Positions 1 to 64,000 of a stretch of DNA of 64,000 nucleotides are shown one piece after another. Where the stretch lies: contig JAILRZ010000049.1 of the NCBI GenBank assembly GCA_024697845.1, positions 11,404 to 75,403 on the forward strand, in the 5' to 3' direction. The notes below the pieces were generated by a model. The model made no database searches and was not told the DNA's origin. It was given only the letters and a program-made list of their open reading frames with translations. Position numbers and translations under genes: made by a program. Source of the stretch: Eubacterium sp. (GTDB lineage: Bacteria > Bacillota > Clostridia > Lachnospirales > Lachnospiraceae). How positions within the stretch are numbered: the first letter of the stretch is position 1; every line of letters starts with the position of its first letter.

Positions 1-552
1 GTCATTATCTTTTGCAATAGCATCCTGTCCACCATCTGCATATGTATATGCTGCCTTTTCATCTTCTCTGTCACCAAATTCACCACCGATACCAAAGTAA
101 ACTGAATTCGCATTACATTTTGCTGTAAAAGTTTCATTAAGTGTTACAGAAGTTCCCTTCTTTAAGCGAACCCATTTACCAAAAGCAATATCTTCTTTTG
201 TAGCAACCTTAATGAATACCCACTTATCACAGTTTGATGACTTCAGTGTTGCCTTAAAAGTATATTCTTTACCTTTTACTACGTTAACTGAACCAAAGCC
301 GTCTTTTGTATTCTGGTAAACCTGTCCTCCCCAGATACCGCCCCAGCCGATTTCTTTGATTTTAGCTGTCCAGCTGTCTGCTGACTGTGACTGTAATGTT
401 CCTTCAGCACCTTCAAACCAGATACCATGTCCTTTACCCTGTTCTCTACCAAAGTAACTTCCCCATGTATCCTTGGCCATACAATTTACTGTCATTCCTG
501 CAGTTAAAGCAAGTGCTGCAACTACTGCCATGACTTTTTTAAATTTTTTCAT
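1..552 (-). CDS. Secreted protein, possibly carbohydrate-binding; truncated by the window edge and absent from the ORF track
   Basis: Manual translation from ATG at 552 (RBS GAGGAGG): MKKFKKVMAVVAALALTAGMTVNCMAKDTWGSYFG...GWGGIWGGQVYQ..., open to base 1. Signal peptide followed by a Trp/Gly-rich beta-type domain. Confidence 0.75.
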   Translation of the reverse strand, partial: MKKFKKVMAVVAALALTAGMTVNCMAKDTWGSYFGREQGKGHGIWFEGAEGTLQSQSADSWTAKIKEIGWGGIWGGQVYQNTKDGFGSVNVVKGKEYTFKATLKSSNCDKWVFIKVATKEDIAFGKWVRLKKGTSVTLNETFTAKCNANSVYFGIGGEFGDREDEKAAYTYADGGQDAIAKDND

Positions 553-762
553 TGTTTTGTCCTCCTCTTGATATGCGAGAGTATCGCGTTTATAAACGAA
601 GTATAGCACGAACCCCTTCTCAATTCAATGGATAAAATCGGTTTTTTCTATCTTTCAGACATAATAAACAATTTTCTTTGTGCTTTCTTGTACATTTTAC
701 CTAATTTTATTGCTTTTTTCCATTCGATTTAATATAATGATTCCGCAAAGGAGGTTATCGTT

Positions 763-1488
763 ATGCGTACGATTATTGCATTTATTTTCTTATTATTATA
801 TTTTGTTATTTCCCTTCCTTTGATGCTGATTGCATTATTGGTCGGATTATTTTCCATGAAGGCCCGGGATGTGTTCATGCTACGGTTTGTTCAGTTCGGA
901 CTTCGTACCCTTCACCGGATTGCTGGTGCTAAAATCACTGTAAACGGACTCGAAAACATCCCAAAAGATGAAGCCGTTCTGTTTATGGGAAATCACATCA
1001 GTTATTTCGATGTAATTATCACCTATCCGCTGATGCGTCGTCCTACCGGTTTCATCGCAAAAAAAGAAATTAAGAAGATTCCTATTCTGGACTGGATTAT
1101 GTACTTTGTACGTTGTCTTTTCCTTGATCGCGAAGACCCTCGTGCCGGCTTGCAAATGGTTCTTACAGCCGCAGACTATATTAAGGATGGGATTTCCATT
1201 GTTATTTTCCCGGAAGGAACCCGTTCTAAAGACGGAAAGCTGGCAGACTTTAAAGAAGGCTCTTTTAAGATTGCCACAAAATCCAAATGTTCCATCGTTC
1301 CATTCGGTGTTGTAGGAACTCCGGAGTTGTTTGAAACACATTCCCCTTGGCTGAAACCTGCAAATGTTTCTATCACTTTTGGTAAACCGATTCCAACCAA
1401 AGATTTGGATCGCAGTCAACAAAGAGCTTTGTCATCTCTTGTCCGCGGGGAAGTTGCGAAGTTGTCCGGTCAGGAACTTGCGGATTAG
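763..1488 (+). CDS. plsC: 1-acyl-sn-glycerol-3-phosphate acyltransferase
   Basis: NHISYFD (HX4D) and FPEGTRS motifs; N-terminal membrane segment; GGAGG RBS. Confidence 0.92.
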   Translation: MRTIIAFIFLLLYFVISLPLMLIALLVGLFSMKARDVFMLRFVQFGLRTLHRIAGAKITVNGLENIPKDEAVLFMGNHISYFDVIITYPLMRRPTGFIAKKEIKKIPILDWIMYFVRCLFLDREDPRAGLQMVLTAADYIKDGISIVIFPEGTRSKDGKLADFKEGSFKIATKSKCSIVPFGVVGTPELFETHSPWLKPANVSITFGKPIPTKDLDRSQQRALSSLVRGEVAKLSGQELAD

Positions 1489-1576
1489 TTTCCGAGAAAG
1501 AACGGAAAAGGTTATTGTCAATTTGATTTATCAATGATAAAATATCACAAGATTTTATATATAGTGGAGGTACATT

Positions 1577-2035
1577 ATGATTAATACACCGATTGTTGCT
1601 ATGTCTACATTCGTCTGGGTAGTCACAATCATTCTTCTCGTATTACTGATCGCTATGGCGGTTTTGTATTTCTTCGGAAGAAAAGCAGAAAAAAAACAGA
1701 CGGAACAGCAGAAAGCATTAGAAGCGAATGCTCAAACCATCAGCTTATTCGTTATTGATAAAAAGAAAATGCGATTGAAAGATGCCGGACTTCCAAGTGT
1801 TGTTTTGGAACAGGCTCCAAAGCTTGCAAAAGCAGCTAAGATTCCTATTGTTAAGGTTAAGGCCGGTCCAAGAGTCATGAATCTCATTGCCGATGCCAAA
1901 GTATACGATGCTATTATGCCAAAGCAGGAAATCAAAGCGACCGTCAGCGGACTTTACATTACATCATTCAAGAGAATCCGCGGTCCGGTATATGAACCAC
2001 CTAAGAAAAAAGGATTGTTCGGAAAGAACAAATAA
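1577..2035 (+). CDS. Hypothetical single-pass membrane protein
   Basis: N-terminal TM helix, basic cytoplasmic domain, GGAGG RBS, downstream terminator. Confidence 0.75.
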   Translation: MINTPIVAMSTFVWVVTIILLVLLIAMAVLYFFGRKAEKKQTEQQKALEANAQTISLFVIDKKKMRLKDAGLPSVVLEQAPKLAKAAKIPIVKVKAGPRVMNLIADAKVYDAIMPKQEIKATVSGLYITSFKRIRGPVYEPPKKKGLFGKNK

Positions 2036-2040
2036 ACAAA

Positions 2041-2084
2041 AGCAGTTGCTCCTCGTGGTAATCCACAAAGCAACTGCTTTTTTT
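2041..2084. terminator. Bidirectional rho-independent terminator
   Basis: AGCAGTTGCT...AGCAACTGCT stem with flanking A and T runs between convergent genes. Confidence 0.8.
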
Positions 2085-2502
2085 ATTGTCCATGAATATC
2101 AATTACAATCCGACTGTCTGAAACCTTTGCATTATCTGCATACAGTTCATAATCAATCATCAGATTGATGTGTTCCGGAATTTCTTTTACCTGAATTTCT
2201 TTTGTCATCACTTCCAGTAAAATATCTCCGTAAGGCGTTCCGTAAAGGGACTGACTGTTTTTCCCTTTTTGGAAGATTAATTTTCCGTTAACCATTCCGT
2301 TTCGTAACACTTCCACCTTTTCGGAATTGAATTTAATCGTATTTTTCGTCGTCTGACCACTTTCTTCCTCAATATCATCATATAGGAGATAGTGTTTATC
2401 TTTTTTCAAATAATACTTTCCCCTGGCCATCAGTTCCACACTTTCATTTCCTTCCTGTGCTCCCTGAAGTCCGGAGATTGTCACCAACACTTCTTTTTCC
2501 AT
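2083..2502 (-). CDS. DUF1934 (YwiB-like) beta-barrel protein
   Basis: Likely start MEKEVLVTISGLQ at 2502, downstream of the murI stop; GKYYLKKDKHYLLYDD and LYGTPYG motifs. Confidence 0.8.
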   Translation of the reverse strand: MEKEVLVTISGLQGAQEGNESVELMARGKYYLKKDKHYLLYDDIEEESGQTTKNTIKFNSEKVEVLRNGMVNGKLIFQKGKNSQSLYGTPYGDILLEVMTKEIQVKEIPEHINLMIDYELYADNAKVSDSRIVIDIHGQ

Positions 2503-2518
2503 ATGTGTTCTCCCCACC

Positions 2519-3331
2519 TTAGTATTCTTCAATATTAATCTGTTCAATGGAATCTGCTTCAAAAGGCATAATCGAATTGGCAAATGCCTTAAATTTTTCT
2601 TCCGCATCACTGACATAAAAGCGATATGTACTTTCGTGATTTTTCTCTGCACAAATTCCCTGTTCCTGCAACAGTTTTCCAAGGCTCACTGCTGTTTCAT
2701 ATGCGGGATTCACCAGATTGACATCCGGTCCCATAATTTTTCCCACAGTGCTTCGAAGCAATGGGTAATGGGTACAACCAAGAATCAGGCTGTCTATATT
2801 TTCCTTCTTCAAATCCTTCAGATATCTGGAAGCAATTTCGTCGGTTACCGGATCATGCAACATTCCTTCTTCTACCAACGGGCAAAAAAGCGGGCATGCC
2901 TTTCCGATGACTTCTATTTCCGGATCAATCCCCTGAATAAACTTGGTGTATAATTCACTTTTTATGGTACCCTCTGTACCGATAATTCCAATTCGTTTGT
3001 TCTTTGTCGTTTCGATTGCCGTTTTCGCCCCCGGCTTCACTACGCCGATTACCGGAATATCCAATTCCTTTTCTACGGTATCCAGAGCAAATGCACTGGC
3101 CGTATTGCAGGCAATCACAATCGCTTTCACTTTTTTTGTTAATAAAAACCGGCAAATCTGTCTGGAGTACCGGATAATTGTATCTTTGGATTTGCTACCA
3201 TAAGGAACTCTGGCAGTATCTCCAAAATAAACCACGCTTTCCTGTGGTAATTGTCTGATAATTTCTCTTGCTACTGTTAATCCGCCAACACCGGAATCAA
3301 ACACTCCGATTGGCGCGTTAAAATTTTCCAT
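2519..3331 (-). CDS. murI: Glutamate racemase
   Basis: IGVFDSGVGGLTV, ACNTAS and LGCTHYP catalytic motifs. Confidence 0.97.
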   Translation of the reverse strand: MENFNAPIGVFDSGVGGLTVAREIIRQLPQESVVYFGDTARVPYGSKSKDTIIRYSRQICRFLLTKKVKAIVIACNTASAFALDTVEKELDIPVIGVVKPGAKTAIETTKNKRIGIIGTEGTIKSELYTKFIQGIDPEIEVIGKACPLFCPLVEEGMLHDPVTDEIASRYLKDLKKENIDSLILGCTHYPLLRSTVGKIMGPDVNLVNPAYETAVSLGKLLQEQGICAEKNHESTYRFYVSDAEEKFKAFANSIMPFEADSIEQINIEEY

Positions 3332-3452
3332 AATATTACACCTTTGCTTTATCGTACCAATATTTTATCACGTACCGAAAATAATTCAACTCTTTTGAAT
3401 AAGACTTCCTTTTTCCGGCAATACTTCATTCATATATTGAAAGGAGATTGCA

Positions 3453-3635
3453 ATGAAAAAATATCAATACCTTCTAATCGTTTTTGTATTCTGGTGGAGT
3501 CTGTTCTGCCCCGCCCTAGGTTATCCACAGGAAGTTGTTTCATCCGACGAAACAACTTTGTCTCAACCGGAAAACTCTGCAACAATTTCTTTGCGTTTCA
3601 AATATTTATCTTTTTTAAACGACTACTTCCAGTAA
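3453..3635 (+). CDS. Small secreted or membrane peptide (60 aa)
   Basis: Strong RBS GAAAGGAG before ATG; hydrophobic N-terminus; fills the murI-ispE gap and overlaps the ispE end by 13 nt. Confidence 0.6.
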   Translation: MKKYQYLLIVFVFWWSLFCPALGYPQEVVSSDETTLSQPENSATISLRFKYLSFLNDYFQ

Positions 3636-4504
3636 GATTCCCGATCCACAAATTCCGTCAGATAAAGCTGTTCCGTCAGGTTGGCGCTTTCCAGACGCTC
3701 ATAGGCCTGTCGGGCTTTTTCCTCGCTGTCAAACAAAGCAAATACTGTCGGACCGCTTCCGCTCATAATTGCCCCTAGCGCTCCCTCTGCCAATAAGAAC
3801 TGTTTCACTTCTTCAATAATCGGATATTCCGGAATGGTAACAGTTTCCATGACATTAAATAGCAGCGACGCCAACTGTTTCAAGCTCTTCTGTTCCAACG
3901 CTTCCATAATGCCTTTCGTATCCGGATGTTTTCCCAACTGCTCCGGACGAATTCTACCATACACAAAAGCTGTAGATACAGATATGGGTGGCTTCGCTAT
4001 AATCACAGATGCTTTTGGCGGATTTGGCAATGGAGTCAGTTTTTCTCCAATCCCTTCTGCCAGAGCGGTTCCCCCAAGGATACAGTAAGGAACATCTGCT
4101 CCCAACTTCACTCCACGTTCCATTAATTCTTCCTGCGACAGCCCCAACGAAAACAGTTCGTTTATTCCTTTCAGCGTTGCTGCACAGTCTGCGCTTCCTC
4201 CTGCCATTCCTCCTGCAATGGGAATTCTTTTATAAAGTGTAATCTGAACTCCTTGATGAATCTCGAATTCATCCTGTAGCAATTTTGCAGCCATATATGC
4301 CAGATTCCCTTTTTCATTTTCCAACACCAATGAATCCGTCTTTACCACAATTTTATTTTCTTCTATCTTTTCTATAAATACGTCATCATAAACACCGACA
4401 GATTGCATAATCATTTCTAAATCATGATATCCGTCCGATCGTTTTCTCAAAACATCCAATCCCAGATTTATTTTCCCATATGCTTTTAGCTGAATTTTAT
4501 CCAT
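3623..4504 (-). CDS. ispE: 4-diphosphocytidyl-2-C-methyl-D-erythritol kinase
   Basis: AYGKINLGLDV, KRIPIAGGMAGGSAD and MSGSGPTVF GHMP motifs; start moved to ATG 4504 behind GGAG. Confidence 0.97.
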   Translation of the reverse strand: MDKIQLKAYGKINLGLDVLRKRSDGYHDLEMIMQSVGVYDDVFIEKIEENKIVVKTDSLVLENEKGNLAYMAAKLLQDEFEIHQGVQITLYKRIPIAGGMAGGSADCAATLKGINELFSLGLSQEELMERGVKLGADVPYCILGGTALAEGIGEKLTPLPNPPKASVIIAKPPISVSTAFVYGRIRPEQLGKHPDTKGIMEALEQKSLKQLASLLFNVMETVTIPEYPIIEEVKQFLLAEGALGAIMSGSGPTVFALFDSEEKARQAYERLESANLTEQLYLTEFVDRESYWK

Positions 4505-4542
4505 TTGTTTCTCCAATCTTTTTTCAGTACACTCATTATACT

Positions 4543-6093
4543 CTATTGACAGGATTTTACAATGAGCAGTTTGTCTCCTTCCTTGAGTTTTTCTCCCGCT
4601 AAATTATTTTGCCGGACAATTTCTTCCACGGTTGTATGATTTATTTTCGCCAGATGCCAAAGTGTATCTCCCTTATCCACAACATATCCTTTGATCAGCG
4701 GTATTTTTGAAAGTTCTTCCGGTTGAAATTCTTCTTCGCGAACACCTTTCAGAAACACCCCTTTTTCCTCCCGGAACACAAATACTTCCATTGCAATTAC
4801 CACTTTCATTTCGACTTCATTGCCGGAAATCATATTGGCTGTAATCTGTTCTGTTCTCCAATCAATATAATATTTATCCTGCCCTCGGACATTTTCCGCA
4901 TCCACAATATGTTCAAAAGGAATCTCCTTTTTGCGACAACAGATTGGATTATGATCATCGGTGGATACATAAATGATTTTCGCCAAAATTTTTCCGAGGA
5001 TTTTTATGCTGTTATCGCCTACAATCACATTTTCAATCCGAAGTTCAGCACTGCCATGACACAATTGCAAAATTCTTTCTCCTGTGTTTTCCACCTCAAC
5101 TTTAATGGTTTCTTTTGTCCTCGCCTGATTCTTTACCAACAGTTTATAATATTTCCCTTCTTCAAACTCCGGAATCATTTTTCTTTTTGGAGAGTAAATA
5201 TCTTCAATCACCGATGTTTCTTTTTCTTCAAAAAGTTTTATGTTCATCTGGAGCAGAGCGGCAATGGCAATTTCCTTAAGTTCATTGTCCTGATTCATCT
5301 GAACTGCAAGATTCACCGTATGTAATTTCACGGTAGCATAACTGACCATTCCCTCCGTTGCTTCTTCCGATTCAATAATCTGTGTAAAGGGGATTGTAGT
5401 TTCCAGCCATTGCTCCGGACTGTTCTCCACATCCGTTCTATACATTAGGAACACACTCAATTCTCCGGACACTTCCACCTGTCGGTCCATTACCTTTGTA
5501 GACACGGATTGCAATTCCACTTCCTTCCACACAATTTTTTCAATTGCAGGTTTCCCCTGAGGCAGTCGAATGATTTCATGAACCTGTACCATTTCATTTT
5601 TATCCGCCTTGATTGCCAACATTTCGATTTCTTTTTCCAAAATTTGGGCATCTTCTCCCTGGGGCAACCGAATGCATTCCAAATCTTCAATCTGTTCCAC
5701 AGTCACATAAGCCATAACCCCCACTTTATATAAATATCTTCTGGAATCAATCTGTTTCACGGATGTCGATATCATTTCAAGGCGTACACTCCCTTCCCCT
5801 TCTTCCACATCCGGCAGTTTTACAATTTCCTGGAAGTTCTTCTCGCCCTCCAATCCATAAACGCGATCAGATTCTTCCGAATAATACATCATTTCATATG
5901 ACATGCTTCCATCAATTACCACTTGATGATTTCGTACGGAAACATTATCAGATACAACCCGCTCCTTATGGGCTATAATTTTTTCAATAGCCGGATATGC
6001 CTCATTGACAATCCCTTCCTGGGTTACATAAAATGTAGTTACCAGATTTTTTCGCACGACATTCATATGAATGTTATTTTTCAAAAATTCCAT
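4543..6093 (-). CDS. sipL: SPOCS (DUF3794) repeat plus C-terminal LysM spore coat morphogenetic protein (SipL-like)
   Basis: Three repeated beta domains; LysM YVVDKGDTLWHLAK; adjacent to ispE as in Clostridia; start 6093 after GGGAGGGAG. Confidence 0.85.
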   Translation of the reverse strand: MEFLKNNIHMNVVRKNLVTTFYVTQEGIVNEAYPAIEKIIAHKERVVSDNVSVRNHQVVIDGSMSYEMMYYSEESDRVYGLEGEKNFQEIVKLPDVEEGEGSVRLEMISTSVKQIDSRRYLYKVGVMAYVTVEQIEDLECIRLPQGEDAQILEKEIEMLAIKADKNEMVQVHEIIRLPQGKPAIEKIVWKEVELQSVSTKVMDRQVEVSGELSVFLMYRTDVENSPEQWLETTIPFTQIIESEEATEGMVSYATVKLHTVNLAVQMNQDNELKEIAIAALLQMNIKLFEEKETSVIEDIYSPKRKMIPEFEEGKYYKLLVKNQARTKETIKVEVENTGERILQLCHGSAELRIENVIVGDNSIKILGKILAKIIYVSTDDHNPICCRKKEIPFEHIVDAENVRGQDKYYIDWRTEQITANMISGNEVEMKVVIAMEVFVFREEKGVFLKGVREEEFQPEELSKIPLIKGYVVDKGDTLWHLAKINHTTVEEIVRQNNLAGEKLKEGDKLLIVKSCQ

Positions 6094-6139
6094 ACACACT
6101 CCCTCCCTATACTGCATCTTATGCAGATCACCCCGGTAA

Positions 6140-6544
6140 TTATTCACTAAAAATTACGTTTTTGTCTGTATACTCGATTTTAATGACAATATACGGATAG
6201 CTTTCGTGGCTTTGCTCCTCGTATTGTCTCGGCCCTACAAATTCTGTTTTCACATATACCGCATTTTTGCTTTCATACAATTCCTTTACCTTAATGGAGT
6301 AACCACCGGTATTCTGTTTCCCATAGCCAATCAGCAAATAGGTAAATTGTTCATCCGAAAATGTCAGTTTAAAAGGTGCTGTTTTCTTTTCAGCAATAAT
6401 CTGTTTCACCGGTTCTGTCATTTCCAATTCCGAAACAACCGTAAAATCAATATTCTTCTTTTTCGACCCGTCTATTTTTTCCAACTGGCATCCTGTTAAA
6501 AGACATACCAAAACAACCATTGCAATCATTTTACATTGTTTCAT
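6140..6544 (-). CDS. PrcB C-terminal domain lipoprotein
   Basis: Lipobox LLTGC; GKQNTGGYSIKV and YPYIVIKIE motifs. Confidence 0.8.
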   Translation of the reverse strand: MKQCKMIAMVVLVCLLTGCQLEKIDGSKKKNIDFTVVSELEMTEPVKQIIAEKKTAPFKLTFSDEQFTYLLIGYGKQNTGGYSIKVKELYESKNAVYVKTEFVGPRQYEEQSHESYPYIVIKIEYTDKNVIFSE

Positions 6545-6609
6545 AAAAAAAGCACCGCAATATATTTCTTAATAAAATATATTACAGTGCTTCTATTCAT
6601 TATGCTTTT

Positions 6610-8343
6610 TTATTTTAACATTTCATTTACAAAGTCAATCATATAGTTTCCAAGTTTTGCACGCTTTTCCTTTGCGTCATCAAAACCGGAACCTTTTACT
6701 CCGTAATAGAACTTTAATTTTGGTTCTGTTCCGGATGGTCTGACACAAACCCATGCTCCATCTTCCAAATCATAGTACAATACGTTAGAAGTTGGTAATC
6801 CTGTTTCTGTCACTTCACCTGTCACCATATCCTTAATGGTATCCGCCTTGTAATCTCTTGCACGAAGAACTTTATATCCTGCAATTTCTGTTGGTACATC
6901 CTGACGGAGTTTTTCCAATGTTGCAGCAATCTTTTCAATTCCTTCTTTTCCCTTTAATTCAATTGACTGAATACCATCCTGCCAGTATCCATAGCGTTCA
7001 TACATTTCAACCATCTTGTCCCAAAGAGACATTCCTTTGGTCTTGTAGTAAGCTGCTGCTTCACAAAGTGCCATTGTTGCAACAATCGCATCCTTATCTC
7101 TGGCATGTGTTCCAATCAGACATCCATAACTTTCTTCAAATCCAAAGCAATAATGTCCTTTTCCTGTCTGCTCCATATTTAAAATATGCTGACCGATATA
7201 TTTGAATCCTGTAAGACATTCAATCAACTCAATGTTGTAATATTTTGCGATATCATCCGCAAGATTTGTAGTAACAATTGTTTTAATCAAAGCACCATCT
7301 GCCGGAAGTGTTCCCTGCTCTTTCATTTGGCTTAATTCATATTCAGCCAAAAGAGAGCCTGACATATTTCCGGTAAGGATATGATATTTTCCCGGTTCAT
7401 TTCCCTTTACATACACACCTAAACGGTCTGCATCAGGGTCTGTTGCCAACAGCAAATCTGCTCCAACTTCATCCCCTAACTTCTTAGCAAGTTCAAAAGC
7501 CTTCTCTGACTCCGGATTTGGATATCCTACTGTAGGGAAATCTCCGTCCGGTAATTCCTGTTCTTTTACAACATATACATTTTCAAATCCTAATTCCTTC
7601 AGAATCCGACGTGCAGGAATATTTCCAGTACCATGCAACGGAGAATATACAATCTTGATATCCTTCTGTACCGCATCAATCGCTGCCTGGTTTTTCACCT
7701 GCTTCTTTAATGCTTCAATATATAAGTCATCTACATCTTTTCCAATCGTAATGTAAAGCCCCTTTTCAATTGCTGCTTCTTTATCCATTGTCTTTGCAGA
7801 AGTAATGTCCAAACTCTTAACCGCTGCCATGATATTTTCATCATGAGGAGGTGTAATCTGTGCACCATCTTCCCAATAAACCTTATAACCATTATATTCT
7901 GCAGGATTATGGCTGGCTGTAATGTTAATTCCTGCAATACATCCCAACTGACGAACTGCAAATGAAAGTTCCGGTGTTGGACGAAGTGATTCAAAAACAT
8001 AGGCCTTAATTCCATTGGCGTTGAGGCACAATGCTGCTGCATCTGCAAACTCCGGTGACATTCTTCTGGAATCAAATGCAATTGCCACACCCTGATCCTG
8101 TTTCTTTGTTTCAAGAATATAGTTTGCCAATCCCTGTGTTGCCTTACCAACGGTGTAGAAATTCATTCTGTTGGTTCCTGCACCAATAACACCACGAAGT
8201 CCTGCTGTTCCAAACTCTAACTCTTTATAAAATCGATCTTCAATTTCTTTTTCGTTCCCCTGTAAAGCCTTTAACTCAGCTTTTGTTTCATCATCAAAAT
8301 ATGGATTCTCAATCCATTCCTGATATGTATCCTGATAACTCAT
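6610..8343 (-). CDS. pgm: Phosphoglucomutase / phospho-sugar mutase
   Basis: FGTAGLRG, TASHNP (phosphoserine), DPDADR, GFEESYG and RPSGTEPK motifs. Confidence 0.95.
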   Translation of the reverse strand: MSYQDTYQEWIENPYFDDETKAELKALQGNEKEIEDRFYKELEFGTAGLRGVIGAGTNRMNFYTVGKATQGLANYILETKKQDQGVAIAFDSRRMSPEFADAAALCLNANGIKAYVFESLRPTPELSFAVRQLGCIAGINITASHNPAEYNGYKVYWEDGAQITPPHDENIMAAVKSLDITSAKTMDKEAAIEKGLYITIGKDVDDLYIEALKKQVKNQAAIDAVQKDIKIVYSPLHGTGNIPARRILKELGFENVYVVKEQELPDGDFPTVGYPNPESEKAFELAKKLGDEVGADLLLATDPDADRLGVYVKGNEPGKYHILTGNMSGSLLAEYELSQMKEQGTLPADGALIKTIVTTNLADDIAKYYNIELIECLTGFKYIGQHILNMEQTGKGHYCFGFEESYGCLIGTHARDKDAIVATMALCEAAAYYKTKGMSLWDKMVEMYERYGYWQDGIQSIELKGKEGIEKIAATLEKLRQDVPTEIAGYKVLRARDYKADTIKDMVTGEVTETGLPTSNVLYYDLEDGAWVCVRPSGTEPKLKFYYGVKGSGFDDAKEKRAKLGNYMIDFVNEMLK

Positions 8344-8505
8344 AACTTTCCTCCCATCGTCAATTATGATTGAATTACCAACTAGTCATTTTTGCCCATT
8401 TGGCAATATTATAATACAAAGTTTTCTGAAAGGGAACCCAAAAAAACGTTTTTATTCCGATTTTTGCACATTTTTTAATCATTGTTTCCTTTTAAAAAAA
8501 CGTTT

Positions 8506-9489
8506 TTACAAAGAATTGATAAAATTCCATCTTTTTTCTTCCTGATTTTGGAAGGCACGTAACTTTTCCTCATTTTTTTCCGAGTACCATGACTTATTGG
8601 AATTGTAATAATAATTCACAATTTTCCAAAATTTTTCCGGGTAAGAAAGCATTGCCTTCATAATTTCCTTTTCCCGCGAGTTATACTCTCCAATTTCTTC
8701 ATAGCAATGCAAGAGCTGATGTCCCAATTCCCTGTTCCAGTCATTTTTCTCCAATACTTTCCGGAGAAAGTCATACAAATCATGAATTGCCGGTCCGTAT
8801 CCCACCCGAGTCATCTGTACCAAGATTACCTTTCCCTGATAAAACGCTGCCGTATGATGATTAAAGTTTCCATGGCACACTTGTTTCCGTTCACAAGCCT
8901 CCCGGTATACCGTTTCATACGCCGATTTTTTTAACGCTTCAATACTCTGGCTTGCCTGCAAATAATTCGGTTGGATAATTTTCTGAAGATACTGTTCAAA
9001 AAAATTCTTGTTTTTTCTCTTGTTAATATAGTTCCGAATATTGATTAACTCCCTGTTATGCTTCTGAAATGACTCCAACCTGTTTTTCTCCCGGTAGATG
9101 CGGACATCATCTCCCAAAACATTTTTCATTGACCTACAGGCATTGTGAAATTTTCCAAGCAATTTAACCATTTCCAATAACTGTTGCGGATTTTTCATAT
9201 TGCATTCTTCTACATCAAAAAACTTCTTTAATATGTAGCCAAAACCATCTTCCCCTACGCTAACAAATCGCCCGTCCTCATTTCTTACCAGTTTCTCCGT
9301 AAGAATTCCACAGCCTTCCAGATATTCCTGAACACGATACAAAGTTTCCATTTTTTCTTCACTATAATCATATTCTTGTAACAACCACTTGTCATTTTCT
9401 GTCATGCACCCGTAGTTTCCACGTAATTTAAAAATCTTCTTTGCTTCCATTGGATACTGTTCAAAAACTGTCATTGCTTTTTCATTCAT
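8506..9489 (-). CDS. CotS-family spore coat protein (kinase-like fold)
   Basis: CHGNFNHH and DLYDFLRKVLEKNDW, MLSYPEKFWKIVNYYYN C-terminal motifs; sigma-E-like promoter upstream. Confidence 0.85.
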   Translation of the reverse strand: MNEKAMTVFEQYPMEAKKIFKLRGNYGCMTENDKWLLQEYDYSEEKMETLYRVQEYLEGCGILTEKLVRNEDGRFVSVGEDGFGYILKKFFDVEECNMKNPQQLLEMVKLLGKFHNACRSMKNVLGDDVRIYREKNRLESFQKHNRELINIRNYINKRKNKNFFEQYLQKIIQPNYLQASQSIEALKKSAYETVYREACERKQVCHGNFNHHTAAFYQGKVILVQMTRVGYGPAIHDLYDFLRKVLEKNDWNRELGHQLLHCYEEIGEYNSREKEIMKAMLSYPEKFWKIVNYYYNSNKSWYSEKNEEKLRAFQNQEEKRWNFINSL

Positions 9490-9523
9490 ACTTTCCCTCA
9501 CTTTGCATCTGTTTTTCTATTCT

Positions 9524-9552
9524 AGACTATGAACGCGAGGATTCCTTTATGA
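9524..9552 (-). promoter_or_regulatory. Sigma-E-type sporulation promoter of the CotS-family gene
   Basis: Minus strand TCATAAA-N14-CATAGTCT matches the sigma-E consensus and spacing. Confidence 0.65.
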
Positions 9553-9584
9553 CAAAAGAAAAAAGAGTTCCGTAGAACCCTTTT

Positions 9585-10952
9585 CTAAAATAAATTTTCC
9601 GCTTTTTCCAACAGATATTCTTTTCGATTATTTTCCGGATTTTTCAAAACCAACTCCAGCAGTTCCTCCAGAACCTCTCCGATTTTTGTTCCCAGAGGGC
9701 ATCCGATGGCAATTAAATCCTTCCCGGAAATATCCATCTCTTTCATGGAAGTACAAATATGATTTTCCACAATCTGTTCATACTGTTCTTTCACATAAAG
9801 ATACTGTTCAAATCCGGCTTCCTTTCCGTAATCACTTTTCCCCTGAAAATCCGCATACACCAGATTCAGATAATCTTCGTAAAGATCCTTTCCAATCTTA
9901 TGAACGCTTCTTCGAACGGCTTCCGGGGTTTTTCCCAGTTTTGTATTCATTGGTCGGTCATCATGACACTCCACCAGTCTTGTCACTAATTTGATGGTCT
10001 TGTTATCCAGCTTCAATCTTCTTAATATTTCCGGAACCATCTTGCTTCCTGCGTAAGCATGTCCGTAAAAATGATCCCTTCCGTCTTTTGTAATTTTCTT
10101 CGCCGGCTTCCCTACATCGTGAAGAAGAGCCGCCCATCGCATTACCTTGGTGGCCGGTACATTTTTCATAACCTCTACCGTATGTTCTCCCACGTTGTAC
10201 CGATGATACGGCGTGTTCTGTTCACATTCCATCATCCTGTCAAACTCCGGCAATACAATGGCAGTTACGCCACTTTCATAAGCCACCACCAGTTTTTCCG
10301 GATGGGGCGACAAAATCAGTTTTTCCAATTCCGTATGGATTCGTTCCGCACTGATTTTTTCCAAAGTTGGTGCTAGTTCCTTAATTGCCTCGCTGGTACT
10401 TTTCGATACTTCAAATCCAAGCTGTGCCGAAAAACGAATTGCCCGCAAAATTCTCAACGCATCCTCGTGGAATCGTTGTTCTGCATCACCCACACAGGTA
10501 ATGCACTTTCTTTCCAGGTCCCCTATTCCGTCAAAAGCATCAATCAGTCCCACGGATGGATTATAAGCCATGGCATTGATTGTAAAATCCCTGCGTTTCA
10601 AATCCTCAATTAAATTCGCCGTATATTCCACGGAATCGGGATGGCGTCCATCAGAATATTCTCCGTCAATCCGATACGTTGTAACTTCATATCCTTCTCC
10701 GCCCAGACGAACAGTTACCGTTCCATGCTGCAATCCGGTATCAATGGTTTTATGAAAGATTTCTTTCACTTGCAGTGGTAATGCCGAAGTAGTAATATCC
10801 CAGTCATCCGGTGTTCTTCCAAGGATTGCATCCCGGACGCAACCGCCTACTGCAAAAGCCTCAAATCCATTTTCCTCTAATATCCTTAAAATTGTGCCGA
10901 CATTCTTTGGCACTTCTATTTTAAAATTTTTAATTCCCTGATACAGATTCAT
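9585..10952 (-). CDS. cca: CCA tRNA nucleotidyltransferase with HD domain
   Basis: VGGCVRD, DWDITT, RRDFTINA and EDALRILRA motifs; HD motif LLHDVGKP. Confidence 0.93.
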   Translation of the reverse strand: MNLYQGIKNFKIEVPKNVGTILRILEENGFEAFAVGGCVRDAILGRTPDDWDITTSALPLQVKEIFHKTIDTGLQHGTVTVRLGGEGYEVTTYRIDGEYSDGRHPDSVEYTANLIEDLKRRDFTINAMAYNPSVGLIDAFDGIGDLERKCITCVGDAEQRFHEDALRILRAIRFSAQLGFEVSKSTSEAIKELAPTLEKISAERIHTELEKLILSPHPEKLVVAYESGVTAIVLPEFDRMMECEQNTPYHRYNVGEHTVEVMKNVPATKVMRWAALLHDVGKPAKKITKDGRDHFYGHAYAGSKMVPEILRRLKLDNKTIKLVTRLVECHDDRPMNTKLGKTPEAVRRSVHKIGKDLYEDYLNLVYADFQGKSDYGKEAGFEQYLYVKEQYEQIVENHICTSMKEMDISGKDLIAIGCPLGTKIGEVLEELLELVLKNPENNRKEYLLEKAENLF

Positions 10953-12338
10953 TTATTCCTCCAAAGCATTGGCCATAATCTCCAATGCTTTTTTTAAATC
11001 TTCTTCATTTACCGCAGAATAATTCACAATAAACTGATGTTTAAAGTTGCCATCATCATTATAGCAGTATTCTGCAACAGTAGAAATATTAATTCCATTC
11101 TTTTTTAATTTCTCTACATATTTTCCATCTTCTATTTCCTGATGAATTTTCAGAATAAAATGCAACCCGGCATTTTCTTCTTCAATCGTAACTTTTTCCC
11201 ACAGTCTTGACTCCCTGATTGCCGTCAAAATATGGTTTCTGTATTCTCTGTAATAATTTCTCATTCGGTTGATATGTCGCTCATAATATCCCTGTTTAAT
11301 AAAATTTGCCAGAGTATATTGTTCGAAACCGGATACAGTGCTGGAATAGAAATCAAATTTTTCCCGAAAAACCTGCATTAACGGCTCTGGCAAAATCATA
11401 TAAGCGATTCGAATGGAAGGTGCCAAGGTCTTTGAGAATGTATTCATATAAATGACCCGTTCCTCATCAATGCTTGCCAGCGTTGGAATCGGTCTTCCAC
11501 TGAATCGGAATTCGCTGTCGTAATCATCTTCAATAATGTAAGTTTCATTTTCCCTTGCCCATTGAATCAGCTTATGCCGTCGATTTGCCGGCATCACGAT
11601 TCCCGTTGGGAAATGATGGGATGGAGAAATATGTACAGCCAATGCATTGCTTCCCCAAAGTTCCTCAATTTTCACACCATATCGATCCACCGGAATTCGA
11701 ACACAACGAATTCCGTTACTCTCATAAACCTTTCCGATTTTTTTGTGCCCCGGGTCTTCTACCGCAATCATAGAACTATGCCCCAGAATCTGCACAATCA
11801 ATCCGTAAAGGTATTCTGTTCCTGCACCAACAATAATGTTATTGGGATTCACACTGAGTCCCCTATACTTTTCCAAATGAAGGGCAATCACCTGCCTTAA
11901 CGGGGCTACCCCCTGGCTTTCCGGACTTTCCAGAAAAGACAGTTCCTGGTCTGCCAAAGTCTGGCGCATGACTTTGGACCAGGTAGAAAAAGGGAAATTG
12001 TCATATCGAATGTGGTTTGATTTAAAGTTGACTAACCAATCCTCCTTTTGGGGCTGTGTAACGGGAATCCGTTTTTTCTTTCCTTGAATATATTTTCCTC
12101 CAATATCACCGGCAAAAAATCCTCTCTTTTCTTCCGAATAAATATACCCCTCCGTCAACAGCTGAGCATAGGCATTTTCTACCGTAATAACACTGACTCC
12201 CTGGCTTTTGGCAAAAGCCCGCTTGGATGGCAGTTTTTCTCCCGGAGCAATTTTCCCAGTCAAAATATCATTCTTGATGCACACATACAAATATTCATAA
12301 ATGGGATGACTCCCTCTTTTATCCAAATCATAAATCAT
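10953..12338 (-). CDS. MocR/PdxR-family GntR regulator with PLP aminotransferase-like domain
   Basis: N-terminal wHTH (GEKLPSKRAFA...VENAYAQL); EDDYDSEF and TFSKTLAPSIR motifs; divergent from pdxK. Confidence 0.9.
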   Translation of the reverse strand: MIYDLDKRGSHPIYEYLYVCIKNDILTGKIAPGEKLPSKRAFAKSQGVSVITVENAYAQLLTEGYIYSEEKRGFFAGDIGGKYIQGKKKRIPVTQPQKEDWLVNFKSNHIRYDNFPFSTWSKVMRQTLADQELSFLESPESQGVAPLRQVIALHLEKYRGLSVNPNNIIVGAGTEYLYGLIVQILGHSSMIAVEDPGHKKIGKVYESNGIRCVRIPVDRYGVKIEELWGSNALAVHISPSHHFPTGIVMPANRRHKLIQWARENETYIIEDDYDSEFRFSGRPIPTLASIDEERVIYMNTFSKTLAPSIRIAYMILPEPLMQVFREKFDFYSSTVSGFEQYTLANFIKQGYYERHINRMRNYYREYRNHILTAIRESRLWEKVTIEEENAGLHFILKIHQEIEDGKYVEKLKKNGINISTVAEYCYNDDGNFKHQFIVNYSAVNEEDLKKALEIMANALEE

Positions 12339-12449
12339 AGCATTCCCTCTGACCTTATACATTTTTTCATTTTTGGTAATATCAATAATACCACATTTCT
12401 TTTATAATGCAATCATTGACGAAACAAAATTATGACGGAGGTTTCACTA

Positions 12450-13292
12450 ATGAAGCGATTAATGACAATTCAGGATATTTCATGTATTGGAAAGTGTTCT
12501 TTAACCGTAGCCCTTCCAATCATCTCTGCAATGGGCATTGAAACAGCCATTGTTCCCACTGCAGTCCTTTCAACCCATACACAATTTCCTAATTTTACAT
12601 TTCGGGATTTAACGGATGACCTGGAACCAATCAAAAATCACTGGAAAAAACAACAATTTGAGTTCAGCACCATTTATACCGGTTATCTGGGCTCTCATCG
12701 ACAGATTGAGATTGTTTCTGATTTCTTTGATACGTTTGGAAGCAAGGATAATTACATCGTGGTAGACCCTGCTATGGCAGAAGACGGTGTATTATATCCG
12801 GGATTCGATTCCCATTTTGCCAAAGAAATGAAGAAACTTTGTGGAAAGGCCGATATCATTTTGCCCAATATTTCCGAAGCCTGTTTGATGTTGGAAGAAC
12901 CATATCCCGGCGAAGATGCGTCCCTTGAATTTCTGCAAAGTCTGTTAAAGAAACTGGTAAAGCTCGGTTGTGAGACTGCAGTCATCACCGGTGTTTCTTT
13001 CCCGGATGGTACTTTGGGATTTCTTGGATACCATAAAAAAAATAAGGAATTTTTCAGTTATGGAACTGAAAAAATTCCTTATCGTTCTCATGGTACCGGA
13101 GATGTGTTCTCCAGTACATTTTCCGGAGCATTAACCAAAGGATTATCAATTGAGAATGCCTTAAAAATTGCTGCCGATTATACTTGTGCCTGTATCAGGA
13201 ATACCTTTAACGATCCTGAACATGTCACCTACGCAGTCAATTTCGAGGCTGAAATTCCTTATCTGCTCCGCTTGTTATCCATCACCACTTAA
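12450..13292 (+). CDS. pdxK: Pyridoxamine/pyridoxal kinase
   Basis: IQDISCIGKCSL, TGYLGS, VDPAMAE and HGTGDVFSS motifs; start at 12450 behind GGAGG. Confidence 0.9.
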   Translation: MKRLMTIQDISCIGKCSLTVALPIISAMGIETAIVPTAVLSTHTQFPNFTFRDLTDDLEPIKNHWKKQQFEFSTIYTGYLGSHRQIEIVSDFFDTFGSKDNYIVVDPAMAEDGVLYPGFDSHFAKEMKKLCGKADIILPNISEACLMLEEPYPGEDASLEFLQSLLKKLVKLGCETAVITGVSFPDGTLGFLGYHKKNKEFFSYGTEKIPYRSHGTGDVFSSTFSGALTKGLSIENALKIAADYTCACIRNTFNDPEHVTYAVNFEAEIPYLLRLLSITT

Positions 13293-14968
13293 TTATTGGT
13301 TTCAAAATTATAATTTTCTTTTATTGCAGTATTTAACTGCTCCTTAGCGGTAGCCAGCCGTTGATTAATTGATTTATCCCAATCAGCAAGTCTGGATTTC
13401 ACGTTATCAACCCAGTTTTTATCGGTCATCCAGCTGCTGGCTACTTTTTCATCCCATTTATTTTCCCACTCGTACATACATCTTTTGGTTTCGCCTTTTT
13501 CCACAATGGAAAGAGAAGTACATTTATCTGCAATATCCCAGGAATCTCCTGCTTCCCAGATTTGCAGAATCTTCTGCCACCCTTCTTTATCCTTGTATTT
13601 TTTATGTGCCTCTACCGCATTCCAGATTTCCATTTGTTCCTTATAAGCCTCTCCGTCTACTACTGGGAAGGAGTCTCCTGTTGTAGTTGCCTTGATTTCT
13701 CCTCCATCAGAATATTGCTGGTCAAAAATTGCCTTCTTTGCCTCTGTGCTGGCAGTCCAGTAGGTAGCAAATGCATAAGCAATATCTCTTTTCTGTTTTT
13801 CTTCCTCACTCCATTCTTTATTATTGTCATCTACTGCATAATTATGAATGCAAATCGGATCCATAATGACACGGATTGTGTTTTTACAATAATCTGTAGA
13901 TGGATACGGATATATATCCCAGTCTGCTGACTGAACATAGGTATCTGATTTTGATGCGGATTCATCTGCTGCAGCCGTAATATACCAAGGGTCTTCCGCA
14001 TCAGTCAAGGTTCTGTTCTTTGTAAAGAAATACCATGAATAGTCTGAGCATTCTTTCATAATTTCCAAAGATACATTTCCTGCTCCGTTATCAGTATCTA
14101 CTGTAGACTGGGACCATTCGTTTAAGTAAGTAAGCATACTCTTTACTTCGTCATTGTTTAGGTCCACCGTTCCCTGTTCCTTCAACTGCTTTATGATTTT
14201 CGTTGTTCCGATATCTACAATGCCTGCAGCCGTTCCCTTACTTCCCCAATAACTGGAATGGTCGGTGTTTGCCACAAATTCCGTATAATCATCCACATCC
14301 CAATCCGCATCAGGTACAGAAATATTTTTGCTTTGAGCCAGGGATTTGTTCACCCAGATTCCCGCAGGAATGGTATAAGACGGAAGTCCTGCCTGGAATC
14401 CATCATAGTTGATATTCTCCAACAACTCCTTTTTATAGGTTTTGTAAGTTTTGTCTTTTTGATATACTGATAAATCTGCCACCAGCCCTTTCTTGATATC
14501 ATTTGGCACATCTGTAGATGCCCAGATATCCGGATATTTTCCGTATGTGGCATGGAACGCCTCTATTTCCTGTTCCCATGTTGGTGTTCCAGGCTGATTA
14601 TCCGGATCTCCCATTTTTGACCAAAGATTCACTTTAATGTTTGGGTAAGACTCTTTAAACTTCTTTGCCACTGCATATACCTGGGCCACATTACTTGCCG
14701 TAATATCCTCCGGTTTCAAATTTTGACTGCCAATATCTTCATAATATTTTTCATCTCCTGCCCAAACCATAATGGATACTTCACCTTTGACATTTTTATC
14801 CTTCAAATTTGTTGCCCCTAATGCTGTCGTCGTTTTCCCCAACGCATCACTTTTCTTGTCGCCCTCTGGTCCCCCTGCTGCCCCTTTGGTGCATCCACTC
14901 ATCACCATTGTGACAGACAATGCCATTACCAGCATTTTCGTTCTCATTCTAAAATGTTTCGCCTTCAT
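13289..14968 (-). CDS. Extracellular solute-binding lipoprotein (carbohydrate ABC type)
   Basis: Lipobox MSGC; PNIKVNL, YPDIWAS, WDIYPYP and DPICI segments typical of sugar-binding proteins; no permease genes adjacent. Confidence 0.75.
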   Translation of the reverse strand: MKAKHFRMRTKMLVMALSVTMVMSGCTKGAAGGPEGDKKSDALGKTTTALGATNLKDKNVKGEVSIMVWAGDEKYYEDIGSQNLKPEDITASNVAQVYAVAKKFKESYPNIKVNLWSKMGDPDNQPGTPTWEQEIEAFHATYGKYPDIWASTDVPNDIKKGLVADLSVYQKDKTYKTYKKELLENINYDGFQAGLPSYTIPAGIWVNKSLAQSKNISVPDADWDVDDYTEFVANTDHSSYWGSKGTAAGIVDIGTTKIIKQLKEQGTVDLNNDEVKSMLTYLNEWSQSTVDTDNGAGNVSLEIMKECSDYSWYFFTKNRTLTDAEDPWYITAAADESASKSDTYVQSADWDIYPYPSTDYCKNTIRVIMDPICIHNYAVDDNNKEWSEEEKQKRDIAYAFATYWTASTEAKKAIFDQQYSDGGEIKATTTGDSFPVVDGEAYKEQMEIWNAVEAHKKYKDKEGWQKILQIWEAGDSWDIADKCTSLSIVEKGETKRCMYEWENKWDEKVASSWMTDKNWVDNVKSRLADWDKSINQRLATAKEQLNTAIKENYNFETNN

Positions 14969-15085
14969 AAAATCATTCCTCCTTCATTTTTCCTTCCTAC
15001 CTTCAATCCGGTAGGCATCCTCAGGCTCTCAACTTTATAAAGACATTTTAAAAGGCGAGTGCATCAAAAATGCATCCGCCTTCTT

Positions 15086-15796
15086 TTAATATACAACTTT
15101 AAAATAATATCTTATACCTTTTTCTTCCGGTGTTACCATTAGGGCAAGTTTTGCCTTTTCCGAGTACATCATCCATTCAATAGTTTGGTCATCTCGATCT
15201 CGAATTCCAATATACTGCTCATAGAGCAATTCCTGGTCTTCCAGGATTTCATATTCGTCACCATCAATCACAACAAAAAAAGACCAATCATCAATCACAT
15301 CCAGTCCCAGATATTTTAAATACTCGTTCATTCTCTTTTTTGCCGATTTTTCTCCGGTGTTCCAGAGCATGCTGTTGACATATTTCTTTTTGTTGTAATT
15401 CTCCGGTTGGCGCAAAACTTCAACTGCCTTCTTTAATTCCTTGTCATAGGTTAGCACTACCTGATCCTGTTCTCTTTTCTTGGTAATGGTTTCAAACCTG
15501 GATTCCTTTCCAGTGGTCTGTTCTCTAGAGGTATCCCCTCTTTTTTGCGTGGATAACTCCCCATCATATTCCACACCAATTTGATACGGACTGTTTAGAT
15601 ACCGGTGAATCACCCTGACTGCTTCAATATTTCGGATGTCTGTACTCAATCCATAAGTAATAGGTTCCATAAAAGTTCTGTTAATATATTTTTGATTATC
15701 ATCTTTTTTGTAAAGAGAGAACGGAATAATCATAATTCCAAAAACTACTGCAATTCCAATCAGATAATAAATCAGATTGACAAGTTGTCGTTTCAT
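15086..15796 (-). CDS. Hypothetical membrane-anchored protein, third gene of the two-component operon
   Basis: N-terminal TM helix; ATGA overlap with the kinase stop. Confidence 0.7.
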   Translation of the reverse strand: MKRQLVNLIYYLIGIAVVFGIMIIPFSLYKKDDNQKYINRTFMEPITYGLSTDIRNIEAVRVIHRYLNSPYQIGVEYDGELSTQKRGDTSREQTTGKESRFETITKKREQDQVVLTYDKELKKAVEVLRQPENYNKKKYVNSMLWNTGEKSAKKRMNEYLKYLGLDVIDDWSFFVVIDGDEYEILEDQELLYEQYIGIRDRDDQTIEWMMYSEKAKLALMVTPEEKGIRYYFKVVY

Positions 15797-17253
15797 TCTT
15801 CATCCCCCTCTCTCACTTCATCAGATTCCGGAGGAATTAGTATCAAAGTAACTTTCGTTCCTTCTCCCGGTTTGCTTTCAATGCTCATAGTGATATGAAG
15901 CACCTGGCAAATATTCCTGCAAATCGACAAGCCGACACCACTTCTTCCCTGGCGTCCGCTTCTGGATTTTTCAATTCGATAGAATGGCTGAAAGATTTTT
16001 TCAATTTCTTCCGGTTCCATTCCGCAACCGCTGTCCACAATTTGAACTTCGTAACAATCCTGTTCCAGATTCACTCTTCCATAAACCTGAACGAAATCCT
16101 CTTCTTTGTTCTTACAGGCACCATCTCCATTGTGAATGAGATTTTTCAAAAGTGTAATCAACAGTTCCACATCCGTTGCAATGGTAGCCTGTTCCAATTG
16201 AATGGATAATTTCGCATGCTCCATTTCACCCATACTGATATGTTCCAACTGCTCGGCAATCCATTCTGTCTGAACCTCTCTGATTTCCAACTGTTCTTCC
16301 AAAATTCCAAGCATTTTCAATAATTCATTGGACAACTTCTGCAATCTTTTACATTCCTGATAAATATATCCTAATGCTTTCTGACGCTGTTCTTCTTTTA
16401 GATTGCTTCCAAGAAGCATTTGGGAATATCCCATTACAGACGTCATAGGCGTTTTCAATTCATGGGAAAAGTCTGTGACAAACTGTTCCCTTGCTTCCAC
16501 TTCTTTTTTTAATTGAACAATATGTTGTTCAATGGCTTCTGCCATTCGGTCAAAGTTTCTACTGAGATCCCCGATTTCATCCTCATTTTTCATTCCGGTT
16601 CTCAGGTCATACTCTCCTTTTGCAATCTGCTTGGTTGTCTTGCTCAGTTTTCCGATTCGAATTGTAATCAGGTGAGCCATGACAAACAACAGTACAAAGG
16701 AAATCAGCATTCCAAAAATAACGATTTTTCGAAATTCTTCCATTTGCCGTTCTCTTTCCTGGAAAGTTTTACTGACATCATATCGATTCACAATTTTTAT
16801 TTTTGGATGATTCGGGTAAAAGTCAATCAACGAAGCAATTACCAGGTAATGTTTGTTTCCATTCTCATAAACCTCGTAGTGAACTACACCACTGGTTTCA
16901 ATATAGTTTTGCAGGGCATTATCAATCTCTTCAAAATTTTTGTAGAAGATTTCGCTTTCCGCCCGTTCTCCGATTTCAGCCAGAATCACTCCGGTATCCT
17001 TCAGACCATATTCTTCAATTTTTTTTTCGCATTTTTCCACCAGTTTCACAGAATAATTATCTTCTTTTTCTGCACTGCTTCGAACATTAGACTCCAATGC
17101 ATACCGATTGGAAATATGCTGCAATTTTCTGGTTTCCACCATATTGTCATAAGAAACCTGAAAGTTCTTCTGAATCATATAGGTTCCGCCAATGGAAAAA
17201 CACAGTGCCATGATCAACCAGGCACCTAAAATTATTTTTGTTGCAATTTTCAT
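15793..17253 (-). CDS. Sensor histidine kinase (HAMP-HisKA-HATPase)
   Basis: Two TM segments, HAMP (DEIGDLSRNFDRM), H-box FSHELKTPMT, DSGCG and GVGLSI boxes. Confidence 0.95.
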   Translation of the reverse strand: MKIATKIILGAWLIMALCFSIGGTYMIQKNFQVSYDNMVETRKLQHISNRYALESNVRSSAEKEDNYSVKLVEKCEKKIEEYGLKDTGVILAEIGERAESEIFYKNFEEIDNALQNYIETSGVVHYEVYENGNKHYLVIASLIDFYPNHPKIKIVNRYDVSKTFQERERQMEEFRKIVIFGMLISFVLLFVMAHLITIRIGKLSKTTKQIAKGEYDLRTGMKNEDEIGDLSRNFDRMAEAIEQHIVQLKKEVEAREQFVTDFSHELKTPMTSVMGYSQMLLGSNLKEEQRQKALGYIYQECKRLQKLSNELLKMLGILEEQLEIREVQTEWIAEQLEHISMGEMEHAKLSIQLEQATIATDVELLITLLKNLIHNGDGACKNKEEDFVQVYGRVNLEQDCYEVQIVDSGCGMEPEEIEKIFQPFYRIEKSRSGRQGRSGVGLSICRNICQVLHITMSIESKPGEGTKVTLILIPPESDEVREGDEE

Positions 17254-17915
17254 ACTTGCGAATCCTCGCTTAAAATGAATCCGATTTTCGGCAAAGTTCT
17301 AATTTCCTCTTTCAATCCCGTCTTGTTTCGGATTCTCTGAACATGAAGTTCCACCGTTCTGCTGTTTCCGGTGTACTCCGTCTCCCACACTTTTTCATAC
17401 AGGTCTTCTTTTTGAACCACTGTGTTTTTATTCTGCACCAAAACAACCAATAAACGAAATTCCTTTGGTGTCAGATTAATCAGTTCACTGTCCTTTTTCA
17501 CCTGATGTTTTCCCAAATCAATCTGCAAGTTCTGAAATTGCAGAATATTCGTTCCTTTCCCAAAGCGACGAAGGACCATCTCTACTCTGGCCTGTAATTC
17601 TCCTAGATCGAATGGCTTGGCAATGTAATCATCCGCCCCCATTCGAATCCCTTTGATTTTGTCTTTCACCGTATCTTTTGCAGTCAGAAAAATTACCGGA
17701 ATATTCATTGGTTCCAAATAAGCCATCAACTCATATCCATCAATTTTCGGAAGCATGATATCCAACAGAACCAGATCAAAGTTTTCCTCTTCAATCAAAT
17801 TTGCCGCAATCTCACCATCCGAAGCACAGACACAATCGTATCCCGCTCCGGTAAGATGCATTTCAATCATATCCGCAATAGCAATTTCATCCTCTACAAT
17901 CAGAATTCTATACAT
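17250..17915 (-). CDS. OmpR-family response regulator
   Basis: LIVEDE, LLDIMLP, FLTAK, KPF and C-terminal wHTH motifs. Confidence 0.95.
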   Translation of the reverse strand: MYRILIVEDEIAIADMIEMHLTGAGYDCVCASDGEIAANLIEEENFDLVLLDIMLPKIDGYELMAYLEPMNIPVIFLTAKDTVKDKIKGIRMGADDYIAKPFDLGELQARVEMVLRRFGKGTNILQFQNLQIDLGKHQVKKDSELINLTPKEFRLLVVLVQNKNTVVQKEDLYEKVWETEYTGNSRTVELHVQRIRNKTGLKEEIRTLPKIGFILSEDSQV

Positions 17916-17932
17916 TCCCCACTCCTAAGCTC

Positions 17933-19120
17933 TTACAAGTATTTCTTTAATACATCAACTTTGTCTGTAGCTTCCCAAGGAAGAGAAATGTCATTTCGTC
18001 CAAAATGACCGTAAGCTGCGGTCTGCTTATAAATCGGACGTCTAAGGTCTAACATTTTAATGATTCCTGCCGGACGGAGATCGAAGTTTTCACGAACGAT
18101 TTCCACCAGTTTTTCATCTGAAACCACACCGGTTTCGAAAGTATCTACCATGACAGATGTTGGCTGTGCCACACCAATTGCATAAGACAATTGGATTTCA
18201 CATTTCTTTGCCAAACCTGCTGCAACAATGTTCTTTGCTACATATCTTGCCGCATACGCTGCGGAACGGTCTACCTTGGTACAATCCTTTCCGGAGAAAG
18301 CTCCACCGCCGTGTCTTGCATATCCACCATAGGTATCTACAATAATCTTACGACCTGTAAGTCCTGAGTCACCCTGTGGTCCGCCAATTACAAATCGACC
18401 TGTTGGATTAATAAAGTACTTTGTATGTTCATCTACCATTTCCTGTGGAATCACCGCATCAATCACATATTTTCTGATATCTTCATGAATCTGTTCCTGT
18501 GTCACTTCCGGATTATGCTGTGTGGAAATTACAACTGCATCCACTCTGTATGGCTTTCCATCTTCATCATATTCCACAGTCACCTGGCTCTTTCCATCCG
18601 GACGAAGATACTCAAGGGTCCCGTTTTTACGAACTTCTGTTAACTTTCTTGTTAATTTGTGAGCCAATGAAATTGGGTAAGGCATGAATTCTTCTGTTTC
18701 ATCGGTTGCATATCCAAACATCATTCCCTGATCTCCGGCACCAATCGCTTCAATCTCATCATCACTCATTTTGTTTTCTTTTGCTTCTAATGCCTTGTCA
18801 ACACCCATAGCAATATCTGCCGACTGTTCATCCAATGCGGTAATGACGCCACAGGTATCACAGTCAAAACCATACTTCGCACGGTCATATCCGATTTCAC
18901 GAATGGTATCTCTTACAACTTTTTGAATATCAACATATCCCTTTGTTGTCACCTCTCCCATTACTAAAACCAATCCTGTGGTAATTGCTGTTTCACAGGC
19001 AACACGGCTGTTTGGATCCTGTCTCATTAATTCATCTAAAATGGCATCGGAAATCTGATCACAGATTTTATCCGGATGTCCTTCTGTTACAGATTCTGAA
19101 GTAAATAATCTCTTTTCCAT
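17933..19120 (-). CDS. metK: S-adenosylmethionine synthetase
   Basis: [17 protein letters not shown] and GGGAFSGKD motifs. Confidence 0.99.
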
Positions 19121-19206
19121 TGTTTTCTCCTTTTAATTTATTATTACTCTGTTGAACTGTTCCGGTATACTAAAATTGAGTTTCAATCTCTCGTATACAA
19201 AAAGAA

Positions 19207-19227
19207 AAGTCCACATAAAGTGGACTT
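19207..19227 (-). terminator. Expression-platform terminator of the SAM riboswitch
   Basis: AAGTCCAC-TTTAT-GTGGACTT hairpin followed by TTCTTTT on the minus strand, between aptamer and metK. Confidence 0.8.
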
Positions 19228-19247
19228 GAAATCAAGGTTATCAAATC

Positions 19248-19347
19248 CTCTTATTGATCAGCAAATGCTGCTCGGGTAGGCACCTTCCTCATCGGGGGTT
19301 GCCGTGGCTTCATCGATCCTTGTATCTCCGCCATCTCTTAATAAGAG
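19248..19347 (-). ncRNA. SAM-I (S-box) riboswitch
   Basis: Minus strand CTCTTATTAAGAGATGGCGGAG...GATGAAGCCACGGCAACC...GGTGCCTACCCGAGCAG...CTGATCAATAAGAG; P1 CTCTTATT/AATAAGAG; directly upstream of metK. Confidence 0.93.
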
Positions 19348-19369
19348 TAATATATTTCACACAGTGACT

Positions 19370-19398
19370 GTTATATCATTAGTTTTTATAGATGTCAA
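19370..19398 (-). promoter_or_regulatory. Sigma-A promoter of the SAM riboswitch-metK transcript
   Basis: TTGACA-N17-TATAAC with a TG extension. Confidence 0.8.
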
Positions 19399-19408
19399 CA
19401 AGTTTCCT

Positions 19409-20524
19409 CTAATTCTTTTGAAGCTTAACATAATTCTTATATACCTTTAACGTAACCGTTTCACCGATAGTATACTTCATCTTTGAACTGGACATTTTGT
19501 ATTCGATCATTCTGTAACCATCTGATGTACGGATACGAATGATATATACCACTCCCGGTTTTTTATCATAAGACATTCCTATTTCTTCTTCGCAACCACA
19601 GATTTCTCCGGTTATAGTCTTCCCATGAATCATAACCGATATAAATCTGTAAAATTGGGCAGATGATTTATAAATGCATACGATTTCAATAATTAAAATA
19701 AGCCCAAACACTGTCACCCCTAGTAAGGTGCCGAAAATTTCTTTGCCACCGATTTTCCCTATAGATTTTAGCAAACCTACAGAAATTACAATTAATATCG
19801 GTGTTGCCATGAACAAAACAAATCCCAAATATGACATTGCAAAACAGTTCCAAAGATTGACATGTGCCACTTTGCAATGGACAAACGATGCTCCACCGTT
19901 GTACCCGATAACATCAGGGATTGATTCAAAACTTAAATCTTTAAGATTTTCTATGGTCTTTCTCTTTCCATTTTTCTTTAATAAGAGAACGATATTGCCA
20001 AAGACCTTTAACGTTACAATGCATCCCGCACTATAGAATCTACAGTCTTTTTGTATTTTATATTTTTTATATTCAAAAGTTCTTTGGCCAACCGGGGTAC
20101 TTACCATTATTGTTAACAGACTATTTTCTTGCTCAACTTTGAGAACTGTTCCTTGAATCTTCTTTCCAAATATCCGCACAACAATTTCATAATATATGCC
20201 ACGTAAAATATTGAACAGGAGCCAAATTGCCACAAAGCCAAACACAGGGATACAAACTATCGAAAACATCAAGCCAACATCATCCCCATCAATTGCTGCA
20301 TATATTCCCATAAATGTACCAGTTAACATCGCCAGCTCAAACACAATCCCCCCTAAATATTCCCATTTTGTAGTACCTGCCGCCCTAATAAAAATATTCT
20401 TATTTTCCTTCTTTATTTTTCCATTCTCCTGCAACGGAACTGTCGAACCTTCAATTATTTTCCCCAGCACTTCTTTATTCTCAGTTTTCAAAACCTCATT
20501 GTGGTCAATTATTTTCTTCGCCAT
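19409..20524 (-). CDS. Hypothetical membrane protein with an internal duplication
   Basis: Two units of two TM helices plus a small beta domain: GKKIQGTV...FEYK...VTLKVFGN and GKTITGEI...IEYK...VTLKVYKN. Confidence 0.7.
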   Translation of the reverse strand: MAKKIIDHNEVLKTENKEVLGKIIEGSTVPLQENGKIKKENKNIFIRAAGTTKWEYLGGIVFELAMLTGTFMGIYAAIDGDDVGLMFSIVCIPVFGFVAIWLLFNILRGIYYEIVVRIFGKKIQGTVLKVEQENSLLTIMVSTPVGQRTFEYKKYKIQKDCRFYSAGCIVTLKVFGNIVLLLKKNGKRKTIENLKDLSFESIPDVIGYNGGASFVHCKVAHVNLWNCFAMSYLGFVLFMATPILIVISVGLLKSIGKIGGKEIFGTLLGVTVFGLILIIEIVCIYKSSAQFYRFISVMIHGKTITGEICGCEEEIGMSYDKKPGVVYIIRIRTSDGYRMIEYKMSSSKMKYTIGETVTLKVYKNYVKLQKN

Positions 20525-20624
20525 AATATCCTTCCCATTGTTCGATTTTTTTCAATAAAAGAGTCGTCTTACTTTTGTGCCGGTACACACCTTTCAAGTA
20601 ACAACGACTCTTCATAACTATTTC

Positions 20625-21608
20625 TTATTTCTTAATTTTTACAGATTTTTTCTTGCTGGCCTTGCTGACAACTTCTTTCCCGATAAAATTCTGTTTAATT
20701 GCATAAACTCTGAAATAATATTTCTTTCCTTTTTTCAGATTTTTAATCTTACATGAAGTCTTTTTGATTGTCTTAGATTTTGCTTTTTTAAACTTGCTAT
20801 TGGTTGCATATTGAATCTTGTATTTCTTTGCTCCGGTAACTTTTTTAATTTTTACCGTAACAGAAGTCTTTTTCGCTTTCTTCTTTGACTTATTAACTTT
20901 TAACTTCTTAACTTTTGATGTGGCAATGGTATTAGAAGCTTTTATGGTTGCTTTAATACTTGCTTCTGTATCCTTGGTATTGGTTGTAGCAAAAATAACT
21001 GTCTTTTTGTTCAGCTGGTCCCCTGTTAACGTATAAAATACTTGTTTAGGATTTCCCTTGCTAACTTCGCCATTGGTCTTTACAATGTCTTTGTCAAACT
21101 CTACAGAATAGATTACCGTAATATCTTTCATTTCCTCTAAAACTGCTTCATCAATGCCGTAAGCCTTCATGTAGCTTTCCATCTCTTTGTTATCCATCAT
21201 ATCTTTGGTACTATAATCAGATACCTGAGATGCAGGATCCGCTCCGCAAAGATAAAATGTTTCTTTTGTCACATAAGCGGAAGTTCCTTCTTTTTCGTTA
21301 TTAAATTCTTTCATGAACTCCTTGTAAGTATATTTCTTGCTTTCTGTTATTTCATAAAATTCTGTGTTTTCTATTACCGTGTATTTCATATCCTTGGCAA
21401 AACTATCTGCAATGGCAATAGAAAACTCGTCACCTTTTTCCCTAATTTTTGCTAAAATCTTATCACAGGTGTCTTTCTTAAAATAAACGGAAACCGTCAT
21501 TGAAATATGACCATCCGATGTGACTTTCATCGGAATTCTTTCAATCATGCACCCTGTAAACATCAGTACTACTGCAAGAACTACTGCCAACAATTTCGAC
21601 TTTTTCAT
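20625..21608 (-). CDS. Lipoprotein with a C-terminal Lys-rich fibronectin-III-like domain
   Basis: Lipobox FTGC; C-terminal KKVTGAKKYKIQYATNSKF...KKYYFRVYA; GGAGG RBS immediately after the leuA stop. Confidence 0.8.
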   Translation of the reverse strand: MKKSKLLAVVLAVVLMFTGCMIERIPMKVTSDGHISMTVSVYFKKDTCDKILAKIREKGDEFSIAIADSFAKDMKYTVIENTEFYEITESKKYTYKEFMKEFNNEKEGTSAYVTKETFYLCGADPASQVSDYSTKDMMDNKEMESYMKAYGIDEAVLEEMKDITVIYSVEFDKDIVKTNGEVSKGNPKQVFYTLTGDQLNKKTVIFATTNTKDTEASIKATIKASNTIATSKVKKLKVNKSKKKAKKTSVTVKIKKVTGAKKYKIQYATNSKFKKAKSKTIKKTSCKIKNLKKGKKYYFRVYAIKQNFIGKEVVSKASKKKSVKIKK

Positions 21609-21620
21609 AAATCTACCTCC

Positions 21621-23609
21621 TTATCTTTGATTTCTAAACTGCACCGGTGTCATTCCATATTTCTTTTTAAACAACCGGATAAAATGTTCCACATCCTGAT
21701 ACCCAACCGCATCAGAAATCGCCTCAACCGTCATGCTGCTTCCTTTCAGCAGTGTTCTGGCTTTTTTCATTCGCACATTTTTCACCAACTCACCAAAGGT
21801 CTTTCCTGACTTCGCCTTAATATACTTTGACAGATACGGCTTAGATAAGTGGAATTCCTCTGCTAGTTCGTCCAAAGTCACCGTAAGGTAGTTGGTGTTA
21901 ATAAAATTTTTGATTTCCGTTAACCTTTCGTCCTGTTCTCCGTTTTTTCCAATGGATGTAAGATACTGGTTTACCGCAACTGTCAATGCCTGGATAGATG
22001 CCTTAATTATATCCGCATCAATTCCTACTCCCCAGAACATTGTTCCGTTACAGCTAATTCCTACATAAGCAACAGCCTTTGAAGAAGAACCTCTGGAAAG
22101 TGAATGTTCTTCATAGACTGAAAGTTCATAACTGATATCAAAGAACTGCTTAAAAGCATTACTTACTGCATCTAAACGTCCATTTCCTGTACTCTTTACA
22201 ACTCTTGCTTCATCTTTACGTGCAATCGTAACTTCTGCAACAATCCCATCTTTCTGTTCAAAATGAGCTTCCGGAACACTAAACACCGAATTGTCATTGA
22301 CATACTTATCCTCAAAAATCTGGTGTACCCATTCTGGTGAAAGTTCTTTATGTTCCTTATCCGATACATCTTTTACTGTGTAACCAACATTTTCTCTCAT
22401 CTTTTCCGGTAATGACAATCCAAAGTTCTGCTTTAAGATATAGCTTACCCCACCCTTACCGGACTGACTATTAATACGAATAACATCTGAATCGTAAGTT
22501 CTTCCAACATCTACCGGATCAATTGGAAGATACGGTACGGTCCAATGACCATCCGGATTTTTTTCTCTACAAGCCATTCCTTTTGCAATGGCATCCTGAT
22601 GAGAACCTGAGAATGCTGTAAACACAAGCTCACCGGCATATGGCTGACGTGGGCTTACCTGCATTCTTGTTACACGTTCGTAAAGTTCACAAATCTGTGG
22701 CATATTGCTGAAGTCCAGCTTCGGATCTACACCATGAGAGAACATATTCATTGCCAATGTAATAATATCGACATTTCCTGTTCTTTCTCCATTTCCAAAT
22801 AATGTACCTTCAATTCTGTCTGCACCTGCAAGAACACTCAGTTCTGCTGTTGCCACACCACATCCTCTATCATTGTGAGGATGTACAGAGATGGTAACGG
22901 CATCACGATACTTTAAGTTCTTATGCATATATTCCACTTGCGTTGCAAATACATGAGGCATCGCATTTTCTACGGTTGCAGGAATATTGATAATAACCTT
23001 ATTTTCCTTCTTTGGCTGCCATACATCTAACACTGCATTACATACATCTAATGCATAGTCCACCTCAGTTCCCGGAAAACTTTCCGGACTATATTCAAAG
23101 GAAAAGTTTCCTTCAATTTCATCTGCAAGCTTCTTTAATAATTCTGCACCATCCACAGCAATCTTCATCACTTCTTCTTTACTCTTTTTAAATACCTGTT
23201 CACGCTGTGCAACAGATGTTGAATTGTAAAGGTGAATTACTGCATGTTTTGCACCCTTAACGGCTTCGAAAGTTTTCTTGATAATGTGTTCTCTTGCCTG
23301 TGTTAATACCTGAACAGTTACATCATCAGGAATCATATCACGTTCAATTAACGCACGCATAAATTTATATTCAGTTTCTGAAGCAGCTGGAAAACCTACT
23401 TCAATTTCCTTAAATCCAATATCTACAAGCATCTTGAAGAATTCTAATTTTTCTTCTAAGCTCATTGGCTCAATCAGTGCCTGATTTCCATCACGTAAGT
23501 CGACACTACACCAGATTGGTGCTTCTGTAATATATTCCTTCTTCACCCAATCATAGGTTGGTGTCGGTGGCATAAAATATTGTCTTTGATACTTCTTATA
23601 ATTCATCAT
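21621..23609 (-). CDS. leuA: 2-isopropylmalate synthase fused to a C-terminal AraC-type HTH domain
   Basis: [33 protein letters not shown] and INSQSGKGG motifs plus the regulatory domain (GNGRLDA). Last 103 aa are an AraC double HTH. Confidence 0.93.
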
Positions 23610-23662
23610 CTTTTTATTCTCCTTTTCAGCTTATCCATTCTAACTCTATTTTTCCACTTTGT

Positions 23663-24116
23663 AAACGAAAAACGCCTCTGCGTTTTCATTCAAAAACACA
23701 GAGACGTAAGCTTTACTACGCGGTACCACTCTGATTCAAACCATAATCCGAGGATTACGGTAAGCACTCATTGATGTTTAACCATCACTTCATATAACGG
23801 TGAAAACCGTCCAAACCTACACATTTCCTACGCAATTGGTAACAAATACTTGTAGCTCGCATATATATATCATCCTTCGGATGATAATGCTCGCGTAGGT
23901 TATCAATTGCTTCGCAATTGGTAACAAATACTTGTAGCTCGCATATATATATCATCCTTCGGATGATAATGCTCGCGCAGGTTATCAATTGCTTCGCAAT
24001 TGGTAACAAACTTCAGTCGGAAGCTCCGGGACGAGTTCACTAAATATGGCCTGCTGTCTTCCACCAACCGACAACTCTCTGTAAGACTTTTTCCAGCTAC
24101 TATTTCCCATCAACGC
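23663..24116 (-). ncRNA. T-box riboswitch leader with Leu (CUC) specifier
   Basis: Stem I with AGTAG, ACAGAGAG, GGTGGAA and GAA-CTC-GTC specifier (24033-24035); CCGTTA box; T-box AGAGTGGTACCGCG (23719-23732); terminator 23663-23707; upstream of leuA. Confidence 0.92.
23831..24010. repeat. 82-bp tandem repeat, about 2.2 copies, hairpin-rich
   Basis: Units start at 23831, 23913 and 23995 (partial); one mismatch between the full copies; contain AATTGC-TTC-GCAATT and ATCATCC-TTC-GGATGAT. Confidence 0.95.
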
Positions 24117-24371
24117 CATTTAATTTTTTAGGATATCTGTACTATATCATATGCTTCACAAGAATAGTAGTGATAAATTTAATCAGTTTTATTGATTTTT
24201 TTTATCATTAGTGTGAGAATGACTTCCAAATCCAAGAAATCGGATTGCATTTATGCAAAATCCAGTTTCTTGGGTTTGGAAAATCAAGCGACGCTTGAAC
24301 AGCGAGATGAAGCGAAGCGAAATCAAGCCGTCTCGTTCTATTTGGGCACGAGTTGTCTCGTGCCGTTTAAC

Positions 24372-24517
24372 GATAGTAGTATTTCTTGGAATTCGAACTT
24401 CCGCTACTATCTTTTCCCTCTAACACTAGTAGCATATCTGAAGATTCCTGACTTCCACTACTATCTTTTTCCTCTAACACTAGTAGCATATCTGAAGATT
24501 CCTGATTTCCGCTACTA
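24372..24517. repeat. 53/54-bp tandem repeat, about 2.7 copies
   Basis: TAGTAG stem starts at 24374, 24427 and 24481; 24397-24450 and 24451-24504 are nearly identical. Confidence 0.9.
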
Positions 24518-24540
24518 AATTCATTATGATATCAATTAAA

Positions 24541-24569
24541 AACCTGCACTGACATACGCCAATGCAGGT
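24541..24569 (-). terminator. Terminator of uidA
   Basis: ACCTGCATTGGC/GTCAGTGCAGGT stem followed by a T run on the minus strand. Confidence 0.7.
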
Positions 24570-24584
24570 ATCATTGCTTAGGTA

Positions 24585-26441
24585 TTAATTCCAACGATTT
24601 TTCAATAAAAACGCTGCCATTTTAGGCTGGCGGTTTCGGGTAAATACCCCTTTCTTGTTTCCGTCCACACGGTTCAGCCCCTGTTTTGTTTGGAAGTCAC
24701 AATATGCCCAAACATGCTCGCCAATCATAAAATCCAATTGATCAAAAACTTTGTGGAATTCTCTCAGATAATCACACTGAAATTCTTCTGTATATGCAAC
24801 CGCCGGCATTTTGTGATAACCGGCAATAGTGTCGGCGCCATACTCACTGAGGATAATCGGCTTCTTATATTTTTCGTACCAGCGTTTCATCTCATTTTCC
24901 AACTGAAGTCCAATTACCTCTAGATGGCTATGGTCCGTATACCAGCCATAATAACGATTTACGCAAATCATATCCAACCACTGACTCACCTTGTCCCCAT
25001 CTGCCCCGGAGGTGTGAACCATTGTAACCGGTCTGGTATCATCCAACGACCGCATACGGTCTATGATTTTTTTAAAATAAGGCACAGCACCTTCTTCGTG
25101 AGTTGCTGCCTCATTTGCAACGCTCCACATTACAACGCAAGGATGATTTTTATCCCGCTGATAGACTTCTTCTAAGGTATTTAAATGATGATTCAATGTT
25201 TCATCATTCACGCGATTTCCGCCAAACACCTGCTGTCCATCCCAAAAGCACATCCCTACTGCCGGAACCTCATCAATTACAACAAAACCTTCCCTATCCG
25301 CAAGCATCATCTGTTCTTCTGAGTAGGGATAATGAGATGTTCTGAAAGAATTTGCACCAATCCAATGCAACAACTGAAAATCTCTGATGTTCAATGCATC
25401 ATCCAAACCTTTTCCGTGAATATCACTATCTTCATGTCTTCCAAATCCTCTGAAATAAAACGGCTTTCCATTGATCAAAAACTGTTTATCCGTCACTTCT
25501 ATTTTTCGGATTCCAAAGGATTCCGTATAAACATCCGTCTCCCCTTCTACACGAAGCTGATAGAGGTACGCCGCTCCTGGATTCCAAAGAGTCGGTGCTT
25601 CCAACTGAACCTCGGTAGTGTAAACTTTCTTTCCGTCTTTTTCAGAAACTCTGAATTTAGTTTCCATTGCAATCACGGCATCTTCTTCATCCAACACCAT
25701 AATTGCTTTCACAGCATCCGTAGACTGAATTTGAACTTTGACTACGGCACTTTTTGCAGTCAATCCTTCACTTTTTTCCAGTTTTTTGTAGTCTTCAATA
25801 GAGCAACATTTTTCTTTTCTGTACTCCTTTGACAAACCTTTCACTTCGGATTTTATAACAATATCTTCAATATATTTCTTCGGTGTTGTATAGATTTTGA
25901 CCGGTCTGTGAATTCCTGAATAATTGTAAAAATCAAAATATGTTTCCTGGAATTGGAACCCTTCCGGATACCCCTCTCCTTCCTTTGAAATCACTTCCCC
26001 GCAAGGAATACAGGTCCAATCCAATACATTACTTAATGCAACTGTCAAGCGATGTTTATCTACTGAACTATGTTCCATCAATGATGTAATATCTGCTTCA
26101 AAAGGAAGAAAGCCTCCTTTGTGAGACACTACTTCTACCCCATCCACATAAACAATAGCATGATGTGTAGCACTGCCAAACCGCAATACAATCCGTTTAT
26201 CATCCCAGGAATCCGGAATAATAAAATCCCGTTCATACCAAACATATCCTACATGTTCCTTTACTTTTTCATCCGTCACCAAATCATTGAAGCTGGCAGG
26301 AACGGCCATTGGAATCGCATCCTTCAACGGTCTTTCAAACCATTTTTCTTCCAAACCGACATTGTTCTCGTCTACCTTAAACTTCCATATGCCACATAAG
26401 TTTTTTACTTCTCTTACTTTGTTTTCGATTGGATACAACAT
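24585..26441 (-). CDS. uidA: Beta-glucuronidase (GH2)
   Basis: NSFRTSHYPY, WSVANE (acid/base), LSEYGAD (nucleophile) and the GUS-specific GNKKG motif. Confidence 0.92.
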   Translation of the reverse strand: MLYPIENKVREVKNLCGIWKFKVDENNVGLEEKWFERPLKDAIPMAVPASFNDLVTDEKVKEHVGYVWYERDFIIPDSWDDKRIVLRFGSATHHAIVYVDGVEVVSHKGGFLPFEADITSLMEHSSVDKHRLTVALSNVLDWTCIPCGEVISKEGEGYPEGFQFQETYFDFYNYSGIHRPVKIYTTPKKYIEDIVIKSEVKGLSKEYRKEKCCSIEDYKKLEKSEGLTAKSAVVKVQIQSTDAVKAIMVLDEEDAVIAMETKFRVSEKDGKKVYTTEVQLEAPTLWNPGAAYLYQLRVEGETDVYTESFGIRKIEVTDKQFLINGKPFYFRGFGRHEDSDIHGKGLDDALNIRDFQLLHWIGANSFRTSHYPYSEEQMMLADREGFVVIDEVPAVGMCFWDGQQVFGGNRVNDETLNHHLNTLEEVYQRDKNHPCVVMWSVANEAATHEEGAVPYFKKIIDRMRSLDDTRPVTMVHTSGADGDKVSQWLDMICVNRYYGWYTDHSHLEVIGLQLENEMKRWYEKYKKPIILSEYGADTIAGYHKMPAVAYTEEFQCDYLREFHKVFDQLDFMIGEHVWAYCDFQTKQGLNRVDGNKKGVFTRNRQPKMAAFLLKNRWN

Positions 26442-26627
26442 TGTTTTTCTCCTTTAACTGTCATTTCCATCTAAACCCTTTTCCGATCCTGGACACTTTC
26501 GTGCATTCTTCTCCACTATATCCCTTTTCCTTCATTCTTTCAAGTTTTTTATTACAAAAAAATCCCCCGACTATTTCGTTCAAGCCGGGGGATTTAAATA
26601 CCCTATTACGTTATTTTAAGTTTTTAA

Positions 26628-28121
26628 TTATTCGTCTACTTCACCTATGAAAGTAGTCCCAGTTTCTTCATTCTCACTAATATTTCCTGTAGTGTCATTT
26701 TTTTCATCCTCAACCTTCTCTTCATTTTTATTCATTGACTGCGTTCCCATATACTGTGAAAGAACTGCTTTCAAATCTAATCCTGTTGATCCCTTAATTC
26801 CATCAGAAACCTGATTTACAGTATTCATAACAGAACCAACCATCTGTTCATTGTTTCCTGAACCGTACATGGTAATGGAATCAATACCGGATAATGGTTC
26901 AGCAGCATTTTTAACTGCTTCAGGGAATGCTTTAAAGAACATTTCCAAAATAGCAGCTTCGCCATACTTCTGCATCGCTTCTGCTTTCTTTTCAATACCT
27001 TCAGCCTCAGCAACAGCCTTCGCACGAATTGCTTCCGCTTCAGCAAGACCTTTTGCGCGGATACCTTCAGCTTCCTGTTCCAGTTCATACTTCTTTGCTT
27101 CAGCATCTTTCTTTCTCTGGTACAGTTCAGCTTCTGCGGCCTGCTGTTTTGCAAACTTTTCAGCTTCTGCCTGTTTTCTGATTTCAGCATCCAATGACTG
27201 TTCTTTAACAGCCGCTTCTTTTTGTTTCAAAATTACGTACTGTTCTTCTTTGGCAATGTCAGCCTGTGCCTTTGTTGTTTCAATGGACTTTCTTTGTTCT
27301 TCCTGCTGAATGGAATAAGCTGCATCGGCTTCAGCCTGTTTAATATCAGCTTCCTTCTTTAACTCAGCTTTCTTAATGTTCAATTCGTTGTTTCTTTCTG
27401 CAATCTGTCTTTCAGACTCAACACTGGCATCATTTGCTTCTTTATTAGCCTTTGCTTGAGCAATCTTAATATCTCTTTCCCCTTCTGCTCTTGCAATGGA
27501 TGCAGCCTTCTGAATTTGTACAATGTTATCAATACCTAAATTTTCAATAACTTGATTTTCATCAATAAAATTCTGCACATTAAAGCTTACAATATCCAGT
27601 CCCATTGCAGCCAAATCCGGCTCTGCATTTTCTTTTACCAATGATGCAAATTTCTGTCGGTTGGAAACCATTTCTTCCAGTCTCATCTTACCAACAATCT
27701 CTCTGGTATTACCTTCCAAAACATTTTTTGCGACCCCGCCGATGTAATCGGTATTTTTGTTCAAAAAGTTCTGGGAAGCCAGTTTCAATCGCTCCGGATT
27801 ATCACTGATTTTAACATTGACTGCAGCATCTACATTCACATTAATGTAATCTGCCGTAGGAACGCTGCTTGCCGTTTTTACATCAATTGGAATCAACCGA
27901 AGATTCAACTCATCTTTTTTTTCAAGAAACGGAATCTTAATGCCTGCCTTTCCAATCAAATACCTTGGCTTCTTCCGCAACCCCGATATAATATACGCCG
28001 TATCAGGGGATGCCTTTACATACCCACTTGCAACAATTGAAATTAGCAGGATTACTAAAAATCCGATTAACAATTGCGGCCAGTAGTCAACGACCCATTC
28101 CATTCCTTCAAAACCTTCCAT
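26628..28121 (-). CDS. Flotillin / SPFH domain protein
   Basis: N-terminal TM, SPFH (VPTADYINVNVDA, LEGNTREIVG), and Ala/Glu-rich coiled coil; start may be 28100. Confidence 0.9.
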   Translation of the reverse strand: MEGFEGMEWVVDYWPQLLIGFLVILLISIVASGYVKASPDTAYIISGLRKKPRYLIGKAGIKIPFLEKKDELNLRLIPIDVKTASSVPTADYINVNVDAAVNVKISDNPERLKLASQNFLNKNTDYIGGVAKNVLEGNTREIVGKMRLEEMVSNRQKFASLVKENAEPDLAAMGLDIVSFNVQNFIDENQVIENLGIDNIVQIQKAASIARAEGERDIKIAQAKANKEANDASVESERQIAERNNELNIKKAELKKEADIKQAEADAAYSIQQEEQRKSIETTKAQADIAKEEQYVILKQKEAAVKEQSLDAEIRKQAEAEKFAKQQAAEAELYQRKKDAEAKKYELEQEAEGIRAKGLAEAEAIRAKAVAEAEGIEKKAEAMQKYGEAAILEMFFKAFPEAVKNAAEPLSGIDSITMYGSGNNEQMVGSVMNTVNQVSDGIKGSTGLDLKAVLSQYMGTQSMNKNEEKVEDEKNDTTGNISENEETGTTFIGEVDE

Positions 28122-28304
28122 TTTTCCTTCTCCTTTCCTGTTTAGGTTTTAACGAAATAAAGCAACCAGGCTTTTCAAAGCCCGTCTTTTATTTTCGACA
28201 TTATTAGTATATAATAAGACGTAGTCTTTGAAAACGTTTAAAAATGCGAATTATGACTACTTAATCCGCTAAAAATAGCGAAATAAATCAAATCGGAGTT
28301 TATT

Positions 28305-28820
28305 ATGGGGAAAAAATCTACAAAAGAAAACAAAAACATTTATCAAATTACCCGAGAAGCATTAGATTTAACCAGAGATCAGGCCAGCGAAGTCCTTCAG
28401 TTTATTTCTGCCGACCGTATTGAAAAAATTGAAAATGAAAAAGCAATGGCTCACCCTGATGAGGTTCTTACAATGGCGGAAGGATACCGGAAGCCAAACC
28501 TGTGTAACTACTATTGCTCTCATGAATGTCCAATTGGAGAAAAATATGTTCCGGAAGTGGAGAGCAAGGAATTATCAGGAATTGTGTTGGAAATGCTTGC
28601 TTCCTTAAATTCCATGAACAAAATGAAAGAGCGATTAATTGAGATTACTGCTGACGGAATGATTTCTGATGATGAATTATTGGATTTTATTACCATTCAG
28701 CAGGAGCTGGAAAAAATTTCCTTATCTGTGGAATCTCTGCAGCTTTGGATGGAAAGTACCATTGCAAATAAACAGATTGATTCCGCTAAAATCGAAAAAT
28801 TAAAAGCATCCTGTAAATAA
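28305..28820 (+). CDS. XRE-family HTH protein
   Basis: N-terminal HTH (REALDLTRDQASE...IEKIEN..HPDEV) with a YCSHECP motif and helical C-terminus. Confidence 0.8.
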   Translation: MGKKSTKENKNIYQITREALDLTRDQASEVLQFISADRIEKIENEKAMAHPDEVLTMAEGYRKPNLCNYYCSHECPIGEKYVPEVESKELSGIVLEMLASLNSMNKMKERLIEITADGMISDDELLDFITIQQELEKISLSVESLQLWMESTIANKQIDSAKIEKLKASCK

Positions 28821-28862
28821 AAAAAGCTGTGAAAATGAACTTTCATTTTCACAGCTTTTTTC
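28821..28862. terminator. Bidirectional terminator
   Basis: AAAAAAGCTGTGAAAATGAA...TTCATTTTCACAGCTTTTTT long inverted repeat between convergent genes. Confidence 0.9.
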
Positions 28863-29755
28863 TATTCCAACGTTCCAACAAATCTTCTGATTTCATCATA
28901 CATACGACCTTCATTTAAAGACTGTACTGAAACGACCATTTCTTTCTTCGGTAACACGATAATATACTGACCATACTTTCCATCTGCCCTAAAGGATTCC
29001 TGCTCCTCATCAATCCAGAACTGATATCCGTATCTTAAGTCCCAGTCCTCCGGCATCTGGTTTTTTGTTGCTTCCTTTAAGTATTCCTCAGAGACGATTC
29101 TTTTGCCTTCAAAGGTTCCACCATTTAAGAGCATCTGTCCGAAGTTTCCGTAATCATCAATTATAAGATATAGTCCATTGGCAGCATGTATATGTCCCTT
29201 CGGGCATCTGGTCCAATCCGGACTAAAGATTTTTAACGGAGTAAACAATCTTGGTTTCAGATATTCCATAATATCCATTCCTGCCTTTTTTTCAATCAGA
29301 CAGGCAAGCATATATGTGTTGAAATTACAATACAGGAAACGCTTTCCCGGCTGATAACAGAAATTCTGAGAAAAAAAATAAGAAATCCAATCCTGTGTTT
29401 CATAGCGTTCCTGGTGATTGTCAAAAAACAATGCATGTTCTACTCCCGTTGTCATCGTAAGCAGGTGTCTTACCGTCAGATTGGTCAGATTTTCAGATGG
29501 ATTTTCCGGAAGGTATTCCCGGAAACTGTCACAAATCTTTTCATCCAGAGAAATTAGTCCCTCATCTATTGCTATTCCAACAGCAACGGAAACAAAACTT
29601 TTGCTAACCGACCAGGTATTCAATCTGCTTTTTTGACTTAATCTTCCCCAATCCAAAATTATTTTTCCCTGTTTGCGAACCTGCACATAGTTCAGAACAA
29701 TTTCCTTTTCCTTCATCTCGTTCAAAAATTGTTCAAACTGTTTTTCGATATTCAT
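28862..29755 (-). CDS. Serine hydrolase, beta-lactamase (class C-like) family
   Basis: SVSK (SxxK), LLTMTTG, YCN and ADGKYGQ motifs. Confidence 0.85.
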   Translation of the reverse strand: MNIEKQFEQFLNEMKEKEIVLNYVQVRKQGKIILDWGRLSQKSRLNTWSVSKSFVSVAVGIAIDEGLISLDEKICDSFREYLPENPSENLTNLTVRHLLTMTTGVEHALFFDNHQERYETQDWISYFFSQNFCYQPGKRFLYCNFNTYMLACLIEKKAGMDIMEYLKPRLFTPLKIFSPDWTRCPKGHIHAANGLYLIIDDYGNFGQMLLNGGTFEGKRIVSEEYLKEATKNQMPEDWDLRYGYQFWIDEEQESFRADGKYGQYIIVLPKKEMVVSVQSLNEGRMYDEIRRFVGTLE

Positions 29756-29829
29756 ATTTCTTCTGTCCCTTCTGTTTTATATTATTACACAAGAAAAAGA
29801 ACCAAGTGCTTCTCGGTTCTTTTTCTCTA

Positions 29830-31122
29830 TCATCCAACTTTTAATTTGAATCTCTGACCGTCTTTGTCAGTATCCACTTTTTCGATAACCGCACCTAGAC
29901 CAACCAGTTTTTCTTCAAAGCGTTCATATCCTCTTTGAATATAAACGATATCATCAACTTCCGTAAATCCGTTTGCCGCAAGTCCCGCAATTACAAGGGC
30001 TGCTCCGGCTCTTAAATCCGGTGCACTGACCTGGGTTCCTTCTAATCCACCAACACCTGAAATAAATGCAGTATTTCCTTCTACCTTAATCATCGCACCC
30101 ATACGATTCAATTCGTCTACATACTTGAAGCGGTTTTCAAAAATGCTTTCTGTAATCATGCTGCTTCCATTTGCCAAAGCAAGACAAACTGCCATCTGTG
30201 GTTGCATATCTGTAGGAAATCCCGGATAAGGTAATGTTTTAACCTTCGCTCCACTCATTCCTTCATTTCCTTTAACTTTTACTGCATCGTCGTACTCGAT
30301 GACAGTACATCCCATTTCAACTAACTTGGCCGAAATACATTCCAAATGCTTCGGAATAACATTCTTGATTAAAACTTCTCCACCGGTTGCTGCTGCTGCA
30401 CACATAAATGTACCAGCTTCAATCTGATCGGGGATTGTAGAATAAACTGTTCCATGCAACTTTGGAACACCTACAATACGAATTTTATCTGTACCTGCAC
30501 CGCGGACATTAGCTCCCATACTGTTTAGCATATTTGCAACGTCTACGATGTGAGGTTCTTTTGCTGCATTTTCAATAATTGTCTTTCCATCTGCATTTAC
30601 AGCTGCCAACATAATATTGATGGTAGCACCCACAGATGCGAAATCCAAAAAGATATTGTTTCCTACCAGATGCTCAGCCTTTGCATTCACCATACCATGG
30701 TCTGTTACCACATCAGCACCTAATGCTGAGAATCCTTTGAGATGTAAATCGATTGGTCTGCTTCCAATATCACATCCACCCGGAAGGGCAACTTCTGCCT
30801 TACCAAACTTTCCAAGCAAAGCTCCTAACAAATAATAAGAAGCTCTGATTTTCTTCATCTGCTCATATTCCACAATATGAGAACAGATTGTCTTTCCATT
30901 AATAGTTACTGTGTGTCTGTCATTTCTTGTAACAGTCGCACCAATATTTTCAATTGCCTTAATTAACTGGTTAATGTCGCTAACATCCGGCAAATTTTCA
31001 ATCGTCACGTCTTCGTCTGCCATAATTGCTGCGGCAAGTAATCCTAATGCAGCATTTTTTGCTCCGCCAATTTCGACTTCACCTTCTAATGCTTTGCCGC
31101 CTTTCATGATATAACGTTCCAT
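29830..31122 (-). CDS. murA: UDP-N-acetylglucosamine 1-carboxyvinyltransferase
   Basis: GAKNAAL, PGGCDIGSRPIDLH, PYPGFPTDMQ and DLRAGAAL motifs. Confidence 0.97.
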   Translation of the reverse strand: MERYIMKGGKALEGEVEIGGAKNAALGLLAAAIMADEDVTIENLPDVSDINQLIKAIENIGATVTRNDRHTVTINGKTICSHIVEYEQMKKIRASYYLLGALLGKFGKAEVALPGGCDIGSRPIDLHLKGFSALGADVVTDHGMVNAKAEHLVGNNIFLDFASVGATINIMLAAVNADGKTIIENAAKEPHIVDVANMLNSMGANVRGAGTDKIRIVGVPKLHGTVYSTIPDQIEAGTFMCAAAATGGEVLIKNVIPKHLECISAKLVEMGCTVIEYDDAVKVKGNEGMSGAKVKTLPYPGFPTDMQPQMAVCLALANGSSMITESIFENRFKYVDELNRMGAMIKVEGNTAFISGVGGLEGTQVSAPDLRAGAALVIAGLAANGFTEVDDIVYIQRGYERFEEKLVGLGAVIEKVDTDKDGQRFKLKVG

Positions 31123-31360
31123 ACACTCTCCTGATATCTATGTATAATCATTACAGAAATCGGCTTTCTGTAATCCCAATAATCCCAATGTCAATTTTTG
31201 GTGGCACGTTTTTACACGCACTTTTAAATATTATAACACAATATCTTCCTTTGTAAACCACTGAATACCACAATCTCTTGATACAGTTTATGATTTCTTT
31301 GTATAATTGTTACAAATTTGTCCCCAGAGTTTCTTTCATTTTACGTTCTTCTAAGGCATT

Positions 31361-31879
31361 TTAGACATCTACACCATATTCTTCTTCCAGTACATCCACC
31401 AGAGTTTCAATGGTCTTTTCAATGGTCTTTCGATGCTCATTCACAGTAATATCCGCATATTTTTTATAAAGGGGAACTCTCTCAGCATATAACCCGGCCA
31501 ATGTCTGATTCTCTTTTAAAACTACACCACGCTTCTTCAGATTTCCCAATCGTCTCTTTAATGCAGGAAGTTCCAATTCCAGATATACTACAGTGGCAAT
31601 TTCTTTCAAATGCTCCATCGCCTCGGTTCCATACACCACACTCCCACCAGTGGCAATTACTGTCTTCTCACACTGAATGGATGCATTGACATCATTCTCA
31701 ATTCGAACGAAACCATCAATTCCCTGTTCTGCTATAATTTCCTTCAGTAATTTTCCTTCTCTCTCCTGAATCAAAAGATCCGCATCCACAAAACGGTATC
31801 CCAAAATTTTTGCTAAAATTACGCCAATGGTGCTTTTCCCCACACCTGGCATTCCAATCAAAACAATATTATTCTTCAT
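31361..31879 (-). CDS. aroK: Shikimate kinase
   Basis: LIGMPGVGKST P-loop, VIATGGS and ERVPLY motifs. Confidence 0.88.
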   Translation of the reverse strand: MKNNIVLIGMPGVGKSTIGVILAKILGYRFVDADLLIQEREGKLLKEIIAEQGIDGFVRIENDVNASIQCEKTVIATGGSVVYGTEAMEHLKEIATVVYLELELPALKRRLGNLKKRGVVLKENQTLAGLYAERVPLYKKYADITVNEHRKTIEKTIETLVDVLEEEYGVDV

Positions 31880-33119
31880 CTGTTTCATTGCTATTTTCCT
31901 CTATCATGCTGGCACGTTTTACCGCATCATCTCCAAATTTCATTTTAATCTGATCCAATGCCCGTTCCAGACGTTCTATTTTTTCACCGGAGGGTTTCTT
32001 CCTTCCGGTTGATTGTTTCTCATTTTGAAGAAGGCTCTCAAAATCCAATTGTTCCGGTTCATCATAATCCACCAGGTTGGTAACCCTCACTCCAAGAAGT
32101 CGTACCGGCTTATGATTCCACAATTCTCGGAAAAGACCTTGCACGCTATGATATATTTCCGTTCCGGAATCAATGCCACGGTCAAAAGTTTCCTGCCGAG
32201 AATTTTTTTGAAAATCACTATATTTGACTTCCACTGCCACGGTCTTTGCTTTCTGTGAAATATTTCGTAATCTTCCTGCCACTTTATCCGATAACTGAAG
32301 AAGAATTCTATCTATTTCATCCGGCTTTGTATAGTCTTCAGGAAGGGTAATGGAATTTCCTACTCCCTTTGCATCATCTCTCACCGGCTCCACTACACTG
32401 TCATCGATTCCATTGGCAAATTGCCACAACAATAATCCATGACTTTTCAAGTGAGACTCCAAAATCGGAAGGGGACTATTTGCCAAATCTCCAATGGTCC
32501 TGATTCCCAGCTTATGCAACGTTTTGACACTGGATTTTCCTGCCATGAATAGTTTTTCCACCGGTAGTGGCCACATCTTCTGCTGAATTTCACTTCGGTA
32601 TAACGTATGAACTTTATCCGGTTTCTGAAAATCAGATGCCATTTTCGCCAATACTTTTACATCCGATATCCCTATGTTCACAGTAAAACCAAAAGTTTCA
32701 TAAATTGTTTTTTTTATATAATTTGCTGCTTCTTCCGGACTCAGGAAGGAATTCTGAATGCTGGAATAATCCAAATAACATTCATCAATGCTTACCTGCT
32801 CAATAATCGGTGTATAACTGCGAAGCAGTTCCATAAGTTTCCGGCTTTGCTCTTTGTAATACGAATGCTCCGGCGAAACAACAAGCAGATTCGGACATTT
32901 TCTTTTTGCGGAAGCAATTGGCTCTGCAGTATGAATTCCATATTTCTTTGCCGGAATAGACTTTGCTACTACGATTCCATGCCTTGTTTCCTGATTCCCG
33001 CCAATTACAGCCGGAATTTCCCGAATATCTACCGTCGCCCCTTCCCGAAGCATCTTTACAGCAGTCCAGCTCAAAAAAGCTGAATTTACATCAATATGAA
33101 AAATAAGATTCGTTATCAT
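31869..33119 (-). CDS. dinB: DNA polymerase IV (Y family)
   Basis: HIDVNSAF, SIDECYLD, LAKMASD, KPD and VRLLGV motifs. Confidence 0.95.
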   Translation of the reverse strand: MITNLIFHIDVNSAFLSWTAVKMLREGATVDIREIPAVIGGNQETRHGIVVAKSIPAKKYGIHTAEPIASAKRKCPNLLVVSPEHSYYKEQSRKLMELLRSYTPIIEQVSIDECYLDYSSIQNSFLSPEEAANYIKKTIYETFGFTVNIGISDVKVLAKMASDFQKPDKVHTLYRSEIQQKMWPLPVEKLFMAGKSSVKTLHKLGIRTIGDLANSPLPILESHLKSHGLLLWQFANGIDDSVVEPVRDDAKGVGNSITLPEDYTKPDEIDRILLQLSDKVAGRLRNISQKAKTVAVEVKYSDFQKNSRQETFDRGIDSGTEIYHSVQGLFRELWNHKPVRLLGVRVTNLVDYDEPEQLDFESLLQNEKQSTGRKKPSGEKIERLERALDQIKMKFGDDAVKRASMIEENSNETDEE

Positions 33120-33120
33120 T

Positions 33121-33687
33121 TTATTTTTTCTTCTCTACGGAATAACCAAACTTTCCTATATAAGCTCCTGTTTCAAAATACTGACCATGAGAATATACCA
33201 ATGGCTTTGCCTTGCTTAAATCAAATCTTCCGGTTTCATCCAGATATTTTTCGTCCGCATGGACACAAAGTACTTTTCCGATAAACATATCATGACTTCC
33301 GCAAGGAATCACCTGTGTCACTTCACATTCTATATTTACCGGACTTTCTTTAATCAACGGTGCCTTAACATACGTTGCCTTTTCCCTTGTAAGTTTTGCG
33401 GTTTTAAATTTATCTTCGTTTTTCCCGGATTTCACGCCACAATAATCTGTAGCAAAGGCTAAATCCTTAGTTGTCAGATTAATTACAAACTGACCGGTTT
33501 CCTGAATCATATGATAGGAATGCCTGGACGGGCGAATGGACACATAGGCCATTGCCGGATTTGTGTTGACAGTTCCTGTCCATGCCACCGTTAATACATT
33601 GTCATTGCCTTCATGATCTGCCACCGTTACCAATACTGCGGGAATGGGATAAATCATATTTCCTGCTTTCCAGGTCTGCTTTGCCAT
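33121..33687 (-). CDS. Flavin reductase-like FMN-binding protein
   Basis: YPIPAVLVT, RHSYHMI, FVINL and GSHDMFIG motifs. Confidence 0.88.
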   Translation of the reverse strand: MAKQTWKAGNMIYPIPAVLVTVADHEGNDNVLTVAWTGTVNTNPAMAYVSIRPSRHSYHMIQETGQFVINLTTKDLAFATDYCGVKSGKNEDKFKTAKLTREKATYVKAPLIKESPVNIECEVTQVIPCGSHDMFIGKVLCVHADEKYLDETGRFDLSKAKPLVYSHGQYFETGAYIGKFGYSVEKKK

Positions 33688-33699
33688 AATATGCTCCTT

Positions 33700-34821
33700 T
33701 TATTTCTTCTTTTTGTTCTTAATTGTAATCTTTTGAATCTGGTATTTAGAATCCTTTGTCGGAATTGACAGATTCATTTTGCCCTCATATTTTCCGGAGA
33801 ATCCTTCTGTATAACTGTTAATCAACGATGTTTTTGTCTTACATTCATAAGACACTTTGTAGGTGCAAACCACCTCGAAACAATCTTTCTTTTTATTGTA
33901 TGTCACATTTGTTTTCAGATCACTGATTTCCATTCCGGAAAAATCATATTTTTCCTGTTCCCTGTCCCCATAAATCTTTTGAACAATTCGATGAACTTCT
34001 TTCCCAGCATCTTTTTTACATTTTTTCTGGAAATACTGAAGATAATCTTTCTGTTTTCCATCTTTCTTACGGATTGCACTGAAGTATTGCTGAATCATTC
34101 CCTGGAACTGTTCTTCCACTTTTTCCTTATAGGATTTCTGTGCCTGATAAGAAATATTGCTTAAATTCTTCTTTTCTCCGGACTTGCTTATGGAAATCTT
34201 CTGGCTGTAAATTCCATATTTATTTTCAACACTGACTGAATATTCTCCTTTTAGAATTCTCGCAAAGTGATATACTTCTTGCGTTTTTCCCTTGGTCTGA
34301 CACAATTCCTTATCAATGATCGTGTCATTTAATTTCAACACATCTCCTTTTGGAATGGTCACTTCGCAATCCGACAAAAAGTATTTCTCCATATCCACTT
34401 TGTATGTCGGCTTTAATTGAAATCCTTTCCGATAAGTATTCAGATATATTTTAAAATTGGTCTTCTTTCCGGTTTCTTCATTGGAGCATTCAATCACTAC
34501 CAATTGCTTTCCGTTTTCCTTCTTTGGTTCTTTGATTTCGTATTTATCCACATTCAAGTCTTTTTTCTGTTCCACAATGATTTGTCCAAGAACCTTATCT
34601 TCAATAAAACTGTCTTCAGGAACATCAATCACCTTCCGAATTGCATTGTAATCCTGTTTCATAAATGCCTTAAAATAATTTACCGCAACTTCCGTCGGGT
34701 CAGATTCATGATGAATGTATCCGGCAACAATTCCAATTACCGCACATACTGCTATAAACACCAGAACTTTCACAAAAGAAAAAATTCTGCTATTCATCCA
34801 CTTTTTTATTTGATTCTTCAT
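33700..34821 (-). CDS. Hypothetical membrane-anchored extracytoplasmic protein
   Basis: Single N-terminal TM followed by PTEVAVNYFKAF (NTF2-like start, tentative). Confidence 0.7.
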   Translation of the reverse strand: MKNQIKKWMNSRIFSFVKVLVFIAVCAVIGIVAGYIHHESDPTEVAVNYFKAFMKQDYNAIRKVIDVPEDSFIEDKVLGQIIVEQKKDLNVDKYEIKEPKKENGKQLVVIECSNEETGKKTNFKIYLNTYRKGFQLKPTYKVDMEKYFLSDCEVTIPKGDVLKLNDTIIDKELCQTKGKTQEVYHFARILKGEYSVSVENKYGIYSQKISISKSGEKKNLSNISYQAQKSYKEKVEEQFQGMIQQYFSAIRKKDGKQKDYLQYFQKKCKKDAGKEVHRIVQKIYGDREQEKYDFSGMEISDLKTNVTYNKKKDCFEVVCTYKVSYECKTKTSLINSYTEGFSGKYEGKMNLSIPTKDSKYQIQKITIKNKKKK

Positions 34822-34986
34822 AGTTACTCCCTCTTCCATTTCTGTAAAACATCTCTTTAAATGTTACCCATTATCCTTGATTTTTGCAAGGCTTTTATGT
34901 ATCATCTTTATGTATCTGAAAACCTTCAGTCCCGTCAGATTATATTTCGGGATGATAGTAATAGAATTATAAAGAAAGGATTATCG

Positions 34987-35868
34987 ATGGATCAGAAATT
35001 AGTATTTCATGAAACACTGGTCTCTTTGGTTGAATATGCTTCTGCTCAAGGAAATCAGTTATCAAAAGAAGAAATTCAAAATCACTTTAAAGACTTATTA
35101 TTGGATGATGCTCAATATGACCTGATTTATTCTTATTTGGCAAACAATAAGATTTCAGTCGACGGCTATGAAGTTCCTGAAGAAACAATCTTTACGGAGT
35201 CTGCAGATGCTGAGAAAGACGAAGAAAACAGGAATCCTTCTCCGGAAAAAGAAACGAAAGAATCGGAAGAAGAACTTTCCTTTGTGAAAATGTATCTGAA
35301 AGAATTAGAATCCATTCCACCTGCAACGGAAGACGAAAAGTCTTCTCTGATTGAACAGTTATCTCAGGAAAATGCCGAAGTGGAAAACCGTCTTGTGGAA
35401 CTTCATTTGGAGGTAGTTGCTTCTCTTGCAGAATCCAAAAGAGGGCAAGGTGTTACCTTTGGAGACTTGATTCAGGAAGGAAATATGGGATTGATTCAAG
35501 CAGTCTCCCAGTACGAACCTTCCTTCGGTGATTTTAAAATCTACATTGAAAAAGAAATAGCTCAGGCTTTGGAACAAGCCATCAATTCTCAGGTTAGTTC
35601 CGACCGAATCGGACAGCATCTGGCAGACCGATTGAATCAATTGGATGAAGTCACCAAAGATTTGTCTGAGAAACTGGATCGTACTCCGGAAATTTCCGAA
35701 TTGGCAGAAGCTATGAGCCTTTCAGAGGATGAAGTATCCTGGTTATTAAAAACATCCCTGGATACCTTGTCAGTGAATGAAGACACACAAATCACATCTC
35801 CGGAAGAAGCAACACCAGAAGTGAAACAGGAAAGTGATCCACTGACCTGGAGAGTCAATAAAAAATAA
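34987..35868 (+). CDS. Degenerate sigma-70-like protein lacking region 4
   Basis: Region 1.2 (VKMYLKEL), region 2 (LVELHL...DLIQEGNMGLIQAV) and region 3 (LDRTPEISELAEAM); start 34987 behind AGAAAGGA. Confidence 0.8.
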   Translation: MDQKLVFHETLVSLVEYASAQGNQLSKEEIQNHFKDLLLDDAQYDLIYSYLANNKISVDGYEVPEETIFTESADAEKDEENRNPSPEKETKESEEELSFVKMYLKELESIPPATEDEKSSLIEQLSQENAEVENRLVELHLEVVASLAESKRGQGVTFGDLIQEGNMGLIQAVSQYEPSFGDFKIYIEKEIAQALEQAINSQVSSDRIGQHLADRLNQLDEVTKDLSEKLDRTPEISELAEAMSLSEDEVSWLLKTSLDTLSVNEDTQITSPEEATPEVKQESDPLTWRVNKK

Positions 35869-35904
35869 ACGAAAGGAGTTTCAGTCACGAAACTCCTTTC
35901 TTTT

Positions 35905-37041
35905 TTATCCTTCAAAATGCTTTGCTACTGTTTTTAAATCTTCAATAATTGGCAAATGTTGTGGACAGATTCCTTCACATTTTCCACAGGCAATACACTC
36001 GCTTGGTCTTCCAAAGACCTTCGCCAATCGTTCATAATATGTTCCTTGCGGTCTCCATGCCTCCATATCCTTTTCCAGCATATCCAGGTTATATAATGCA
36101 AAATATCTCGGAATGGCAATCTTCATTGGACAGCCTTCCGTACAATAAGAGCATCCGGTACAAGGAATAGCAACGCTTGCATTAATGATTTTTTCTGCCT
36201 CTTTTACAATCGCCAGTTCTTCTTCATTGAGCGGTTTGAAATCACTCATAAATCCAGTATTATCTTCCATCTGTTCCATATTGCTCATGCCGCTTAAAAC
36301 CATCTTCACGTTTGGCTGACTTGCCGCAAAACGGATTGCCCAGGATGCCACCGACGCGTCCGGGTTATAATCCTTAAATAACTTTTCTGCGCCCTTTGGT
36401 ACATTGGCTAAAGTCCCTCCACGCACCGGTTCCATAACAACTACTGGTTTTCCGTACTTTTCACAAATCTCGTAACATTTTCTGGACTGCACGCCTTCAC
36501 TTTCCCAATCCAGATAATTAAGCTGCAACTGAACAAATTCCACGTCCGGCTGTTCACTAAGAATCTTTTCCAGCATTTCCGCATTATCATGAAATGAAAA
36601 TCCAAAGTGTTTTACCAGTCCCTGTTCCTTCTTTTCCTTTAACCACTGAAAGCAATCAAACTTCAGATACTTGTCATACCGGTCTGCACCCACATCATGA
36701 ATCAGGTAATAGTCGAAATAATCCACACCGGTACTTTCTAACTGTTCTTCAAAAATCCGGTCCCGTCCTTCAATGGAATTAAAAAAGTCTGCATGAAGCT
36801 TCGTTGCCAATGTGAAGCTTTCTCTTGGATGGCGGGATGTCAGTACTTCCTTTACCGCATTCTGGCTTTTCATTCCACAATACATAATGGCTGTATCAAA
36901 ATATGTAAATCCTCTTTCCAAATACAAATCAACCATCTTCTTGGTCAATTCAATATCAATACTGCTGTCATCCGCCGGATTTGTCAACGGCAGGCGCATC
37001 AGCCCAAATCCCAATTTTTTTGCATCATTAAAAATATCCAT
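35905..37041 (-). CDS. Aldo/keto reductase with C-terminal 4Fe-4S dicluster
   Basis: LGFGLMRLP, YFDTA, ATK, CTGCSYC and CIACGKCEGICPQ motifs. Confidence 0.9.
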   Translation of the reverse strand: MDIFNDAKKLGFGLMRLPLTNPADDSSIDIELTKKMVDLYLERGFTYFDTAIMYCGMKSQNAVKEVLTSRHPRESFTLATKLHADFFNSIEGRDRIFEEQLESTGVDYFDYYLIHDVGADRYDKYLKFDCFQWLKEKKEQGLVKHFGFSFHDNAEMLEKILSEQPDVEFVQLQLNYLDWESEGVQSRKCYEICEKYGKPVVVMEPVRGGTLANVPKGAEKLFKDYNPDASVASWAIRFAASQPNVKMVLSGMSNMEQMEDNTGFMSDFKPLNEEELAIVKEAEKIINASVAIPCTGCSYCTEGCPMKIAIPRYFALYNLDMLEKDMEAWRPQGTYYERLAKVFGRPSECIACGKCEGICPQHLPIIEDLKTVAKHFEG

Positions 37042-37583
37042 AGTTTTTTTCTCCGTTCATCACTTTTCTTTTATTATACACATTTTCGTTCCATTTTACA
37101 GATTCTTTTAATAAAAAAAACAGAAGCACTCCATACAGCACCCAAAAAATGTAAGACTGTAGAAAGCACTTCCGTTTTCCTAAGAGATTTCAATTTATAT
37201 ATTTTTTAGAGATTAAAAAATATCTTTTGGAATATTAGCGAACGTCTCCGTTTGCTAAATCTACCTTTTCGAAACAGCCTTTTAAAAAATAGGAGGGGGA
37301 GAGGCTGTTTCAGATAAACGGAAAGGGAGCTAGACTTTTACGTCTGCTCCCTTGCATTTCGTTTAACAGTTACTAGTATAACAATTATAATATTTTTTGC
37401 AATGATTATTTTTAATGTACTAAAAAAATAAAGTTGGAAACTAATCTTTTTAAGAATTCGCATCTCCTTTGAATGAATTTCCTGCAATAATTCATCTCAA
37501 AGCAAAAAGCAAAACAAGTCCAATGAGATATAATCGCTTCGTTTTCCAAGCTCCTTTTTAACCGTTGCAAGCAACCAAGCAAC

Positions 37584-38522
37584 TTATGCTAAATATTCTT
37601 TTACTGATTTGTAAATTCCATCTCCATCCAGTCCGAATTCCTTTAATAATTCCAAAGCCGGTCCGGAATGTCCGAATACATCATTGACACCAATCTTCTT
37701 AACCGAAGTAGGCATTTTTTCGGAGAGGACATCACATACAGCACTTCCCAATCCACCAATCACAGAATGTTCTTCTACAGTCACAACCTTTCCGGTTTTT
37801 TTGGCAGAATTTAAGATAATTTCTTCATCCAATGGTTTAATGGTATGAATATTGATAACTTCTGCATCCACACCGTCAGCTGCTAACTTTTCTGCAGCTT
37901 CCAATGCCATGGATACCATCAGTCCGGTTGCCACGATGGTAACATCCTTACCTTCTCGCATTGTTACACCTTTACCAAGTTCGAACTTGTAATCTTCCTT
38001 GTTGATTACCGGTGCTGCAAGACGACCGAATCTCAAATAAACCGGACCATCTAATTCATATGCTGCTTTTACAGCCTGCTGTGCTTCAATGTCATCAGCG
38101 GGATTGATAATGGTCATTCCCGGAATGGTTCTCATTAATGCAATGTCTTCGTTACACTGATGTGTTGCTCCATCTTCCCCTACAGAAATTCCTGCATGTG
38201 TTGCTCCAATCTTTACATTCAGGTGTGGATATCCCACGGTGTTTCGAACCTGCTCAAAAGCACGACCTGCTGCAAACATTGCGAAGGAACTTGCAAACGG
38301 AACCTTTCCACAAGTTGCAAGACCTGCAGCCACACCAATCATATTGCCTTCTGCAATTCCGCAGTCAATGTGTCTTTCCGGAAATACTGCTTTAAACTTT
38401 GCTGTTTTTGTAGCTTCAGCCAAGTCCGCATCCAGTACGACTAAATTATCATGTTCTTTTCCTAGCTCTACCAATGCAGAACCATAACTATCTCTTGTTG
38501 CAATCTTCTTTACTTCTGACAT
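37584..38522 (-). CDS. tkt: Transketolase, C-terminal (pyrimidine-binding) subunit
   Basis: ATRDSYG, GIAEGNM, GEDGATHQ and VEEHSVIGGLGS motifs. Confidence 0.93.
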   Translation of the reverse strand: MSEVKKIATRDSYGSALVELGKEHDNLVVLDADLAEATKTAKFKAVFPERHIDCGIAEGNMIGVAAGLATCGKVPFASSFAMFAAGRAFEQVRNTVGYPHLNVKIGATHAGISVGEDGATHQCNEDIALMRTIPGMTIINPADDIEAQQAVKAAYELDGPVYLRFGRLAAPVINKEDYKFELGKGVTMREGKDVTIVATGLMVSMALEAAEKLAADGVDAEVINIHTIKPLDEEIILNSAKKTGKVVTVEEHSVIGGLGSAVCDVLSEKMPTSVKKIGVNDVFGHSGPALELLKEFGLDGDGIYKSVKEYLA

Positions 38523-39346
38523 AATGCTTCACCTGCTTTCTCTAATTCTTCCATAGCTACTGCAAACAATTCATCATTTGGTGCAGCACCATGCCAATTT
38601 ACCTTGTCTTCCATATAGGAAACGCCTTTTCCCTTAACAGTGTTCATAATAATTGCTGTCGGCATTCCTTTGGTTTCTCTTGCTTCTTTTAAAGCACTTC
38701 TAATTTCATCAAAATTATGACCATCAATTTTAATCACATGGAAATTGAAAGCTTCAAACTTCTTGTCAAATGGATATGGAGAACATACTTCTTCAATGCT
38801 TCCATCAATCTGAAGATTGTTATTGTCTAAAATCACTACCAGGTTATCTAACTTTCTTGCGCCTGCAAACATACATGCTTCCCAAACCTGACCTTCTTCA
38901 CTTTCTCCATCCCCAATCATGGTGTATACACGATAATCTGCGTTATCCAATTTTCCTGCCAATGCCATTCCAACTGCTGTCGAAATTCCCTGACCTAAGG
39001 ATCCTGCACTCATATCCACACCCGGTGTATGTTTCATATCCGGATGTCCCTGCAAGTAAGAAGATGGCTTTCTCAGTGTAACCATATCTTCCTTTGGAAT
39101 GAATCCTTTTTCAACTAATGTTGCATACAGACCTGGTGCTGCATGTCCTTTCGACAATACAAAGCGGTCTCTGTCTGCCGCCTTTGGATTCTTTGGATCC
39201 ACATTCATTTCCTCAAAATATAAGAATGTCATCATGTCAGCAGCGGAAAGTGATCCACCCGGGTGACCGGACTTTGCACTATGCACTCCCTCAATGATAT
39301 TCTTACGTACCTCATTAGCAACCTTTGCCAATTCTAAATTTTCCAT
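38510..39346 (-). CDS. tkt: Transketolase, N-terminal (TPP-binding) subunit
   Basis: GHPGGSLS, DRFVLSKGHA, GSLGQG and GDGE...EGQVWEA motifs. Confidence 0.93.
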   Translation of the reverse strand: MENLELAKVANEVRKNIIEGVHSAKSGHPGGSLSAADMMTFLYFEEMNVDPKNPKAADRDRFVLSKGHAAPGLYATLVEKGFIPKEDMVTLRKPSSYLQGHPDMKHTPGVDMSAGSLGQGISTAVGMALAGKLDNADYRVYTMIGDGESEEGQVWEACMFAGARKLDNLVVILDNNNLQIDGSIEEVCSPYPFDKKFEAFNFHVIKIDGHNFDEIRSALKEARETKGMPTAIIMNTVKGKGVSYMEDKVNWHGAAPNDELFAVAMEELEKAGEALCQK

Positions 39347-39412
39347 GGTTCTTCCTTTCATTTTTCGCGAAAGACCTTCTGCCTTTCGATTTATATTGTT
39401 CCATAAATGGTA

Positions 39413-42400
39413 TTATCTGAAGTTTTTCTCAATTAAGATGATTAAACCATCTTCATTTTTCTTTGCACCAAACAGTTTTCTGCTTCTTCTTGCAATTGCC
39501 TGATCAAGAATCGCTTCCACACTTTCCTGATTGATTCCTTTCTTTTCTCCAAAGCAATCATCAATGGCCTTATAGAATGCCAGACTTGCCAATTCGTCCA
39601 TCACATAGCCTTTTTCTTCCGCATAACGTTTTCCGTATTCCACCCATTCCTTGATGTTGTATTCACGAATGTGAATTACGTGATTGAATACTTCAGTGAT
39701 TCTTGGTGTAGACTTCAGAAGATTCTGCATCCCTTCTGTGTCGCCCTCCAATACAATAAGCATATCATCTGTAAACATTCCTGAGCAATCAATTATTTCG
39801 CTAATGGTCATCACTCCCAATTCATGAGCGTGCTCTACAATTAAATCACATCCGATTAATTTGCTCAAGGAGTTTCTGAATCCACGCTTGTTTAATGAAG
39901 TTGCATTGACCTTCGCCAGCTTACGGTTTCTTCTTCCACGCTTTCTGTTCACCAGTTTAACCATTTCGATTGCCAACGTGGTCTTTCCTGTTCGCTTATC
40001 ACCTAAAATAATTACATTGCCCTCGGTTGATTTTCCATCAGGTGTATATAATGCAATCAAATCTTCTACAGTCTCGCGAATGGATTCTTCCAATCCTTCG
40101 ACATTCATATAGCGTTTGAACACTGCCATTTCTTCGTCGGATAAGGTGATGCCAGGTCCTTTGTTTTCTTCGCTCTCAATTGTTTCATCAGTTTCTTCAG
40201 CATTTTTCTCAGGAACTTCCGTCTCTTCTTCAGAATTTTCTTCTGTTTTTTCTTCAGAAGTTTCCTCTAATTCTTCTGCATTTTCTTCTGAGTTTTCTTC
40301 GGGATTTTCTTCTGGGTTTTCTTCTGTTAAATCTGTCTCTGTTTCTTCTTCCTCAGAATTCTCTGCTTCCTCAGGTGCTTCGGTTTCAACTTCTTCCTCT
40401 TCCGGTTCTTCGCTTACAGGTTCTTCCTCAATTGCCTCTGGAATATTTCCCTCAACTGTTGATTCTTCTGTTGTTTCTTCCTCGACACCCTCAACCGCTT
40501 CCGGAATTACTTCCTGTTCGGTTTCCGGCGTATCTTCTGTTTCTACAACGGTTTCTTCCTGAACCGATTCTTCTTCCGGAGCATCCTGTTTTTCATCACC
40601 GTCCTTCTGATTCCACAGAATATTAGAAATCATTTCAACTTCAGCAGAAAGGCTGGTTGTTGCTCTTAAGCCATCCTCCTGTTTTTTCTGCTCGCTTTCT
40701 TCAGCAGCCTGAATTGCCTGCTCAATTTCTTCCGGACTCGGAATCTTATCTGTGATATTTCCCAAATCAGAATTTGCCACTATATTTTCATAAATTTCAG
40801 CTTTTCCAACATCTGCCGAGGTATCCCTCTTTGGTGGATCCAATGTTAAATCCAATATTGGAATATGATTCAATGTTTGTGCCTTTTGTTCTTCTCTCTG
40901 TCTTTCAATTTCAACTCTCTCTGCCGCTTCCTCCGCAGCTTTCTTTGTTGCTTCATCTTCCGGCAGTTCATTCTGAATTTCCTTGCGAATCACATCCAGA
41001 TTCGGAATCGCTACTGTCGCCTTGGAGACAACGTTCTCCGATTGTTCCTCCATAGTTTCCTCAGAAGCTTCTTCCGATTCTTCTTCCGGTTCTTCTTCCG
41101 GAACAACTTCTTCCTCTACAACTTCCGTTTCTGGAGTGGTTTCATCTGATTCCACAACCTCCGGCTCCTGATATTCGTCTTCTTCATCCAGTCCCTGATC
41201 AATTCTGGCTAATTCTTCTTCAATCTCTTTATTTTCTTCATTGCCAGCTTCTTCAATAATATTTACGGCCTGCTTAACCGTTTCTTCTTTTAAGATTCCT
41301 TTTTTATACAATGCTTCCAGCATTTTCTGAACATCACCCAGATTTTCAACAATCGGTGCCGTATCTTCTTTTCTAACTTTTGGCTCTTCCTCCGTTGTTG
41401 TTTCAGTAGACTCCTCAACAGGAGTTTCTTCTTCCGTATCCTCTGGCTGCTCGTTCTCCGTTCCTTCTTGGGACTGAGGTTCCATCTTGATTTCAATTAA
41501 ATCTCCGTTTTTTATTTCTGTTTTAACCAGTTCCGGTTCCGCTGTTGTTTCATCCGGATTTTCATCTGTAATTCCTTCTTCGGAGACTTTCAGCTGTTGT
41601 CCTGGCATAAAGGCCAAATCAGATTCTTTTGGTTTTTCAATTTTCTGAAACGGAATTTTTCCTTCTGCCACCTTTGTTGCGCCGGCACCCTCATGGATAT
41701 TTTCCCCATCAAAATCCAGTTCCTTCATTCCTTCGGCTACCACCGCTTGGATTTCCATTGTATCAAACTTGGAAAACTCCACAGATTCCGGAGCATTTGA
41801 TTCCTTAAGGTTCTTTCCGAACACTTCCGTTAATACTTCTTCGTCGTCTGGAATTTCTTCCTGTTCTTTCTCATCTTCCGGATAAATTTGAATTACATCC
41901 TCTGGAATTTCTTCGACTTCTTCTTCAGAAACTTCTTCAATTTCTTTTTTCTTTCCCTCATCGTATTTCAGCTTCTGGGCTGCAGACAATGGAACATATT
42001 TCTTCTTCAGTTCCAACGCTTTCAGTACATACTTTCCTTCAGAGAACCAAAGACTGATTTCATCACACATATCCACACATTTTTCCTGGTCTCCTACCAG
42101 ATGATATAATTTTGTCAGTTCATACGCCCACTTTTCTTCCATATCAATGTTGACATATTCTTCCAAAATCTTTATCTGTTCTTCAAGCGACTCTCCTTTT
42201 GCCTTTGCCATTTGATATTTTAAAATATATCTTCCGGTATCGCGAGGAGCCATTTCAATAAAATCTTCATAAAATTCTTCTGCTTCATCATACTCTTTTG
42301 TTTTAATGGATATCAAACATAACCGATACGCCAACTGTCGTCCGGAATTTGTGTTTTCATACGCAGTTAACAAAGCATCCTTTGCTCTATTATATTCATG

Positions 42401-42559
42401 ATTCGCCTCATATGCATCTGCCACCATTCCCAGGAGATTATTATCCCTTATTTTTCTCAAATCCAAGTCGTCTGCGATTTCAACGGCTTTTTCAAAATCA
42501 CGCTGATGCATTGCAGCTTTTAAAGCTTCTACTCTCAAACTAAATTCATTTCTATCCAT
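39413..42559 (-). CDS. Large protein: TPR-like N-terminus, long acidic low-complexity linker, P-loop/AAA-like C-terminus
   Basis: Helical repeats in about the first 200 aa; Glu-rich middle; ILGDKRTGKTT Walker A; start 42559 behind GAGG. Confidence 0.75.
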   Translation of the reverse strand: MDRNEFSLRVEALKAAMHQRDFEKAVEIADDLDLRKIRDNNLLGMVADAYEANHEYNRAKDALLTAYENTNSGRQLAYRLCLISIKTKEYDEAEEFYEDFIEMAPRDTGRYILKYQMAKAKGESLEEQIKILEEYVNIDMEEKWAYELTKLYHLVGDQEKCVDMCDEISLWFSEGKYVLKALELKKKYVPLSAAQKLKYDEGKKKEIEEVSEEEVEEIPEDVIQIYPEDEKEQEEIPDDEEVLTEVFGKNLKESNAPESVEFSKFDTMEIQAVVAEGMKELDFDGENIHEGAGATKVAEGKIPFQKIEKPKESDLAFMPGQQLKVSEEGITDENPDETTAEPELVKTEIKNGDLIEIKMEPQSQEGTENEQPEDTEEETPVEESTETTTEEEPKVRKEDTAPIVENLGDVQKMLEALYKKGILKEETVKQAVNIIEEAGNEENKEIEEELARIDQGLDEEDEYQEPEVVESDETTPETEVVEEEVVPEEEPEEESEEASEETMEEQSENVVSKATVAIPNLDVIRKEIQNELPEDEATKKAAEEAAERVEIERQREEQKAQTLNHIPILDLTLDPPKRDTSADVGKAEIYENIVANSDLGNITDKIPSPEEIEQAIQAAEESEQKKQEDGLRATTSLSAEVEMISNILWNQKDGDEKQDAPEEESVQEETVVETEDTPETEQEVIPEAVEGVEEETTEESTVEGNIPEAIEEEPVSEEPEEEEVETEAPEEAENSEEEETETDLTEENPEENPEENSEENAEELEETSEEKTEENSEEETEVPEKNAEETDETIESEENKGPGITLSDEEMAVFKRYMNVEGLEESIRETVEDLIALYTPDGKSTEGNVIILGDKRTGKTTLAIEMVKLVNRKRGRRNRKLAKVNATSLNKRGFRNSLSKLIGCDLIVEHAHELGVMTISEIIDCSGMFTDDMLIVLEGDTEGMQNLLKSTPRITEVFNHVIHIREYNIKEWVEYGKRYAEEKGYVMDELASLAFYKAIDDCFGEKKGINQESVEAILDQAIARRSRKLFGAKKNEDGLIILIEKNFR

Positions 42560-42649
42560 TTGACTTCCTCTTTTAAACCAATAAAAATATCCTACTCTAA
42601 CTCTATTTGCAAAATAATGCTTCGTTTTTCTTTCCCCCAAAATCCCTAT

Positions 42650-43246
42650 TTAAACAATCACACGTCCCTGCAATGCACGTAACAACGTCACATTGTCGAT
42701 GTTTTCCAAATCACCGCCTACCGGAACGCCGCTGGCAATTCGTGTTACCTTAATCCCCAATGGTTTCACGACTTTGCTGATGTACATGGCTGTTGCCTCG
42801 CCTTCCACACTGGAATTCGTTGCAATAATTACCTCATCCACATCTTCTTTTAACCGCTGAAAAAGTTCTTTCAATTTGATATCATTCTGTCCAATGCCCG
42901 CCATTGGATTAATCGCCCCATGTAGGACATGATAGACTCCCTGATACTCTCCGACTTTTTCATAAGCTGCCATATCTTTTGTTGTTTCAACAACCATAAT
43001 TGTTTTATGATCTCGTTGTTTGCTGCTACAGATTGGACAGACATCCTGATCTGTTAACGTACAGCATTCTTTACAATATTTCACATTATCCTTTGCTTCC
43101 ACAATAGCCTTGGCCAATCCCTGCACCTGCTCCTTCGGCATGTCCAGTATATGAAATGCCAACCGTGCTGCAGTTCTGGTTCCGATTCCCGGAAGGCCGG
43201 ATAATTCTTCAATCAATTTTGTAATATAACCACTATAGTAATCCAC
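42650..43246 (-). CDS. recR: Recombination mediator RecR
   Basis: LPGIG, C4 zinc finger (CKECC...CPIC) and Toprim (EVIIATN...EGEATA). Confidence 0.97.
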   Translation of the reverse strand: MDYYSGYITKLIEELSGLPGIGTRTAARLAFHILDMPKEQVQGLAKAIVEAKDNVKYCKECCTLTDQDVCPICSSKQRDHKTIMVVETTKDMAAYEKVGEYQGVYHVLHGAINPMAGIGQNDIKLKELFQRLKEDVDEVIIATNSSVEGEATAMYISKVVKPLGIKVTRIASGVPVGGDLENIDNVTLLRALQGRVIV

Positions 43247-43269
43247 AGAGTTTCCCTCTTTCTAAAATC

Positions 43270-43614
43270 TTAGAACAATCCCATGTTTCCTAATCCGCCG
43301 GTAATTTTTGACATTTTCTGATTAGACATTTCATCCATTTTACGAATTGCTTCGTTCACAGCTGCCATAATCAAATCTTCCAGCATTTCCACATCGTCCG
43401 GATCTACGACTTCTTCATCCAATTTAATCTTTGTGATTTCCTTTGTCCCGGAAATTGTTACTTCTACAGCACCACCACCTGCTGTTGCAGTGTATTCAGC
43501 CTGTTCCAATTCTGCCTGAGCTTCTTCCATCTGCTTCTGCATTTTCTGTGCCTGTTTCATCAAATTATTCATATTTCCCGGCATTCCTCCCGGAAATCCA
43601 CCTCTTCTTGCCAT
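43270..43614 (-). CDS. ybaB: YbaB/EbfC nucleoid-associated protein
   Basis: MKQAQKMQ, AGGGAV and DVEMLEDLIMAA motifs; sits between dnaX and recR. Confidence 0.95.
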   Translation of the reverse strand: MARRGGFPGGMPGNMNNLMKQAQKMQKQMEEAQAELEQAEYTATAGGGAVEVTISGTKEITKIKLDEEVVDPDDVEMLEDLIMAAVNEAIRKMDEMSNQKMSKITGGLGNMGLF

Positions 43615-45189
43615 TTAAAAATCCTCCTCTTCTACTTCCATGTTAATATGGCTGATTACTTCCTGGTAGTAATCATTAAAGTTCTGATTTGTTTCTAACA
43701 ACTTCAGTTCAACTTTTACCTGTTTTTTTATTTCATCACTGATGATTGTATTCAGCATTTCAATCACTTCCGGTTTATTGCATGCTCCGTAACCCGTAGC
43801 CGCATAACCTTCAAAAACAATCAACAATGTGTCTTCCCCTTTTACACTAAACCTTGCTCCGTTTAAGAACTGTTTGTAAGGTTGTGAGATATGTCTTTGT
43901 ACAGCCCCCCAGTTATTCACCACATACTGAATATCTTCCGGAACTGCCTTATCCCATACTTTCTTTGGTTTCGCCGGCTGTGGTGTTGCAACACTCGGTC
44001 CTGCCACTGCATTTTGCGGAACCACAAAATCACCCTGTTCAATCTTCTTTTCCAGCAAAGCAATTCGGTTGTTGAGAGAACCCATATCCCGCTCCATTGC
44101 TGGCTGATTCAGTTTAATCAGTGCAATTTCTATCAACACTCTTTTTTGTGAAGAATACTTCATCTGTCCGGACAATTCCGATAACACACGGATATATCTC
44201 ATAATAATATCCGTATCCACCATGGACGCTTCACTTTTCAATGCTTCCAGTCGTTCGGCTGAAGCATCAATAATGTCTTCCACGGAACCATCTGAGGTTT
44301 TAACCAGCATCAAATTTCTCAGATACCAGATAAAATCATTGACAAACTGTCCCAACTCACGGCCCTGCATTACCATCTCATCCAGGATGGAAATACTCTG
44401 AACCGTATCTCCGCCAATGACCGCACGAGTCAGTCGGCTAAACACTTCCTGATCCACGGCACCTAACACTTCCAGAACATTGTCATAAGTCAGTTTCTGT
44501 CCAAGGTAAAATGCGATACATTGATCCAGCAGGCTTAAAGCATCACGCATGGATCCATCTGCTGCCTTTGCAACATATCGAATTGCTTTTTCCTCGACCT
44601 CAATTTGTTCCTTTTCCATCAATTCCGACAAACGCGCCGCAATGGTATCAATAGTGATTCGCTTGAAATCATATCGCTGACAACGGGACAAGATTGTAAT
44701 CGGAATTTTATGCGGTTCCGTTGTGGCCAAAATAAACATTGCATATGATGGTGGTTCTTCCAAAGTTTTTAACAACGCATTGAAAGCCCCAATCGAAAGC
44801 ATATGAACCTCGTCGATAATATAAACCGTAAATTTCCCACTGGATGGAGAATACTGAATTTCCTCACGAATTTGTCTGATGTTATCTACACCATTGTTGG
44901 AAGCTGCATCGATTTCCATGACGTTCATTGCGCTTCCGTTATTAATTGCCTGACAAGTCGGACAATGATTACAAGGACTACCGTTTACCGGATTTTCACA
45001 GTTTACCGCCCGGGCAAAAATCTTGGCCACGCTGGTTTTACCGGTACCTCTTGTTCCACAGAAAAGATATGCGTGACCTATACGATTTGCTTTAATCTGG
45101 TTTTGTAATGTCTGTACAATATGTTCCTGTCCCTTGACATCTTCGAAGGTCGTCGGTCTGAACTTTCTGTACAATGCTGTATAAGACAT
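43615..45189 (-). CDS. dnaX: DNA polymerase III gamma/tau subunit
   Basis: ALYRKFRP, GTRGTGKT, IDAASNNGVD, IIDEVHML and SRC motifs; start 45189 behind AAAGGAGAG. Confidence 0.97.
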   Translation of the reverse strand: MSYTALYRKFRPTTFEDVKGQEHIVQTLQNQIKANRIGHAYLFCGTRGTGKTSVAKIFARAVNCENPVNGSPCNHCPTCQAINNGSAMNVMEIDAASNNGVDNIRQIREEIQYSPSSGKFTVYIIDEVHMLSIGAFNALLKTLEEPPSYAMFILATTEPHKIPITILSRCQRYDFKRITIDTIAARLSELMEKEQIEVEEKAIRYVAKAADGSMRDALSLLDQCIAFYLGQKLTYDNVLEVLGAVDQEVFSRLTRAVIGGDTVQSISILDEMVMQGRELGQFVNDFIWYLRNLMLVKTSDGSVEDIIDASAERLEALKSEASMVDTDIIMRYIRVLSELSGQMKYSSQKRVLIEIALIKLNQPAMERDMGSLNNRIALLEKKIEQGDFVVPQNAVAGPSVATPQPAKPKKVWDKAVPEDIQYVVNNWGAVQRHISQPYKQFLNGARFSVKGEDTLLIVFEGYAATGYGACNKPEVIEMLNTIISDEIKKQVKVELKLLETNQNFNDYYQEVISHINMEVEEEDF

Positions 45190-45373
45190 AAGCTCTCCTT
45201 TCTCTGAATTCCCTGCAAAAGTGTAACTGATTTTTGGGCGCACTACCCCCATTACACCTTTGGGTTTAATTATATAATAAAATCGATTTAAAATAAAGAT
45301 AAAAAAAAAGACAACTTTTCACGAAATTTTCGCGAAAATTGCCTTATTCTTCGTATATTTGCTAAATTTTAAA

Positions 45374-45636
45374 ACACGCGGTCAGTTTTGTGAATATCTC
45401 ATAAGCGTTACCTTTACAGTTAACTCGGTCCAGGCACCCTTATGTCACTCAGAAGATCACTGCTTAGTGCTGCTACATTCCTGTCCTGACACGGTTCGCA
45501 GGTCTCTGATGCATAAGACCCGGACGTCAACATCACTTATAAAGGGCAGCCCTACAAAACAAACCCGAGACTGACCATCACCCCTGCTATAGCGGATTGC
45601 AGGTACAGGGCGCCGCTACCTCCCCGGCTGCGTGGA
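45374..45636 (-). ncRNA. ffs: Signal recognition particle RNA, large Firmicutes type with Alu domain
   Basis: Minus strand GGGGAGGTAGCGGCGCCCTGTACCTGCAATCCGCT (Alu), GAACCGTGTCAGG-ACAGGAATGT-AGCAGC (helix 8) and 5'/3' CACGC/GCGTG pairing; lies between tadA and dnaX. Confidence 0.95.
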
Positions 45637-45641
45637 AATAT

Positions 45642-45671
45642 AGTATACCTTACACCGTTTTTCTTTGTCAA
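45642..45671 (-). promoter_or_regulatory. Sigma-A promoter of ffs
   Basis: TTGACA-N18-TATACT just upstream of the RNA. Confidence 0.75.
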
Positions 45672-45692
45672 GATTTTAAGAGAAATCTCTTG

Positions 45693-46355
45693 TTATCCTG
45701 CAAGATTCAGTTTCTTTTTTGTGTCTTCCAAACGACGTTTAAATTCTCCAAAAAATTCTGCTCCATATGTATCCTTGTAAAACACCTTCAGAAGAAACAT
45801 GGTAAGCACCTGCAACTGCTCCGGTTCCAGACTTTCCGCTTCCTTCTGGCATTGGATCAGAAACTGATGCCACGCCTTGATATACTCCTCATAAGATTTC
45901 AGTTCCGGCATATCAATCCATTTTTTCACTTTCACTTTTCCTTTTTTTTTCACCGGGCATTCATAGACCTGAAGGAAATAATGAAAATCATCTCCCTCAT
46001 AAACTCTTCCCAGTGGAAACATTCTGCAGATTCCCGGACGATAAGGATGAACACTACATCGTCCTTCTTCATTCAGAAAACCGCATCGTTCTTCTTCCCC
46101 GATCATTTTCAGATTAGGAAGAACCAGTCCGTCCACTACCTGAAGTTCTAATTTATCCTTTAATAAAGTTTCAAATCCCACCTGAAGTCCCTGACACAGG
46201 CGATGAACATCCAGCGGATCCAATACAATGGAATTTCCCATTCCACAACAACAGGCATGACATCCCTTACAGTCATGGCAATCGGCCTTGACCATGTCAT
46301 TAGCCGTATAGAGTCGTCCGTCTGAAATTTCTTTTAAATCCACATCTCTTTTCAT
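45693..46355 (-). CDS. YkgJ-family cysteine-cluster protein
   Basis: CHDCKGCHACC, CGFL...CSVHPYRPGICRMFP motifs. Confidence 0.85.
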   Translation of the reverse strand: MKRDVDLKEISDGRLYTANDMVKADCHDCKGCHACCCGMGNSIVLDPLDVHRLCQGLQVGFETLLKDKLELQVVDGLVLPNLKMIGEEERCGFLNEEGRCSVHPYRPGICRMFPLGRVYEGDDFHYFLQVYECPVKKKGKVKVKKWIDMPELKSYEEYIKAWHQFLIQCQKEAESLEPEQLQVLTMFLLKVFYKDTYGAEFFGEFKRRLEDTKKKLNLAG

Positions 46356-46365
46356 TTCGTTCTCC

Positions 46366-46824
46366 TTAAACTTTGGAACGCAGTTTCCGGAAAAAGTCTT
46401 TTAGCAGATTTCCACATTCTTCTTCCAAAATTCCTTTTTCAATTTCTACCTGATGGTTAAATTGTTCCACCTGCAACAGATTCATAATGGATCCGGCGCA
46501 TCCGGCTTTCGGATTCATACATCCAATATAAACTTTCTTAATTCGTGCCTGAACAATTGCTCCGGAACACATCTGACAAGGCTCTGTTGTCACATATAAT
46601 TCACAATCGTCCAGTCTCCAGTCATCCAGTTTTTTACTGGCTTTCTTAATTGCATTCAATTCTGCATGAGACAGGGTATTCTTATCCACCATACGACGGT
46701 TATAACCTCGCCCGATAATTTTTCCCTGGTAAACAATCACGCAGCCAATGGGCACTTCTCCAATGGAGGCCGCCTTTTTCGCCTGACGGATTGCCTCTTT
46801 CATATACTTTTCTTTTTCATCCAT
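46366..46824 (-). CDS. tadA: tRNA adenosine(34) deaminase
   Basis: GEVPIGC, HAE and EPCQMC motifs. Confidence 0.95.
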   Translation of the reverse strand: MDEKEKYMKEAIRQAKKAASIGEVPIGCVIVYQGKIIGRGYNRRMVDKNTLSHAELNAIKKASKKLDDWRLDDCELYVTTEPCQMCSGAIVQARIKKVYIGCMNPKAGCAGSIMNLLQVEQFNHQVEIEKGILEEECGNLLKDFFRKLRSKV

Positions 46825-46833
46825 AAGATATTC

Positions 46834-48603
46834 CTACTTAAAATATGATTGAATTACAGACCAGATTTTTCCGGATTCCTGACCCAGGCTCCAATAAGCC
46901 GCTCCACCCAGTTTATACTGATTCATCAATTCCAGTCTGCTCTTTACGGAAGTTTCGTCTTCCAGCCAAATGGTGACAAACTTGTCCCCTTTCTGATAAG
47001 AAACCTGATTCTGTCCCGTGTTATCATCAAATACCGGTGTAGATCCTGCTTTTTTGTACAATTCCGTTGCAGTATCCATAGAAATATCCTGACTGGTCAG
47101 ATAATAATCTCCGTTTACAGAATCTGAAATCAAAGTTCCTGATCCATCAGACTGATCTACCGGTGTTTCAATCCAGGCAGTGGTATAGAACGGCATTCCA
47201 TTAATCACTCTGGAAGCATCTCCCACCTGTTCCACCGTATCCTTAATGGACTGTTCCGTATATCCCAAGGAAGAAACAGATCCTGCTCCGTCTTCGCTGG
47301 TTGCATGCTCATCATAACTCATTACAATGATATAATCTGCCAACATTCCCTGCTGTTTTCGGTCATAGTAATCTGTCGAAGCACTCGGTACATAATTATC
47401 CACGGAAAGTACTAATCCCTTTTGTCTACACTGAATGGACAATTCTCTTAAAAATTGCAAGTAGTCCTGAGAAACCTTTTCTGAGATCATTTCAAAATCC
47501 ACATTGATTCCATCCATCTGATAGACCTGCGCATAGGAAATCAGGTCACTTACCATTTTCCGTCTGGCCTGATTGGATTTTAAAACTTTTCCGATATTCT
47601 TTTTCCCCTGAGTATCTAAGTCACTAATTACTCCCCATACCTGAAGGTTTGCATTGTGAGCTGTCTGCACATACTCAGCACTGGCAATAGATTCCACATT
47701 TCCCTTTCCATCTTTCAACGAAAACCATGTGGGTGAAATTACATTCAACCCCTTCACATTTTCTAATTTATTAGAAAGAGATGCATTAGCTGCCATTTGT
47801 GTCAATAAATGCCATACCATACTTACTTTTCCGTCCATCAACTGATGGGTATATTCCCCTTCATCTGATTTGAAAGAACGTTTTTCCCGTTTTTTCTCTG
47901 TCAATGAAGACACCGGCATATAGCCAATCATTCCATCTTTTGTACGTACCAGATTCCAGTTTTTTGATTCCTCTATGACTGTTACCTTGCTGTCTTCCGG
48001 AACTGTTGTGACAATCAGATTCTGATAATCTCCTCCGGTTCGCATTTCCATATCTTCATCTACAGTCATTACGGAAACCTCTCCCGGGCGATAAGTCATT
48101 ACAACTCTGGCCGGAGTTCCATTTTTTTCTTTGATATATTCAAAGGAATAATCCACATATCGCTTCACGAATTCTGCATTGACATAACACTGATCCTTGT
48201 CCAGAATTCCAGTGATAAAGGAGACCTTTTCATTTCCTATTTTGTCAGTATTTATTTCTGACTCATATATTTTCTGTGCATTTGTAAACATAATTTTTTT
48301 TGATTTTTCATTCCAATAAAAACGAGGATCCACTTCTTTTTGAACCATGCTGATATTCAAAAACACCTGGTTATCCTGAACAATGGCATACTGCTCACTG
48401 TATCGGTCTTCCAAAGCAACGGCAGTTACAACTCCCTTGCCACCTAACTTGTACGGATTTTCATTATCATCCGTTGTTTTCATATACCAGGAAAGATTGG
48501 TTTTTCCCTGATTTGTTTTACGGAATGTATCACATCCGTTCAACGTTGTTACTATGGAAACGCTCAAACCAAGAGCGATTATTTTCTTTGTAATTTTTCT
48601 CAT
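46834..48603 (-). CDS. GH18 glycoside hydrolase with SH3-like domain (YaaH/SleL-like position)
   Basis: SPTWF, DGINVDFE, VMSYDEH and AYWSLGQE motifs; SH3-like WNLVRTKDGMIGY; signal or lipoprotein N-terminus. Confidence 0.85.
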   Translation of the reverse strand: MRKITKKIIALGLSVSIVTTLNGCDTFRKTNQGKTNLSWYMKTTDDNENPYKLGGKGVVTAVALEDRYSEQYAIVQDNQVFLNISMVQKEVDPRFYWNEKSKKIMFTNAQKIYESEINTDKIGNEKVSFITGILDKDQCYVNAEFVKRYVDYSFEYIKEKNGTPARVVMTYRPGEVSVMTVDEDMEMRTGGDYQNLIVTTVPEDSKVTVIEESKNWNLVRTKDGMIGYMPVSSLTEKKREKRSFKSDEGEYTHQLMDGKVSMVWHLLTQMAANASLSNKLENVKGLNVISPTWFSLKDGKGNVESIASAEYVQTAHNANLQVWGVISDLDTQGKKNIGKVLKSNQARRKMVSDLISYAQVYQMDGINVDFEMISEKVSQDYLQFLRELSIQCRQKGLVLSVDNYVPSASTDYYDRKQQGMLADYIIVMSYDEHATSEDGAGSVSSLGYTEQSIKDTVEQVGDASRVINGMPFYTTAWIETPVDQSDGSGTLISDSVNGDYYLTSQDISMDTATELYKKAGSTPVFDDNTGQNQVSYQKGDKFVTIWLEDETSVKSRLELMNQYKLGGAAYWSLGQESGKIWSVIQSYFK

Positions 48604-49042
48604 TTCTGCCTCCTGCAAATACCCTAAAAGAGCCATAAAAAGATACGTTTTCGTTCTAATTATGGCTCATACGTTCTTCTGGGAAACTCTTTTTTGAAAA
48701 TTTCCTCTCATTCTAAATATAGAGAGGTCCGTTATTTTGTGGTATATATCTTCAGTTGTTGTCATCCCATTCTGCGTTTGTCTCTATCAGTATACACATA
48801 TTGATTGTGTGTTGCAACCCTCTTTCGACTTTTTTTTCAAAAAATTCGATTTAGATTCAATTTCTACTACATTTTCATACATAAAAATCAAATTTTCGGT
48901 TGTCGTTTCCACAAACATCTTGTAATATATTACTAATCGAAAAACTTTACACTATTTTTATTATTGGATATACTAATAATACTAGAGAGAGTTTTCTCTC
49001 AAACAACTCAATCTTATCCTATCAATCTAGGAGGTGATTACA

Positions 49043-49753
49043 ATGAAAATTGAAAAAATAAATGATAATCAAATTCGTTGCACCCTGAACAAAGAAGATT
49101 TAGAAGACCGCGATATTAATTTAAGCGAGCTTGCCTTTGGCACCGGTAAAACGAAAGAGTTATTTCAAGATATGATGCAGCAGGCCAATGATGATTTTGG
49201 TTTTGAAGTCAATGATATTCCATTGATGGTTGAAGCAATGCCTCTTTCTTCCGAAGGAATCGTTCTGGTAATTACCAAGGTCGAACATCCGGAAGATACC
49301 AAATCTCATTTTTCAAATCTGTTTTCAAAAGAATTCACGGATGATTTCTTTTCAAAATTGGAAAGTATGAAAATGGACTTAGGAGACTTCGAAGAAATCG
49401 AAGGAAGTAGCGAAGCATCCGAAGAAGGACAACCATCTGAAACAGACAACACATCTCTACTGTATAGTATTTACGTTTTTGACACTTTAAACGATGTAAT
49501 TTCTGTTGCAGGACAGCTTCTTCCATTTTACAAAGGGGACAGTTCGGTATATAAATCACCACAAAACGGTCGCTATTACCTGTCACTTTGCATGGAAGCA
49601 AAAGACGAGCATCTTCTCAACAAAATCTGCAGTATCTTAACGGAACAGGGCGAACGGGAAGAACCTTCATACGCGAAGGAACTGTTTTATGTAGAGCATT
49701 TCGATGAAATTATTGCCGACCAGGCAATTGAAAAACTTGGAAGTCTAAAATAA
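49043..49753 (+). CDS. mecA: ClpC adaptor protein MecA
   Basis: MKIEKINDNQIRCTL...EDL N-terminal domain; TTTACA-N17-TATACT promoter upstream. Confidence 0.9.
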   Translation: MKIEKINDNQIRCTLNKEDLEDRDINLSELAFGTGKTKELFQDMMQQANDDFGFEVNDIPLMVEAMPLSSEGIVLVITKVEHPEDTKSHFSNLFSKEFTDDFFSKLESMKMDLGDFEEIEGSSEASEEGQPSETDNTSLLYSIYVFDTLNDVISVAGQLLPFYKGDSSVYKSPQNGRYYLSLCMEAKDEHLLNKICSILTEQGEREEPSYAKELFYVEHFDEIIADQAIEKLGSLK

Positions 49754-49801
49754 AACTTCTAAAAAACAGAGTATTTCAACCAAACGAAATACTCTGTTTT
49801 T

Positions 49802-50566
49802 TTACCCCCATTGATGGGTATACATCAGAATCGATGTTGCCACGGCAGCATTTAAGGATTCCACCTTTCCTGCCATAGGAATTTTTATTTTTCGATCCGC
49901 TTTTGACGAAAGTTCATCACTAAGCCCTCGGGCTTCATTTCCAATGAGAAATGCACAATCTTTTGCAAGCGTTCCATTACTGTATAATTCCCCTTTCAAA
50001 TGAGCTGCATATGTGATAAAACCTTGTTCTTTTAATTGTTCCATAGCCTCATCTAAATCCACAATTGCAAAAGGCACCCGAAAAATCGACCCCATTGTGG
50101 AACGAATCACTTTTGGGCTGTAGATATCCACACAATCCGGACTCATAATTAAGCCACATATTCCTGCTCCTTCTCCGGTACGAAGAATCGTTCCCAGATT
50201 TCCCGGATCCTGTAGTCTTTCCAAAACCACAATACAATTCTTATCAGGATTTCGATTGTCCAGAACATCTTCCACGCTATTCTTTCTCATACGAACCACT
50301 GACAGAACTCCTTGAGGCGTAACTGTGTCGGAAATTTTCTTAAACACCTGATTACTAACCACCTGATATTCAATCCCTTTCAGCAGTTCTCCATGCTCCT
50401 GTTTGAACTGCTCGGATACATAAGTTGACACAAGGTCTTCCTCAGGAATTTCCTGAAACATCTTAATTCCTTCCACGACAAAAGTTCCAGTCTTTTTGCG
50501 CACCTTCGCCTTTTCCTTTAATTGTATAATATTTTTTATTTGTTCATTCGTTGCTGAAGTTATCAT
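49802..50566 (-). CDS. TrmH/SpoU-family RNA 2'-O-methyltransferase
   Basis: QDPGNLGTILRT, GNEARG and ESLNAAVA motifs. Confidence 0.92.
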   Translation of the reverse strand: MITSATNEQIKNIIQLKEKAKVRKKTGTFVVEGIKMFQEIPEEDLVSTYVSEQFKQEHGELLKGIEYQVVSNQVFKKISDTVTPQGVLSVVRMRKNSVEDVLDNRNPDKNCIVVLERLQDPGNLGTILRTGEGAGICGLIMSPDCVDIYSPKVIRSTMGSIFRVPFAIVDLDEAMEQLKEQGFITYAAHLKGELYSNGTLAKDCAFLIGNEARGLSDELSSKADRKIKIPMAGKVESLNAAVATSILMYTHQWG

Positions 50567-50584
50567 TTTTTACTCCACTCTTTT

Positions 50585-53500
50585 TTAATCAATCACCTTT
50601 ACAAAATCCTCGCCATACTTTTCTCTTAATTTTGACAGAAGGCCTTCTGTGATTTCCACCCGATATTCTACAGGAAGCACTTTTTTCTGACGTTCTTTTG
50701 CCAAAGCAATACAGACTTTGTCATTTCCACGACTGGACATTAATGTACTGATCAGTTCCTGCTCCTGGTTTACATAAGTTTCTTTGTCAGGAAATGCAAT
50801 CCAAAGTTCCGACGGCATCATAGAAAATTCTGTGATGCTGTTGGCAATGACACGACCGGCAGCATTTTCTTCAAACTGCGCCTCTCCTGTGACGAAGAGT
50901 TTCTTTCCGTCTTCCATTAATGCACGATTTCGTTCAAACTGTCTTGGGAACACAATTACTTCTACCGTTCCCACCAAATCTTCCAAGGTAAGAAATGCCA
51001 TCTGTTGCCCGCTTTTGGTAAATTTCTTTGTGACCGCTGCCACAATTCCTCCAATGGTGACCTTACTCTTATCCGGGATTGCCGGTTCTTCGCCCTCTTC
51101 CACTTCCGCAAAATCAATGGCCATATTGGTGATATGTTTACGCCATTTCTTTTCCTGGGATTGCAACGGATGTCCGCTGGCATAAATTCCAAGAACCTCT
51201 TTTTCAAATTCCAGTTTCTGCTCAATCTCGTATTCCCCAACATTTGGCATCTGCACCTTATAGGTTTCTTTCGCCTCTGCTCCGGCAAAATCAAACAGTG
51301 AAATCTGTCCATCCATGGCATCCTTTCGCTCCTGATTGACTCCATCCATAATCTGGATATACACCATCATCATTTGTTTTCTGGTGGCACCGAACGAATC
51401 AAAAGCACCGGCTTTGATAAAGTTTTCAATTGCTCTTTTGTTCACACCACGACTGGCAGTTCTTGTAATAAAGTCTTCTAAGTCTTTGTACTTTCCGTGA
51501 GTTTCCCGTTCTTCCACAATCTGATCAATAATATTTTTTCCAACATTCTTGATTGCCGTCAATCCGTAACGGATATCATCTCCGTCAGCCGAGAATCCAC
51601 TGCTTCCCACATTGATATCCGGCGGAAGGATTTTGATTCCCATAGAACGGCAGGAATAAACATACTCGGAAACTTTTGTTGCCACATCCATCACCGAGGT
51701 CAGCATAGCCGCCATAAATTCCGTTGGATAATAGTATTTCAAATAAGCAGTCTGATATGCAACTACCGCATAAGCTGCTGCATGAGATTTGTTAAATGCA
51801 TACTTTGCAAAATCAATCATTTCATCAAAGATTTTATTTGCAACCTCTTCACTGATACCATTTTTAACACATCCGTTCACACCGGTTTCTTCATCTCCGT
51901 AAACGAAAATCTTTCGTTCCTTATTCATGACATCCTGTTTTTTTTTGGACATAGCACGACGAAGCAAGTCACTTCGTCCCAGGGAATATCCGGCCAAATC
52001 CCTTACAATCTGCATAACCTGTTCCTGGTACACAATACAACCGTAAGTCGGTTCCAGAATTGGAATCAGTTGCGGGCAATCATAGGTTACCGCATTAGGG
52101 TCCGCCTTTCCCTCAAGATATTTGGGGATGAAATCCATTGGTCCCGGACGATACAGGGAAATTCCCGCAATAATATCTTCCAAACTGTCAGGCTTTAAGT
52201 CCTTCATGAAGTTTTTCATTCCGCCACTTTCCAACTGGAAAATTCCTTCGGTATTTCCTGTTCCAATATATGCAAGGACTTTTTTGTCATCATAATCAAT
52301 TTTTTTCAGGTCCAATTCTACTCCACGATTTTTCTGAATAAACCGCTCCGCATCCTGAATGACCGTCAGATTTCGAAGGCCTAAAAAGTCCATCTTCAAC
52401 AAACCCAGTTCTTCCAGCGTCGTCATAATGTACTGAGTGGTAATGGAGCCGTCGGATGCTCTGGACAATGGCACATACTCATCCACCGGTTTGGCGCAAA
52501 TTACCACACCCGCAGCATGCATGGAAGCATGTCTTGGCAATCCTTCCAGTCTCTTAGACATATCAATGAGGTACTTTATCTGCGGGTCACTGTCATACAA
52601 TGCTTTCAGTTCCCGGCTCTGCTGCAGTGCCAGTTCCAATGTCATATGAAGGTCATTTGGAATCATTTTTGCAATACTGTCGCATTGGGCATAAGGCATA
52701 TCCAATACACGTCCCACATCACGAACCACTCCCTTTGCCTTCAATGTTCCAAAGGTTACAATCTGTGCCACGTGGTCTTTTCCGTATTTTCTTCCAACAT
52801 AGTCAATAACCTCCTGACGCCGTTTAATACAGAAGTCCACGTCGATATCGGGCATGGATACACGCTCCGGATTCAAGAAACGCTCAAAGAGCAGATTATA
52901 ACGCATCGGTTCAATATCCGTAATTTCCAAGCAATAAGATACCAAACTTCCTGCGGCAGAACCTCGTCCCGGTCCTACGGCAATTCCATTGGATTTCGCA
53001 TAATGAATAAAATCCCACACAATCAGGAAGTACTCAATATATCCCATATTTTTGATTGTGTTTAATTCATAATCCAATCGTTCCTGTAATTCCTCACCGC
53101 TTAACTTGCAATAAGGATCTTCTTCTCCCTGAAAAACCGGATATCGTTCATGAAGTCCATTTTCGCAAAGTTTCTTTAGATAAGTCCACGGGGTATACCC
53201 TTCCGGCACCGGAAAATTTGGAAGTTTTGTAACGCCAAACTCAAATTCCACATTACAACGCTGTGCAATTTTTTCCGTATTATCCAAAGCTTCCGGTGCA
53301 TATGGGAACAATCGTGCCATCTCTTCCGGAGACTTCAAATAGAATTGTCCTCCTTCATAGCGCATACGATCCTCGTCCGCTTTTTTCTTTCCTGTCTGAA
53401 TACACAACAAAATATCATGAGCTTCCACGTCATCGGCATAAGTATAATGCACGTCATTTGTACAAACCAGATCCACACCTATCTCCTTACTGAGACGCAT

Positions 53501-54070
53501 CAACTGCTGATTGACTGTTCTCTGCTCCGGAATTCCATGATCCTGCATTTCCAGGAAATAATTATCTTTTCCAAAGATTTCCAGATGACGCAGTGCTGCT
53601 GCTTTTCCATTTTCATAATCTTCCTTTGCGAGATAACGCTGTACCTCTCCGGCCAGACAGGCGCTCAGGCAAATCAATCCTTCATGAAATTCCTGCAACA
53701 CCTCATAGTCCACACGTGGCTTATAATAAAACCCTTCCACAAATCCTTTGGACACAATTCGGCAAAGATTTTCATAACCTTTATTATTTTCTGCCAATAA
53801 AATCAAATGATTATATCGGCTCTCATTTTCATTTTTTTCTTTGTCAAAACGGGATCCCGGTGCCACATAAACCTCACAGCCGATAATTGGCTTGATTCCT
53901 TCCGCCAAAGCGGCACGATAAAAATCAATGGCCCCATACATCACTCCATGGTCGGTAATCGCAAGACTATCCATCCCAAGGGCTTTTGCCTGTTTTGTTA
54001 TTTCTTTAATTTTACTGGAACCGTCCAACAGACTGTACTCTGTATGGACATGTAAATGGGTAAAACTCAT
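50585..54070 (-). CDS. dnaE: DNA polymerase III alpha subunit
   Basis: PHP domain (HLHVHTEYSLLDG), GRGSAAGS, PDIDVD and C-terminal OB fold. Confidence 0.98.
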   Translation of the reverse strand: MSFTHLHVHTEYSLLDGSSKIKEITKQAKALGMDSLAITDHGVMYGAIDFYRAALAEGIKPIIGCEVYVAPGSRFDKEKNENESRYNHLILLAENNKGYENLCRIVSKGFVEGFYYKPRVDYEVLQEFHEGLICLSACLAGEVQRYLAKEDYENGKAAALRHLEIFGKDNYFLEMQDHGIPEQRTVNQQLMRLSKEIGVDLVCTNDVHYTYADDVEAHDILLCIQTGKKKADEDRMRYEGGQFYLKSPEEMARLFPYAPEALDNTEKIAQRCNVEFEFGVTKLPNFPVPEGYTPWTYLKKLCENGLHERYPVFQGEEDPYCKLSGEELQERLDYELNTIKNMGYIEYFLIVWDFIHYAKSNGIAVGPGRGSAAGSLVSYCLEITDIEPMRYNLLFERFLNPERVSMPDIDVDFCIKRRQEVIDYVGRKYGKDHVAQIVTFGTLKAKGVVRDVGRVLDMPYAQCDSIAKMIPNDLHMTLELALQQSRELKALYDSDPQIKYLIDMSKRLEGLPRHASMHAAGVVICAKPVDEYVPLSRASDGSITTQYIMTTLEELGLLKMDFLGLRNLTVIQDAERFIQKNRGVELDLKKIDYDDKKVLAYIGTGNTEGIFQLESGGMKNFMKDLKPDSLEDIIAGISLYRPGPMDFIPKYLEGKADPNAVTYDCPQLIPILEPTYGCIVYQEQVMQIVRDLAGYSLGRSDLLRRAMSKKKQDVMNKERKIFVYGDEETGVNGCVKNGISEEVANKIFDEMIDFAKYAFNKSHAAAYAVVAYQTAYLKYYYPTEFMAAMLTSVMDVATKVSEYVYSCRSMGIKILPPDINVGSSGFSADGDDIRYGLTAIKNVGKNIIDQIVEERETHGKYKDLEDFITRTASRGVNKRAIENFIKAGAFDSFGATRKQMMMVYIQIMDGVNQERKDAMDGQISLFDFAGAEAKETYKVQMPNVGEYEIEQKLEFEKEVLGIYASGHPLQSQEKKWRKHITNMAIDFAEVEEGEEPAIPDKSKVTIGGIVAAVTKKFTKSGQQMAFLTLEDLVGTVEVIVFPRQFERNRALMEDGKKLFVTGEAQFEENAAGRVIANSITEFSMMPSELWIAFPDKETYVNQEQELISTLMSSRGNDKVCIALAKERQKKVLPVEYRVEITEGLLSKLREKYGEDFVKVID

Positions 54071-54088
54071 GAGTTACTCTCTTTCTAT

Positions 54089-54844
54089 TTATAAATCAAT
54101 GGTCAGTTCCACAGGACAATGATCAGACCCCATAACGTCGCTGTGAATATCTGCCCCCTGCAATTTTTCTTTTAATGCTTCCGATACAATAAAGTAGTCG
54201 ATACGCCATCCTGCGTTCTTTTCTCTTGCCTTAAACCGATAAGACCACCAACTGTATCTTCCTTCCACATCCGGATAAAAATATCGGAAGGTATCAATAA
54301 AACCATCCTCCAGCAAGGCTGTCATCTTCTCTCGTTCTTCATCGGTAAAGCCTGCATTCTTTCGGTTTGTCTTTGGATTCTTTAAATCAATTTCCTTGTG
54401 AGCTACATTTAAATCTCCACAAAGAATTACCGGCTTCTTTTCTTCCAGTGTCTTCAAGTATGCTTTAAAATCGTCTTCCCAATGCATCCGGTAATCCAAC
54501 CGCTTTAATTCATTTTGGGAATTTGGCGTATAACAGGTCACCATATAGAACTGCTCAAACTCCAGTGTAATCACACGCCCTTCCTTATCATGTTCTTCTA
54601 TTCCAATTCCATAGGAGACGGAAACCGGTTCCTGTTTTGTGAAAATTGCCGTGCCGGAATATCCTTTCTTTTCCGCATAGTTCCAGTACTGATAATACCC
54701 CGGCATTTCCAGTTCCAGCTGTCCCTCCTGCATCTTTGATTCCTGTATACAAAATATATCTGCATCGATGGTATTAAAATAATCCATAAAGCCTTTCGTG
54801 ACACAGGCACGGATTCCGTTTACGTTCCAAGAAATCAGTTTCAT
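54089..54844 (-). CDS. xth: Exodeoxyribonuclease III
   Basis: SWNVNG, CIQE, GDLNVAH, WRIDY and SDHCPV motifs. Confidence 0.96.
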
Positions 54845-55012
54845 CTTTTGCCTCCTGCTAATGTTTTATCCTTCTAATAGACATACTCTAATATTATAAC
54901 CCAAAACCGACCTTTTTTCCTACTATTTTTTGTGCCGGTTTTGCAAAAAAAGAAGCCGTTGCATTTTTCTAAAATACAACAGCTTCTCACGAGGAAAATA
55001 ATATGTTAAGAA

Positions 55013-56926
55013 TTAAATTACTCTATGTCCAATATAATATTTAATTGCATATCCCATTGCCATAGAACTCTTATTGCAATAGATATTTAACTGGCTTCCA
55101 CATTCTTCAAATGCTGTTTTATGAATGTGATTAATAGACTTCGGTAAAACAACCTTCTTTAATTTTGTGCACTGATAAAACGCACTTCTTAAAATTCTGC
55201 TAACCCCTTCTTTAACGGTTACCGTTCGTAAGTTCTTACATTCCCAGAAACAAGCTTGAGGAATCTCGTACACCTTGGACGGAATTGTAATTTCAGTTAA
55301 ATTATTACAATACTCAAAGGCACAAGACTGAATGCTTGTAACGCTTTCCGGGATGACAATTCTGGCTGACTGTGAATAATGAACCGCCGCTGTTCCGATG
55401 GTTTCAATTCCACTTGGGATTACTAAAGTTCCCTGAATCTTCTGTGGTGCAGCGATTAATTTCTTTCCGTCTGCAGAACACAATAATTTATTAATTACCT
55501 TGAAATTATTGTTTTTCTTTGTGCTGAATCCTGTAATATTTTTACATCCGGTAAATGCTTCCTGGTCAATGGCTTTTACATTATTCGGCATTTCAAACGT
55601 TCCCTGTGTTCCACCAGGTACAATATATAATGTCATTCCGTCTTTGGATACCAAACAGTTAGCAACTGACCGATAATTCTTACTATTGCCATTCACCGAA
55701 ATAGCATTTAACTTCGGACAATCTACCAATGCATTGGTTTGGAAGATTGCTACGGATGCCGGAATTGAAATAGATTCTAATTTTTTATTTTCAGAAAATG
55801 CCCAATAATCAACATTTCTTACACCTTCCTGCAATATAATCTTTCTGCAACCTGCTCCTTTAAATGCCTGGTAATCAATCGTCTTCACATGGGATGGAAT
55901 AACCAAATTTGTTAAAGCACAATTTTCAAATGCATTTTCACCAACGGTCGTAATCTTAGCACCAAAGGTTACGGACTCCAAGGATGTACAATCGATAAAC
56001 GTTTTATAACGAACTCTTGTCATATTATCTGATAATGTAATATGTTTTAAATGAGTTGCTGAATCAAAAGCACGTTTTGCTACATCTTTTACAGAATTTG
56101 GAAGAACAACATTCACAATTCCGCTTTTAGAGAATGCGTACTTTCCAACGGTTTCAACACCATTTGGGATTACTACTTTTTGCAATTTTCCTGTTCCATA
56201 AAAAAGTTCCATTGGAATGCTCTTGATTTTCTTCGGCAAACGCACTGCTTCCAAATTATAACAATCAGAAAATGTTCCTTCTCCAATTTCCCGAATGGAA
56301 TCACTCAGCTTTATTGATTTTAAGCCACTCTCTGAAAATGCATATCGACCGATTTTAGTAAGTTTTCCGGTAGCTTTGAATTTCTTCAACGACTTACAGT
56401 TTGAAAATGCATTAATCGGTACTGTTTTAGCTCCCCATTCAACGGTTTCTAACTTTTTACAATTATCAAAAACACCATATTCAATCCGCTTAACTCTTTT
56501 TGGAATGACAACATCCTTCAACAGGCTTCTGGAAAATGCATATCTTCCAATCCCTTTCACATTTTTGGGAATGTCAATTTTTTTCAATCGGGTATTTTCA
56601 AAAGCATAGTCATTGATTACCTTCAAGGACTCCGGAAGTTTTACAGATTTCACCTTGATATAACTAAAAGTTCCTCTGCCGATTTCCGTAATTCCATCTT
56701 TAATAACTACTTTTTCAATTTTCAAACCATCCCACTCTCCGGAATATTTAATTTTCCCTGTACCGGAAATAGTCAGTTTCTTATTTTCTTTGTTGTACTC
56801 ATAAGTCGCATTCTTTCCGCACTTATAAGTTTTCTGATGCTGATCTGCCATAACATTTGTAGCCATTCCTAACATTAAAGATATCCCGGCAACTGTCACC
56901 ATAAAATTCTTTGTAAACTTCTTCAT
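55013..56926 (-). CDS. BspA-like leucine-rich repeat (LRR_5) surface protein
   Basis: Signal peptide and many xIPxxVxxIxxxAFxxCxxL repeats. Confidence 0.92.
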   Translation of the reverse strand: MKKFTKNFMVTVAGISLMLGMATNVMADQHQKTYKCGKNATYEYNKENKKLTISGTGKIKYSGEWDGLKIEKVVIKDGITEIGRGTFSYIKVKSVKLPESLKVINDYAFENTRLKKIDIPKNVKGIGRYAFSRSLLKDVVIPKRVKRIEYGVFDNCKKLETVEWGAKTVPINAFSNCKSLKKFKATGKLTKIGRYAFSESGLKSIKLSDSIREIGEGTFSDCYNLEAVRLPKKIKSIPMELFYGTGKLQKVVIPNGVETVGKYAFSKSGIVNVVLPNSVKDVAKRAFDSATHLKHITLSDNMTRVRYKTFIDCTSLESVTFGAKITTVGENAFENCALTNLVIPSHVKTIDYQAFKGAGCRKIILQEGVRNVDYWAFSENKKLESISIPASVAIFQTNALVDCPKLNAISVNGNSKNYRSVANCLVSKDGMTLYIVPGGTQGTFEMPNNVKAIDQEAFTGCKNITGFSTKKNNNFKVINKLLCSADGKKLIAAPQKIQGTLVIPSGIETIGTAAVHYSQSARIVIPESVTSIQSCAFEYCNNLTEITIPSKVYEIPQACFWECKNLRTVTVKEGVSRILRSAFYQCTKLKKVVLPKSINHIHKTAFEECGSQLNIYCNKSSMAMGYAIKYYIGHRVI

Positions 56927-56949
56927 TTTATACTCCTTTTCTTTTATAA

Positions 56950-57777
56950 TTAGTCCCAATCACTTACAGCCCATCCTGTACCATTTTCAAAATTGATACT
57001 GAAATCATTATGGCATCCAGTGCATCCTTCATATTTAATTTCTGTATCACCGAATACCAAATGTGCCTTCTTTGCATCAATTTCTGCAAACTTGACACTT
57101 TTTTCATTTTCTGTCACAACACCTTTTAAGTAAATTGTCTTTCCGGCTTTCACTTTAATTCCTTTTTCCGGAATATCCTTCCAGGTCTTCTGATCCAAAC
57201 TGTACTGAGTAAATGTAAACGGTGCTTCTTTCTTATTTTCTTTAATCACAGATTCCTCTGTCTTCTTAAAAATAGTATTTCCATTATATTTATGACTGGT
57301 TACTGAGAGTGTAATTTCCTTCTTTTCCACATCTGTTCCCAATAACTTTGCAGTGTACTTTCCATCATAATTTACAGCACTGATTTTCTCGATATTGCTA
57401 TACTTGGAATAAACCACTTTTTTCTTACTCTTATAGAAACATTTTACCTTGTACTGATATGTCTTTCCAGCCTTAACCTTTTTGTCAGTATAAAAATTTT
57501 TCTTTTTATTTACTGTAGCTGCTAACTTCCACTTCTTTGTTCCCTTTACTCTTTTGTAAATCTTATATCCTGTAAATTTCTTATTTGTACTGGACAATTC
57601 AAGATAAAGCTTCTTTGTGGAATTTTTGAATCCATTCTCACCATATCCTGCATCACTTACCAATGGAGCTTTCAAGCCTTTAGCCATTACAGCTTCGCTC
57701 ATTCCCTGACTTGCAACAATTGCTCCACTAAACATCATTACCGCACATAAACCTAATACAAATTTTCTAATTCTCAT
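56950..57777 (-). CDS. Secreted protein with a fibronectin-III-like domain
   Basis: Signal peptide; GYKIYKR...YTDKKVKAGKTYQYKVK motif; upstream of the LRR gene in the same orientation. Confidence 0.75.
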   Translation of the reverse strand: MRIRKFVLGLCAVMMFSGAIVASQGMSEAVMAKGLKAPLVSDAGYGENGFKNSTKKLYLELSSTNKKFTGYKIYKRVKGTKKWKLAATVNKKKNFYTDKKVKAGKTYQYKVKCFYKSKKKVVYSKYSNIEKISAVNYDGKYTAKLLGTDVEKKEITLSVTSHKYNGNTIFKKTEESVIKENKKEAPFTFTQYSLDQKTWKDIPEKGIKVKAGKTIYLKGVVTENEKSVKFAEIDAKKAHLVFGDTEIKYEGCTGCHNDFSINFENGTGWAVSDWD

Positions 57778-57912
57778 CTTTCAATTCTCCTTTTCATTTC
57801 GTTGATTATACTTATTAAACGTATGCTTTTTTATTTTTATTTCAAAATATAATTCAATTTTTCAAACATTTTATATTTTTGACTTTTTGGGAGGAGAAAT
57901 TCAATCTCCTAA

Positions 57913-58198
57913 ACCTTATAAATCACATTTTTTCAAATGTAAGGTAATCATTGCACACAACTTGATTTCAAATGTACCATATAAATCTCAATTTCTCATA
58001 TATAGGGTAATCATTGCGCACAACTTGATTTCAAATGTACCATATGAATCTCAATTTCTCATATATAGGGTAATCATTGCGCACAACTTGGTTTCAAATG
58101 TCCCATATGAATCTCAATTTCTCATATATAGGGTAATCATTGCATACAACTTATTTTTAAGTGTACCCTACAAATCGCATTTTCTCATATATAGGGTA
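57913..58198. repeat. 63-bp tandem repeat, about 4.5 copies
   Basis: Units start at 57913, 57976, 58039, 58102 and 58165; inner copies are nearly identical, outer copies diverge. Confidence 0.95.
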
Positions 58199-58294
58199 TT
58201 TCATCAATCACAGAAGCCGCTACACATGTTTTGAGATTGTATCATGAGCGTCAAACGAACGAAAGCAAGCTTTCTGCGTTTTCCTCGTCACGCG

Positions 58295-58330
58295 AACAAA
58301 AAGGAAGGAGTACACCGAAGTGTACTCCCC
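58295..58330 (-). terminator. Terminator of the GH64 gene
   Basis: GAGTACAC-TTCG-GTGTACTC hairpin (58308-58327) followed by CTTCCTTTTT on the minus strand. Confidence 0.8.
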
Positions 58331-58362
58331 CTGTGAGAAAAACATATGTTGAAAAAATCTTA

Positions 58363-60816
58363 TTACCACTTTAAGTCAATTACTAATGCGGTTGCATTTG
58401 TGTAATGAAGTAATGTACTCTGATCATTTACGTCATCGTAGCAGAATCCGTATGCAAGATTGCTTACTGAATTTTCATGCCAGAATCTTGAGTACCAGTT
58501 GTAAGTGCTGTTCTTGTAGTATGCACCTGGGTTGTTGTAATTTGCAGGATCTGTTGCAACACCTCTGTTGAATGCTGCACAAAGCTGAGCTTCAATTACA
58601 AGTTCTGTAGAGTTTCCTCTGTTAAAGTTTCCTTTTCCTTCTAATACATCCTGTGTGGTTGGTTTGTATACATAGTATGTTCCACCATCACCGGCTTTGG
58701 TAAATCTCATTCTGTCGCCTTCAACACGTCCTGTAAATGTTCCTGCTTCACACTGGAATACTAAATTCTGTGAAGAATACTTATTCCAGAATTCATTAAT
58801 ATAATTATCAAAATATCTTGCGTATGCCTGTCCTTCGTTGAAGGTTTTCTTACATGGTGCCATGATTCTCTTATCATCTACCAATGTTTTCCATTCTGAA
58901 GGAGCATTGTTCTTAAACTTGTTAAATGTATCTGTTCTTGATCCGATATCACCAACTACCTTATCGTATGTTGGATAATCTCCAGGTCTGTTATCAAAAC
59001 CACCTGTTCCGTAAAGTCTTGTTACCATTGGGAAAGAATAGAAATCTACACGAGTTGTATTTCCCCAATATTCTCTACCGGTTACTGTAAATTCAGCAAA
59101 TTCAAATAATACATCCTGGTTTGGATCTGATGTATTGTTAAGGTCTGGTCCTGCATAACCAACTCTGCCGTCTGCAGCATTGTTGAATGTAATATAAACA
59201 GGGCTTCCATAGCTTAAGTACATTCTTCCGGATACGATACTTGGAAGGTATACCCAGCTCTTTTCAGAGATTGGATGACAAATGTTTGCACACATTCTTC
59301 CGTTCTTTGAAATGGTATTCATACTTGCATTTGCCGGAATTAGATTTCCGTTGGTATCTAAGTAGCAAAGCTGATTGCTTGAATTGTATCCAAGTACACA
59401 CCAGTAAATCTGGTTGTCAGCATATTTTCCGTTTGTCTTGTTATTCAGCTGTAAGAACATCTTGTCATTTACAGGAATGTCATTTCTGAGATTTGGTTTT
59501 TCCACTCCTGATACTGTTCCGCCGGATGCCTGCTGCTGTTTCGTTGTAGTTGTCTGCTGAACAGAACCGGAACCTGTGACGTTTACTGATAAAGATGTCT
59601 TTGCTGATTCTTTGTTTCCGCTTACTGTTGTTACTGATACCGTATGATTTCCTGCTGCAATTCCTGTGTATGTGTAGTATGCACATTTTACTCCGGATGC
59701 AACGCGGTTATTATCAATGTATACGTTGTAATTGTTAATGTTTCCTGCCCCCCAAACAACACCGATTGTATTATTTGCCGGACAAGATACTACTAAACCA
59801 AATGGCTGTGCAATGCTTGTATCTGTTGCTGTAGAAGCCTTTGTTGTAGTTGGTGTCTGTGTTGTTGATTTCTTACGAACAACGATGGAAGACATCTTGT
59901 CATTCCAATCATTTCCAATCCATGAAGTATCGGAAGAAACGACTTTCTGTGCTCCCTGGAAGTTGTCATCCCAGTACAGAACTGCTTCGTATCCTGATGC
60001 CACCTTTAATGAAGAAAGGTCATCATTCTTAAATCCTTTTGCACCTAATGCTGAAAGGTTGTAAGAACCTTCATTTAATGCTGCAACACGTCCGCCGTAG
60101 TTAATATCCTGATAGATATAAACAACGCCTGTTTCTGCTGCCTTTGTTGTTGCCGGTGCTGTAGAACCAGCAACGGTTACTGTTGTAGATACTTTTTCTG
60201 ATTCTGCTGAACCACTCACTGTTGAGATTGCAACGGTATGTGTTCCTGCTGCGTATCCTGTGTATGTATAGTAAGCACATCCCACTGCACTGCTTACTTT
60301 CTTTCCATCAATGTATACGTTGTAGCTGTTAATGTTTCCTCTTCCCCAAACAACTGCGATTGTATTGTTGGAAGGACTGCTTGCTACTAATCCAAATGGT
60401 TTTTCAATTGCAGCGTTGCTGCTTGATGAAGAACCTGTCTTGTAAGACATTTCCGGTGAATCATACTGTAAACCACCTTTGTTGTAAGTGAAGAATACTT
60501 TGATTGTATCACCTGTCTTTAATCCTGTAATGGCAAGATTGAAATCATATCCATTACCGCTTGCCATGTTGACATTCTGCTGTGCGCCATCATTCACTTT
60601 GAAGTGAGCAATTACGTACTGTGCATAATTATTTGCCTTGAATGTCAATGTTGTCTGTGTTGCTGAGTTGTCTGTCGCTGTTACTGTGTAATCAGCTCCT
60701 GTGCCAATAGTTGCTGCGGTTACAACTTTCTTTGTGGATGGTGTAACAAAAGATGTTAGTACCAATGCCATTGTTAAAAGAACTGCCGTAACTCTTTTGA
60801 TCGTTCTTTTCTTCAT
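58363..60816 (-). CDS. Secreted modular beta-1,3-glucanase: CBM56-like, beta-sandwich, beta/gamma-crystallin, beta-sandwich, GH64
   Basis: GH64 motifs SGRMYLSYG, FEFAEFT, NTTRVD, LCAAFNR and AYGFCYDDV; crystallin motifs YQDINYGG and WDDNFQG. Confidence 0.85.
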   Translation of the reverse strand: MKKRTIKRVTAVLLTMALVLTSFVTPSTKKVVTAATIGTGADYTVTATDNSATQTTLTFKANNYAQYVIAHFKVNDGAQQNVNMASGNGYDFNLAITGLKTGDTIKVFFTYNKGGLQYDSPEMSYKTGSSSSSNAAIEKPFGLVASSPSNNTIAVVWGRGNINSYNVYIDGKKVSSAVGCAYYTYTGYAAGTHTVAISTVSGSAESEKVSTTVTVAGSTAPATTKAAETGVVYIYQDINYGGRVAALNEGSYNLSALGAKGFKNDDLSSLKVASGYEAVLYWDDNFQGAQKVVSSDTSWIGNDWNDKMSSIVVRKKSTTQTPTTTKASTATDTSIAQPFGLVVSCPANNTIGVVWGAGNINNYNVYIDNNRVASGVKCAYYTYTGIAAGNHTVSVTTVSGNKESAKTSLSVNVTGSGSVQQTTTTKQQQASGGTVSGVEKPNLRNDIPVNDKMFLQLNNKTNGKYADNQIYWCVLGYNSSNQLCYLDTNGNLIPANASMNTISKNGRMCANICHPISEKSWVYLPSIVSGRMYLSYGSPVYITFNNAADGRVGYAGPDLNNTSDPNQDVLFEFAEFTVTGREYWGNTTRVDFYSFPMVTRLYGTGGFDNRPGDYPTYDKVVGDIGSRTDTFNKFKNNAPSEWKTLVDDKRIMAPCKKTFNEGQAYARYFDNYINEFWNKYSSQNLVFQCEAGTFTGRVEGDRMRFTKAGDGGTYYVYKPTTQDVLEGKGNFNRGNSTELVIEAQLCAAFNRGVATDPANYNNPGAYYKNSTYNWYSRFWHENSVSNLAYGFCYDDVNDQSTLLHYTNATALVIDLKW

Positions 60817-60956
60817 TTTTTCTCTTCTCCTCTTTCAATTTTTTCTCGATCCCTATGTGTGATTTTATCACTCGTACATCAATAGTTTTACTTGAAAGAG
60901 AATTCAAACTAAAGTGGATTTTTTATTAAAAAGGTATCTTATTTTGTAAAATACGT

Positions 60957-60978
60957 TTTTTGTTATCGATAACAAAAA
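60957..60978. promoter_or_regulatory. Perfect 22-bp palindrome; cre / LacI-family operator candidate
   Basis: TTTTTGTTATCGATAACAAAAA; core TGTTATCGATAACA fits TGWNANCGNTNWCA. Confidence 0.65.
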
Positions 60979-61060
60979 TAGAACGAATACCAAAATAAAA
61001 TTTGAAGCACTAATTCACACAACAAAAAAGTGATGCGGAAAAACCACATCACTTTTACCT

Positions 61061-61696
61061 CTAATATCGATATTTTTTCATTGCCGGCTCTAAAACAAAT
61101 TTTTCAAACAAAAAAATTGTTAGATACGGTAAAACCACGATTAAACCTGCAAGAATTCCCTTTGTTCTGGAAATTCCGGAAAAACCGAATAATCCATTGG
61201 TGGAAAAAAGTCCCACCATCACCAATAATAATACCGGTGAGACAATAAATCCGTATCGCGATCCAACCTGCTCACGCAATACAAACACTACGAAAACCGC
61301 TCCCAGGATTAACATTGATAAAAAGAAAATTGCTATGTTCAATTTTCCATTCTCATTATCAAATCTCCACACCCTCATAAACATCATTGAAACAAACGCC
61401 ATCAATGCTGTGTGAATCAATAGAATTCCATATGCAACCTTTAACCGTCCTTTTCGATTGCTTCTGATAAAAGAAATTGTGAAAACTAGCATTCCCACAA
61501 ATTCGATTCCCATCAATCCTGCGGTAAGAATATGTGCCTTACGAAAAATTTCCGGATCATTTAACTTGTCCCATCCTATCATTTTCATCAAGCACGCAGT
61601 TCCCGTAAAATACGAAACTTTCCACATCTGAACCAAAATCGCGAGTTCAGATAAGATACACATAATAATAATACCTATTCGCTTAATTTTGCCCAT
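61061..61696 (-). CDS. Hypothetical multi-pass membrane protein
   Basis: Six hydrophobic segments; terminator hairpin at about 61026-61052. Confidence 0.7.
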   Translation of the reverse strand: MGKIKRIGIIIMCILSELAILVQMWKVSYFTGTACLMKMIGWDKLNDPEIFRKAHILTAGLMGIEFVGMLVFTISFIRSNRKGRLKVAYGILLIHTALMAFVSMMFMRVWRFDNENGKLNIAIFFLSMLILGAVFVVFVLREQVGSRYGFIVSPVLLLVMVGLFSTNGLFGFSGISRTKGILAGLIVVLPYLTIFLFEKFVLEPAMKKYRY

Positions 61697-61805
61697 TTTT
61701 TCCTCGTTCCTTTCCATCTACATCCATCATAAACGATAAACGGATTGGATGTCAAAAGAAAAAAGGAAAAACTTTTATTATAAAGTTCTTCCTTAACTTC
61801 GCTTA

Positions 61806-62060
61806 TTATTTATTTTCTAAAAAGTTTGCAATTCCCTCAATTGCCTGAACTTCATCTTCTCCTTCAGCAGAAACACTAACAGTCTGTCCCGGTACAATTC
61901 CCAATGCCATCATCCCCATAATACTTTTTGCATTGACTCTTTTTGTATCTCTTTCTACATAGATTTTACTTTCAAACTGGCTGGCAACCTGTACACATTT
62001 TGCTACCGGGCTAACCTCAACTCCATTTTGAACTTCGATTGTAATATCTCTCGTTGTCAT
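61806..62060 (-). CDS. HPr-family protein lacking His15 (Crh-like)
   Basis: HPr fold with NAKSIMG (Ser46); residues 13-18 are GVEVSP instead of GxHARP. Confidence 0.88.
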   Translation of the reverse strand: MTTRDITIEVQNGVEVSPVAKCVQVASQFESKIYVERDTKRVNAKSIMGMMALGIVPGQTVSVSAEGEDEVQAIEGIANFLENK

Positions 62061-62097
62061 TTCTTTATTCCTCCATATGTTTTTATCATCTCACCTA

Positions 62098-63045
62098 TTA
62101 TGCGCCACGTAGTTCTTCTGCAATCTGACTGATTTTTCTCAGTCGATGATTGACGCCGGATTTTCCCAAAGGCGGTTCCAGCATTAATCCCAATTCCTGC
62201 AATGGCACATCTGGATGCTCAATACGCATCATCGCAATTTCCTGAAGTTTATCCGGGAGATATTGAATTCCCTTCAACTTCATGATTAATTGAATATCTT
62301 CAATCTGACGATAAGCAGTCGTGACTGTTTTTTTGATATTGGCAGTCTCACAATTAACCTGCCTGTTATAGTAATTACTCATATCCTTCAGGATGCGAAC
62401 ATTTTCCATTTCCATCAGGGAAATGGGTGCTTCCATAACATTTAAAATATCAACGATGCCTTCGCCCTCCTTGATATATACCACAAACTTGCCTTTCCTT
62501 GCAACCACTTTTGCATCAATTTGGAAATATTCCATCAATTTTACTAGCTGCATCGATTTTCCATCACTATTGCAGGATATCTCAAAATGATATCCTTTAT
62601 TGGGATCACTTATAGATCCTGCTGCAATAAAGGCTCCTCGAATAAAGGCTCTTTTACAACAATCTTTTTTTATCACAACATTGTTTGTAATGGACAGATT
62701 TTCTTCGATTTCACCATCCTCACGAATCAATTTTGTTGCTTGTAATACCCGCATTGCATCCGAATGCTCCTCTACAGTAATAGTATATGTTTTCTGATTT
62801 TTGGAATATGCACTTTCCTTTTCAACAAATTTTGCCTGAATACGAAAAGATTTCCATAATAATTCTTCCGTCTTTTTTGCAGTGACCTCTGTTTCTGTTC
62901 GCACGGCAACGGCATACTGATTATTTTCATCAATCAAAACATTCCCACACAAAGACAGAATAGCTGATAATTCAGCTATTCTACAATGATTCGCATTACT
63001 AATTTTATTTGCTAATTCTTCTTTCACTTTTCTGGAAAAATTCAT
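62098..63045 (-). CDS. whiA: DNA-binding protein WhiA
   Basis: NFSRKVKEEL, RAFIRGAF.AAGSISDP, NCETAN and KSGVNHRLRK motifs. Confidence 0.96.
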   Translation of the reverse strand: MNFSRKVKEELANKISNANHCRIAELSAILSLCGNVLIDENNQYAVAVRTETEVTAKKTEELLWKSFRIQAKFVEKESAYSKNQKTYTITVEEHSDAMRVLQATKLIREDGEIEENLSITNNVVIKKDCCKRAFIRGAFIAAGSISDPNKGYHFEISCNSDGKSMQLVKLMEYFQIDAKVVARKGKFVVYIKEGEGIVDILNVMEAPISLMEMENVRILKDMSNYYNRQVNCETANIKKTVTTAYRQIEDIQLIMKLKGIQYLPDKLQEIAMMRIEHPDVPLQELGLMLEPPLGKSGVNHRLRKISQIAEELRGA

Positions 63046-63052
63046 AAATCAC

Positions 63053-63913
63053 CTATCTTGTAATATCCCGATGTGCAATTCGGATTCCATAATTTGCTTC
63101 TTCATCATTCAGTCTTTTGAACAATTCTCCTGCCACTGTCACGGAACGATGATGTCCACCGGTACAACCGATTCCAATCACCAACTGATTCTTTCCCTCT
63201 GCAATATAGTTCGGAATCAGGAAAGAAATCATATCCGTCAGTTTTTCCACAAACTGTTCGGAAATTGGTGAATCCATAACATATTCCTGAACTTCTTTTT
63301 CCAATCCGGTTTTCTTTTTTAACTCTGGCACATAATACGGATTTGGCAAAAAGCGCACATCAAAAATCAAATCACAATCTGCCGGAACACCATACTTAAA
63401 TCCAAAGGACATAATGGTAATAAACAAATTTTTATAATCCTGATTATTGATGAAAATGCTTTCAATCTGACTTCTGAGATTTCGCACCAGAAGTTTACTG
63501 GTATCAATAATATAATCGGCCTGTTCCCTCAGAAAATCCAGTTTCTCCCGTTCTTCATTGACTTCATTTTCCACACTGTCGGAATCCCCCATCGGATGGC
63601 TTCTCCGTGTTTCTTTAAATCGCTTAATCAAGGTCGAATTGTCACAGTCCAGGAACAAAATTTCATAATTTTGATCCTTCTCACGCATTCGTTCCAATAC
63701 TTGTGGTAACAAATCCAAATTTTCACCACTGCGGATATCTACACCAATAGCAACTTTATTTTTTTCGCTATTTTCAGAAAATAATAAGTCCACGAAATTT
63801 TCTATTAGTGCAATGGGCAGATTATCCACACAATAATATCCGTTGTCTTCAAACACTTTTAATGCGGTGATTTTTCCCGCACCTGAAATTCCTGTAACAA
63901 TCACAAAACGCAT
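63053..63913 (-). CDS. rapZ: RNase adapter RapZ (YvcJ)
   Basis: VTGISGAGK, CVDNLP, SFGFKYG, DVRFLPNP and GCTGGHHRS motifs. Confidence 0.96.
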   Translation of the reverse strand: MRFVIVTGISGAGKITALKVFEDNGYYCVDNLPIALIENFVDLLFSENSEKNKVAIGVDIRSGENLDLLPQVLERMREKDQNYEILFLDCDNSTLIKRFKETRRSHPMGDSDSVENEVNEEREKLDFLREQADYIIDTSKLLVRNLRSQIESIFINNQDYKNLFITIMSFGFKYGVPADCDLIFDVRFLPNPYYVPELKKKTGLEKEVQEYVMDSPISEQFVEKLTDMISFLIPNYIAEGKNQLVIGIGCTGGHHRSVTVAGELFKRLNDEEANYGIRIAHRDITR

Positions 63914-63928
63914 TCGGCTTTTCTCCCT

Positions 63929-64000
63929 TTAAATTATCTTCACTTCCGGTTCCAAAGTGACATCAAACTGTTCCTGAACCTTCTTCTGCACATCATCCAT
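63929..64000 (-). CDS. murB: UDP-N-acetylenolpyruvoylglucosamine reductase, C-terminal end only
   Basis: Manual translation MDDVQKKVQEQFDVTLEPEVKII-stop; LEPEV is the typical MurB C-terminus and the gene precedes rapZ. Confidence 0.75.
   Translation of the reverse strand: MDDVQKKVQEQFDVTLEPEVKII

Follow-up and report, generated by a model that had tools for sequence, protein, structure and literature searches.

A tandem array of two-hairpin units interrupts the leucine T-box leader of leuA in the genome analysed here, and we consider it probable that this array represents a dispersed family of structured, non-coding repeats resembling REP and BOX elements, that it landed in the permissive loop of Stem II and that it is near-neutral, or mildly deleterious or modulating, in that position. 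Units of the same architecture, kept by covariation, recur at unrelated loci in this and other genomes, and a conspecific allele is without the array. We suggest that the interrupted leader may still function as a T-box and that its near-identical copies could have arisen through slippage. Positions refer to the window (that is, the whole stretch of 64,000 nucleotides that was analysed), and the features described below all lie on its minus strand.

An intact T-box leader upstream of leuA

The leader (23697–24122) aligns with the full Rfam T-box model (RF00230, model positions 1–219): read from 24122 to 23697 on the minus strand, all 219 model positions are matched with a score of 110.4 bits, against a gathering score of 93, and Stem I, the specifier loop, Stem II, the IIA/B element, Stem III and the antiterminator/terminator are all present. 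In the RNA, Stem I is followed by GAGCUUCCGACUGAAG, the array, UGUAGGUUUGGA, the IIA/B element with CCGUUA, Stem III, AGAGUGGUACCGCG (that is, the T-box sequence, which was aligned to the RF00230 model) and the terminator. The specifier codon, which the Rfam alignment places at 24033–24035 in the context GAA-CUC-G, is CUC (Leu), in agreement with the pathway, as the downstream gene is leuA. This regulated gene (21621–23609) encodes a long-form 2-isopropylmalate synthase (NCBIfam NF002991, 816 bits) with a C-terminal AraC-type HTH, the AraC-family matches falling on LeuA residues 547–661.

In at least 20 species of the genus, leuA is preceded by an orthologous T-box leader. Among these orthologues, the GAACUC of the specifier loop is invariant, as are the CUGAA of the Stem II 5′ strand (24011–24024 in the Rfam structure line, carrying the S-turn half CUGAAG) and the F-box CCGUUA of the IIA/B pseudoknot (23795–23800 in the Rfam alignment). 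The Stem II 3′ strand with the other S-turn half, UGUAGG, is placed at 23811–23822 by Rfam together with the orthologues, and the T-box sequence/antiterminator and the intrinsic terminator, whose folds exclude each other, occupy 23667–23738, with a terminator stem that runs from 23707 to 23672 and is accompanied by a U tract. The S-turn flanks, the F-box, the T-box sequence and the terminator are all intact in the window and unchanged across the orthologues. The S-turn of Stem II serves as a buttress of the specifier–anticodon duplex. For the Stem II region as a whole, lengths of about 10 to 200 nt are reported, its functional part being the S-turn (PMC7583486).

Anatomy of the inserted array

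The array (23831–24010) occupies the Stem II apex, on the distal side of the two S-turn halves (CUGAAG and UGUAGG). Tandem Repeats Finder reported a period of 82, 2.2 copies, 98% matches and 0 indels over a total of 180 nt, corresponding to two full 82-nt units followed by 16 nt of a third copy of the first hairpin (hp1), and the Rfam alignment contains a single 190-nt insertion, which falls in the Stem II loop, between CUUCCGACUGAAG and GGUUUGGACGGUUUUCACCGUUA. These results bear out the first-pass annotation of the window, which had described an 82-bp, 2.2-copy tandem at 23831–24010, had tentatively placed it in the Stem II apex with the known motifs intact (a location confirmed by the 110.4-bit RF00230 alignment), and had recognised two inverted repeats with TTC/GAA triloops, one of them containing GCGAAGC, which folding recovered. 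The only adjustment to this otherwise correct description concerns the strand: the T-box and the GAA loops are on the minus strand, and the triloops of both hairpins read TTC on the plus strand.

The first hairpin of unit 1 (23981–24007), GTTAC C AATTGC GAA GCAATT G A TAAC, folds as RNA into GUUAC-C-AAUUGC GAA GCAAUU-G-A-UAAC, with 4 bp, a C·A mismatch, 7 bp and a triloop; it contains GCGAAGC and scores 56.5 bits with R1, a covariance model of hp1 that has 39 positions and 11 pairs. The second hairpin (hp2) of the same unit (23937–23976) folds around the inner stem ATCATCC GAA GGATGAT, with weak outer pairs (GC, GCAU/AUGC) and an A/U-rich 3′ bulge, in the architecture shown by other family members. 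In unit 2, hp1 lies at 23899–23925 (57.5 bits with R1) and hp2 at 23855–23894, and the only difference from unit 1 is a single base in the linker (in the minus-strand reading, A23896 in place of G23978). As the two full copies are 98.8% identical (that is, one base apart), the duplication appears to be recent. The array ends with a truncated hp1, GTTACCAATTGCG (23831–23843), and family arrays usually close with a full or partial hp1.

The folding energy is −24.5 kcal/mol per unit, and the centroid structure of the whole leader contains the four hairpins of the array. The array is free of terminator-like and promoter-like sites, and a small ORF at 23785–24009 was rejected as unsupported, the unit length not being a multiple of 3. 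The T-box unit is a somewhat degenerate family member: its hp2 outer stem, cut to GC and GCAU/AUGC, is the weakest among all units examined. Its linker, GCGAGC...GCGAGCUAC, reappears in a variant in another MAG (G050). The array is internal to an 88.9-kb contig of a draft MAG of 210 contigs and 2.4 Mb.

A repeat family with conserved architecture

The family unit consists of hp1, CUGC (or CUAC), a nested hp2, UAC and an A/U-rich tail, and the arrays have the form (hp1-hp2)n-hp1, with 1–4 units that each fold independently and a last hp1 that is either full or truncated. In hp1 (27–31 nt; GTWACCAAT...ATTGATWAC), the base is conserved in sequence (GTWAC, the C·A mismatch, CAAT...ATTG and TWAC), and the top, which ends in a triloop, covaries freely. 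In hp2, an outer stem of 8–9 bp (usually TYG...CRA), the sequence of which is unrelated between loci, encloses a 5–6-bp inner hairpin (often AUCNNN GAA NNNGAU) and a 6–8-nt A/U-rich 3′ bulge.

Both hairpins show abundant compensatory changes, and the architecture is kept by covariation. Across 17 loci, hp1 apical positions 4–7 and hp2 outer positions 3–8 each occur as 3–5 canonical pair types, and the MFE fold was the two-hairpin architecture in all 19 of the 19 units examined. C(GAA)G triloops, which are frequent in both hairpins of the family, are of a type known to be unusually stable in DNA (PMC13037366, PMC3201870). The GCGAAGC motif is not a defining feature of the family: the hp1 loop is GAA at 8 of the 17 loci, and the two closing pairs covary freely.

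Distribution of the family

A BLAST search of the 82-mer against the 2.4-Mb draft genome of the window, as the first-pass annotation had proposed, found nothing beyond the T-box locus; the hp1 covariance model added an array between gatC and gatA on another contig (C65). This second array comprises 2 × 82 nt at 33 bits each with R1 (against 56–57 bits for the T-box copies), its two copies are clearly diverged, and its unit has the layout and the 82-nt length of the T-box unit with different stems. The window's own genome, with 2 loci and 4 full hp1 copies according to R1, is not a high-copy host. Among congeners, hp1 occurs at unrelated intergenic sites, for example, between gatC and gatA (G017), between V-ATPase K and E (G046) and between gpsA and cls (in G016, G018 and G046). 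R1 matches are present in 10 of the 34 genomes of the genus, one of which (G005) has 17 matches, including at least five tandem arrays of 79–86 nt period as well as single copies. Copy-number variation is typical of the family, in keeping with the tandem expansion that had been proposed, and the element, with its dispersed relatives and a conspecific contig that lacks the array, is neither single-copy nor fixed.

When the exact pattern GTWACCAATT-N7-AATTGRTWAC was scanned over 185,579 species genomes, 29 stretches were found. Of these, 17 belong to MAGs of Eubacterium, Lachnospiraceae, Clostridium and Acutalibacteraceae, and with few exceptions they run on into CTGC (or CTAC) and a second hairpin. 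The other 12 come from unrelated, non-Clostridia phyla and are without CTGC and hp2; we take them to be chance matches, as roughly 9 or more would be expected. In eight MAGs drawn from the pattern stretches, R1 matched 9, 26, 34, 50, 52, 57, at least 81 and at least 130 times, all of which are lower bounds because 150 candidates were scored per genome. Many of these matches lie in arrays of 62–64 or 81–88 nt period, and family periods overall span 62–88 nt. In an even sample of 200 other genomes of the order, scored with stricter filters, a single genome had an R1 match, from which we conclude that the distribution is patchy: the family is abundant in a few lineages and rare in the lineage of the window.

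All of the family copies examined are intergenic, mostly between co-directional genes and with an orientation relative to the flanking genes of about 13 sense to 6 antisense; one member separates a purine riboswitch aptamer from its gene. As GC skew merely follows gene direction, the orientation of copies relative to the replication strand is uninformative. Family arrays are often found at contig ends in other MAGs. Rfam gave no match to the repeat, either at E up to 1 on six family loci or at the gathering score on the window and 18 further loci, nor was one found in plasmid and phage collections, and, within the library of papers covered, a search with hp1 sequence strings and on Lachnospiraceae repeats returned nothing relevant. 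This repeat family of Lachnospiraceae and other Clostridia has apparently been undescribed so far, its kind (that is, the small interspersed repeat) being already known.

Orthologues and a conspecific allele without the array

In the orthologous leuA T-boxes of the genus, which are otherwise alignable from promoter to start codon, 11–22 nt separate CUGAAR from GUGUAGG (examples being the GAUUGCGAAAGCAAAC-type hairpins of G007 and G013 and the ACAGGGAAUGUU of G015). The Stem II apex is the sole part of the leader that varies freely among orthologues, and no gap comparable to that of the window was seen in the T-box of any other genus representative.

In a search for strain variation, an exact look-up of LeuA gave no match and two metagenome pattern scans gave 0 matches; a contig carrying the locus (L129; Logan contig, run SRR1587748) was reached via members of the 90% protein cluster of LeuA. 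Over 3 kb it shares approximately 97% identity with the window, including long stretches at 100%, and we therefore assign it to the same species. Its T-box reads CTGAAG-TTTGTTACCAA-ATGTGTAGG, with an apex of 13 nt and the array absent, and alignment with the window places the extra 175 nt at 23825–23999, the bounds being ambiguous by a 2-nt AA microhomology. The insertion is thus not fixed, and the comparison points to a lineage-specific insertion that is polymorphic within the species and that, as the conspecific allele demonstrates, is dispensable. The short apices of congeners, the L129 allele and the dispersed family together argue that the array is neither a native extension of Stem II nor a single-locus duplication.

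The short L129 allele retains TTTGTTACCAA, 11 nt that match the beginning of the repeat unit exactly, and this identity between the empty allele and the 5′ end of the element is unexplained by simple insertion. We favour the view that the short allele may be the deletion scar of an element-bearing ancestor, given that the 3′ flank of the array in the window, AGGAAAUGUGUAGG, resembles the native GGGAAUGUUGUGUAGG of G015, and that the gatC–gatA locus of G011 and G007 holds obvious partial deletions of a family member. Alternatively, a site that was similar to the hp1 arm beforehand may have received a copy of the element.

Mobility and partner enzymes

The proposal that a REP/MITE-like unit had entered the riboswitch stands in so far as the array belongs to a small dispersed hairpin repeat, and is unsupported in so far as terminal inverted repeats, a target-site duplication and a RAYT were not found. 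No terminal inverted repeats were found beyond the internal hairpins and no clean target-site duplication at the T-box site, the 11-nt TTTGTTACCAA not being a flanking duplication. The suggested link to HUH enzymes found no support either: no Y1_Tnp gene (PF01797) scored above the cut-off in the window's genome, G050 or G055, two of these genomes being MAGs with at least 81 and 26 family copies, and hp1 was found within 1.5 kb of the Y1 gene at 0 of the 6 Y1 loci examined. From this lack of association between Y1 genes and hp1, in those three genomes and at those six loci, a RAYT or IS200 partner was ruled out, and a TnpB/omega-RNA origin was ruled out because TnpB is missing from 5 of the 6 genomes tested. 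The two hairpins of the unit are unlike each other, so that the element does not carry similar hairpins at both ends, and the arrays are direct repeats, with inverted neighbours only in the G050 and G056 variants.

We speak of the family as mobile solely on account of its patchy distribution and of presence and absence among alleles. It is conceivable, if unlikely, that the family spreads both horizontally and within genomes by a hairpin-dependent route that uses neither RAYT nor TnpA/TnpB, and that it survives preferentially in the loops of structured leaders. Such spread might involve copying, guided by homology or template switching, into sites already similar to the hp1 arm, a possibility hinted at by the identity of TTTGTTACCAA, and the Stem II of the T-box and the leader of the purine riboswitch would then represent favoured sites of survival. 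If this were true, copy number would be a heritable and reversible modifier of riboswitch kinetics.

Predicted effect on the leader

The four hairpins of the array are expected to fold locally, in which case Stem I, the specifier, the S-turn, the IIA/B pseudoknot and the antiterminator/terminator switch could still form, and the leader would remain a Leu-tRNA(GAG)-sensing attenuator of leuA with an additional domain of approximately 175 nt. We base this expectation on the position of the insert distal to the S-turn and at a freely varying site, on the absence of any terminator-like or promoter-like site from it, and on its local, stable hairpins. The added nucleotides (approximately 175) would extend the transcription time between the capture of tRNA by Stem I and the antiterminator decision, and the effect of the array on antitermination is probably small. 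Other lineage-specific insertions in T-boxes are tolerated (PMC9177973).

Since the helix that closes the insert has only about 4 weak pairs (GUUU/AAAU), formation of the S-turn might nevertheless be impaired; MFE folding of the isolated region did not yield the canonical Stem II, a result that has to be read with the caveat that thermodynamic programs cannot model S-turns. The linker (CUACGCG) and the antiterminator (CGCGUAG) are complementary over 7 nt, which was set aside because approximately 3 such chance matches are expected in the leader. The two near-identical copies may have arisen through slipped-strand events or unequal recombination between 82-nt repeats, and the same process could remove copies again.

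Alternative explanations

The array might instead be an adaptive regulatory module, kept for a changed T-box output with copy number as a tuning knob, or, in variants of this explanation, for a longer tRNA-binding window, for the recruitment of an RNA-binding protein or RNase, or for stabilisation of the leader. An architecture conserved by covariation, the frequency of family members in 5′ leaders and operons with a modest sense bias (approximately 13:6), the member between the purine riboswitch aptamer and its gene, and the reported influence of BOX modules on the expression of neighbouring genes (PMC3049150) would all suit such a role; however, we think it rather improbable, as the array is missing from a conspecific strain and the apices of all other genus representatives are short, the occurrence of both orientations means that a function in the RNA sense cannot be general, the hp2 outer stem of the T-box unit is the weakest of the units examined, and the 98.8% identity of the copies points to a recent duplication. 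Conservation of the basal 9–10 bp of the hp1 arms across genera around a variable centre, together with the location of sites near promoters and ribosome-binding sites, could also be read as a double-stranded DNA operator for a dimeric regulator, with the half-sites GTWACCAATT and AATTGATWAC, in which case the arrays would be clusters of protein sites acting on adjacent genes and, in the present leader, a roadblock to transcription. This we consider quite unlikely: the distance between the arms varies (the central part being 5–16 nt), compensatory changes keep the centre self-complementary, as expected of a hairpin rather than a spacer, a second hairpin that is variable in sequence and conserved in structure is always found at a fixed distance, and the loci (gatCA, V-ATPase, rplK, metA and 6S) are functionally unrelated. 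A binding site for the AraC domain fused to LeuA was ruled out because the loci are unrelated, and a CodY box (AATTTTCWGAAAATT) was rejected on the same ground and because hp1 of the T-box has 6 mismatches in 15 positions.

Two further explanations concern the origin of the repeat structure itself. In a 210-contig draft genome, and with family arrays often located at contig ends in other MAGs, the element could be present and its 2.2-copy structure mis-assembled from a short-read MAG, yet the two copies differ at one base, the array lies inside an 88.9-kb contig, 2–4 units is the usual array size across many independent assemblies and the gatC–gatA array has two diverged copies, all of which make an artefact very improbable. 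A purely local origin, in which a native Stem II extension was duplicated in place and is unrelated to the dispersed element, might be suggested by the apex GAUUGCGAAAGCAAAC of a sister species (G007), which resembles the top of hp1, and by the conspecific apex, which carries UUUGUUACCAA, the 5′ base of hp1; we find it scarcely credible, as it is contradicted by the family data, that is, by the recurrence of the hp1-CUGC-hp2-UAC unit at unrelated loci in unrelated genomes and by a variant with a matching linker, GCGAGC...GCGAGCTAC, in another MAG.

Implications and comparison with known systems

Taken as a dispersed repeat that landed in the Stem II loop, the array would provide a natural experiment for T-boxes, as this loop seems to accept approximately 175 nt of foreign folded RNA in place of a 13-nt apex, and the window and L129 form an isogenic-like pair of alleles for asking how the distance or time from Stem I to the antiterminator affects attenuation. 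For genome biology, the finding introduces a repeat family of sharply defined two-hairpin architecture. The family reaches very high numbers in some uncultured Clostridia of the gut, no transposase partner can be recognised for it, and MAG assemblies break at its copies. The finding brings no change of paradigm, repeats in leaders, and even in T-box leaders, being known already.

By its behaviour, the family would belong with small interspersed repeats of the REP, BOX and MIRU type. A CRISPR array was ruled out because the 'spacers' are conserved: they consist of hp2 and are identical within arrays, and the family forms dozens of dispersed short arrays per genome. Integron attC sites and palindromes derived from IS200/IS605 share with the family a conserved stem base and a mismatch, and like them the family would act as a folded single strand; however, the order of the GTT/AAC boxes is opposite to that of attC, which rules out an attC site, the family shows no tie to a TnpA or TnpB in the genomes tested, and its orientation is not tied to the G-rich coding strand. 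Mycobacterial interspersed repetitive units (MIRUs) are tandem units of approximately 50–100 bp, intergenic within operons and variable in copy number between strains, and their organisation centres on short overlapping ORFs and translational coupling. The family resembles them in its dispersed, intergenic tandem units of similar size, whereas its 82-nt unit is defined by hairpins and is not a multiple of three.

REP/BIME elements of Proteobacteria resemble the family in being short, imperfectly palindromic sequences with a mismatch and a conserved base, and in their extragenic location, clustered composite arrays, patchy distribution and dozens to more than 100 copies in some genomes. They differ from it in that REP/BIME elements alternate in orientation whereas the family consists of direct tandem repeats of a bipartite unit, in that the GTAG-type 5′ tetranucleotide of REPs is not evident in the family, and in that, unlike in REP/RAYT systems, several many-copy genomes have no Y1/RAYT and hp1 is not found beside the Y1 genes examined. 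The window's genome, with only 2 loci, also departs from the copy number of REPs (about 100 or more). Stem Sa of the staphylococcal glyS T-boxes is another lineage-specific T-box insertion that is tolerated by the core mechanism (PMC9177973). Both stem Sa and the array are extra helical domains inside a T-box; stem Sa is in the terminator/antiterminator domain, is conserved in its genus and is not a copy of a dispersed repeat, whereas the array is polymorphic within its species.

The closest analogue appears to be BOX of Streptococcus pneumoniae (boxA-boxB(n)-boxC), which, like the family, is a modular, structured Firmicute element with a variable tandem internal module and is transcribed in leaders. 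No likeness in sequence was seen between the two in the Rfam and literature sequence scans, and the terminal modules of BOX resemble IS inverted repeats, none of which are evident in the family. Gain and loss by slippage are documented for boxB arrays, BOX modules have been reported to change the expression of neighbouring genes, and one BOX lies between the two T-boxes of the pneumococcal trp leader, where regulation still apparently works (PMC3049150). Whereas that BOX sits between two T-boxes, the array described here sits inside one, in the loop of Stem II, and as an example of such a repeat within a T-box, as opposed to next to it, it is unusually clean.

Repeat-family members at other loci

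The presence of hairpin repeats in a regulatory leader is not confined to the array at the Stem II apex of the Leu T-box (window 23831–24010), as a member of the same two-hairpin family lies, together with an unrelated 49-nt repeat present in two copies, in a purine riboswitch leader of a compared genome (locus L144, G020:C20:29000–31200, at about 1063–1235 of the locus). These repeats separate the riboswitch aptamer (RF00167, 53 bits) from the start codon of the controlled gene, to which they are antisense, and the locus is a second case of such repeats within a riboswitch-controlled leader. At another RNA locus (L147, G049:C1), the first hairpin of the family (about 1003–1041) directly follows the 3′ end of a 6S RNA gene (RF00013, 62 bits).

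A second array of the family (2 × 82 nt, sense orientation) is found outside the window in the same draft genome, between gatC and gatA (contig C65:4480–4643). The corresponding site holds one family unit each in G017 and G001, and apparent deletion scars in G011 and G007. Given that many family arrays lie within 50–150 nt of contig ends in three metagenome-assembled genomes (G005, G050 and G056), the family recurrently causes assemblies to break, and the copy counts obtained from such genomes are underestimates.

Surroundings of the Leu T-box and leuA

Upstream of the T-box, a separate tandem repeat (54 nt × 2.2, 94% identical; window 24397–24517) is flanked by the uidA terminator on one side and the T-box promoter on the other, and has weak relatives (79%) at two places on contig C56 of the same genome. 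A long near-perfect palindrome, CCAAATCCAAGAAATCGGATTGCAT..ATGCAAAATCCAGTTTCTTGGGTTTGG (window 24228–24283), is single-copy in this genome, and the GC-rich segment that adjoins it (24284–24365) is conserved in G013-type strains. The minus strand of the window also holds two ordinary structured RNAs: a SAM riboswitch at 19248–19347 (71 bits) and, at 45374–45635, a large SRP RNA (161 bits).

A sigma-70-like element, TTTACA-17-TAGAAT (window 23637–23665, minus strand), follows the T-box terminator and precedes the start codon of leuA. As it is kept in G007, G013 and G011, it is possibly a second, T-box-independent promoter. The conspecific leuA on contig L129 is a mosaic when compared with that of the window, in that the flanks are 100% identical whereas the central ~900 nt are only ~90% identical (alignment A9, columns about 730–1620), a pattern that suggests homologous recombination between strains within leuA. 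The encoded protein (window 21621–23609, minus strand) is a long-form 2-isopropylmalate synthase with an AraC-type HTH at its C terminus (residues about 547–661), and this architecture of 660–670 amino acids (PF00682 + PF08502 + PF12833 + PF00165) is common to the best 120 of 8000 homologues, which are distributed across Lachnospiraceae and also include Acetobacterium.
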